DNA of 61,532 nt, counting the filler, from Rhabdomonas costata (taxonomy: Eukaryota), in the NCBI GenBank assembly GCA_019059605.1. It is 12 parts of 12 records of this genome, joined end to end, with 100 filler letters (N's around TTAATTAATTAA, not from the genome) between each part and the next. Parts side by side here need not be neighbours in the genome. Positions count along the whole stretch, not along the records: positions 30,981 to 36,005 come from JAHMHO010000112.1; 11 more parts are not named here. The stretch is one strand, 5' to 3'. This document shows positions 1 through 61,532 of the stretch, in pieces (within the stretch, counting starts at the first letter, position 1; every line of letters begins with the position of its first letter). The position numbers were made by a program, and so were the translations under genes. The notes beneath the pieces are model-generated. The model saw nothing but the letters and a program-made list of their open reading frames with translations, made no database searches and was not told the DNA's origin.

Positions 1-664
1 GCCGGGATCTCCACCAACAAGGATCACCTCTCCGCGCTGGGGATGGTGCAGCAAGGTGTGGCAGGCTCGAGGCGCAGGCATCGAGGAGTCGTCTACCGCA
101 ACTACTTCGTGCCAACCTGAATGAGACGAGCAAAGCGTACAAACTCTCCCTCAAACTGCAGTTCTTTCACTGCATTTTTCCGTTGTTGTCTGCCCCACCC
201 ATTCCAAACAGTTCTGCTTGTTCAAACTTCTGCTTATTAAACGTTTTCATCTTATCGTCATCCATAAAAAATACGGGGAAACGGGATGAGGAAAAAAAGC
301 AAGCTTGCCTTGCTTAACCTTTCAATTTTACATTGGTACAGCACGCCAAAGCAAGAAAAACCTTCATCAAATTACAACATTTCCAAAAAAAAAAAAATGA
401 GAAACCTACGCCTGCTCCATGAGTACTGTCTAAGTTGTTCTCAGCCTCCTTTGGAAACTCCTGCGTTGAATCAAGCACTGCGTGAAGTCCCTCAACCTGA
501 TCGAATTGCAAAGAATCCGCACTTGCACGGCTGCGCCGATCAACAAATCCATCACTTGGAGAAGATGGCAGCCTCAAAACCCCAAGAAAAAGAATTATGT
601 TTCCAAAAACAACCGAGCACAACAAGGCAGCGCTGATCACCGCACGCAAAAGCCGGGATTTCAT
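1..664 (-). CDS. Kelch-repeat protein with N-terminal membrane anchor (5' part, truncated at window start)
   Basis: Exon 664-~405 reads MKSRLLRAVISAALLCSVVFGNIILFLGVL (hydrophobic anchor). After a CAG acceptor, exon 116-1 reads WHEVVAVDDSSMPAPRACHTLLHHPQRGEVILVGGDP, a typical kelch blade (W...P.PR..H.....ILVGG). Confidence 0.6.
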
Positions 665-1571
665 CTGCACAGGCCAAAGCGAATCATACTACGAAAGAGC
701 AGCACTGAGAAAAAATTCATTCGTTCCTTCAAAGAGGCCGTCTCGACTCTCAGAGGGTTTCTGAGCCAGTCCCCCGCCAGATGGCATCACACTTGCATTT
801 TCAACATTCTTCTCATGTCCATATTCTCACCTCCAATACAACTCAAGCTCCAAGCTCTCAACAGCTCTCAAGAGCTGGCAGCTCTCTATCATACCTTCAA
901 CAAAAAACAGCAAAAGCACCCGAAGAGCAGTGCAGATTCAAAGGTCAAAGGTAGGTCAAAGGCAAAAGTTGCGCATTCACGATTGTTAGAGCACAAATAT
1001 TAACCACCACGTTTCTTTGATAATGTATTGGCGTTTTGCAATGAAACCCGGAAGCTGCATGGCAATTAATGTCGGTAGCAAAGCTAGCAAATTAGCAAAT
1101 TAGCAACCTAAGAAAACACACCTCCGCAAACGCCCCAGCAAATGCCCCGCATAACTTATCCCAGCCTAGTGTCCCTGCACATAAACCACCAATAAACTGC
1201 TCCACGGCACTGGCCTTCACCTGGGTTCCCGCCAACAACGCATGAGAAAAACATTCGAATAAAAAAGGCTTAAAGAAGAGACCTTGCGAGATTCTGAAAC
1301 CTAAGCAAAGACCGTAACCGAATCGGGACCCCAGCAGTATCGTATTCACATAAACAAGTGTGTTTTCTCAATAGATGCAAAAAAACGAGTATGCAAAAAA
1401 CGAGTTGGCGCAAGGTCCAAGCAGAAAAAATGAAAGTGCGAAGTTTCCGCTCCCGTCTTTGGAACCGTAACTTTCCGTTTTAATTTTATCCGCTTTCTAT
1501 ACATAATTTATCGTGGAAAACAACAGCAGACTCAACCTTTTGAAATGAAGCAACAGCGAGATTGACAATGT

Positions 1572-2189
1572 TCACACAACCGCTGCATTGGACCGGCTCG
1601 AGGTATTCACACTGTGTCTCGCCCGCTTGTGCGGCTGGGCTTCAGCTGTTGCTTCCCTGTTCGAGGAGGGGGTCTCAGCGCTGCGCTTTTTCCTTGAGAG
1701 CAAAGGCACAGGCCAACAGTAGTCGTCATACTGGGTAGCAAAAGCGCGGAACGCGGCATAATGGTTCGAAAGTCCTGAACTCTCAGCATCTCGTGCACCC
1801 TTGCGAAAAAGCTGCGCCTTATGAGAATCGTGGAAGTCTTTTCTTCCCCACCACGAAGGGTAGACAAGCGAGCGATCACTGGGCTTCTTCCACTGGAGAC
1901 CGTTGTTCGCAATGTTCTCGCGCATCTTCGTTGTCGCATAAGGCTCGCCGTTGCATTTCTTCAGCTTTGCAGTAAGCTCTACCGCGGCCACAATGTAGCA
2001 TCCGAGCAGTGACTCACAGCCCTTCCACATGCGAGCGGCAGGATGGTTAGCATACGCAGCGCTTCCCGTCGGGTCGGTGTTTGCCCGATAGATCTGAAAA
2101 GCTTCAACAGCCTGCTTGGGAAGCCTTTTGGCATCAAGGCAACGAAGAGATTTCTTAATGTCAGGGAAGGGAAGAAAAGTGTTCACCAT
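1572..2189 (-). CDS. MSMEG_6728-like / pyrimidine dimer DNA glycosylase (T4 endonuclease V-like) family protein, intronless, with a basic NLS-like C-terminal tail
   Basis: ATG at 2189. MVNTFLPFPD...LDAKRLPKQAVEAFQI...NHPAARMWKG...PSWWG...HDSHKAQLFRK...YCWPV follows the family pattern MQTFLP..D....LD.KRLGKQRVE..QI...HPA..MW.G...P.WLG...H.SH...L.RK...Y.WP. The tail contains RKKR and HKRAR. Confidence 0.85.
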   Translation of the reverse strand: MVNTFLPFPDIKKSLRCLDAKRLPKQAVEAFQIYRANTDPTGSAAYANHPAARMWKGCESLLGCYIVAAVELTAKLKKCNGEPYATTKMRENIANNGLQWKKPSDRSLVYPSWWGRKDFHDSHKAQLFRKGARDAESSGLSNHYAAFRAFATQYDDYCWPVPLLSRKKRSAETPSSNREATAEAQPHKRARHSVNTSSRSNAAVV

Positions 2190-3086
2190 TGATTCACAAT
2201 GGAAAATAATTCGGAGGGTGAAGAAACAGCTGAAGAAACCCCAATACCTATGCAGCGAGGAATATGAAGAAAACCCCAATCACCTGTCAAATTCTCTTAC
2301 CTTTCGTCTCTGTCCTTTCTTTTCCAAAGCAACAACTCCCTCTTCCTCCTTTCTCTTCCTCCGCGAATACCGCAGCGAAGCTAAAAAAAACATGTTCATG
2401 AAACACTTTTATGCTGTTGGACATGAAATTTACAGCAGAATGCCACTAGAAATCTCGGCAAATGAGGATGAGAGCCTCCCAGCACCGGCAACCATCTGTT
2501 GTTTTTGCAAATGTTTCACGGCTCAGTGTGACGTTTTTTTCAGCTCAGTGGTCCTGGCGCACCGGTACTCAGTCATTAGATTTTCGAGTCGAAGCACGCT
2601 TCATCAAGTCGATTACCACAAAGGATTTCTCCCATTGTTCGTCATGCCTTCATATTTAACTCGGTCGTACAGATATGCTTGAGACACACGTTTCCTTTTC
2701 TTTGAAAGTTTCGTCACCAGAGGTCAATTCTTGCGTCATCAAACAATGGGCAACATACTCGTATTTTTCGACTCTCTTATCTTCCAGCCTCGAACAAACG
2801 AACCAGGCGCGCCCTGCTACAACGGCAGACATAGCATACCCATAGGAAGAACAGTTTCCCTTCGTCTTCACCTCCTTCACCTGCACGGAGCTTTAACCGC
2901 CTCATTTCAGTGCAAAAGTAGTGACAAAGGAGTTTATCCGTAGCTCCTCAGGTTCCGGCATCCTGATTTCACTGCAAGAATGAACTTCACTTTTGTCTGG
3001 TCTCACAACCATGACAGAACACAAACGTACATCTCACTTCAACGGGAACTGTACAATGGCACAACAAATCAACGGCAGCACGGCTT

Positions 3087-3242
3087 CTAAGTCTGCGTCT
3101 GCACTTTCGACTCCCCACTGGTGCTTTTACTTCGCTTATCGTCCGCATTTTGCTCAGGACTGATGCTCGATTGCTTCGCTTCAATGTACTCCTCGAGATC
3201 TTCGCTCCCAAGTTCTATGCGGGTGGGCTTCCGACGGAACAT
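3087..3242 (-). CDS. CDC26: Anaphase-promoting complex subunit CDC26 (APC12), 51 aa
   Basis: ATG at 3242 gives MFRRKPTRIELGSEDLEEY, matching the conserved CDC26 N-terminus MLRRKPTRLEL..DD.EE(F/Y), followed by a short low-complexity tail. Confidence 0.85.
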   Translation of the reverse strand: MFRRKPTRIELGSEDLEEYIEAKQSSISPEQNADDKRSKSTSGESKVQTQT

Positions 3243-5060
3243 TATGGAAAGTAAAAAAGTGCACTGAAGCACCAACGAAAAAAAACGCCGTTCTGCCCAG
3301 CCCAGCCCACTTCCCGCTCGCACTTTCTCAGCATGAATGAGTAAGTATAAATTGCATTTTATTTCTTTGGAATGGCACGCACAGTTCTCCTGTTTGTAGG
3401 GGTTTGGTTCAAATGTTCAAACCCAGGCTTTTTCCACCGAATTTACCTGGACAGCAGATACAAAGTTCCACGTTGAAGGTCTTATCGGCTCAAAGCACAA
3501 ACCACAAGACCAAAGCTACCACTAACCAGCAACAGGTTGCGTGTCTGTTCACTTGCTGCGATAAGTGGTCTGTCGCCAAACAGGAAGCATCGGAAAGAGT
3601 TGTGACAACGTCGGCGGTGCCAAAGGTGGTGAATGACCTAATGTTCTACTGTACTCTTGTGATCCGCTAAACGAAAGCCTGGCGCTGCGCCCTGGGCGCT
3701 GCAACCTGCTGGGAGTGCGCTCAGATAGATTCTACTAAGTTTGTAATAAGGGGGTACGGGGGAAAGTATGTGGCACCCGTGATTGTAATGGGCGCAAAAT
3801 GGCGGTTAAAAGGCGCTTTTCTCTCGGTTGCACTCCGCTGCTCCAGTCAACGTGGAACTCCAAGCTGATTCTCTGCTTGGCCCCTGAACCTTCTTTCAAA
3901 AGAAGACGAACGCTACCAACGCAAAATACGTTCCTCATCGAGAACCCAAAACAAGATAGCAAAAAGGATCGCGGACAAATGTTGATAGCAAACGCTATCG
4001 TCTTTTTGCCTCTGTCACCAGGGGGGATGGTGCCGTCCTTCAGGCTTCTTGAACATTGGGTCGCAGCAGCACGGTGCATTAACGGCAAATCATTAAGGTA
4101 AATTACCCCATGAAGCAGCAGAAAGAGAAGCAGAAAAGACAGATTGGTTGATTGCCCCACGAAAAACACACCTCGTTTCACGCAAATCCCTTGTAAGTTT
4201 GACATTGCTTTCTGCTGTAAATGTAATGCCGCGCAACTGAGTAAATTCAAAATAATACTGTAATTGAAAGAAACGAAAAGGCAAAACTTCTCACATCATC
4301 TTGTATGCCGCGGGGCCCGAACTCATTCACGCGAGCCCCACCTATACGTTACTACGACAGTCTTATTTTTTTCATTTGGTCGACGCAGCGGTAATTGGGT
4401 ACTTTGATTTGGACGATGTGCTTTCTTTGTTTTGGAATAATCCATATTTGGGAATTTTCAGGACATTTCGGCTTGACCTTTGGTTGTGCATATGACGTTG
4501 TTGTGGTGACTTAGTTACTCTCGTGATTCTACTCACGACGTCACATAAAAACTGCGCAAAAACTGGTCGAAACTGTTGAAGTCTTCACTTCTTCATGCAT
4601 CAGCCTAACCATTGTGGTTTGGCACTTGGACACCTGGAGGAGCACACTGTTTATGTAGAGACATTTTGAAGAACATTGTGGCAAAGACATTAACGTTATG
4701 ACAAATCAGAACACCAACAACAGACCACAAAGACAACGACGAGAATGAATAAAATAATTGGGGGTGTCTGCGGAAACGCCGCAAAGTAGTTCCCTGTCTC
4801 ATTTCCTCCTTTTTCTTTTCCCTTTTGCCCGCCCCTCCCGTTCATGCGTTCTATCGTGATGTTTTCTTTAAAAAAAATTCAGAAGGCGAAGTTCAATGTA
4901 AATGGCACAGAAGGCGTTAGATGGCACTCTATTATTTGCCCCGCTGCAAATCTCTTGCCGTTCTTGCCTTTTTCCTATGAGAAAGTCACATTTATTGGTT
5001 CAGCTTTACAATCATGTTTTTCTTCACGTGAATGCCAGTGGATTTTTTTTAAAAAAAACA

Positions 5061-5160
5061 NNNNNNNNNNNNNNNNNNNNNNNNNNNNNNNNNNNNNNNN
5101 NNNNTTAATTAATTAANNNNNNNNNNNNNNNNNNNNNNNNNNNNNNNNNNNNNNNNNNNN
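5061..5160. other. Artificial contig linker (44N-TTAATTAATTAA-44N). Identical linkers at 10260-10359, 15430-15529, 20607-20706, 25753-25852, 30881-30980, 36006-36105, 41118-41217, 46210-46309, 51369-51468 and 56444-56543
   Basis: The same 100-nt structure with a six-frame stop sequence recurs 11 times at about 5-kb spacing. Confidence 0.99.
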
Positions 5161-5820
5161 GGTTTTTACATGCACTAATCTGGAATAAAGCAACTTCTTT
5201 AAAATTTAGAAGTTCAGACAAACCAGTATTTTTAAAGAAGTTGCTTTATTCCAGATTAGTGCATGTAAAAGCTCCTTCAAATTTCAAAACAATATACAAT
5301 GATACTTGTACATTCGTTGGTAATTCAATATACGATACCTTAGAGTCTGATAAAAAGTATTATTGCGACAAGGTCATACAGTGTAAGTTCATGTTCAAGA
5401 GATTTTTTAATATCTGTCATTATTTGTACTTTTTCTTCATTTAATTTTTCTCTCTTCTTTTTTCTGTTCTTTTTCGTTTTTGTTCTTGTTTTCCTAACTG
5501 AAATAACTTATCATTTTTAAATAGTATTTTGTGCTCTAAATCAAGCATTTTTGTTTATCAAGTTCTTTGTATAATTTGTCATAATTGTTTGATTTGATAA
5601 GTTGTTTGATTTTTGTTGTATCCCATTTTTTAATAATGAATTGTAATACTCTGAAATGTAATATCCGTAATTATTATTGTATTCTTCTAAATTTTCGATA
5701 TCTTCATCTAAATCAAGTTTTTTGTTTTCTACTTTTCTTTTGTTCCTATTTGTAGGTTTTTGATTAAGTTCTTGTTTAGCATTATGTAGAGCAGTCCGTG
5801 ATTTTATTAAGTGTTTTAAG
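5161..5820 (-). other. AT-rich island with broken K/N/E-rich coding-like sequence (foreign or virus-like)
   Basis: Two lines counted by hand are 20% and 33% GC, against much more GC-rich flanks. The minus strand reads ILKHLIKSRTALHNAKQELNQKPTNRNKRKVENKK... and continues in shifted frames. Composition changes abruptly near 5820. Confidence 0.55.
5164..5270. repeat. Perfect 41-bp inverted repeat (5164-5204 / 5230-5270) at a contig start
   Basis: ttttacatgcactaatctggaataaagcaacttctttaaaa and its exact reverse complement, separated by 25 nt. Confidence 0.95.
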
Positions 5821-5952
5821 ATGCTACCCATTCACTCCCAACGTAACAGGCTCGATGCTGACAAGGTCAGCTTCACACTCCACACCTCCCCCCGTCTCTC
5901 CGGCTCCAGTACTCTGGACACACCTGACAACCTGAACGGAACGCGAGAAAAC

Positions 5953-6030
5953 ATGTTTCGCGCATGCTCCGTCCCTCCACAGCACACTTCTTTCACACCC
6001 TAATTTTGTGTGTTCCGGAACCCACCCAAC
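5953..6030 (+). repeat. Dispersed repeat, second copy at ~10044-10250
   Basis: Blocks atgtttcgc(g/a)cat(g/a)ctccgtccctc and ccctaatttt(g/t)tgtgttccggaacccacc occur in the same order and orientation at both sites. Confidence 0.75.
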
Positions 6031-6816
6031 CCACCGAAGCGATGCAGAATTACTCTGCCACGACACTGTGCTGTACCCTGACCACTTGACTTTGCGTGTG
6101 CGAAACAAAAGATTGCGAAGCAAGCGGATGGGTTCGTGTGGCCCGGGTCATCTCAAAAGTTAGAGGGAGGGGTAGACACGCAACGAACAGGCCGAGAAGA
6201 GGTCAAGACCACCTCCAGGTCAACCCAGTTTTTTCACCACCACTTTTTAGCTTCAAGTCCGAAACCGCCTGATTTTGAGTGCACTTTTTTCAGTTCTGAC
6301 ATTTTGAGTTGGCGCGGACAATGCTAAGTCCTCACGGCTTAAGCTGCTGGGTTTTTTTCTGGTTTCCCGAATGCGGTGCGATATACGTGAACACACAGCA
6401 AATCATGGCAAAATCACTGACCCTCGTTTTTCAGTGTTATTGAAAATCGGGTTCGCTTTTTGCCCATCGATCGGAAACACTCCCAGCGTACTATCATAAA
6501 GAAGCAAAAAACAGGCGCTCGTTGGTGTGTCGCCTGGTGTTGGTTGAAAGCGCATGCACCCGAGCACCAGAACACACCCATATCACCTTCAAAAAGACAG
6601 TTCTATTCCCCGAAACTTCGCGTATGGCATGGTGTACACGTTTGCAAGGATCGGAGATCAACTCGAAATCGCAATGCAAATTTCATACCTTATTTTGGCC
6701 TGCCAGGACAAACCGTCCACTACATGGGATTCGCTCTTTTACACGCGCACTACAATGCAGTTTAGAGACCAGCTTTGCCTGTGCCTTTTTTCCTTCCCTC
6801 TCAGCTTCCACCACCG

Positions 6817-9755
6817 ATGCACGCCAGTGTGGGCAAGTCGGAGGGGGTTGGCTTTGACGACCTTCGGCTGCTCCCCGACGAGTACATCAAGTTTCCCATC
6901 AGCCGCGTGGGGGTGCGGTACGACGACTCCTCGCTAACTCAGTTCCAGATCGCGTACGAGACCCTAGAGGGCACAGCCCAACCCGAGGCGCACGGGACCG
7001 CAGGGGACTACGGCGGGGTGTTCTACCTGGACACCAACAAGGAATTCCTCGCGGGAGTCAACATCCGGTGCGAGTCCGACAAGGTGGTCGCGATTCAGTT
7101 CGTCACCAACACAGGCGTGCGAGGAGGAAGGGGGAGTAATGTTGGATCTGACACTATTCTCATTCCATGCGTCCATCTTTTTTTCTCACCCTATCCACCC
7201 CCCACTGCGCTTCCTTCTCTCACACTCCGAGAGTGCTGCTTAATCGTTGGGCGTTTGTTGGTTTGCGGAATGGCGAGGGTCTCTCTTTGCCTGGATATTA
7301 AGGATTTGTCTGTTGCGTCTGACACATGACACATGGTTTGGGAGAATGGTCTTGCCGAGTGTCAAGGTTTATCGACGCTTCGAAAGGAAGGAAGGGATGG
7401 GAATCCTGTTGGTGAAGGGAATGACTGTCATTTCAAGCGTGTGCGCTTTTGCCTCACTCCCACGCATACCGTAGATGTTGGAATTGTAGCCCGGGACGAA
7501 TTGTAGCCCAGGGGTTTTAACACACCAAAAAATAGTAGGCCGGGCTGTTATTGCTTCACAAGAGGAGCTAGAGACGGAGCCGGAGGACGAGCTCCTCTTG
7601 TTCAAGCAGCAAGTTGTGAGAAGTTTTTTCCAACATTACTTTGTTGTGCTGTGCTGTGGTGGTTTCTATCAAAGCCGAGGGCCTGAATCCCAGAGGATAC
7701 GGGGGCATTAGCACCCTCACCTGTGTGGCTGTGTGGCGGAAGGGAGGTAGGAATGGTTTCTCGACGTGCAGCAGAACGTGCTCGAATGGTAGCCCGGGGG
7801 TCGAGCCTGCCCCCGAAAAATAGTATGCATGTCTCAGCAAAGGTTGCCCCTTCAATCGCTTCGGGATTGACATCGAGGTTCATTAGCGTGGTCCCCACTC
7901 TTCGGAGATCCACCCGTGGTGTAAGTTAGCTCTGCACATGCTTTCCACCCGATGGGGCACAGGGGTGCAGATGCTCGCAGAACTCGGAACCTCGCCCGAG
8001 CAACTATTATAGGACAGACCAGCGACAGGAATACAGGGCAACAAAAGACTTCAGTTCGGAATGTCACAGACTAATCACCAAAAAATGTTAAGTCTGGCAA
8101 ATAGTTCCAAGTTGTTAGGCGAGAAGGCGAGAAGGATAAGACACACAGCAAAGGCGTGACAACGGCGCGGTGGAAGTTCAGAGTGATCAGCCGTATCAAA
8201 CGTCTCTTTCTTTCACCACTTTGCGCAGTCTGCAAAGGACGTAAAGTAACGTCGATATTCCTTTTGAATCATAGAGAAAAAGGCACTAAAATGCCCAAGT
8301 GACGTTCCTCCTGTTTACTAGTTCCCTCCACTCATATCCCAGCAACAGTTCCCATCCTTAGCAGGTAATTCTGGGAGCATGTGTATGTATGTGAGAGAGA
8401 GATTGAGAGAGATTGGTTTCGAGTTTCCACACACGCAAGCGCAAGCAAAGGGGGCCTTGCTCAGCGAAGCAAACCTGCACGTGACACCTGTCACCACTGC
8501 CCGCCCCCCGCAGACCGGAAGTCGATCTACTTTGGCCACCCCACGAAGGGGAGCGAGTCAGTGCTGCGCCCAGGGATGATCGTGTCCTTCTGGGGGTATG
8601 TCAAGGACGGCCGCATCAAAGGGCTGGGGTACCACTACGTGCCGGTGCGTACCCCTCTGGAGCGGTGGGAGGGGAGAGAAAGAAAGGGGTCTATTTTCGG
8701 TCTATTTTCTTGTGTGTGTATGTGTGGGGGGGGTTTATTCGGTACGCCGTTATACGGTGTAACACCGACACAACGGATTTATTCGATGAATTGCGGGGTC
8801 CCGGCTCCGCCTACACATCCTTCGGTACATGTTTCGGTTTTATCGCCACTTAGTATTGAAATTCGCCCCCAGGCAACGTCCCCGCCTCAGCCGCCCGCCG
8901 CTGGCCTTCATCCCTAAACCAATCCTGTCCTTTTGTTGGCTAAAAACAGCAAGGAACGTGATCCTGCCACCAGCAGTGACCAACATGAAAGACAACGGAA
9001 CAGCAAAAAAGTCGTTTTTTTCATGAACCGCCCGATGTTATATGATATAACCGTTTATGAAGAACCGTTTAACGCCCCCCCCCCAATAGACCAGACTGGA
9101 AAACGCAGCACACAGCACTTTTGCTTGCATGCACGATCGACCATAAGTAGCAGTGAGGGCCAATGTAAAGGTTTTCTTTTTTTTTTCGGGAACCGTGGTC
9201 GAAGTTGTCGCAGTTTATATTGTTGGCTGGTTGAAGTTTATATTGTTGGCGTGTTGCTTTGGTCGGCACACGCACATAACGCCAGCTTTCTGCACTCTGC
9301 CATTCATAACATTGTGATGAACAGCGTGTTTTCTGAACCTCAGTGGTTTTCAAACGTAACAATCCGAAACGTAGAAAAACAATCCGACCCGAAGAAAAGC
9401 ATAAAGAGAAAAGAAGTATACACTTGCCGTGATCTCGGGCTCAAACACGTACCACGTACGGCGCAATGGGGCTCAAACAAAAAGTTGTGTAAGATTGTGA
9501 TGGGGATTGGGGGAATAGTTGGATGTGTTGGTTGGCTACTTGGTTGATCGGTAGGTTGTGTGCATGTCAGCGTGTGTCATCGTCGTCTTTTAATACTACT
9601 TTTTTTTCTTCTTCGCCGCCAAAGGAAGTGACCGTTGTTCTGACGGACTTCAAGTATCAGATTCCTTCCGGTGGGGTTGCCACCACCCCATCCAATTTGA
9701 TCACGCTGGGGCCTTCGGAGAACCACACCAATTCCCCCCAAAACTACAACCAGAG
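6817..9755 (+). CDS. Jacalin-like lectin domain followed by the start of an aerolysin/ETX-MTX2-like domain (natterin-like); 3' end missing
   Basis: Exons 6817-7114, 8514-8644 and 9625-9755 give MHASVGKSEGVGFDD...ISRVGVRY...FQIAY...HGTAG...FYLDTNKEFLAGVNI...VVAIQFVTNT-DRKSIYFG...IVSFWG...IKGLGYHYVP (jacalin beta-prism pattern), then EVTVVLTDFKY...LITLGPSENHTNSPQNYNQ. Confidence 0.75.
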
Positions 9756-10466
9756 GTGTGCCTGTGCCTCCTCCCGGCGCTTCGTACTGCTCGTTCCAAG
9801 CATCTCGGGACCTCCCGTCTCGTTCCCCTGCCATGCATTTCGGTCCATTTCGTGTTTCCCTCGCGCAGCGTGTCGTACAGCGACACTTTCACCCACTCCT
9901 ACACCTTTGCCCGTGGCATCAAGGTGTGTCGGTGAGCCCGACCCCCCTCCCCCTTACCGGCTGGCTTTTCTGGGTTGTTGCCGCCATGGAACAGCAGTGA
10001 CAAACTGTTTGAGAGGATGAAGGTGCGTAAAACAGCTAAAGAGATGTTTCGCACATACTCCGTCCCTCACAGTACCTACCCACCAGTAGCAACCGGCATA
10101 ACTAACAAAAAGAGCATGAGCTGAGATCCAACCATTCTACATCCAACACTCGTTGACACCACGCACACAACCCGAACCCCTCGTACGTACGCACACAACC
10201 CGTACACCTTATTTCATTACCCTAATTTTTTGTGTTCCGGAACCCACCCCACCCCACACNNNNNNNNNNNNNNNNNNNNNNNNNNNNNNNNNNNNNNNNN
10301 NNNTTAATTAATTAANNNNNNNNNNNNNNNNNNNNNNNNNNNNNNNNNNNNNNNNNNNNGGTTTGTTGGTTAGCATCTGTACCATCCTTCTCAGCTTTGT
10401 CGGAGGGACTTTGGGTGGGAGAGGAAAAATAGAATAGAAGAAGAAACCCTTATGATGCAGCTGCAG

Positions 10467-13400
10467 GACCTTTTGTGCTTTGGTGCTTGGCTTTGTGTTC
10501 GAGTGGCGCCGTCGCCGCCTGGCCTCCACGTGACCTCTCTCCCCCCTCCTCTCTCTCTCGGGCTCTCAGGCGCTATCAAGTGTGAGCTCCTTCTTTTTTT
10601 TTGATGATAGTGGTGGCGGTGTGGTTTGTGGGTGTCTGTGACGATAGCTTCCGCAAGAGCACCCTGCAGACGGAGCGACAGATCCTGCTGAGCAAGTTCC
10701 GCAAGGTGTCCCGGATGGACCCCTCGGGCACCCGAAAGCCTTCCATAAACCCGTCCCCCTCCATGGTGTCCGTCAACTCGCCTTCCAGTTCTGCGAGCCC
10801 GGTGTGTATATGTGCGTGCGTGCGTGAGTTGGGTTGTTTTTTAGGTGGGATTTTAGTACTGTTTTTATGGTTTTTGGTTGTTCATTACCCGCAAAGAGGC
10901 GTTTCTACTTGGGTGTTGTTTGCACGTGAAACGAGAGGATCATGGTCAGTCTAAATGCGCTCCAATAACGGTGGAGAACGTCATAACGTTTCAGTTGACG
11001 TTTCGATAAAGGTGTTGCACAGCTCAAGGTCTGCAGTCACGTGTGCGGTCTCTCTCTCTTTCAGGCGCCCCAGAAAGTGACTCACCTCCAGGTTGGGGTT
11101 GGTCCGATCACGCCATCGTCGATCACCCATGTGGCTCCCCCGACCACAGTTTCTTCCCCTGGCAGCGGAGGTTCAGCGGTGTGCATCTGTATGCCTATGA
11201 GCATGGGTACGGATTTGGGCGTCGCATGCGCCAGTGGGGCGATAACGGGACAGTCGCTGATGTTCTTTGAGGTTAGGCGTCCAGCCCCCGCCCCGGTTAT
11301 TCCATTTGTGGGGGATTCATAACTTGCGGGAAGAGATGGAATGGTGAAGGAGTATCATCCGAAATCGGAAACTTTGGATCCCCCCGATGTGTTGAAAAGG
11401 AGGAGTCATCTCTCCACCTCCGCACGAAGCAAAAAAACAAACAGCAAACACACCCGCAGGAGGTTTCCATCTCAATGGAGGTGTCGGAGCACCCTGGGGA
11501 TGGTGACGAGGTCGAGGACTATGTGAAGTTCCAGCGGGTGGAGGTCCAAGGCCCGACCGAGGATGACCCCAGGGTGGACCCCCACCTCCCTCTCTCCCGT
11601 TTTTTGTTTCGCTTCACCTGATGAAAGTCGGAAAGTGGGATTTATCCCTTCACAGAAAAGCCACGTGTATCTTTCCTCAGACTTCGATTGCATTCAACAT
11701 CTGTTGGTTCAGCTTGACCCAGGCCCCCGCGCAACAATGCGCGGTGAACGCCAAAATTAATTACTAAGGCTCTTGAAGGGGTTGCACCCCGTAATTGCGT
11801 TGCTGCATCCTCCCTGCTTTCCGTGTTCATTTTTGTCTGCAGTTATGGCTCCTTGGATGGAAAGACTGGATTAGTTTTTTTGCTGATTGGTGTCTTCAGG
11901 TTGTTAATGCGGTCTGCCTGCTGAAGAAGGCCACGGACCTGCGAGAGAAGTACCATTGGAAGGCCATTCCCCCTTGGCAGAAAGTCAAACGCGACCTGGT
12001 GAGCGCGTGCATCTGTTTGTGGGCGTGAAGGGAGGTGGGGGGTGAAGTTAGGTGAGTTCAAACCCTATGGGTTTTGGTGATCCAGAGAGGATAGTCCCAG
12101 AAAATGTGTGGCCTTTCTGCGAAGACAATCCTCATAGGGGATTTTTCTATCCTCAACTAGATCTTTGCTTCAGCGCACTTTCTTGGTTTCTTTTTTTCGC
12201 CACAAAGAGCCTGTTGTCTCTTGTGCTGTCGCCAATTTGACCACACATTCTCGTTTTTTCGCAAACAGAACCCTGGAGCATACACCGTAAAGATGGAGGA
12301 TGGAGTCCCTTTGGTGTTATCCAAGGCCCACCCTGAGCGAGGTCTGCTGAAGGCTCCTTTTCTGTACTGCTGCTGGACTGAATCACCCCTGTATCACTGC
12401 GCGGGAGGCAAGGGAACTGACTTGTGCTTGTGCGTGTGCTTGTGCTTGTGCTGCTTCTTGACGCTTTTGTTGGCTGATATCGTTTTCTTTCTCGGCTGTG
12501 GCGGACGGGTTCGGCAGATTTTGATTAGGGGCAGAGGCCAGTCCGTGGTACGGCTCTGGATGAAGCGGAACAATTCCCAGGATATACGTAGTTTCTTTGT
12601 TTTGGTGGCGACGTGCGTCAAAGCAGGCGTACCCGTAAGAGGGTTTTTGAAGGCTTTCAAGATTCACAACACACTTTATATCGCGGTTACAGTGCGTAAC
12701 GCTTTCCCCTTCCTCACCCTCCTGCTGTGTTCCGAATCCGCTTTTCCACCGCGCGATGATGCTGACTGGCTGGTGGGGACGGCGTTTTCATGAATCTCTC
12801 TCTCCATCACTGACTGGATCGCTATATGGCCTCCGCCCACCCCGCCCGCCACACAGGCTCGATCTTCCAGGTTATTTCCGTGTCGGACTTTTTGACGGAC
12901 ATCAACGTGCTGCACGACATTGTCGAGAACGTCGACGTGCAGGCCCTGGCGTACAACCGCCTGAGGCTGCTGGAGCACAAGTTCGCCCTGCACTGTGCAC
13001 TGAACTCTCTCAACGAGAGCGGGTACGTTGTTTGTTTGAGTGTGTGCGTGTGTTTGCATGAGTGCGGATTCTTCACCTGCATACCTTTTTTGTCCCCATT
13101 CAATGTCTCCGCACACTGATTAGCGTACAACCGCTTCCAAGGGCAGCTGGGTACCTGCATTTTTAGTATCGCGTGTTTGTTTGAAGCCAGCTGAATGTAG
13201 ACAACAACCAATTCAAGCAATTTCCAGAAATCTGTTCAAAGAGGAGGGCAAGAATGTCAGGAACAGAGGGGGTGAATTGAAGAGGGATGGAAGTATAGAG
13301 GAGGAGCAGAAACAGAAAAACGGACTGAGAAGAGCTGATTCATTCAACCAACCTTGGCCAACTGACTCACTTGAGCAGGAATTATGAAACGTGAGATTGT

Positions 13401-15287
13401 GCTTCCGGGTGGGACTCTTGATAGTTGGCGCGCACAGCGTAACGTACCGTGAGGAATTGAAGAGAAGCCTCTCTGTGGGGTTTTCTTCTCGTTTATATTT
13501 CCTGCTCAGCTTTGGCACGGCCCGAGATTTCTACAAGAGCTACAAAGTGGACACTCACGTGCACATGGCGGCGGGGATGACTGCAAAGCAGGTCCCTCAT
13601 CGCCCGGATATAAGGAGTGGGGGGAAATGCCATGACCCTCGGTTGCGAAGTTGATGGTGGTGTGTGTGTTCCTGAGCGTTGGGCGGGGGCTTGCAGCTTC
13701 TGGAGTTCCTGATCGAGAAGGCGGAACACCACTCTGACGACATCGTCTCGGTGGATAAGGCCACGGGGAAGACCGTGACCTTGGGCGAAATGCTCTCCCG
13801 CTACAACATCGACGTCCGGAAGCTCACCGTGGATGCGCTGAACGTGCAGGCCGACGCCTCTCTCTTTGAGCGGTCTCTCTTATTTCACTCAGCCCTTTCT
13901 CGCTCGAAAGGGTTGAAGGAGACCTTCTGGAACTGCTGTACTTGATGCGTGCGAATAACTTTGTTTGCGTGGACGAGAGACTGAGTGGGAGTCTGGGTTT
14001 GTCCATCAGCTTTGACATCTTCAACGCGCGGTACAACCCTCTCGGCCATGACGAGCTGCGGACCCTCGTGCTGAAGCCGGACAACTACATGGTACGCTGG
14101 CCCCCGCCCCTATGCTTGGATACTTTTCCGTAGACCTTTTTATTCATCTTTCTTTCGTTTGAATCTTGTTTCTCTCCTATTGATGACTGGTGAGTCGGTT
14201 TACAATTGCAATTTTGAACAGGGTGGGCGATACTTTGCGGAGCTGATCAAGAAGTACACGTTCGCGCAGTTTGAGGAGGACGCGTACACCTTTGCCGAGA
14301 ACCGGATCAGCGTGTACGGGTCTGGAGGCACATGTGGGGGAGTTCTTATGGGCGGGGCAGGACGAGCGCTCTGCTTCCTGACTCGCTGTCTTCCCTTTTT
14401 TTTTTTCGCCTGTGGCTCCCCTTTTCTCGAATTTTTCTGTGGTTCTTCTCGTTCTTGCTCACTTCGCCCCGCTTCTTTTTGACACAGGAAGAGTCGGAAG
14501 GAATGGGCGAAGCTGGCAGAGTGGTTCCACACCCACGGTGCGTCAACGTGTTTCTCCCCCCTCCCGCACATTTTCTTCTCCGACGCTCGGCGTGTGTGCT
14601 CGCGTTGTTCCCTTAATGTGCGGGTGCGGGTCTTCGCTTACTTCCTGTATGTGCTTGAAGTGCGTGTTGGGGGGGGCGTGCCGTGTCTTCCTTACAACTG
14701 TACTTCTTCGGTACGGTGGATGGCACACTGGACGTGGCACGAACACGCACCTAGTGATTCGGCTGGCTGGACCGAGGTTCAAGCAGCCCCGTCTTGTGTG
14801 GCCTTTTTGGTTGGTTTAGGACAACTTTTGGGCAATTCTCAGCAGAAGGACATGGGCGTACCGCTTCCGTATTTTCCTGTGTAATCCTAGGGATGGCCTC
14901 GAAGCACAATAAGTGGCTGGTGCAGCTGCCTCGGGCCTACACAGGGCTGGTGCGCAGCAAGGCCATTAAGTCCTTCGGAGAACTGCTGGAGAACTTCTTC
15001 CTCCCCTTGTGGGAAGTTTCGATGGTAATGTGTGCTCACTATATATGCCCGCCCTCACGGGCACACTGACGCACTTCAGGAAATGGGCTATGAGCTTCTT
15101 CACTACCGCCCTCCCTCCCCTCCTGTTTGCAGGATCCCAACAGCAATCCCATCCTGGAGCACTTCCTGTCCCGGCACATGTCGGGCTTTGACTGTGTGGA
15201 CAACGAGTCCAACATCGACCCCCCGTTCCCTCTGAACACCCCGCCTCACGAGTGGACCAGTGAAGAGGGGCCCCCGTACAACTACTG
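10467..15287 (+). CDS. AMPD: AMP deaminase, partial (about 14 exons, all GT-AG)
   Basis: Spliced product has FQRVEV, LREKY, NRLRLLEHKFALH, RDFYKSYKVDTHVHMAAGMTAKQLLEF, FDIFNARYNPLG, GRYFAELIK, ISVYG, WLVQLPR and GFDCVDNES...PPYNYW. Example exons: 10648-10801, 13511-13591, 13697-13872, 14010-14091, 15133-15287. Confidence 0.97.
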
Positions 15288-15378
15288 GTCGGGCCTGTGG
15301 CCTTCCCCTCCCACCTACCCACCCTGGCTTCGGTAGGAAAGTGAAGCGTGGCGTATGCGTTGCTGGTTACGATGGGGG

Positions 15379-15428
15379 GGGGTGTTCAGAGGGAACGGGG
15401 GGTCGATGTTGGACTCGTTGTCCACACA
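15379..15428 (-). other. Fold-back (inverted) copy of 15193-15242 at a contig end; probable amplification chimera
   Basis: 50-bp exact reverse complement of an AMPD exon segment immediately before the linker. Confidence 0.9.
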
Positions 15429-15529
15429 CNNNNNNNNNNNNNNNNNNNNNNNNNNNNNNNNNNNNNNNNNNNNTTAATTAATTAANNNNNNNNNNNNNNN
15501 NNNNNNNNNNNNNNNNNNNNNNNNNNNNN

Positions 15530-17000
15530 AATGAGAAATTGACGCAGTGTGTTGAATTTTTGAATACAATCACGATAGTAGATTGTAGATTGCATTTACG
15601 AGATGATTTATTACGCAGGCAAGGCTAAGGTGGTTTTGAAGTTTGATTTTCATGCACGTTCTTATCAGATTTGTTATGAGCATGTTGATCTTTTAAGACA
15701 AATTTCGTCACGTTTTTTGATTCAGTTTGTGTTGTGCAATGCTTCGTAGACGTTCCGGATGACGATGGAAATTATTCTGGATGATTTGATACACGACAGG
15801 AGCAAATGAGGATAACATTTTTGTGCACGCGTACACAATGGCGCAGCGGGTTGAAGCGTTGGGAGTATTTTATGATAGATTGATGAAGTAGAATCTGTTT
15901 GCCAATCCAGAGAAGTGTTTGGTAAGACTGGAGTACTGTTGGTTTATTCTTGGTAGAGATGGAATTAGTCCGCAGACGAGGAATTGTCCAAAGTATAAAA
16001 ACCCAGTTGGTGTTAAGAGTTTTTGATCTTTGCGGGTTCTACCAGAGCTCCATTACAGTTTATGCAGCTCCATTGACAAATTTGATATATAAGTAGTTAA
16101 ATGGCATGAGAGAGTGTTTCAAGAGTTGAAGCTGACTTTGTTGAACAAACTAAATCTAGTGCCAGAGGACTTTCGCAAGCCTATGGTGTTTCATGCGGAT
16201 GCATCGGACGTTGGCGTCAGAGCGACACTGACTCACACAGAGATGATGGGAAGGTGCATCTTGTAGCTTTCAGGTCAAAAAAGTTGACAGGTTCATAAAA
16301 GAACTACACGAGAAGGAGATGTTGGAGTTGGACGAAACTTTGGAAGAGTGGATACATTATCTGCTTGGAGCTGAGAAATTCACCGTTGAACTACATGCAG
16401 AGACCTTCGCTGACGCAAGTAAGTTGGAAACTTTGGTTGAAATAGTTACAGCGATACACGTTAAAGATCGTGCATGTCACAGAAAGGCTAAAAGTAGCAG
16501 CGGATGCGTTGTCGCATTATACATCTGATAATTCAGAGTTGTTGGCAATGGTAGTGCAGATTTGTTGTACCCAAGGAATTTTTAATAATGACCCCTTTGT
16601 GTGCCGATGAGTGATCGCAGAAGATCGCGAGGATTTTTGTAGGCCAGACTATTGAAATAGACCATCAATTAGAAGGAAATATTCAATGCGACTAAGGAAG
16701 AGTTGCTAGATTCCAAGAAGATGCAATAGTATATGGGACTTTGGAAAATTGTTGTACATCTTAGTAGATGGCGGGATGTGATTGCAGAGTATCAAAGCTC
16801 CAAAAGTATGACATTGGTCAGGGCTAATGACTAAAGAAATTCTGAAGAAGGCCTACATTTTTGCAACATTAAGAGGAAGGTCAAGGCGTACGTGATGTCT
16901 TGTGACATTTTTCTAGATGATACTCATCTAGAGTCATCTAGATAAATCCTGTACAATGTCAAACGTGAGCATAGAAAATTACAGCAAAATATTGTTGGTA
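15530..17000 (+). mobile_element. Degenerate Ty3/Gypsy LTR retrotransposon pol (RT, RNase H and probable integrase remnants)
   Basis: Fragments ILDDLI (YLDD-like, ~15773), NPEKC, PMVFHADASDVGVRATL (RNase H, ~16180), VAFRSKKLT and EEWIHYLLGAEKFTV, with many stops and frameshifts. Confidence 0.8.
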
Positions 17001-17665
17001 TATAACAAAGCGCAAACATGTGCTGTGTTTAAATGGGTTTATGGCGCCATGCACGTGCAGGTGTCTATGGTGTGTGGGCTGAGTCCCCACGCAACTTACA
17101 TATGGTTGGAATTACTAGACTTGCCTTATTTAACATACAGACATGTTTGATCTGTTTTATTTCACGCCTGGAACGCCTCTGTGGCAAACAACGAGTGGTG
17201 TTTACTCAAGATATTGATGACGCCTTGTATGTATTTCACCACGTGGCGTTGTAGCCAACATGTAATACCTCAGGCAATTTAAAGTCGCGTGGTATATCAC
17301 TAACTCCAATACGTTATTTATATTCCTGTAATGTCCTAGTGTGTTTTTACATCCACTTTGTTTCCACTCATGCAGAGACATTCGCGTATGTTTCACATGA
17401 TATTGGTTGCTATTTCGCTGTTTCAGGAAAAATCGAACACCACGTTTTGCTCAACTTCCTAATTGTGAAAATGGCAAAAAAAAAAAGCGAGTATGCGCTT
17501 CGATCAGTGTTTAAAGTCCTTACGCAAACCAAAAGTCCAAATGAGCTCGCTTAGTTTTCCGCATAAACGAAGCACATTGTTACTATTATTCTGTTTTGTT
17601 ATTCAGTTGAAACATACTCTCCTTACTTTGAACGCCCTTCACAGGAAACACTACTCAAGAGCCTT

Positions 17666-18448
17666 TTATATGCTCGGGAAGACGTACTCAATGTCGGCGT
17701 CCAGTCTGAGCTTCCAGCTGCGCTGAATCATAGTCATGATGTAAGGCCACACCAAAATGTGTCCACAGTTCACAGATAAGTCTCTTGGTTTAAATTTTCT
17801 TTGTCTGGACATGGCAACCTGCGTTTTTGGTGTGAGATTCATTAGATCCAACTATGGAAGCTGCCACTGCAGGCGCATCCAGGCGGATAATGGATTCTTC
17901 TAATGGTGCTCCTTCAGTTACTTATTCTTGAACTTCTCCAGCTCCTTCTGTATGAGTTTATCCACCTTGGCACTGTCATCGGGCTCCATAAACATCGAGT
18001 CGAAGACCTTTGTTGCCACATGTAGCAGGTACATTACGGATGCACTGCGGGCCAGCCGGACCTTGAAGATGTATTGCAAGCTCAGCGTTACCTGTTCATC
18101 TACGAACTACATTTACAGAAGAATTGTTAAAAATCTCACCAGAACCCGCTGTGCCGCTGATGCCAGCGATCTCGGCGACAATGGTGTCCAGCTGCTCGCA
18201 CCGGTCGAATGGCTACCACACCACGACGACAAAGCGGATGAGCAGAGACGAGGAGTGCCGGAACCGCTTGCACGCGTAGCACCAATCGGAGGGGTTCTGT
18301 GCGGCAAAGAGGCGGAAATTGTGATTCCGGGGTATCCGCAGCGTGCCGTAGGGGCCGATGAGGTACCCACTCTCGGCAAGGTTCCACGGGATCTCTCGCA
18401 TGCCACGGTCTATTCACAGCTCCAAGCACTGCAGCACGTGATCGGAAA
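17666..18448 (-). pseudogene. Midasin/dynein-related AAA ATPase (AAA_5-like) gene fragment with in-frame stops
   Basis: Exon 18448-18140 reads SDHVLQCLEL*IDRG...IPRNHNFRLFAAQNPSDWCYACKRFRHSSSLLIRFVVVVW*PFD, resembling the HPNFRLFATQNP...R..LS.A..NRF motif. TGA at 18414-18416 and TAG at 18213-18215. Confidence 0.65.
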
Positions 18449-19639
18449 CTGCGGCAAAGAAAACGCGCAAATATTGAGAGTGAATCAAACGTTTAGGCTG
18501 AGTAGGTGAGCTTTGAAAGAGCTCAGGAATGAATACGAGATGGAAGATCCAGCAATATTCGCATTGCATTGTTTTGGTGGATAGGTCCGAGTTCAACCAC
18601 AAGGCGACATGGTGTTCAGTCGACCCACCAAGTTGCGCTCAATGTGGTGTGATACATCCAAACGTTCTACATGTAGTGATATTTTTAAATAAAACCGCGC
18701 AGTATAATGGCGAGAACTCGTTGGCAAGAGCGAATTGCAATACTTCATAGAGAGTGTTGCGATGATGCCAGTGCTAATTTTACATTTTGCACATCCGCAG
18801 GATGGTCTGCCCTACGTACCGGAAACACGAGGCAAAATGAAACATGCCGTAAATCAGGCCAGACTTGTTTTAAATCACCGAAGCGTTATTTAAGTGCATG
18901 CCATTGTTTATCGTGTCCTGGTCCTGATTTGAATACCTCTAAGTATGCCTGGATTGTACCAGCGCCTGCTTACAAGCCATTTCATTCAATTCCTCCATGA
19001 ATATATTATGGTGCCGCCGGATTCTGGAGACTTGCGGATCGTGCTTGGCGCATGGTTTCGTTAGTGGAAGTGGTCAATCAATATGGACTCAATGCAACAT
19101 TAATCATTTGCCACTGCGGAGGGTTTTTAGGAAGCATGACGACAAGCTTTGTTTCAGGCCTTGCAGGTGTGATGAATTGGGCTTGGGTGTGTCAAATGGA
19201 TGGCAAAAATAATGCACGTCTTTTTGTGGTGGTTGTTACGCGGTGCTAACAACATCAGCGGACCATGTTTGGTGAGTTTCCAAATCTGAACATGGAGAAG
19301 AAAGACGAGTGCGGCCATCACACATTGCGCCTTGTCGCGGTGTGCTGTGGAGTGTCCTTGTTGTTTTGTTTCTGCACACTTGTTGGTTATTTGGCACGTT
19401 TACTGTGCTGCTGTTCGTTACTGACGACAAAAAGTGCGGCTTGCACATAAAATTCCCAATGGTGTAACGCTGCTGTGTTTCAGCTGATGCATCCAGGTTG
19501 GAAGCCATCAAAGTACTGGTGGACGACATGTATACACAAGAATACGGGTGAAGGAAAAATGTGGTGCTAGGGATGAGTGGTGCTTTTCCAGAGATTTTCC
19601 GTCATTCCACCAAAGGAATTGATATAAACAATTGACTCA

Positions 19640-20606
19640 ATTTCTAGTAATTCACCACTGTAGTTATGGCAGTAAACTGCACATGAACGGGTGGCTGAGA
19701 GACAGTGAAATGCACGAGCCACTGTGGTAGCAATTGAACGGCAGATTGGTGAGCCAAAATATACCGGCGCAGCTGATGATTCTGTCGGCTTGCAAATAGA
19801 TCTACATGAGGAGCGATACCAAAGTTCTGGCATATTGCCAAGAAAGAAACTCGCCACAGCATCACGTCATCATTGCTTCTGAAATGATGGTGAGGGTCAT
19901 TGTGTTCAGACTCGCTCACTGAAAATGGACTACACATCTGTGCCAACGTGACACAGGATCACAAAAGGACAATCCATATGCACTGCTACATCACTGGAAG
20001 TTGGCTTGCCTCTTAATTTTGGCAAGGTGTAACGATCCAGATCTCCCAGGTGTTCCACATCCATAGACATATGAGAAAAATCACTTGCGTGGTACGCGGA
20101 CATTTTCCAGAGATTTTCCAGAGTACACCATGCCAAATGTCAGCTGAGGCTAAGTTGAAGCTCAGCTTTCGTGAGGCAGTACCAGTAGAGGGGAAGAGGG
20201 TGTCAAAAGACGTGCAAGCGCGCAGAACAGGATGAGCGTGTGCGGCATCGTTCCACTTCCACAACCCCCTTTTTGGTGGAAGATTGTGGAATGTCATAGG
20301 AGGCAATACCCCACCCAGAGAAACCATTCCACAGCCCAGAAGGTGTGAATGCAAATGTCCCCACCCAAAAGATCCAAGCTCCTTTGCCAAGATCTGCATT
20401 CACGAGCCAACGGTGCATCCTATGCTCCCACTGTTCTTCAGAGTTTTGCCCCAAGAGGTTGCCATATTCACGCCAAAGCGGCTTGGTAAATCGAAACGAG
20501 GTCGGCAACACCCCACCGTTTTAAAAAGGCGACGCCCGGAGGAAGCACCAACATTACCAACGGACGAACGGAAGAAACCTCCGCCCCATTTTATTTGCCA
20601 AACCCC
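19640..20606 (-). mobile_element. Degenerate DIRS/Ngaro-like retroelement (RT/RNase H remnants plus adenine-methyltransferase-like domain)
   Basis: SFLAICQNFGIAPHVDLFASRQNHQLRRY matches the DIRS-associated F..I...FG.P.IDLFAS..N.QL.RY motif. Upstream frames are broken. Confidence 0.6.
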
Positions 20607-21572
20607 NNNNNNNNNNNNNNNNNNNNNNNNNNNNNNNNNNNNNNNNNNNNTTAATTAATTAANNNNNNNNNNNNNNNNNNNNNNNNNNNNNNNNNNNNNN
20701 NNNNNNGGTTGTTGTGTTCCGCCTTCACGCCTTGCATAAGTGTGGTCCTGCCCCTGTGGTTGGAGGTGGGGTGTCGGGAGTAACCAGGTTCATGTAAGAG
20801 GGTCTTGTGCCTGTCACCAGAGGTCCGAACCAAATGTCCCCGTCCAATGCAAGAATATATTTAAGCAAACCTACGCAGCCATGCTGCGTCGCAGCGATAT
20901 GGGTATGGTACATGTTAGCACTGAAATCACCCGACGGTAACATCCATACATCAAGCCAACGAACTGGGGATCCGCTGCGAGTATGTCAACTGCCCGTGAA
21001 CCTCTTTGTGATGGCCCGGCTGAAAGCTTAGGGTCAATATGGATGCCTGCATTGCTCCAGTGCGCCGCATGGCATGACCTCCGCGACCCGTGCGTCTCTG
21101 ACCTTCGCCCTTACTCTTAGGGAACGCTGACACAGGCTACTTAACCTCCGCGTTGCATTTATTTCGAGGGTCATTTCCCTCACCTTTTTTTTAACAGCAA
21201 CTTGTGTTTGTCTTTTTCTGTTCCCCCCGTGGCCAACCCAAATTGCCCCCAACCAGGTATGGGCCCCAACCGGCCAGTCTAGCCCCCATACACATACCCG
21301 GTCTTGCAGGCTCTGGGTCCCAGGTGGTCTACGTTGGAAGCCACCCAGAGAATTGGGTGAATATTTGAGCCGATCCTCTCCCCTCCCCTCCCCTCACCCC
21401 ATTTCCGAGCTGATTCGCGAAGATTGGTACAGTTCCCGAACCCGGCTGAGGAGGATGGATGGTATTGCTGATTCGATGTTTAATTTTCAAACGGCGGTCT
21501 CCTCAGATGGACAGGGATCGAACAACCCTCTTGTCCCATCCTTTGTGGCTGCCCTCGTCGCCTCCATGGATG

Positions 21573-24297
21573 CGTGCGCGCTCACACACTTTCAGAGATT
21601 TGTTGGATTCGTCTTCCGGAAACCGACAAGAAGATGTGGATGAAGATTGCAGATGAGCAGACCCAGGTGTTTCCGCGCAATGATAGAGAGAGATTGCAGG
21701 GACTCACATGCGCCCTTTGTCTGCTGAATTTTTGCCGGTGTGATAATAAAGTGATTTTTCGGGGGGGGGGTAACCGGAGGTGGCCGTTTCTGGAATTTTG
21801 TGTGTTTGTACGATTATCGCAAGCCTTCCAGGTCCCTACCTCTTCTGTTTGACTGTTTATTGCTTTGAAGTCCCGTGCACAAGATAGCCGATGAATTGCA
21901 CAAACCGATTATCTGCCGTTTTTTTCGGGTGTCGCCGGCGTGACCGTTTGCAGCCGGAGTTTAGCTTCTCTTTTTGTGTGCACGTGTTTCAGCCCGATGC
22001 GAAGCTGGGCCAGCCCGAGCGGGAGCGCTTGCTTCGTATGTTGGCGAGTAAACCGCCTACTCAGTGAGACGCCCTCCCCCCCTCATTTCTTCCGGTTGAC
22101 CCAATGCGCTGCGATTGTCGAAGACGAAATAGATTAACATTTCTTCTCTCAGGATACAGTCGCCATTGTTAAAAAGCACACAGACGCATTTTCTCTGTAA
22201 TGTTTCCACAGCCGTACAACAGTGTTAGCAAACGGCAAAAGTCAGCCGGCTCAAGCAAAAGAGGTATCGCTGCCCATGGTAATCAGTTGGATGCACCTGT
22301 TGACTTGAGGTCCCAGTCCCAACCTGCTTAAACGACCCGGCAACCCGTTTTTGGTTGACAGGCTCGACATTTATTGGATCCTCCCGGGAAAGCGCATTGT
22401 AGGGGTTTCGCAACATCCCGCCTTATTCTTCCAGTGAGGACAACGCTTGCACAGCTTTGACTCTTTTTATAGGGGATTGCATTTTGCTTCCGGTGATGGG
22501 CAGGAATTACCTCTCGGCAGCTGAGCAGCCGGTTGTGTGTATATGCATTCGTGCGGGGGGGTCTCTTTGCACAACTTGACATGCAAGTCTTTGGAATTGC
22601 AATATAGTGGAAAGGCAGTACACATTTTGCCTTCATTGTTCTTGTTCGAGAAGCATGAATTTTCGCAGCCCGGCCCACAACTTTCACCAGTTTTAATGTT
22701 TATACTAGCCATTTTTTATATACGTTCGTTGGATTGAAACGAATATGGGGGGGAGCGCACGCTTCTGCCCAGTAACTTTCTGTGGGCTCCGTGGGATGTA
22801 TTTGACAATGGATGAGCGCTCACATAACACACGCCAGGTGCTCCATTTCGATCTTCTCCAAAATACATCTGATCTCCAAAACACCTGTGCACAACCTTCC
22901 CCCGATTCATGTTTAGCAAAGAAAAGAGCGCTGCCCTCTCTCATCTGTCGCAGCGGCCACCGGCCAAAGCGTTCCAAGCCTTCCGCGAGGCAGCGCGGCT
23001 GGAGCCTTTGTGGCGGAATATACCTTTTCGGAAGTTTGAACGCCTGCTTGGTATAGTGTGACATTCACGAGCGTTGGCATGCCCCTGTTGTCTTGAGGTC
23101 GCCACCTGAATGCATATCTTTATTTAAGGTTCCGTCACCAGTGCTGCCCCATCTTACGCAATTCCATGGGTTCAATTTCCAGGACTGCAGTTCAAAACCA
23201 AGTCATGGGAAATGCTGCCAGTTTGAAATGGCCTTGAAAGGGCGAAAAACAAAACTACTATTATTTAAAAAAATTACTCTGTACCACCATCTCACCAAGT
23301 ATGGGCCCCAACGTTCCAGTCAGGTCAACAAACAATACGCGTGCCAGTTCCTGTGGTGTTATGGTCCATATCGTAAGTGATTGAGGTGAAGAATTGAGCT
23401 AAAGAGAACGGTGCTACCCCCTCCCACTTGCGGGATACCTGATGGCTGGTGCAGTTCCCCAGACCCGCCGGGGAGGGTAAATAGTGCTCTTGGAACTTTT
23501 GAAGAGAAAGTTTTGCATTGCATTGCGCTCTGGACTTCCCTCAAAGATCAAAAGTTAACCGCGAAGGACCTTCACTTGATTTACAGAAGCGTCGTGCAGC
23601 GTTTTCTTGATAAGCGTCATCCATGCACTCACGCTTACCGCTTACCGCTTGCTTGCTCGAACACGTGCGCGCTCACACCCTTTCAGAGATTTGTTGGACT
23701 GGTCTTCCCAAAACCCACAAGAAGATGTGGATGAAGCTTGCATACGAGCAGGCGCAGGTGCTTCCGCGTAATACTAGAGAGAAAGATTGCAGGGACTCGC
23801 CCTTCTCGTTGTCATAATTATTTTCGCTTTTTGACGGAGCGGCGGAGGTTTCTCTTTTGGAAGTATTCGGTTGTGTGTTTAATTGTGGCCCTGTCCTGAT
23901 CGGGAGCCATCTTTTTGTGACCATTTAGTTTTGGTGCATTGGTCCCCCACGCTCAAGCTTTGCTGCAAAACGCTTGTAATTTGCTTAGGAGCAAGCCTTC
24001 CCTATTTCCTGGCTATTTTACGCGGCGGTCTTACTGTACGTTGCTTTGAACGCTTCCCGTGCCCAAGGTTGCCTATGAATTGCAGATGAGCCCCCTTTTT
24101 TTAGTACCCTGTTGCAGCCGGAGTACCTTCTCTTTTTGTTTGCTTGTGCTTCAGCCCGAGCATGCGAAGGTGGGCCAGCCCGAGCGGGAGCACTTGCTTC
24201 GTATGTTACGGGTTCGGAGTAGAAAACCGGACTACCCGGTGGGACGCCCTCTTCGATTTTACCTAATCGGCTCCGTCAGTTGAAGACGAATAAGATT
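21573..24297 (+). repeat. Diverged tandem duplication of a two-exon unit (21573-22136 and 23664-24297)
   Basis: Exon pairs ICWIRLPETDKKMWMKIADEQTQ / ICWTGLPKTHKKMWMKLAYEQAQ and PDAKLGQPERERLLRML / PEHAKVGQPEREHLLRMLR, with flanking intron sequence that also aligns. Confidence 0.9.
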
Positions 24298-25079
24298 GGC
24301 ATTTTTTTCTGTTAAGGTGTATTATCACGCAGACGTTTGTTAGCAAGCAGACAGATGTATCTTTTTCATCTCATGAGGATACAAACACGAGTACAAACAA
24401 TTCCCAAGCCGCATACAATCGCTCGTGGTACTTTTTGGGCACTTTCGTCTGTCGATTGAGACCTACACTCCAGTGTAATACATTACGGTTTCAAAGCCGC
24501 TGAACCAGAAGAATTCAGGTCACACCGCCGGCCGTTTTTGGTGGGTTTCCAGTTGGTCAGTATGATCGCCTTGGCTCGAGTTCTGAAGCGTTTTCTGGAA
24601 CTCCCTGTTGCATTTGGTGATTGGAATAGCGTTGCACGTGTTATATGGCTTGAATCCCGGCTCGAACTACCCTCGTTGTATTGATTTTCCACCAGCAAGT
24701 GAGTGCCCCCCTCCTCGTCCGTTTCGTTCGTTCGCGTCGCGCAGTGTACGTCCTGTGGGATGTTGGGCGACGCGTTTGAGCTGCTCCGCGACTTGGAGAC
24801 TTACAAAATGCCCATCTCCCCGAAGATGAGGCTGACTTTGCTGAACGTGTGTGCCTGCGTAGAAATTTGACATCCTTGTTCGGAAATCATACCTTTTTAA
24901 TAAGTTTCGTATTTTTGTTCGTCAGTGGTTTGTCGAGTTTGAGTTGGGCGCACGTCCTCCCCATTCAAAAAGCATCGATTTTGTACGGCCCAGACTGATG
25001 TTTATGTGAGTACACCTTTTATCTTCTACTTACCTTCAACGACGTTGCTTCATTTTGCCCGTCTCATCTACTGGCACAG

Positions 25080-25332
25080 ATCTACGCAACCTTGAGAATT
25101 GAGGACCATAAACCATATATATATAGACCATAAACCTGGTTTTGAGAACAGCGCAAAAATAGCTCTGCCTCTTCTGTGGTGTGTGCAGCTCTGCCTGCGG
25201 GCCAGGCACTGGAGACGGGTCTTCCACTACTTCTCGGAGTTGGCCCAGCAGATGCCGAAGCCTTCGGCCAGCCCCGTGATTCAGAAAGCTGGAGCCCTCA
25301 TTCTCGAGTGTGTTCTCCAACTCTGCCTGCAG
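25080..25332 (+). pseudogene. Exon of an unknown helical protein disrupted by a 22-bp insertion
   Basis: After a CAG acceptor, IYATLRIEDHK joins PGFENSAKIALPLLWCVQLCLRARHWRRVFHYFSEL... in frame if one gaccataaacc copy plus atatatatata is removed. Confidence 0.6.
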
Positions 25333-26481
25333 TGAACAATGAGGGTGTGGGGCTCACCTTTCACCTGTCGAACGAGGTCTCGAAGGAGGTCTCGCGTAAC
25401 TATTGGACATTCACCCATCTATGAATGTTCAGGAGACCAACTAGGCCATATGGTTCCGATGGTGCTTTCACTGGTTGATCAAGATGTCGGGTTCAACCAC
25501 AAAAAAATGGCAGTTGGCCCTTGCAGTTGACTGCTCATGACAGTTATCTTGGTGCACTTAAAGAGCTCAAATTGTAGCCCAGATGAAAGAAATAAGTGCT
25601 GAGTTCTGTGCCCCCAAAACAGTCATTTTTATGGTAATCTTGACAACGTCCAGCAGACGAAGCGTTGTAACGTGGCCCATAATGACCACCTGGATGCTTG
25701 AAAACAAATGATTAGCCCACAAGCGCTGAAGGAGCATAAAAAGTCCACCCACNNNNNNNNNNNNNNNNNNNNNNNNNNNNNNNNNNNNNNNNNNNNTTAA
25801 TTAATTAANNNNNNNNNNNNNNNNNNNNNNNNNNNNNNNNNNNNNNNNNNNNGTGTGTGTGTGATATTTTCACGTGCATCCGCACAGACCCCCTCTCTGC
25901 GGATGCACGTGAAAATATCACACTCGCATCCACCTTCACACGTCTGTTTTGTCTCTCTATGACCTGTGCCATTCGGTACTCACGTTTCTCATTTCTCGGT
26001 GACGTTTGACGCTGTTGATCACGGGACACTCAATAAACCCCTACATAACCCTTCTCTTGCCGCTCACTGCTTTGTCTTGTGGTGGTGCCTCTACTGAACT
26101 ATTGGAGGCATCGGGGACATATGGAAAAAACTCTCAGAGATGATGAGAAGACGTGTTTGACTTGAATTGGAAATCACATTGCCAAACTGGCCTCTGGCGC
26201 AAAAACAAGCAGGGGGTGTGACTGATCGACAATGGATGGAAAGAAGGGAAAGAGAAAAGAGAAGAATTTAAGTGACAATTGAAGCGCAGAAACCTAAAGA
26301 TGCAAAGGACAGGTCACGAGAGGCACGGCTTTCGTTGTCACGTGTACATTTTGCCCTGAATCGGCTCGACAATGTTCTGAGGTCGTGGCGCTACTAGTTG
26401 TTTGTTGCTTTGAGTTTAAAGTTGTCGTTTCTGGCTTGGGTGACACCCTTGCCACTCCGCACGATCTTTTGCCACCTTCAG

Positions 26482-28493
26482 GTGAACTGTGTGGACCGGC
26501 TGCAATTTGCAAGGGAGCTCGACCAGGCCCGGCTGATCGAGCACCGCTCTGATCCCACGGAGCTGCTGTTTGGATGGCACTACCACCAGAACCGGATGCC
26601 AGAAGTCTTCAAGCTGGCCACCCTGCCTATCCCGCCCGTACCGGTGCAGTTTTTCATGACACCCATATTTCCCAGTGAATGCCCCCAAATGGATTTTCCC
26701 AGGCCTGTTTCTGCTTTTGTCCTCAGGATGATTGTGGTTGTAGAAAATAGCATGCATTCCCCTCCTATTTCGTGTCCTTTTCCTGTCTCCCCTGCACACG
26801 TTCTCTTCTCATGCGTATCTCCATGTATTGTCCTTGCGTTTTCTGATGTGAATTGCCCCAATCGCAATGTTCTGTACGAATAACCTTGGTAGTGTTTCGT
26901 GTATGCTGTGTTTTTTGGTTGAAAAATGGAATAGTATACGATTCCCTGTTTTCATCTTTCGAACGGGTTTCAGGCGGATTCTGGTCCCCTCCCCCTCTCT
27001 CCATACTCATCCTTTAGCAACCCCTGGAGCCGGACCTCTCCGCCCCGCAGGCAGGGAAGTCCGGGAGCCCCCCCGGGCCCCCGATCCGTGCGCCCAGCCG
27101 GGCGAGCGAGGAGTGGCTGGCCCCGTACCAGGCCCTCAACCACGCCTTTTTTGGGGGCTCTCTCCCCATTCCCGCCAGGTCTATGTGTGTTTGTGCTTCT
27201 TCTTTGACCTGGGGGACACGTGTGTTTAATTGATGGTGTTTGTGTGTTGTGCGATGAACACGGAAAAGGAAACACACACATACACGCAAGGAGAGCGAGT
27301 GTGATGATCTCGCAAAAGACCTTCACCAAAGCAATACCTGATACCTGGCGCACCCAGTGTGCGTCATTGGTGTAGATAGATAGGAATAGATAGGAATGCC
27401 CTTTTCTGTTTTGTTGTACTTCAACCACTGACAAGGACTCCCTCCCCTCCCTCTTACCTTCTTTTTTTCGGAGCGTTTCAATGCTGAATAACTGTGTGTA
27501 TATGTAGTGTATGCGTGTGTGGGTGCGGTGTCAACCGTGGTTTAATGCGTCACTGAGGTTTCCCGAGAACCTCCGCCCAGCAGCCGAGGGGTAATGCGCA
27601 CCTGCCAGGTGGCCAAGCAGGAGAGAATTTGAAAACCCGCTAGAGGCGGAATAGACCTCTATCTCTATCAAAGCAACGCCTTGGACAGTGTGCATGTGTG
27701 TGAGAGCGGAGAGTGATGCACCCTTCAGCTCCTTTTCCACCTCATTAAGTGGGCACCATCTCCCCACCCCCAACCCCATGCGCGCCTGCCTGACACTCCT
27801 CTACATCTTCTGTTGATCATAGGGAGGCTCACAGTGTTTGGAAAAATATCCCGGGCATGCTTCGGCTTTGCCCTCACGAAACTGATGGTCCTTTGTTTTT
27901 TGCGGATAAACGAAATACCTCTGCTACAATGGTGTGGTGATGTGATTGTAGATGTGCGGGGGGGGGGGTCAGGCTGAGCTGGGCTGACCTTCCCGTGCTG
28001 AGCCGTACCGCCTTCGTGTACACCGACGAGGGGATCCAGTTTGACGTCGCGCTACACTACCGTTTGGCCACAAGCCCAGCCTGCCTGGCCATCCTGCTGC
28101 ACGAGATGGCGCACATTTGGGATGAGGTCACGTGGAAGCCCGTGGAGGCCACCTTCGCGCCCTTCGGCCACGGTTACTTCTGGGCCAACAAAGTGGATCA
28201 GGTTCACTGGCGGCGAGGTGGACCAAGAGCAGCGCTCTGGCACACGCGACAGAGAAGGCGAGCTGAAGAGACCTGTGGCCTGACGAGATCTGTAACATAG
28301 AAGACACCAGATAAGGAACGGCGCCTCGGTTGTGTTGTGGCTCTCAGCGGTCAAGAGGTTTTACTCACCGAGGCTTCCCAGGAACCTTCGCCGAGCAACA
28401 GAGGGGTGATCCGCACCCCGAAAACCCACCAAGCGGCCAGGCGGGAGGAGCCCGCAAGAGGCAGAAAAGACTCTTCACAGCACAGCAGTGCAC

Positions 28494-28533
<40 letters not shown>

Positions 28534-30263
28534 CGTAGCGTATGGATATTGCCTGCCTGCCTGTTCGTAACCGCTGTGGACTGACAGGCGCTGTTGATCA
28601 CGGGTGCTTTCGAGGTGCACCCGAAATGCACCAGCGAACGGCGCACTGGAGTACCGGCTTACTGCCGAGCGTTCCAAGTGCCCCATTGCTCACGGGTCCG
28701 GTTACTTTTTCGAAGGGCAACCCCCGCTGCTCCTGGGCGCTGTGTGTGTATTTACGTGGAACGGGGGGCGGTTCCTCAGATGCAGATGGGCTTGCGGTAC
28801 GCGAACAGCTCGTGGCTGATCAACCTCTCTGACCAGATCCCCTCCCCTCCGCCTCCGCCCTCTCAGCAGCAGCAGCAGCAGCAGCCAATGCAGCCCCACC
28901 AGTCGCTGCACCGGAGTCCCGGTGGGCCCGGTGCGCCGCCCTCGCCAGGAGTGCAGCAGTGGCAGAGAGTCGGTGGCCCAGGAGGGGCTCCCCACCACCA
29001 GCAGCCCCCCCGCCGTGACGTTTCCGCCGTCCCTTCCTCGGCATGTTCTTTCCGCTTCCTTACTGAGAAGTGCGAACAGTCACGCCCCCAAACATAGCTG
29101 TTCTTATCACAGTGCACGTCACTGCTGGTTTGCCGACGTGCATGAATTCCTTTTTTATGCCATGCCACCAGCACCCGGTACCTTTACTTGTGCCAAGGAG
29201 CCCAGGGACTGGCTGATCATGCAGGATAACAATGGTCCCCCGAAAAAACTGTTTTTCCTAGAAATGCGGTGGAAACATATGTCAAAAAAAGGTTATCAAG
29301 GGGTTATGTTGCAGTCAAGGGCTGAAATGCTGTCAGTAAGCTCAACGCAGGAAGGCTACGGGGCGGTGGTCCCACCACGTTTGACCTCCAATTGTCTTCG
29401 TCTAGAACAAGCGTTTATAACGGTGGACGTTGGAAATTGTGTAGTTGTTTGTGAAAAATGTTTTTATAACGTGGTAAGATTTGAGCCGAAGCAAGCGGTC
29501 CTGCCCCCCACCCCCACGCCATTCCGAAGTGTGAACCCTGAAGATTGGCCCGATTCTGCAAGCCGGTTGGCTGGATTGATGGAAGCTGTGGAAGGGCCCC
29601 GTCCCCCAATTGATGTACACCTAGGTTACCCTGTTGTACATTTCTCACTCCGTGTTTGTGGGTTTAGTGCTTGCTGTAGTTGTTCCAGGGTCGGTGGTGC
29701 ATCGGTGGTGCATTTTTTGGCTGGTTCCTCGGCGGGTTTGTCGTCATGTATACGTGCGCTCTGCTTTTTCTTCTGCTTTCTGCATGTTTGTATGTCGTAG
29801 TAGTGAATATGACATGGTTTTTACCCGTCACCAGTCCAGTGCAAGTCTCACTCAAAGAACAAGATAGATGAGATGCCGGTAGGTGGTGCAGCAGAAAACG
29901 CGTGCAGAGCTCAGAACCTCAGAGATACACGCCCCTGTCGCACAGTGTGGTAAGGGTTGAGGCATCGAGTGGTTGTTTTGTGTCGTTGAGTTTTGTGGTT
30001 CCTGTAGTGTTGTTGCAAAAAATTGCCCTGTGCACGTAGTGTGTGTGTGTGTGTGTGGCTGTGTGTGGATGTCTGGTGTTTTGTTGTACTGTGGTCAGGC
30101 TGGGTTCCTTGCGATGCAAGCCCAGGCTGCAGGGCGGCACCCCAAGCTGCGCTCCGCCTCCCCTGTGGGCCCCCCTGGGGGGCAGCAGCAGCAGGCCGGG
30201 AAGGCAGGACGCTTTCACGTCGAGCCCACCCCAGACCAACCCCCCAGCGGCGGGCGCCCGTAG
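26482..30263 (+). CDS. SprT-like zinc metalloprotease domain protein with Pro/Gln-rich C-terminus (5' end missing)
   Basis: Exons 26482-26643, 27018-27178, 27973-28201, 28780-~29019 and 30099-30263 give YQALNHAFFGGSLP, ILLHEMAHIW (HExxH) and HGYFW, the SprT pattern. Stop TAG at 30261-30263. Confidence 0.8.
28497..28530 (+). repeat. (GT)n microsatellite in an intron
   Basis: Uninterrupted GT dinucleotide run. Confidence 0.95.
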
Positions 30264-32084
30264 GCTCCGCCTGACTGTCTCTGGGTGGGGGGGATGGGAA
30301 CCTAGCACGGGGGTTCCAGCTATGCACCCTTATGTTAGGGCCAGTTGTGAGGGAATCTGACACTTACTGCTTTCTGGGGCTTCAGTGGTGAACTGCATTC
30401 CATCAGTATGTCTCGGCAATGGGGGGCAATAAGGGCTGGAAGACGATGCGTCACAACGACAAGAATCTGCGTCGGCGTACAGAATGGTTAATCCAGGTAA
30501 AGTTTGAACACAGCACGGCAGGGTGCGACGCTTTTTCTATTCTCCTTGTTTGGACGCACCTCGTTTCTTCCGTTTTGGTTCAGTCCAATCGCGTGCGGTT
30601 TTTGATTTGCTGTTGTATTTTGCCTATAAACTTAACTAAGGTTTGAGAAGAGCCCGCAACACGGACTTTTTCTGTACGTGGGAATTAATTAGCAATTGCC
30701 ATTTCACTCCTCCCGTGACCCGAAACTGCACGAAACTCATGAGAATGTCTCACCCGGAGCATTTCACTGTTGTTTTGCTCAGGGGAAGTGCCCAACCTTG
30801 ACGAGACCCAAGTAGTGCTTTTACAATGGGGCTTGGCGTCTTTGGGGCTTTCTTTAGGCACACCTGAGCAAAACAACCCCNNNNNNNNNNNNNNNNNNNN
30901 NNNNNNNNNNNNNNNNNNNNNNNNTTAATTAATTAANNNNNNNNNNNNNNNNNNNNNNNNNNNNNNNNNNNNNNNNNNNNCGTGTAGCAAAGACTTCTTT
31001 TTGGTGTCCTTCTCCCATGTTTATTGTCTCGCTGTCCGAGGACCGCTTGATAGAGAAACAACGCTAGGCCGACTGAAAGTTGGCGGGCGATTTACGTCCC
31101 ACCGCTCCGGCTATGCAATGCTGAACACAGGCGGAGCGGAAGTTGTTGTGTTGCAAAGACGTCTTTTTAGTGACGTTCTCTAATGGCCATTGCCTCGCCG
31201 TCCAAGGAAGACTGCACACAGTAACGACGCCTGAGGGCAATTACTCCGGGGATTCGGTGTTGAATACTGGGAGCATTGAAACCGCGAGAAGGTAAATACA
31301 CAGGATAGGCTCTCACTCCAACATGGTGGTGCTCGAGAGAGAAGTTCGGTTTTCCCGAGAAGACCCAGATGCAGCCAGGGCAAAAGAACACGACATGCCG
31401 CACACCTGAGAATTGGGGATTTGGGACGACAAGCTTCTCTGTAATGCAGGGCAACGAGGTCACCAAAATACTATTTACCAAGGAAGTCGTCCACAGTGTT
31501 GCAGATTCTTCATCGCTCCTTTTCATCGCATCATATAGCATCATCTTGTAATTTCGTTTCGTGTTTCATTATGTTACCTTCATCTCATGACACAAAACCG
31601 GTCCGTGTCAGCTGTCTTTTAGCAGTAATTTATTGGGCGTACTCGGGAAGAGAACTCTCGCCTTTAGCTCAGCACTACCCGCAAAAACAAAAAAACAACC
31701 TAGAGAGATGCCACTCCAATGAAAGGTTCATAAGATTAGGGTGACGAAAAAAAATCAAACCCCATTGCATCCCATCTCGGTCCGAAGATGGGTGTGAACG
31801 TTGCCCAGGCAAGGTGGGGTGACCCCGAACTAAGGGAACACACACAAAAGAATCGAATAACAGGTGGGCATGCAAAGAAGCAAAAACCGCACTAACCTCC
31901 CTTTCTCTTTATTGTCACCGTGAACTGGCATCCGGGATAATTTACAGATGTGGCAGAGTTATTGCGCGACACATCTGGAAGGCGGTCTCCTCGGCCCACT
32001 CGTTAGTTGATCAAGCGAGATTTTCAGCTTCTGCAGCCTCCCCCTCCGCAATCTCATGGGAATCTCTCTCTTTTTTTGCTGTAC

Positions 32085-35000
32085 GGCTGGAAGCTGTAGT
32101 CCAAGATGAACGTGGTCAAGGAGGAGAACCCCAACGCCGGAGGCACAAACTCGGCATGGAGGATGCTGGAGCTGACGGGAAGGCCTTTCTCCCACACCAC
32201 CACAGGGACGGGGCAGTTTTGGGTGTCGAAAGGGAAGCGGTGGAAGTCCATCGCGCACGAGGTGGTGCCAATGACGTGACGGTACAAAGTGAAAACATCG
32301 TCTGCAGGGAAACAAAAGTAAAAACATGGTCTCCAGGGCTGAGGGAAGACAATATAGTGAGCCGAACGAAATCGTTCTGGCTGTGGTCTGGTCCATGGAT
32401 CCGCCATTTGTTCATGCATCACGTTCATTCAACATGCATCGGCACAGTAGCTTCATTTAGAGGAGAGTTGCAGCGAGCACGTTTTTTTTGGCAGTTAGAT
32501 GCCTTCCACTTGGTACAGTGGCATTGGTACAGTGAAAGCTCGAACCGAAACTAGGGCATTAGTGTGCCCTGAAAACCACCACAACCCCTCATGATGGCTC
32601 AAAGCCAACAACAAAAAGAATAGAAAGAGTTATTTCACAGCCCACAAAAGATTGAATGACCCATCTACATCCCAGGCCAGCCTTCCCTCCTGCGATACGA
32701 ACCAAAGTGAGTCCATCACTTTCACTGGTATACTGCCCGGGGTTAGGCCCTCCATCCTCCCCCCCAACACGTGGAAGGGGGGGGGCTGCGACCTTGCTTT
32801 AGCTTGAATCAAAGGAATCAAAGGCTCTGGACCCTTCAAGGCACCACAAGTCGAGCCAGCTGTACAGTGCTGCCACTGCGTCGCTGCGGACGGTTGGGTA
32901 CACAACTTGAGGAACACCGCGTCTCTTTTGCTCTTGAAGCCTACGCTGAAGGCCAACCCAACCCAATGCAGCAGACGGCTAGGGGAAAACTCCAACTGCT
33001 CGTGGAAGATGTCTTGTAGATCACCAGGAAAGAGCTGTGAAGACGTTTCGGGGATGACCGCCACTTTTGCACTGCTCCTCTGCACAGATGATAGCTCTTT
33101 CCGGGGAATCCACCATTTCTGACAAGTGAGGAAAGACGGGACATCGAAATTGATCCTGACATTTCTCGGATCCGATGAAACCGGCTGGTTGTAACACAAA
33201 ATGTGACTCCAGGCCCGGGCCAGTAGTTGGGCTTCTCTAAGACTTCTCCCAGCTCGGGTGGCCATGATAGGTGAAGAATGGATTCTCATCGAGTCCGATT
33301 CTTCTTTGGAATTCTTCGGTTCGGAAAGGGTGGGAAAAATATTAAAAAGAAGGGTCGGATTCGAACTACGAGGAGTCCTTGCCAAGAGAGAATACTAGTA
33401 CCCGCAGGAATAACAAGCGCCCAAACAAAATGCGCACAAATGGAATGTGAGTCAGGTGGCGACCCGAAAAGGTCATGCAGGGAAGCTGGGATTGAGGTCT
33501 GATCATGTCTATGGTCAACACTCAACACAATTCACGTAAGTGGAGAGAAGAGACTACGGTGGACATTCCCACGGAATCGCCCCTCAAATAACCAGGACTT
33601 ATATTTCTTTTTTGGCGGCGGGGGTGGTGGTGGTGGTTAAACGACTACCGCCGTTCAAGGTCAATACCGTTAAACCATCCTCCTCTGTAGAGAGCAGAAG
33701 TCGGAGCTGTTCTTAAACGGTCAAAAATTTATCTTTGGGGCAGTAGAACAGTAGACTTAATCCCCTTGCACAAAAATATTAGCATCGAGTAAGTACAGGC
33801 ACACTTCACCTAAACCCCGTGCTCGGGATAAAACCTTTTGAAAACAAAAAGATTTTGGTGTTTAACGGGGTCAATCGTTTAACACCTTAAAACAAGAAAA
33901 ATCAACACTTACGCAAGCCCCCCCTCAACCGTCCGCTCCGGCCCCGCCGCGGGCTGACGGGCTTCCGCCCCTTAAATTTTGTTGTCGCAATCGGTCCGCA
34001 AAGTCCAAAACGTTTAACCCCACTACCGACAATCCTCGGGTTTCCCTTACACCCACGATCATGTACTTTGACCACCTGAAACCGCACTTCGAAAAGGAAC
34101 AGGGCTACCTTTGACATCTGCCTGATCGTTGGGAACTCAGAGTCGGATACCATACCACGTGGGGCATGACCGTGTCGAAAACAAGCTCCGGGACATATCT
34201 TCCTCTGACTTTGAGCATGTTTACCCCAGTGGCAGCCAGAATTTCCTGAAAACCCATCAGCTCCGGGTCCTTCCAGTATACCATGACGTCTATGTCCACG
34301 CTGAACTGCTGGTTAGACTGCTGCAAGTCCGACACCCGCCTCAGGGCGATCTCTACCGAAATGGAGTCGTTGCCAATTTCCAGCTGGTGAGCTAATGAGG
34401 GTGAAAAAGGCGCAAAATAACGATGGCGTGGAACTTAGCAGGGCGGCTGTGTGGGGGAGAATATTGGGTCATGGAGCACCTAAGGTACCATGGCTGGACC
34501 TCCTGGGGCAATCGATGTACAGGTTGATATGGGGCAGAAGACAATTAGCCTCCAAAGCCCTTGGCCCGCCCGCCCATAGCCCACCAAAAAAACTTCCATA
34601 AAGAAAAACAGCCCAGAGACCGATTCCGGAAAGGCGCAGAACGTTTTTCAATTCTGAGCCCATAAACACGTGACACCGCCGGACAATAAAAAAGGCCGTT
34701 ATATGGTATTATCAGCTCTGCAAAGAAGTTCCCTTCCTCCCCATACCGCGAAGAAAGTACAACAATGAATCCTCACTACAACGCCGCCGCTGACCACATG
34801 GGGTCAGATATAGTTTTCAAAGCCCTCTAATAGTCTAATTTGGCAAAGGTTTTTACTACAAAGAACCGTTCATGTGGGATCGAGGCGAACAAACACACGA
34901 AATGTCAGAGGGTCATAGTCGCTCCGCGAGAGGTAATCCAAAAGCGTCTTATGGGTTGCCCCTGGGTTCGATTCCGCTTTGGCGCCGGTCCGCGTCGGCA

Positions 35001-35121
35001 CAGTGCGGGAGGCCTGCCCGACAAAATGCATCTCCGGTTGCCCAACTAAAAAAGCTGTGCCAATACCAACCGTAAGCAGCAGCAGCAGCAAAAACAACAG
35101 GGTAAGCGCAGGGCAGGGGAT
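32085..35121 (-). pseudogene. Pentameric ligand-gated ion channel (Cys-loop receptor) extracellular domain; reading frame disrupted
   Basis: Exons ~35121-34899, 34391-34109, 32550-32503 and 32301-32085 give a signal peptide, LLDYL..SDYDPLTFP, ISVEIALRRVSDLQQSNQQFSVDIDVMVYWKDPEL, VWYPTL and CAMDFHRFPFDTQNC. Lesions are a frameshift at ~34140, a 14-bp insertion at 32510-32534 and no in-frame ATG (ATC at 35119-35121). Confidence 0.85.
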
Positions 35122-36248
35122 GCTCCCCTGCTTCCGAGCGCAGCAGTAGGTCCCGTCTCAAAATCAAGGCGAATCGGTTGGGGGGACAGGAAATGGTAGC
35201 AGGACAGAGATTCCTCTGGCGAAGAAAAGAAAAAACCTCCCCTCCCCACCACACAACAGGTCCCAGAGTTCCTTATGTGACAATGATGTGACACAGGACA
35301 CCCCAGGGTGGCCAAGGGGCATCACCTTTAAGCGATCTCAAACCGAAGCCCTTTTGCGGTGAGAGGACGGCGTACCTATGGTAACGTTAGATGCATTGCA
35401 ATGAAAGCGCGTGGATCACATGCTGTGAATGACTGCCAAAAAGAAACCGCAAGGGTACAGTGGGGTAGTTTTATTCGAAAGGGGCCATCAGTGAGAAAAA
35501 AGGAGAATAATTGGAGTTCTCCCTTGAAAAACCTCGCCCGTTTCCACCCCCTCCTATGATAGGCCATTTTGCAGAGTTTCGAAAATAGTCAATTCCCGCT
35601 TGCAATGACCCCTAGGTCAGGTTTCCCCTCTTGATTTCGACTGTTTTTGCCCTATTCTTGGTCCATCTTGTCTGTTTTGAACCCCAGTTTGAGCATATTT
35701 CATCATGAAATTGACGGCAGTATGTCCCATTGGGACCTGGACCTTGTCGGCCCATATATTAACGAGGGGGCAAAGGGAGCTTCAGGGTCATTATCCATTT
35801 CAAGCCCACTGCTTATTTCCAGGTCTGTCATAAGTTCATACATTCCAACCCAGAGACAGCTGCTGATACGTTACCGGTTTGCGAGACCCACCCACTTGCT
35901 CCAGAAGCGGCAGGCAGTGTGGGCGCACTTCCTGTCCTTCTTCACTCCCCAGGCTCGTTAAATTGCTTTGAAACAGTGGCTTAATTTGATGACACGGAAT
36001 CCTTGNNNNNNNNNNNNNNNNNNNNNNNNNNNNNNNNNNNNNNNNNNNNTTAATTAATTAANNNNNNNNNNNNNNNNNNNNNNNNNNNNNNNNNNNNNNN
36101 NNNNNTGTTTTTGGTCTGATGTGAGGATGTCCTGAGCTGCTGCCGGCCGACCGTCGGCATCCATCATTCGCTTTCGAGCGCACTACGAATGATCACTCCC
36201 TGTTTTCTGTGCAGCAGAAAGAGGTATGGGTAAAATCTCTCTTCCAGG

Positions 36249-39200
36249 GTACATCATCTCGGGCTCTGGGACGTTCCCGATGTTCAGCGGCCGGGCCACG
36301 GGTGGACCCATGGGCCGGGGCACCCTTGCCGGCAACAGTGTGCTGTGCGGGGGCCCCGGCCGGCGCCCGGCCTCGACCCATCAAAGAGTGTTCAACACCT
36401 GGAACAAGCTGCAGATGGGGGACCAGAACACCTTCCACCAGACCGCCCACCAGGTCGTAGCTGCGCTGCGGGCCAAGGACCAGAAGAAAACCGGGCCATG
36501 GCAGCCCGAAGAGCTGGAGTCGATGGCCGTGGAGGTGCGGTTGAGAATCAGGAGGGGAGGGGGGTCCCCTGCACACGCCTTTTCGCGCCCACCTACATCC
36601 AGAAATCAAGGGCCTCATATCGCTCTCTGTCTCTCTCTGTCTCTGTCTCTTCAGAATGGATGCTGCGGTTCGTGGAGTTCCTCCTATGTTCCACGGGACC
36701 AAAACGGATGTGTTAGCTTTTTTCCCGAAACGAAACGAAGGGAGTAAGTTGAAGGTTTTGTATATTAAAACGGGAAAATGTCCGTGTCTGTGTGTGGTCG
36801 GTTGTGCTCTTGTTGAGTGGAGCTGTTTTTTTTTGCGCGAAAAGTAGTCAACGTTTCAGACTTAATGTTTTGACCTATCCCCAGGTTAGTACTATCCTGA
36901 CGGAAGTGTCCGGACCACCGACTCGAAGTCTACTGGTGAAAATTGTTGGCCCGGCCGGACCGTTTCCGTCGACTTTGTGGTTATTGGTTTTATTGGTTTT
37001 TTCTCAAAATTGTGTTTGGGGGTATAAAATGAAGTACGCCTCGAATTGACGCTCGAAAAGTTGACCTATCCCCCATTTTTGGGGGGTCGAGGAGAACTAA
37101 AAACACGGTTTGGAGCTTCGATTCGAGCGTTTTGACCCTCAAATGACCGATTTTTGACCGAAATTGGCTTTTTTGAACCCTCGAACGGGGTCCACCGACA
37201 TGGGTCGAAAGTGTGGTCACCATGGTGAAAAAATCGATCTCCCGGAATTCGACCCAACTTTATGAGTGGTGAGCGTAAGGGGTAGCACTTGTAGCTTGCG
37301 GTTCATTTCTGGTGGGGAGAGGGGAGTGCAAGAGGCGAATGACACGATTACGGCGAATAAAACCATCGAAAATGAACACAAGGCAGTTGGGTGAACATTC
37401 AGAGAGACATTGTCAGGTGGTGGGTCTTTGCTCAATGGAGGTTGAATGGGTCAGGGGCCGGCGCGTCAAGTTGCCCGAGGGATTTCGCTTACATTGGGAA
37501 GAGCGAACCACACCTATGTTTCTCATCCCCCCAGCCTTACCGCCCATACCTTACTCCAGTCACTCTAACCTGTTTTCCTTCTTTCCAGTCCTGCACTCCT
37601 CCACCGCTGCAAGTGGGCTTTTTGTCAAACAGGTCGCCATTCCAGTGGCTGTGTGGTATTCTTGTCATTGTGTTCTCTCCGGGTTGCAGGACGCCTACAC
37701 CGGCCCTCGGCTGAACGTGAGCTCCCTGACGATGGACTCCGTGCACGAGCTGGCGCGGTTCTACCAGCGCACCCACGCCGCGCCAGGGATTCTACACCGC
37801 CGCTACGCCATTGAGCTCCTGCTCAGCACCAAAGCGCTGCTCAAGCGTAAGGTCCCTTCCGCTGTGGTGGACCTGGAGGTCACCCCAGACCAGACCCTGC
37901 ACATCTGCGGAGGCATGTGTGGGCCTCGGCCCGCTAGTTTTACTTTTTTTCTCGGTAAGAACAACATAATGTGGCTCGCACCATGTCAAATGAGAAGCCC
38001 AAATTTGGGTATCCCAGAAAAAAGTAAGCGGAACTTGGGAGCTTCCGTGGAACAAATATGCTAACATGGTTTACAAGTTGAGAATTTACTGTTCTCAAAC
38101 TCTCTGTAAGCCCTGAAGGTAACATTTGGTAAAACCTTTGCCTCTCACTTTTGACCGGCACGGGCAATATTTCATTTTCCGTTCGCCAACAGTGAGTCAG
38201 AAGATCCTACAATGCATCGCATTGCCATGGCGAAAGTCAAGGGGAAAGACGATTGCAGTGGTTTTGTTCATATATGGCGCAGCAAAAAAAGGTGACTATG
38301 GTTCCTCTGAAAACCCCTCGTGTCCTCCCCAATGAATGCTCACTGTCACTATTATCCGCTCATACACACACTCTCCCTTTTCTTGCTCCAAAACCGCCCT
38401 GTTTCCCATCCTTCCCCTTCTACATGCACGAGTCCCCTTTTTTGCACCTTTTCCCTTCCTAGTGACCGCAATTTCCTCCCCACCATACCTTCCCTTCCCG
38501 TTGCCGTTGGTTGGGGAGGGGTAAGTCGGTAAATATATATAGCCTCATCTGTCAATTCATTGTAGAATGAGATGTGTGTGTGTGTGTGCACGGTGGGTAT
38601 GGGAAGAGGTTAAGGTGAGGGGCTTTGAAACTCAGATATGCACGGGCAGCTGCAGGACTTGCTGTGGATCTTCCACCTCCACGGGTCCATCCCAGGAGCA
38701 CCCCTTCCTGTTCAACGGGGACATCGCGGACCGTGGGGACCGCGCCACGGAGATCTTCTTCGTGCTCTTCGCCATGATGCACGTCCACCCCAACAGGTCC
38801 AAACCCAACAAGGAGGGGGAGGGAGACGCGGAAAACATGTGACAAGCTCAAAATATAAAGGATTCTCTGAAGGCAAATAATTCTGCACCTGTGTCCATTT
38901 TCCCCTTGTGGGCCACTGTTGGGACAAAAAGTGCGCACATACCGTAAATTTAAATTTATCTCAACATTAACTTTGGGGGGGGATAGGCAGGGCAAATTTG
39001 ACTCCTGGGAAGTTCACAAGCGAGCAAGGGAAGGTCACGGTGAAAGAAGGAATTTTAGGGAGACAGGACCATGACATCCCTTAGGTCAAAAAGAGCCCTC
39101 GGGCAAGGAGTGCCAGGAAATTTCGGAATTATTTGCCATTTTTTATTATGGAGAGGAGCTCCAGCTGTCGTGGGCCTGATCCCGGTTATCTGTGAGTTGG

Positions 39201-41093
39201 TGGGCACCAAACATGCTCTCAGCCCTCCCCATCGGCCCCTTCCACTTGCATTGGCAGGCCGTCAAGGCCATAAGGGCATGTCTTCTATTCCAGCCCCCAG
39301 CCCCAGTTCCAGTCGTACGCGGCCGAGAGCCATTTGCCTGGGCCCCCTTCGTGGGGGATAGAGAGAGGTGGGTTTTTTCTACATACGTTGTGGGTGCCGT
39401 CGATAAACCCTCCGCTGCACAAGATTTAAGAAAAATTAAGGAAAGAACCGCAAAGGGGCACGGGTGGGTACCGGCCTGAGGGTGCAAGGACCACGCACGC
39501 ACGCAGCGTTTTGGGATGCCCACTGTACATAGACCCCGGGCCTGCTTCGGCTTCGCCCTCAGAGACAAACCATCTCTGGAGAGGATCCTTTTTAAATTGA
39601 GTTTTTGTCATTTGTATATAATCTGAAAGAGTAATGGGGTTCGGGAAGATTCCAAGATTTGAGTGGCTCTGTGTGTCCCTGTGCCTTTTGAGCGGCTCCG
39701 GGCTCGAAAAGGGATGCTCACTTGGGTTTTCTTGGAAGATGGACTGTGTGATTTCTGACCGCGGTAGAGCGTAAGGAAGTTTTCGAAGAATAAGCTGTGC
39801 TTCTTGTCCCACTGTGCATTTTTCTTTGCGTTTATTAGGTCTGTGAACTCAGCTGAGAGTTATGTAGAGTTATTGGAGAGAATTGGGCTTGGGGAGGCTG
39901 GGCATATTTGTGTGTTCGTCTGTACGATTGGTACTATGCACTTTTGTCCCACTTTATTTCTGTTCGCAGCATTTTCATCAATCGCGGGAACCACGAAGAT
40001 GCCGAAATGAACGAGCTCTCCCCGTTTGCAGGGGGTGGCTTCGCAAAGGAGGTCAGGAAGAAGTACGGCGGCCGCACCCTGGCCCTTTTTCAAGAGGTGA
40101 GTATGCGTGTGATGGCTTCTTTCCATTCCGCTTTCTCGAATTTCTCGAGAGATAAAGACAAAGCATAACGAACGAAGGAAATGAGCTAAACGCAAAAGTT
40201 TAAGATGTTTCTCTCTCTCTCTTCAGCAAGAAATGGGAAAGGTCTCTGATGGCACGGGCTTTTCAGGTTTTTTCAGCCTTTTTTCGGACATTAAGACGAC
40301 CTAATTAATGGCATCACATCTCGCCTTTAAGATTCCGTGGTTTTTGCAAAACTGTAACTCTCTGTCTCTCTCACGTTTTACCTGACGCGTGTCATTGCAA
40401 ATATAGATGTGCTTCACACTGGTATGCAATTTTCTATGAGTTGTTGTTGTGGGCGATGCTGCTGTAGCGTGGCGTAGCGTGATGTTTGTCTCTGCTGTTT
40501 GCCGGGAACCTGCACCTTATCTTCCTTTACTCAGATTTTTGACTGTCTACCTCTGGCGACGATTGTGAACAAGCAGGTTGGCATACTCAGCCCTCGCAGC
40601 CCCTCCTTCCTACACGAGCTTCTGCACTCAAAGTGTTTCTTCTCCATTACTGGGGCATTTTTGTCGAAAAATATTCGGCGCTCCTGCACTTGACGTCTGT
40701 TACATTGTGGTGTACACGTCTCATCAGACTGAAGCTTTGCAAGCTGCTGGGTGCAGCTGTTGCGTGACTTTACTTTGCTCGGTGTTTCCTCAAGTTTTTG
40801 TTTCTCGCTGACTCTGACTGATTCCATTTTCATGCTCATGAAGTCGTCCGTTCTCGATCGTGTGTGAAGTGAAGGAAGTGAATTTAAGTTAGCCTCAGCA
40901 GTGCTGGGTCCTACCCCTCCGCCATCTCGGTCATTAGAGCACCCAGTGTGGTACTTCGCTACTTCGCTTCTCTCAACATTCATGCGCATCTTTAATTTTC
41001 TCTGCAGATCTTCGTTGTCCACGGCGGACTCTCCCGGCACGTCGGGGTTCGCTTGGAGCACATCCGGAGTCTGAATCACAACCGCCAGCCCCC
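36249..41093 (+). CDS. PPP-family Ser/Thr phosphatase, PPEF(PP7)/PP5-like, partial; one frameshift at ~38686
   Basis: Exons 36249-36534, 37691-37912, 38636-38796, 39970-40096, 40535-40576 and 41008-41093 give YTGPRL, LHRRYA, CGDMHGQLQDL, FLFNGDIADRG, NRGNHE, GFAKEV, LPLATIV and IFVVHGGL. Confidence 0.92.
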
Positions 41094-43329
41094 ACACCCC
41101 CCAAACACACCCACCACNNNNNNNNNNNNNNNNNNNNNNNNNNNNNNNNNNNNNNNNNNNNTTAATTAATTAANNNNNNNNNNNNNNNNNNNNNNNNNNN
41201 NNNNNNNNNNNNNNNNNTTGTGTGGGGGCAGCACACGTATAATATTTTATGTCCTCATGAATGATTATTGTAACATTCTATGATTCAAATATTATACGTG
41301 TGCTGCTTCCACAAGGTAAACCTTTGACCATTATGCATCAGGTAAGTCAGCTGTACATAAACCGTAGCGTAGTCCTAAGTTTTTTATTTTGCTATGGAAT
41401 CATGTTGTTTGCTCTGTAACCAAACAGATGCACACGGTGCGTCTTCTCCAATCAATAAAGTGTTTGACCACAATTGTAGTGGGCGAGCAAATGGTTACGA
41501 GGAAAACGTCTCACATAAGGTTGCAATAAACACGGAAAGACGCGAGACGTATACAATGAGCAGTCGCTATGTCACCATTAACAAATTTTACACAGATTGT
41601 GGGTTTTAAAGGAGAAACATCTTACGTCAGCACACACTAAGGATTAAATATGAATCAGTGAGATGTTACAAGAATCCGGAAAATCTAATGTGCATTTGCT
41701 CCAGCGGCAACGCTCTGAAATAACAAGAGCATCTGTGCGGAAGTCTATGGCACTTATTTACGAAATGTATATGAAACGTTTAAACGATTGTGTGCTACTC
41801 TGGAAACTGAGTTAACCGATACAGCCACATGATGTTTTGGTTTCTCCGAAGTTGTGCATATCAATAGATGCAAAGTTTGTGACAACACCTGTGATATCTG
41901 GGAAATGATGTGTGTGTACAAGACATCCACCGCAACTCACGTTGCAGAAAGCCTGAACAAAAACAGCACTACGCATGCAATATGCAAACGTACTCCTCAC
42001 GCCGAAGAGATCAAATTGCTAATAATTATTGACAATAAGCAAGCAAAGTAACACTCTATGAATGGCGGTGAACGCTACTTGGTCGCATCTGATATAATAT
42101 TTGTGGATAAGCACATTGTGCTCTTTAAGCGCTGAACGTTCTCTTCCATGGGAATTACGCAGCATAGTTACACGAATGAAACAGGCGTTTATTCTGCGTA
42201 AACCACGAGAGAAATTATACAAAAACGTCGCTTTCTATGTTTATGGATTATTATGCTAGTCACGTGGTGTTTGCTGTCTCTGTTGAGCTCCTTGTGCGTG
42301 TGTGTTGGACGCTGTAACTCACCCACATATTGAATAGAGATGTTTTAGTAGCGTTATAGTAGTGCGAGTAAACAGAAGATTTGTATGTGGAACGACTATG
42401 CCACTCACATTGTTGTTATATTGTGACTTATTGTAGTTGTGCTCGCTGTGACATGTGCATACGCATGGCGAGGAGAACTGATCCAGCAGAAGATCTTTCA
42501 AAATGGCAACTTGAGAACACTTTTTAGTAAGATTGTTGTTTCCTAGATGGAAATTTAGTGGTAATAGGATCAAGCGAGGTGTGCATTTTCATTTCCAATT
42601 GCATCGGCTACACAAAATGCGTGTACACGTGCTCCCCAACGGACTCAGACAGCGGCACGTGAGTCTGATTGGTGCAAAACTCCTCCAATCCACTGCAAAT
42701 TGACTCTTACAAGCATAATTACTTGTGATTTGTCATCACATTGCGCTGGATGTAGGTTCTTTGATCATGTTAAAAATCATGGCATGGTGTACATACGATT
42801 GGATAAATATTTTACATCTGGAAGACAGATTGAAACTTTAACAACACGCCATTTATATTCCAGAGCTCAGTTTCAACCAAAACAGTAACGTTTGATCAAA
42901 TTTACGTAAAAACTACTATCATGTCTCGAACATCGTGTCAATGGGAACAACATTAGTCGGTGGTTGCATAATGGATGGAGAGATAGTGTGAGATCTTCAG
43001 CGGATCCTTGCGCACTTGAAACTCCAGTGCAATTGGAAGAAACTTCTATTCGTTATATGTGAGTGTGTGTGGAATTGAGGGTCGTTTTTTTTGGCAACAT
43101 CAGCAGAGGAGTTTGGATATTTCATCATCAGCAGAGGAGTTTGGATATTGCGCTCGGCAAACTGCTCATGAGGCTGCATTATCAATCTGCAATTAATGCA
43201 CGTCTTGCAACCTAGATGTCTTTGCTTGCCGATAATTTCCGCCAGCAATTATATCGGCAAATACATGTAGGACAGCATATCTTAACTCCTATGTTATAAC
43301 CAGCAGGCATTACAGTTAGGTTACGCTTG

Positions 43330-45320
43330 GCCAAGTGCTCCTACAAAGTCTTGTTGTAGAACAAGATCTCTTCAATGTAGGCTCCTGCATACTTCATCAT
43401 CTTTTGGAAGATGTAGTTCATGTTGTTATGTAAGGTAGCTGGGGCATTGCAGATTCCAAACGGAATGACATGGTAGACGAAGGTGCCATACGTTGTTTTG
43501 AAGACTGTGCGCTCCACGTGGTCTGGTTGTGCACGGATCTGGTGGAAGCCAGTGTGCAGGTCAAGCTTGTAGAAGAAACAGATGTATACAACTTGATCAA
43601 GCATCTCGTCTATGCGTGGAAGTGGGTACTTGTACACCAGGGTCAGCTTGTTGATGGGTCTGTAGTCCACCACCACCCGCAGCTTCCAGCTGGCGTTCGG
43701 GAAGAACCGATCACGGAGTTGAACACGGCTTCATTGATGTACTGATGGTCCAGCAAGTCCTTCAGCTGACGCTGTAACTAGTCATTTTCTCTGGTGTCCA
43801 ATCTGTACATGCGTGGATCTGGGATGCTAAAATGTTCTGGAAATTCAATGCGATGATTGGTAGGACTAGCTGGTGGTAACCATGGTTGAAGCTTATCTGG
43901 AAAGAGATATTTGTACTCCTCGTTGATCTTGTCTGAACTGGAGGGCCACTAGTTGATCAGCTCCTGAACTTCCTTGCGCTCAGACAGCTTCTTCATCTTC
44001 CGCATATTCCTTTAGTGGTTGGCGGCGAGCAGCGCACGCATATCCCGATCTACACCATGTCTGGACTCACAGTCTGGGAGGGATTACTGCAGGTGGTTTG
44101 GGTGCTGGCTGAGGAGGCATAGGCGGAGCAGACTCCTTGCGTTTCCTAAAGGTGAGCTGATACCTTGACTGTGGCAGCACATTTATTGAAAGAGCAACCT
44201 GTGATATATAAGGAGAAGCATTTTTAGATTCCGGAGCGGCAGAAAATGGAAGGTGCCGCCACGAAACTGCCGTTTGACGTCGGCTTCGTGGTAGATCACT
44301 TCTGTGGTTGGCTGCTCTGAAACACCAGGAGCGTTTCCGAAACCGAACAAACTCCAAAGGATCAAAACCCACATTCACCTCGCACACTTCACGGCAGTTG
44401 TGGAACAACGTGCACTGGGTGTCGCAATGTTTTCCAAAGGCAATTGCGCCACACAATCACCGTTCGTGACGTGTAGTCTCTAAATCTGTTGTTGATCAGC
44501 AAGATATTTACATTCCCTTGTAAGTCGGTATCAATTACTCCAGCTCCAACCGAGATGTGGTGCTTACAGACCAAACCACTGCGCTGAGCAGTGCGTCTAT
44601 ACATGCCGGTAGGTGTTGCAAAGGAAACGTCTGTGGGAATGAGCGCATTGTCTCCAGATGCAATAACCACATATTCTCCATGGGCAATGTAAAAACTGGT
44701 GCAATATGGGTGCGTCGGCACGGCAAAACAGCCTTGCTTCTGAGACATTTCACCAGCAGAGTTTCCTCCTATCCCAACCAAAACCTTCTTCTGTGCAGAG
44801 GGATGGGTTCCGAGAACGAGATGGGTTTGCTCTGGCTCACAACTCGTTCCCGAGCGGCATGATTGGGTGTGGGCGTGGGCTTCATAGAACGGAGGCTCCT
44901 CCAGCAGACACCACACAGAGAGACAGAGTTCGCAGGACACTAACCAGTATGCAACAGATGTTGCGGACTCCTCTCCGCACGTGAATCCGCGGGGGCTGCT
45001 CCGCAAGGCCCCTGCCAACGCCGCATTGGCTTCACACCGGAAGCTAACTGGAACCAGGAGTCAAGAAGTGCTACTAGTATTAGCGTGGCCTCCACTTCAG
45101 GGTACGTGAATCAAATCCGCGACCTTGCATCCACTAGACCGGCCACAAGGCCACTCAGACAAAAGACCGGCCATGTCTGATTCATGGTTGCCAGCGGTGT
45201 CAGTGAAAGCGTTAAGGGTTCCATCATGACACCTTCTCCACTGATATGGTGATCTAGTTTGGAGGTTATGGCGTCTGGGTGATTGGGGTCCCGCTGATGC
45301 TTCTGATGCAAGCATTCAAA
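43330..45320 (-). mobile_element. Degenerate Ty3/Gypsy LTR retrotransposon, order protease-dUTPase-RT
   Basis: ALLDS (aspartic protease-like, ~45060); dUTPase at ~44400-44760; LPP...HRIEF (~43860); RT VVDYRPINK..YPLPRIDEMLD..KLDLHTGFHQIR..FKTTYG...PFGICNAPAT (43341-43676), with YIDD decayed to YIEE. Confidence 0.9.
44400..44760 (-). pseudogene. dut: Trimeric dUTPase domain inside the retrotransposon
   Basis: ALIPTD...PTGMYRRTAQRSGLVCKHHISVGAGVIDTDLQGNVNILLINN contains dUTPase motifs II (RSG) and III (GVID.DY.G-like). Confidence 0.85.
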
Positions 45321-46020
45321 TGTCTGATGGCATCAACGGCTACCCATAAAGAGTTTTTCAGTAAGTGTGTTATACTGCGGCCGTGTGGTGCTTCTGCGTA
45401 TGTTTCCTGCCACGCGCGCGGAAGAAACGTCTACCCGGAAATTAATTTATGGTTAAAATTGACCTAGTTGCAACTACTTTAAGTTTTGGCGGAAGTATAG
45501 ATCACGCTGTAGTAGATGTGGTTTGCCTTGCCATTAGCGGTGTGGACTCGAAGGAGGCCTCGTTTGCAAAAGGTATTATTGTGAATTAATTTGTATTAAT
45601 TTGTAAGATTAAGATTACTTCCAACACTTTTTGTACGACAATATGCCTTTCAATTGTACCTAATGTTAATGTTGTTGCACCCGCGTTTTCACATATATTT
45701 TTGACGTGACATTTTTGTCCAAAAATAGGCGCATTATGTACTGCCAATATCTTCTTAGTGTTTTGAGCTTTTAGTTCAAGTAATGAGATACAAGAAGAAC
45801 CATACTATTTAAGACAGAATTTGGGCAAACATTTGATCCGAAAGTGTAAATAAGGATTTGCAAATTGGATACTGTGTGTACCAAATGAACTTTGAAGACA
45901 TTTTAGCATTCGGCCTTACTGTATTTATGGTAGGACAGGAGTCAAGAATTGCTATTAGTATTAGCGTGGCCGCCGCGTCCAGCTAAGAAAATCGAAACGG
46001 CTTCCTTGCATCCACTAGAC
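45055..46020. repeat. Diverged ~85-bp direct repeat (45055-45139 and 45936-46020) of the protease region
   Basis: caggagtcaagaa.tgcta.tagtattagcgtggcc...ccttgcatccactagac is present twice. Confidence 0.85.
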
Positions 46021-46332
46021 AGTCCATGTGTGAGAGCACGTTTGGCATAGAAAAATGACTCATTGTGAGAAGATTATAAAAATTACCAAACCTGCCAGTA
46101 TAAATTTGCAGCAATATACTTCAATATTGGCCAAAACAAACGACGGTAAAGCAGAAATTGTCGCACATGTAGCAGTGCAACCATGCGGTTTCGTTTGGAC
46201 CAAAACAACNNNNNNNNNNNNNNNNNNNNNNNNNNNNNNNNNNNNNNNNNNNNTTAATTAATTAANNNNNNNNNNNNNNNNNNNNNNNNNNNNNNNNNNN
46301 NNNNNNNNNGTGGTGGGTGTGTTTGGGGGGTG

Positions 46333-49300
46333 GGGGGCAGAAGCGCCGTGTCACTTCGGCCGAGATGCTTGTGTGCTGGCTGCCCATCATTTTCTGTGAC
46401 GAGATCACCAACGGGTTGGACAGGTGTGCTTGTTCCCATGGTTGATTTTGTCATTGTGGGTTTAGGAGCGGATACTGATTGATTGGGCCACAGTCCATGC
46501 ACGGAACATAGGTCCTGGGTTCTGCGCACCGCATTAACCGTTCTCACAGAAGGACCACCCACACCACATCAGTCGCTTCACTGGTTTCAATGAGTTTCTC
46601 TGCTGCTCATCCACACCACATTCTTGCTCCTGTCATTTTCTCACATCTCTATTTCGACTTTGTATCCCTGCGGTGCAGCAAAGCAGCGTACGATATCTGC
46701 AAGACCCTCATCACGTGCGCCCGGGCTCTCAACGAGACTGTGGTGGCCGCCCTGCTCCAGCCCCCACCGGAGGTGTTCGAGCTCTTCGAGGACTTGATCC
46801 TCTTTGATCAGGTTGGACAATCCGGCGCCTGGATATCTTTGTATTGCGGTGGATCGCGTTCTGTCTATGCAGTGCGTGTTTGTGTGCCTCATTATTTCAA
46901 GCCCTTTTTTTTTGGCCCTTTCCCCCTCCGGAGTGGCAGCGCAGATAGAAGAGGAGAGAGTATTACCAACACTGGGGACCAGCCTCCAAAGGGATGTCAC
47001 AGAGGTGTCGATCCAGTTCCTCGTGGCACCCCATGACATGGGGATGATCTCCGTGCCTATCAACGAGCATAAGCGCTACAACATCCAGCAGACTCCCGGC
47101 ACATACCCAACACCAGCCGCAGAAGGCAAGTGATCATCATAGGAGATTATTTCTTCATTCAGCGCACTTTGTGCTTGTTATACGTTTCACTGTGATACTG
47201 TGGCACATCACAGGGGCACATCATCTACCAAGGCCCATCCAAAGAGGCGGCGGACTACTTTGTCAAGCTGGGGTATAAGGTCCCCGACGCCATGGACGAC
47301 GCGGACTTCCTGCAACAGGTAGGCTGCTCAGTGTTTTTTATGGGAGAGGGGGTGCCGCCGATCTGTGGATCTGTGTTTTGTTTGGGCTGATATTGTGTGG
47401 GAGGTTGTGCTCACACTATGATGGTACCCTTCCTCATTCCATCATACACACACGGTCTCCTGTCCCCTTTTCTGATGGTATGCTTGATTGCCATTATTAA
47501 TGGAGGCATGCTCGCTTCGACCTCCCCCCACCCCACCCACTGAAACAGTCAGTTTTTACGAGTTTTAGCCTCATGCCTTGCTTACCAGCAAAAAAATAGT
47601 TTCAGTTTTCAGTACTATACCCAGCACTTCTGAATCACGCCACCTTTCCTCGTTTAAAAATTGATGGATAGAATCGTGCAATTGGGGTTATATGGGCTCC
47701 TGAGACCCAAACGCAAGCAAAGGTTTCTCGGCCTCACAGGTGATGACGGACCTGGGAAAGTCGTACTTGTCCGACAAGGCCGACTCCAAGACTCCCCGCA
47801 CGGCGGAGCAGTTTGCTGAGGCGTACAGGGCCAGCTCGTACTTCAAGGCTCAGCGCGAGTTTGATGTCAAGAAGCTGCCCCCTCAGGTGCGGTGACACCA
47901 AAAGGACCGTCTGTGGCGGCGACATGTCAGCTGGGTTATTTTATTTCCATTCTGTTCTGGCTTGAAAGACCATTGACAAACACATCCACTTTTCCTGGTG
48001 CTTTTCCTGATGACAAGACTCAGTGGATTGATCATTAAGCACTGATGATCACTATGCAAAAATGACAATTCTTGGGGTGCCAGGCTCAACTGAACCCTTT
48101 TTACCCAAGAACGCGTTTAGGCTTCGATGGCATAGTTTACCTTTGCCAATTTTTAGTCATCAACTTTCTTTTTCTTTAGGAACTATTATCTGTTTCGTCG
48201 AATAAGTGCATTGCTGAGGTTTTCATGTTGCCTCTCTGCGCTTACTTCTCAGACTGAGGCCGACAAGACGGACTTCTTTTTGCAGCGCTTCTACCACAAC
48301 TACCCCTTTCCATGGCGTATGCCTTGTCTGCAGCACAGACCTCAGACCAAAACTGGGAATGTGTGGGATGAGAAATGACTATCTCCCCTCCTGGCACCTG
48401 CTGACGAAAACAAGAGGGAGAGGCAGTGAAGAAGGGTCTGACTTTGAAAGGCTGTCCACACTGTGTTTCATTAGCAGTTCTGTCTCGAGGTTCTGCCTGT
48501 AAACGGATGCTATTCAGATTACACTCTGAAGATCGTCTTTGAGAGGCAGATGAGGCTGGTGGTGACGAACAAGCTGCTGGTCATTGTTCGGCTGGCGCAA
48601 ACCCTGCTGATGTCCTCGGTGACGGGCACCCTATTCCTGCAGCTGGATCCCGACGACTACACGGTTTGCCCAACAAACGCTCACTGAGCAGCACCTCTGG
48701 GGGATGAGGGGCATGCAGACAGCACCATAGTTAGATACATATTGGCGCCGTTGCACGCATCTCCATTTCCGACACACACTTTTCGGCTCGTCGTTTCACT
48801 TTGTCAGGCCATTGCCCAAGAGGAAGAGTCTGCTTTTGAATCCTGTTGCATTTTCTTTTATTTGACACTTTGGCGCATACGGAGGCAGACGGGTGAGCGC
48901 TGATCGGGCGTAATCATATTCTTTTGCTGCTTGATGGGATGGATAGATAATGGTTCTCACTTTGTTTATGCTCAATGAGTTGATTCTCTTTTTTTTTTTC
49001 AGCTTCGCTACGGTGTGATGTTCAACGCGCTGATGTTTTTGTCCATGGGAGGGATGGTCCTTGTCCCGGGGATCATTGACGGCAGGAAGGTGCTGTACAA
49101 GCAGCTAGATGCGAAGTTCTTTCCGGTTTGGAACTACACCATTGCGAACGCCATCGCTGTGGTATGCTGTGTGACTCCTGCCCGTGTCGCGCAGCTCTTC
49201 AGTCATTCGGTCCTCACTATAAATTCGGACCCTGCACCGCAGTAATTGAACCTTTCTCTTGAATGATCTCGACCATTTCGGTTTTGACCGCCCTCTGGCG

Positions 49301-51083
49301 TTCTTCTCCTTGTCTCTGTGAATATGAGTAAGGGTCTCCATTTTGTGTGGATCCAACGGTGAAAGGGGCGAAGTTGGGATTTTAGCAGGACAGAAATTGC
49401 ATCTAGTAATTTTAGCAGTCTTTGACCAGCTTCGGAACTACCGAGCTCTTTATATATATTTTTTACAATAGCTGATTTGAAACTTTCCTCCATAAACCAC
49501 ACATTATGATCACCGAGTTGGCAGATTAGAGTCGGGGACTTGAAATTGATGCAAGGAAATTCTCTGGTCATCTCTCCTTCTTTGCTTCCCTTCCTCCCTG
49601 TTTCATGAACCTACAGATTCCTCAGTTCGCGCTGGAAACAGTCGTGTACTCCGCCATTGTGTACTGGCTTGCTGGTATGCATTCTTCGCGGTGACCTTCT
49701 CCTTTCTCGGAATGACTGCTGTGCAAAATTGTTTGCAACACTGTAATCGCATGGTTTCACCTTATTCGCTTCCCAGTTAACATGCTTAAAGTGTATGTGT
49801 GGGTGGGAGAACTGATTTGGCACGAATTGAGCTCATTAATTGCACCTGCAAATAAGAAGATGTAGAAGACGTATGAGAGGCTTTGTAGTGTGGTGTTTTT
49901 TCTTTCTTTCTTTTTATTTTGTTTTTCGGGGGTGTCCCCCAGGCCTTGCCCCGTACGCCGGGAACTACTTCTTCTTTGTGCTGCTGCTCTTTATCTGCGA
50001 GCTGTGCTTATCGGGGCTTTTCCAGGCCGTCGCCATCGTCTCCCCAAATCTGTCGTCGGCCATGGTAACTCAACCTTTGGTGGATGGGGTGAGTGTTTCA
50101 CGGCCGCTGGACGTCTGGCACTTGTCAGATTGTCATATACCGCTTGTCAGACCGCTTGTCGCCTTTCGATCGTTAGACGCCGAGTGGAGCCCAAAGTTAG
50201 ATGTGTCCCACTCGCTTGAAAAAGCCAAAATGTGTGTGTGTGTGTGTTAAATGTGTGTGTTAAATGTTTAGCGTCCCCCTCCTCCCCTTGCTTTCCAAAT
50301 TGCGATTATCGGATGCACCTTCCATTTTGGGACGCAACGAGCTGGGAACTGGGGATTGGGAGAGACGGCTTCTCGTTTTGTCTGCCTCATTTAGATATGC
50401 TCATAAGTTCACGACCTGCCCGCCCCACAGTTTGTGTTGCATACTGCCCCGCAGGGAATCTGCTCCTTCGTGGCGCTGGTGCTGGTGGTGTTCTGCGGGT
50501 ACGTTATCCCGCGGAACAGCATCTACACCTGGTTTATCTGGATCTACTGGATCTCCCCTGTGTCCTACGCCTTCTCCGGGCTGGTCGCCAACGAGTTCCT
50601 TTCCCCGCTGCACAGCACCCTGCAGCACCCTGAGGACCCCAACTCGCCGACTTATGGCCAGATCTACATGTGGGCCAACGACTACCTCACCTGGCCCTCC
50701 TACGAGTGGTTGTGTTTCCTCTACATCAGGTGTGATGCGGCGGGTGCGCATGAGCAATGGGTCGTTTTAGTGTGCCCACAGCTGCCCTAAAATAAAATCC
50801 ACTGAGTCGGGGCGGTTGCGCTGAGCGTCGTCGAGCGCTCTGCTGCGAATGGACGTAAGCAAATTTGCCTGCATCACGCTTGATGCAACGTGATTTCATT
50901 CACGACATGAACTGTTTGTGTGTGTATGTGTGCGCGGGCGGTGCGTTTGTGCTTGATTGCCTTTGTTCAGCTGTTTCTACGTTCTGACGGTGTTCTTCTT
51001 CTACCTGGGGCTGCGGTTCGTGCGGTTCCAGGAGACGTTCCATGACGACCTTGAGTCCACCGCCCCGACTGGAAGGGCGAAAG
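46333..51083 (+). CDS. PDR-type ABCG transporter (NBD1 C-terminal half plus TMD1), partial
   Basis: About 12 exons give GGQKRRVTSAEML, CDEITNGLDS, ALLQPPPEVFELFEDLIL, ADFLQQV, RKVLYKQ...FFP, FCGYVIPR and WFIWIYWISPVSYAFSGLVANEF. Confidence 0.96.
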
Positions 51084-51868
51084 GCACATTGCTCCCCATA
51101 TTCCCCCAACACTTGCCACCGTCTGTGCCCCTTCGTGTGACCCAGCGCGATTCTCATCCTCGGGATGTCCTCTTCCCGACATGTTCGAAGCATTGCCACA
51201 ACACCCACAACTTGCAACCGCGTGTTTTTTCTTATGTGTCAGGCAGTTATATGAGGCAGACTCGGTATGCGCCCCCCTCCCCCTCCCTAAAACCGCTCCC
51301 TGGAACAATGGGGTAAGCTGATGCAGATTTTACAATAGATCAACCCATTCTCCCCTCACCCCAAAAAANNNNNNNNNNNNNNNNNNNNNNNNNNNNNNNN
51401 NNNNNNNNNNNNTTAATTAATTAANNNNNNNNNNNNNNNNNNNNNNNNNNNNNNNNNNNNNNNNNNNNTTTTTTCCTGTATCGTCTCTCCTGTTCATGGT
51501 CACTTTTGTGCGAGGTTGTTGTTTTGCTCTCTTGGCGGCAGCATCACTGAAGTCCTCAGCGCCGTATTCATATGGGCTGGGTCATCGTGCCGACTGCACA
51601 TCGACTGTTTGCCCGCTTGCTGCCATCTTGCTGCCATCTTGCTGCCTCTTTTCTGTCATTACGTATTCCACGGCAACATCTCTTTCGGGTGGTTCTCGGT
51701 TGGTTTTACCTCCTGCCGTCTTTGTGATAAAAAAAGTGGAACTGATGTTTGCTCGCACATCGGTTCTCTCTCAGTTGTGCCCGACTTTCCAGCTCGTGTG
51801 CAAGATGGTTTGCCATTTTCCCTTTGCATGGATTGCTTCTTCACTGCGCTCCGTTTCGTCACTGGCAG

Positions 51869-54800
51869 GCAAAAAATTCGGGCGCTCTTTGAAGATCAGC
51901 TGCTGTTTCTTCGGAACATCTCCAAGGAGGACCTGCTGACCTTCTACGATCTCGTGGTTAAGGTGACACATCAGTTCATTACAAAGCAGGTCGTGCGTGT
52001 TTCTCCTTCAGGCTCCCCTCAATTCATCTTCGAAACTTCACTGTGTTTGCCGGCGGGAACCAGTGGTCCTGCACTCGTCTAACGAGGGAAGTGAAGAGGT
52101 GATGGCTGGGTTCGTTTTGACGTTTTTTTAGATTTATTGGAAGATATGTGGCGGTGGTAATGTTCCATTTTGTTTCCGTTTGTTTATCCGTTCGCGTATT
52201 TGTGCTTATTACTTACATAGCTGTATGACGTCGCTCTGCGCTCGTGCTGTGCCACGCTGCTGGCCAGCTTCACTGAAGTGGAGCAGCAGCACCAGCTGCG
52301 TGCCAGCAGAGCGCTGGGCTCGCCCCGAGGCAACCCCCCGACCAGCCCAACCTCCTCCCCCTCTGCCACGAGCGCCCGGAACGAGGCGCCCGGTCTGGAT
52401 CCCCGAAGGCCACAATTCATTGCTGCCAAGGTGCGCTGCAGCCCCTACCCTTGTATGAGTTCACAGTCTTTCAGTCTTTAATGCCGGGTTATTGGTTTTC
52501 TCGATAGAAATATCCTGTCTGCGCGTTCACGCAAACGCAAGCAAAGTGAGACTTTCTGGGATGCTACAGGCTCGTACAGAAAAATTACATTAAAACAATT
52601 AAAAAAAGACCGGGGAGCTCTTAGTGAATGTGTAGAAAATGTGAAAACCACCGAAAGGTATCTGATCAGCTGCAATTTCTTTTTCTGTTTCGATTGTCCC
52701 AGGCCCGCACAGTGCTTCTGGCCAGTGTGTGCGAGTTCCAGATGGCGCGAGGAATTGATCCTCTGTTCACTAACCAGCGGACCGTCCTGATTTGTCTGCG
52801 AGCCATGCAGAAAATGCAGGTTGTCTGGGGGGATGATTTTCTTCCAGTGGGTGGGTATCGTCTATATCCTGTGATTCTAATTGGCAAAATGGGAATGCTG
52901 GGAAGCGAAATGGAAGAAAAAAGCAACCTCTGCAGCATGTCCACCACGGGCATTAAGGGATCGAAATGATGAATGAAGAAGCAGAGAAAAGAAGGTATGT
53001 CTCTTGAATCTCGCACGGATCGAGTCGAGTATTTTCCTGTGCTTGTGGCTCGCCCGGCTCGCGCTGAATCTCTTTTTCATCCCATTCAGTCATAGGGACA
53101 AAAAGGAAGTTTCCCGCAGCTTGAAGGCCCGTAATGCGGCTTCCCGGAGCCCTCTCTTGGCTATTTAGGAGGCACTCAACCCGGTGTTCGCTCACGACGA
53201 GGAGTTGTACTACGTGCTCTACACGGGGACAGTGTTCCTCTACGACTGCTGCAGGCCCCTTATGAGGGCAGGCTACTACACCGAGGTAGATGTACGGGTT
53301 GTGGAACGCTGTGCAAATGCTGGTAACTTAGGGACACAACCTAGAGGTGGCATAATCCAGCAGACTCACCGAACTCGGTGAGTTTTGTGTGCCTTGCTTC
53401 CAGTGGACTTGCGCTTCCTTTTCCGCGCTCAAGTCTGCCTGGTTGAATAGATCTGTGCGGTTATCATTGCTCATATTAGCTCAGAGTCTGCCGTCGTCCT
53501 GACGTTGCTTTGCGTTTCACGGTTTTTGACGTCTTTGAACCGCTTAGAAAGCTCTGGCTGGAGCATAGGACCCACCAACTTCCATCCCTTCTTGATCAGT
53601 GTGGGGTTTTCCTGGGCTGGAGCATTTTGTGCATGGAGAGCTGCCTGACGCTTGTCGACTGCAAGTTTCTGCGCTGGCGGACCCGCCTGTACCAAACCCT
53701 GTGCCTGTGCTACGAGAACACCGGCAAGTGGGCCGACGCTGTGGTTTGTACCGGGGGATAGTTGGGTAGAACTGATACTTCCACGTTCAAGCTCACCCTG
53801 CACCTTTCTCAGTCTGTGCGTGTGTGTATGCGCGTATGAAGTCGGAAGTTGGTCAGTTTGACGGTTACTTGTTGCCCATCTTCGTTCTCCTCAGCTATGG
53901 GCTGTGTGCAATGATTTCCCTGCTTTATAGAAAGCCACTCGAAGACTGCTTTCTAAGGCGGAGTTCCTCCACAACACGGAAAACTCTGACGTCGTGCCTC
54001 CTAGTGAGGCCCAGACCGCTGCCATTGAGGTACCCTCCCTTGCCCCATGTCTTATTTAAGAACCCATCCATGAGTGGTTTGTTGGCCCCCAAACGACAAT
54101 TTAATGTCTTGGACATGTCGAATTACCTCATAGTTGCCCCGATGGGTGTTTCGTGCTCAGTCAGTGGTAAAGGTGCCGGTGGCTGTTGGTGCAGGTGGTC
54201 GTCAAGGATGCATGTCGTATCCAAAACACTTCCAGTCTGGAGACAACACGGAAGTGCCTACGCGGATTGAGTCAGGAGTCGAGTTTGCTTCGCGTAGACT
54301 AAGTTTGTGTCTGATGCTGGGTTCCAGAATGCAAAGCATGTGGCCCGAGCCTTGATGTTCAAGTACGAGTTGTTCTCGGATTTTAAGGAGCCCATCGAGC
54401 CGGTATGCAGGATGCAGCTCTCTGCTTCCTGATTTGATATGCTAGCTTCATTATTTTGCTGCGCTCCTGGGTTGTGCCCACCAGTGCGCTGGAATGAATC
54501 AAGTGGGTAAAGTTATATTTGTTGTTCATTGGTGCACTTTGCTTGAGCTGAAAACCTGCTGAGGATGATTTTGTTGAGATCAAATAGTGGAATTGGTTCT
54601 CTCACCGTTTTTTCAAATGGTGGCTGCGGTATGTGTGTGTGTTTGTTGAACTGCATAAGCAACCGCGATGTAGATTGCAAAGAGCAGTTCCTTTTGATTG
54701 CATCCGCAGTGGTTTTTTTCTCTCCTGTTCTGTTTTCGTGCGACCGCAGTTTTCCATCCCTGCTGGTTGTTCTGTTGGTCATTTGGTCAGTCTGCTCGTC

Positions 54801-56193
54801 GCACTGCCGAGTGTGCGACTTTGTTCACTTTATCCCAGGTCCGAGCAAGAATGTTTTGGAGCTTGGTTTCGGAGTGAGCATCTTATTTTTTCATTGTGGT
54901 ATCTGTGGTACTGTTCCTCAGGTGAGTGGGCGGGGTAGAACCCCAGCCAAAGGGGCCGCCGCCGGAAGTGGGGCGGCCACGGACGGCGCGTCTATTGTGG
55001 AGAAGGGTCTGGGGAAGTTCCCGTCACTCCGCGATAAACTCGCCGCCGCGATGGGGGCGGTGACGGTATCTCCGTTTAGCAGCAGCGCAATCACGATGGA
55101 TACCACCCGTTTACCCAATCGTTTCACTGGGCGGTGGAAACGCCGGGATATGAAATGAATCGTTCTTTGTGTTTGTGTTGGTTTCCCTGCATTGTGCAGT
55201 TCGATACCCAGCGGCTGCTGTGCCACGACGTGTCCTCGCGGCTGTCGCCGGAGAACCTGACCAAAGTCGGAGCTCTGTTTACCCTTCTTGAGGAGAAGGC
55301 ATGCCCGATGACGAGGGAATGAGAGTCTGAGCGACATTCCTGGGATTTCGAATGCACGACTTCCTTTATGACAGAAAAGCTGGCCCTTCGACCCCCTTTT
55401 CTGCCGGTTGGGTCGGACACGTTCAGTTCTGACCTCAAGGTTGCCCATGTTCACAGCAGCACACACTGTATGCAAGGCATTTTAATATGCATTTCCACCA
55501 AAATTTCGGCGAGCGGTTGGGTTGCATTATTGCCTATGCGATTTCCATTGCAGTGCACGTTACCTTTGCTCGCAGCTGGCCCCCTTGGTGGCCGATTTCC
55601 TTGCAAGTCGTGGGCCAGTCCCGAAGTCTCCTTCCACTGCCCGAAAAGGTTTGAGTCACAGGGGATTTTTTTTTTGGGGGGGGGGCAATTTCTGGTGGAT
55701 TCAACACAAAACAACCCCTCTCTGACGATTACTGTTGTGGTTTTGTCCTGTCGTGAGAAGTGCTACCCATGTGCGCGAGCTTGTGCACACAGCCCTTCCC
55801 GCCCATTTTTCCTCTCCCCTTTTGCTCTCTGTCTAACTTTCATTTTCTCATTCATACTGCTCTCTTATCAGATCGACCCACTCTCCAATGCTGACTGCAG
55901 AGCACCTGATATCACATATATATTTGCGATCGAATTGAATCCAGGAGTATAATTCCAGTTCAGTTGAATTCCAGACGCCAATGCTATGATCGAAAACAAA
56001 CCCTTTCCACCAACCTTGCTGATCCCCGTCATCCCTCCTTTTTTGTTTCCCCGTAGTCCGTATTCCCAATCCACTTGTCCCCCAGATAAGCAGGACAAGA
56101 AGAAGGTTGCCCGGGAGGACAAGAAATCGCCCATGAAGAAGGGTGGCGCCAAGGCCGGGGAGGGTGAGGCCGAGCCTGCCCCCCGCAGCCTGG
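51869..56193 (+). CDS. CFAP54: Cilia- and flagella-associated protein 54, N-terminal region, partial
   Basis: Exons give GIDPLF...VLICLRAMQKMQ, EELYYVLYTGTVFLYDCCRPLMRAGY, FLGWSILCMESCLTLVDCKFLRWRTRLYQTLCLCYE and RRLLSKAEFLHNTENSDVVPP. These match the CFAP54 N-terminal pattern LYWLVYNGT...Y..CR.LM..G...L.W..LCME...L...KYL.WR..LY..C.CY. Confidence 0.85.
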
Positions 56194-57316
56194 GTGTGCC
56201 TCTGACTCAACTCAACTGAAGGATTCGGCGATACTCACCATCAGCCCCTTTGCAATGTGAATCTTGCGTGAAAGATTGGGGCTCGGTTGTCGTTTTGGTA
56301 CCAGCGTTTGAATCAAAGCAAAAGGCTCCCTTGCTCCAAAAAATAGTCTGAATAAGTTCCATTACAGTTTTTAGTCTTATATTTGCCGCTGTATGAGGTG
56401 GCCACCTTTCAAAATTCACCTTGGATTTTACCATTATGGGGGTNNNNNNNNNNNNNNNNNNNNNNNNNNNNNNNNNNNNNNNNNNNNTTAATTAATTAAN
56501 NNNNNNNNNNNNNNNNNNNNNNNNNNNNNNNNNNNNNNNNNNNGGCGGGCGGTTGAACCACCGTTCCGTGCACCCGCGCGCCCCCATTCCTCCCCATGTT
56601 GCGTCGTACCCCAGTGCGGTGCCTCGGTTACTGGGCAGTTGGCACACGGAGCTCGACATTCACATTATGGGAACAAAGCGGCAATACCAACAGGAGCGGG
56701 AGCAAAGAAGCACGAAAGGGCGCTTGGCGGAGGCAAAAAAGGGGGGGGAGGAGGCCGCTGGTCTCGCTCCAAGGCGAGAAAAGGCCAAAGCCCACCACAG
56801 CAACGCACGGGGAGAACACACACAGAAGCCGGAAAACTCTCCGAGACCGGTGCGTGACGGAAAAGTGGTGTTTCGTGAGTGTGTGTGTGTGTTGTTTGCC
56901 TGCCTTGCCTTAGCCGTTCCCACCGCAGGGTCACTTTTGGAACTGGTCCATTTGCGGAAGAAAGTACATCGTATTGGGGGGTTATCTGATCTCCCAGGAT
57001 GCCGGCGAAAAGCTGCTGGAACTCCGCCTGCAATTGGCAGAAGAAGCTTCCACAAAACGTCAGCAATCTCCCCAAAGAATGGGCGGAACTGTCGCGCCAA
57101 ATTTCGGTTCTTGGTTCGGGATTCGCGGGTTTAGTAAAGAAAACAAAGCAATTGCATAGCCCTCTAATCCATAAGCGCGTAGCAACATGTAGAATCCAGA
57201 GCAAGTTACAAAACCAGCACAGCATTTGAAATTTCAGGATCAGAGAGAAATGTCTCACAAAGGTGTCCGAGAGGGAAGCAAAGCATTCCAACCCGGATAC
57301 CGGGAACCCCCCAGAC

Positions 57317-59428
57317 TCACCACAAGTATGACGGCATCAAGAGGTGGACCGCCGACATTCGCATGGTTTTCACAATCGTCTCGTAGTCTGCACGGCCGAG
57401 CACATAGCGCTCCTTGCGAAGCGCAGGAACGGGAGCGAAGCCCTCGGCCAGGAGCTGCTTCTCGATGGTCTCACAGTGAGCCGCACCCCACGGTATAGCT
57501 GCAGCGAACGATTAGGGCACAGCGTAAACATACCACAAGTTTGAGTTTCTATCCGCTCGACACGCACCACCGCATAACCGGTTCGCAACTAATCCGAACG
57601 CTAATCCAAACTGGCACACGGCTCAAAACAAGGCTTTGCTCTGAGAAAATATTGAAAATTCACGAGTCCAGCACCGATCGCGCAAACAGGTGGGCTGTAC
57701 AAAATTGAATGTAAGGTCATGAAAATGAATGAAATCTAACCTCCCACTCCTCTTCATATCACAGAGAAACATCGTAAGCTGTTCACTCCGAGATATCGTC
57801 CATAAATATCGTAAATATCGTAAATACACCTTCCGATTTCTGGCTTTACCGTGCGTGTTCCGTTCCGTGCAATGAACAATAGTTTTCGGGGTTGTAAACT
57901 ACAGTCGCTAACCTCTCAGCGAAGTGATAGGATGGGATGGGCAGGTTATGATAATGACAGAAGCTTATCAAGAATAGAACAAAGGAGCAGGTGGGCAAGT
58001 TCTGGAGACGGGTGGTGAGCTGCGCACCAACAACGGAATTGGCGGAAATGTGATGCACGCAGTACTGCAGCGCCTCCATCAGTCGCTGCTCCCGCTTCTT
58101 GTTCATCCGGCTGAACAAATATCTGGAGGCAAACGCGCTCTGGAGCTCCCGCACGGGCACAACCTCGTCGGCATGAATCCATCGGCAGTACTCGTGGTAG
58201 AGAGTAATGAGATAGTGCTGCGAGATGATCTCCGGTGAGAAGACTTTCCCCACAACCCCAAGGCCAGCCTTTCCGATCATTGCAGCCCGGCCCACGATCT
58301 GCAGAGAACAGCGGGAACCCGGAAATCAACTCAATGGAATCTTCAAAATTTTCTGAATCGTCGTGTGGGGTGGAAGGAAAGAACCTTGAAAACCCTCCGT
58401 CACCAGCAGTAGCCCTGGCTTTGGAAATCAATTCCGCCAAAAGAATAACAGTGGCAGAGCAAAAAAGTCTTTGCAAAGTGCGAAAATAAAAAGAGAGTTT
58501 GCACTCATATGGCGAGTTCACATCCGCTTATTCTGTCACCTCTTTCCATTGGATGAAATCGCAATAGTCTACAGTCGTTCTATTTCCAGTATCGTACCAT
58601 ATTATTCTGGTCCCACCACTAATGGAAGGAGCAGACACCCAACCATACACTCAATCAACCCAGCACACAAACACGGGGGCTAGTCCTTTACTGCCCCCCC
58701 CCTCAGTAGGGTGATTCAACCCTATTTGAGCTGTGAACTAGTAATGAGTTATGCGTCCCTTCCTGAGAGTGCGGTGGGTCAGGAGGTAATGCACGGGTCC
58801 CCTGGGATTGCAATACAAGCTTTTGCAGGGCGTTAGGAGGCGATGCATGTTCTCCTTGGGACTCTTTCCAGGATGTCGTCCGCTCAAACTCCAAGCTCTA
58901 GGAACGAGGAACAAGGGCAGATTGGGGTCCAGTAAGGGACCTATGCCCAAACGCGTGTTGTAAACAGGCGCTCGTTCTTCATTTCAAGGAATCAACCCCC
59001 CCCTCCCCGCTCCATCCAACATCCGCAACCTGGGAGCGAGCGGGGTCGGTCTCCAAGGGCGCATCCATCAGGTCACGGCGCTTCAGCCGGCGCTCCTCAT
59101 TCAGGTGTGTGGCAACTCCCTCCAGCGGGATCACACTCTCCTCGAGAATCACCGCATCCATGTTGTACAGATCCTGGAGAAGGCCATCGTAGAAGGCTTT
59201 CCTGGCCATGTGCACCATCGGGACCACCACTACGGTGGCCCGCCCGTCACTGTAGCCGTGCTGCACGCTAACAAGACCGTCTGGGCGGGGCAGCAGGAAC
59301 GGGGGAAACTGAAGCTTACTGAGCCTTCGATCGCCCTGCTGCACCTTAGATACCACTAGCAACGCCACGGCGGCCCCGACACACCCCAGCCCAACTTTCT
59401 TGAGCTTGGTAACAGAGAAAACGGCCAT
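57317..59428 (-). CDS. TraB/GumN(TIKI)-superfamily-like protein with N-terminal hydrophobic anchor
   Basis: Exons 59428-59030, 58298-58028 and 57498-57317 give VVVPMVHMARKAFY...DAVILEE, SQ...WIHAD, REQRLMEAL and VVAIPWGAAH..IEKQLLAEGF. Splice phases are consistent. Confidence 0.65.
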
Positions 59429-59857
59429 CTTTGGCTCCACAGGAAAAAGAACAACAGGGTACTGCCGATCGACAGCGAGAAAGTCGTCGCAGAAGCATTG
59501 AAGCATTGATTCCCGTCCAGACGTCCAGAGAATGGCAAACGGCGAGCAGGTAACAGGTGCGGCCCACTGTTAAGCCACGCCATTCATTTGCAAATACAGG
59601 AACATGTCAGAAGTGTCCTTTGTCCATCTGCAGGTAGTTAGTGGTTATTGCCTTACCGCACTTTCCACTTATTCTGCTTGTTTCAGTTATTTAAATTCTC
59701 TTCATGTCTTGGAAGGAAAAAGAACACCAATAAACTTTCGCCTTGCGACCGTCAACAGCGAAACGATTCCCCAAAAAACTTCCAGGATGAAAACATTTGA
59801 GGAGCTAAGCAGTGATATGCTGAATGAGCTTCGCGACCCAAGAAACTATGGAAAAAA

Positions 59858-60219
59858 NNNNNNNNNNNNNNNNNNNNNNNNNNNNNNNNNNNNNNNNNNN
59901 NNNNNNNNNNNNNNNNNNNNNNNNNNNNNNNNNNNNNNNNNNNNNNNNNNNNNNNNNNNNNNNNNNNNNNNNNNNNNNNNNNNNNNNNNNNNNNNNNNNN
60001 NNNNNNNNNNNNNNNNNNNNNNNNNNNNNNNNNNNNNNNNNNNNNNNNNNNNNNNNNNNNNNNNNNNNNNNNNNNNNNNNNNNNNNNNNNNNNNNNNNNN
60101 NNNNNNNNNNNNNNNNNNNNNNNNNNNNNNNNNNNNNNNNNNNNNNNNNNNNNNNNNNNNNNNNNNNNNNNNNNNNNNNNNNNNNNNNNNNNNNNNNNNN
60201 NNNNNNNNNNNNNNNNNNN
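59858..60219. other. Scaffold gap (N run without linker)
   Basis: Continuous Ns with no TTAATTAATTAA core. Confidence 0.95.
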
Positions 60220-60351
60220 TGCTTCGAAATGATCCATGCTCTTGGGTTCAAGGCTTGTCCTTGTCCCCTTGTCCACTAAGCCACTAAGCGAGACTTGGCA
60301 GCCAGCCGACAGCAGACAGCAACCAGCAGCAGAAAGAGCGCCCCGACCAAC

Positions 60352-61425
60352 CGGGCTCGTCCCGTGGTTCTTGAACCATAGAACGACAGAGGGGACTCCT
60401 CGTCCGAGCATGGCACTGGAGGAGGGGCGCCAGACCATCCAACCGCCCATCTCGTTGTACGCACCCACCCACCAACCAACCTAACGAAAGCAACGCGAAT
60501 GCAATTCTCCTCAACTTACAGGAAAAAACAAATAAACCAAAAAGACCGTTACAAACTCCGGTGTCTGTACCGCAGTGCCGTGGTTTTCTTCCCAAAAAGA
60601 CGTTTTAAATGACAAACATAGGCACACGTAGCTCAACTACCTGCACCCAAAATGTCAATTGCACAACTTAGCGAGAAAAGCCAGGATTCACTCACGTCAA
60701 ACCTGGGCGGATGTTCGAGAGGTGTCACTCGGGCGCTGCAGCACACCAAACAGCGATGGGGCTCAGCCATCGCTGCTCAGGAAGGCTGGCCCCAGGCGGC
60801 CGTGCTTTTCGCTGGCGTCGACGTGAAGCGTGACCTTAGGATCGCCAATGCTGCCGTAGATGAAGGTGCCGAAGATCTCGTGCACGGCGCTCCAGTTCCT
60901 CAGCCGTGCGAACTCAGCGTTCCACCTGAATTCAGGAATCCAGGACAAAGGACCCAGAAAACAAACCACCGGTGAATAAGAAAAATCGCACCGTCGTGAC
61001 TGAAAGGCCAAAAGTCACCGCAACGGCTGAAAGGGATTTTAACTTACCTATCCCAGAAGCCAAGATCACAATGTCTCTAAAAGTGACTGCTGTGATGTAA
61101 TCTTTTTCACGGGTTGCTGTTGGAAAAATCAAAAGATCCCAAAATAAACCGATTCCGAAACAGCCTCCACGCCATAGCCACCCCCACGTACCATTTGTTC
61201 ATGTAGCATTCCATGAAAAATCCGGCTCGACAGACTTTCCGCTTGAACTCTTCCGGCACGGTGCTGCCATAGGGCAGCACAAAGTCGGTGTAGTACGCCC
61301 TTCGGGCGATGTGGTTTTGGTCACTCCACCCCTCCGTCCGCAGCGCTGGCACAAAGAAGGGCCCGGGAAGCTCGGCGTCCATCCGAATGTCGAAGGCCGA
61401 GGGGGAGTTCGGGTGCGTGTTAAAC
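60352..61425 (-). pseudogene. Multi-exon gene of unknown function, disrupted by a templated insertion
   Basis: Exons 61425-61192, ~60925-60696 and ~60480-60352 have GT-AG borders and coding-like composition. An in-frame TGA arises within the insertion at 60751-60780. Confidence 0.55.
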
Positions 61426-61532
61426 CTGCCCCCCCCCCCAAAGGCACGGTGCACAGCCAGAAGTGCTCCGCAGCACTTTGCTTCGGTTCGGATGCCTTCA
61501 AACACCTTAGCAGCGAAGTCACTGCCAGCGAG

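Follow-up and report, generated by a model that had tools for sequence, protein, structure and literature searches.

A short direct repeat within intron 2 of a putative Cys-loop channel pseudogene of Rhabdomonas costata

A short direct repeat in a Cys-loop channel gene of Rhabdomonas costata raises the question of whether one copy plus its filler is removed from DNA or RNA, so that a reading frame is restored, or whether the repeat is an ordinary local duplication. We analysed it in a stretch of 61,532 nucleotides (hereafter, the window), where the locus occupies contig G000:C112 (window 30981-36005); the assembly measures 97 Mb in 104,289 contigs. Linkers of the form N44-TTAATTAATTAA-N44 occur about every 5.1 kb in the window (e.g., at 5105-5116 and 30925-30936); they join contigs, so that genes adjoining in the window are not genomic neighbours. 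The 11-bp repeat and its 3-nt filler were present and exact, as the earlier note had reported: copies of the unit TTGGTACAGTG lie at 32510-32520 and 32524-32534, separated by GCA, with a period of 14.

Exon borders in the channel family

Exon 3 of the locus matched PF02931 with an E-value of 4e-06 (26.8 bits; cut-off, 26) and contains the C-x13-C loop given in Table 1, and exon 2 matched the same domain below the cut-off (E 9e-04). The four-helix transmembrane domain (PF02932) was matched below the cut-off in paralog contigs C260 and C511, with one of five matches above it; the window contig ends before this domain. A search of the genome with the exon-3 protein found 14 places, 13 of them besides the window copy, and the Cys-loop family of this genome, as judged by similarity, has at least 14 members. 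A full-length search for homologs by shared words yielded 223 candidates, none of which was significant. Members of this expanded euglenozoan C-x13-C family were seen at window 31897-35157, L002-L014, L017-L021 and L024-L026, several of them apparently decaying: L007 (G000:C21597) has its exon-3 acceptor changed from AG to AT, L009 and L024 carry in-frame stops, and in L002 the exon-3 frame is shifted close to the 3' end. Cys-loop channels are known in protists, and the main text of that 2016 inventory, in the part available, makes no mention of euglenids or excavates (PMC4795631). A literature search on such channels in protists and Euglena returned none. We regard the expanded family as a small side lead rather than the main finding.

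In seven paralogs (L005, L017, L024, L025, L026, L020 and L021), exon 2 ends in ...FPT(I/M)xQxxx with GT directly after it. The window exon 2 ends in ...FPTIRQISK, its last base being 34109, and the GT is retained at 34108. Twelve of the 13 paralog hits reach far enough upstream to cover the start of exon 3, and all 12 carry the motif xD...G(V/L/I)NE there; the acceptor, for which the sequence was read in 10 of the 12, was AG in nine and AT in L007. Paralog exon 3 begins with ADETTAGVNE after AG and is joined directly to exon 2. Both exons are present in four contigs, with phase-0 GT-AG introns of 920, 895, 564 and 1027 nt, and the direct join is open in each. Note that L004, which also has both exons, was left out of this count because its exon-2 end is apparently frameshifted. 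Furthermore, the unrelated proteins P0001 (...RKVEQSDETAA) and P0003 (...RKMETPDEAG), two of four HMMER hits with ~30% identity to the channel family, are continuous across the exon 2-3 junction. Paralogs and outside proteins thus join exon 2 to exon 3 directly, indicating that no micro-exon is needed between them. We infer the splicing of exon 2 to exon 3 in this family from conservation.

Table 1. Features of the repeat locus in window coordinates, ordered along the minus strand
Feature	Position	Strand	Remarks
Probable first coding exon	34897..35157	-	hydrophobic signal-like stretch, ...LLDYLSRSDYDP; tblastn to paralogs L051, L052; boundaries approximate
Exon 2, ligand-binding domain	34109..34383	-	family donor GT at 34108; frame-shifting 1-nt deletion between 34137 and 34136
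Intron 2	32395..34108	-	last ~109 nt including AG acceptor gone
Dispersed repeat within intron 2	33731..34021	-	at least ~35 other genome matches; 48 rows listed
Proposed micro-exon of the earlier note	32503..32550	-	not an exon but intron-2 sequence; absent from family structure
11-bp direct repeat, 3-nt spacer	32510..32534	+	14-nt tandem duplication of ~1.8 units; within intron 2
Decayed exon 3	31897..32394	-	Cys loop CAMDFHRFPFDTQNC, ...CQFTVTIKRKG; paralog-defined true start
4-nt deletion, exon 3	32378..32379	-	from paralog comparison
1-nt insertion, exon 3	32350	-	also in L016
22-nt insertion, exon 3	32309..32330	-	resembles adjoining downstream exon sequence; supplies pyrimidine tract before false acceptor 32302
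87-nt insertion, exon 3	31989..32075	-	dispersed-repeat fragment; in-frame TGA at 32056-32054

The earlier note had placed the repeat inside a micro-exon that, after removal of one copy plus filler, would bridge the flanking exons in phase. Deleting 14 nt from minus-strand 32550-32503 did reproduce the described product, that is, 34 nt encoding FRFELSLYQVE plus one base (G), with TAG before and GC after. However, the borders to be bridged are not those of the family: the donor lies at 34108 and not at 34075, 33 nt past it, and exon 3 starts near 32394 and not at 32301. Both splice sites of the earlier note were thus rejected, the acceptor at 32302 being a false one created by a separate 22-nt duplication, which accounts for the error. 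The repeat interrupts no exon and sits within intron 2.

We then counted how often such a phase fit arises in the 1,774-nt intron of the earlier note. Sixty unedited YAG...GT/GC stretches were open, 19-61 nt long and phase-bridging (phase 0 in, phase 1 out), with 24 different acceptors among them and GT donors in 35. From the proposed acceptor (32550), three such stretches exist with the insert retained, one of them likewise 34 nt long and ending at a canonical GT. With 60 chance candidates in a single intron, the exact phase fit of the micro-exon is no evidence for it. Seven phase-1 GT donors could bridge the same gap directly; one of these, GTAAGG at 34050 spliced to 32301, was considered but discarded, as the paralogs place the donor at 34108 and use another acceptor. 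In BLOSUM62 comparisons from the junction to the LYRH motif, six real segments gave +10 to +91 in each of their 15 pairings, whereas the segment with the proposed micro-exon scored -34 to +1 against the same six. These scores and the family structure place the micro-exon outside this protein and 32503-32550 in the intron. The homologous stretch lies in an intron of the intact-looking L005 as well, and the micro-exon is not kept there. The lesson for method is that phase-bridging micro-exons arise by chance in intron-rich genomes, and that paralogs should set the exon borders first.

Lesions and history of the window copy

Comparison with L005 and L003 revealed six lesions in the window copy besides the repeat. 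These are the deletion in exon 2, the four changes in exon 3 listed in Table 1 and, at 32395/32394, the loss of 111 nt relative to L005, which comprises the intron-2 end with its acceptor and the two nucleotides that open exon 3. Although decayed, the true exon-3 start can still be recognised at 32394-32331. Removal of 14 nt therefore cannot mend the gene, contrary to the claim that it restores the channel frame. Two of the lesions, namely the 111-nt deletion and the single-nucleotide insertion in exon 3, are common to the window copy and the independent contig L016, indicating that those two are not assembly errors. On these lesions, the window copy is to be read as a pseudogene. The earlier view of the repeat as a lesion in a pseudogene was thus correct in its second half, which the lesions and the intact-looking paralogs support, but the repeat, being intronic, breaks no exon. 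The earlier note had also held that a silent gene beside an intact paralog would mean an ordinary lesion or an artefact; as regards the paralog, intact-looking ones exist.

The 87-nt insertion had at least 13 other matches at 75-84% identity and is an internal piece of a parent repeat that spans 180-285 nt between other copies (L046-L050). We rejected it as a non-conventional intron since, by inspection, its ends show neither GT-AG nor CAG/CTG and it is internal to a longer repeat. That the stretch bearing the direct repeat is a high-copy mobile element was not supported; among the DNA matches listed, it occurred in the window and L016 only, and in part in L005. Intron 2 also contains a 254-aa open frame on the minus strand (33394-32633), for which there was no Pfam family and no Atlas hit at or above 0.9; its only matches, all partial, were to L016, L005 and L023, the first two of which interrupt the frame by stops or breaks, and it is probably a chance frame. 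Elsewhere in the window, the minus-strand frame 43341-43730 resembles what we take to be a fragment of a Ty3/gypsy-type reverse transcriptase, and another at 19644-19958 has a ...HVDLFAS... motif, presumably reminiscent of the methyltransferase-like domain of DIRS-type retroelements.

L016 (contig C37149) is a truncated sister copy, identical to the window at 393 of 430 aligned positions (~91%). It has both repeat units, with mismatches and a period of 15, and its homologous stretch is open to the same GC without any deletion. Presence in both sister copies and alteration in L016 indicate that the repeat predates their duplication, and that it drifts, unlike a precise pointer. In L005, whose exons look intact, there is a diverged first unit only, and ~28 nt including the second unit are missing, which is compatible with either polarity, duplication or deletion. 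A DNA search found the repeat site in at least two places in the genome, neither in the 14-nt-deleted form.

Repeats of this kind are frequent here. The window holds 21 exact non-microsatellite repeats of at least 11 nt with a period of 5-30, including the one under study, against a chance expectation of 0.55 per window (mean of 20 Markov-3 simulations), and other loci from this genome, 46,343 nt in total, contained a further eight. The repeat at 32510-32534 is above random-sequence expectation, yet commonplace in this genome, and with 21 similar repeats in the window it belongs to an ordinary background of short local duplications.

We therefore put the probability at roughly 95% that this is a neutral, intronic short duplication without a role, in a duplicated Cys-loop channel pseudogene. 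A short local duplication would presumably have arisen in intron 2 on one branch of the expanded family, with replication slippage or microhomology-mediated repair as its likely cause. This branch would then have lost its exon-3 acceptor and become a pseudogene, which was presumably duplicated to give the window copy and L016, with further indels and the repeat fragment coming later. On such a history, the repeat would never have been part of a mature mRNA, nor would it be excised from DNA.

Alternative explanations

The repeat might instead go back to a transposon once present in intron 2, either as its target-site duplication or as a footprint of its excision. An 11-bp duplicate around a 3-nt filler is compatible with this, as are the dispersed-repeat fragments in the same intron and in exon 3, but none of the genome matches listed had an element between the two units, and comparable repeats with a variety of periods are common here. 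We consider such an origin unlikely; if true, it would be equally neutral and intronic.

A 14-nt non-canonical intron within the micro-exon had also been proposed, and might be conceived as a variant of the euglenid non-conventional introns. The latter are abundant in euglenids and often flanked by short direct repeats, as described in the available part of PMC12501133, where the Euglena rule is N3-CAG...CTG-N5, with CAG at +4 to +6 and CTG at -8 to -6. However, in none of the 12 registers of the 14-nt piece was either this rule or GT-AG satisfied: GT/GC-AG occurred in 0/12, N3-CAG in 0/12 and CTG-N5 in 1/12. The ends are not predicted to pair, the fold energy being 0.0 kcal/mol for the 14-mer and -0.8 kcal/mol for the 25-mer, the host micro-exon is outside the family structure, and the gene is broken elsewhere. 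An intron of this type is thus very improbable. The same holds for a reading in which the decayed copy is transcribed via new cryptic sites and loses the 14 nt from DNA or RNA by an undescribed repeat-guided process, which also needs the six other lesions to be bypassed or wrong.

Pointer-guided programmed DNA elimination, in which somatic DNA would lose one copy plus filler as an internal eliminated sequence (IES) and retain a coding micro-exon, is scarcely conceivable at this locus. The paraflagellar rod is a euglenozoan marker, and its family PF05149 had nine matches above the cut-off in this genome and none in 14 control genomes, which argues for a euglenozoan and not a ciliate host; taken with the GT-AG introns, a euglenid or diplonemid is probable. 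In addition, the repeat lies in an intron, six other lesions would persist after its removal and no translatable gene would result, the supposed pointers differ and have changed period in L016, and the deleted form is absent from the at least two genome matches to the site. Only the geometry agrees, the exact 11-bp repeat lying within the 2-20 bp of canonical ciliate pointers (PMC9797194, in the part available). The likeness to ciliate eliminated sequences therefore extends to length, but not to lineage, position or outcome. The two papers listed for programmed DNA elimination in euglenozoa do not concern nuclear elimination, as judged by titles and abstract openings. If euglenozoans did have 14-nt introns or DNA elimination guided by repeats, this would be very important; this locus supports neither. 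Finally, an assembly artefact is hardly credible in spite of the fragmented assembly, since a second contig (~91% identity) carries a diverged form of both units.

Comparison with known systems

The family shares with Cys-loop pentameric ligand-gated channels (PF02931/PF02932) the C-x13-C loop with FPFD and the WxP motif, and the paralogs have a candidate transmembrane exon. The window copy differs in being a putative pseudogene, and the family is divergent, its best outside protein having ~30% identity. With the euglenid non-conventional introns (N3-CAG...CTG-N5 before R, with end pairing), the 14-nt piece shares a plausible lineage and direct repeats, which are common near such junctions; in contrast, it has no CAG and no hairpin, is 14 nt only, and has no real exon around it. 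Spirotrich IESs (Oxytricha, Tetmemena and Euplotes woodruffi) are alike in having a pointer-length direct repeat around a few bases, whereas the repeat at 32510-32534 is non-ciliate and intronic, its removal gives no working gene, and it is inexact in the sister copy. The closest likeness is to a short tandem duplication in the intron of a duplicated pseudogene, from which we saw no notable difference: shared are the direct repeat with a short spacer, decay between copies, many similar repeats around, a host gene disabled by frameshifts, a stop codon and acceptor loss, and intact-looking paralogs.
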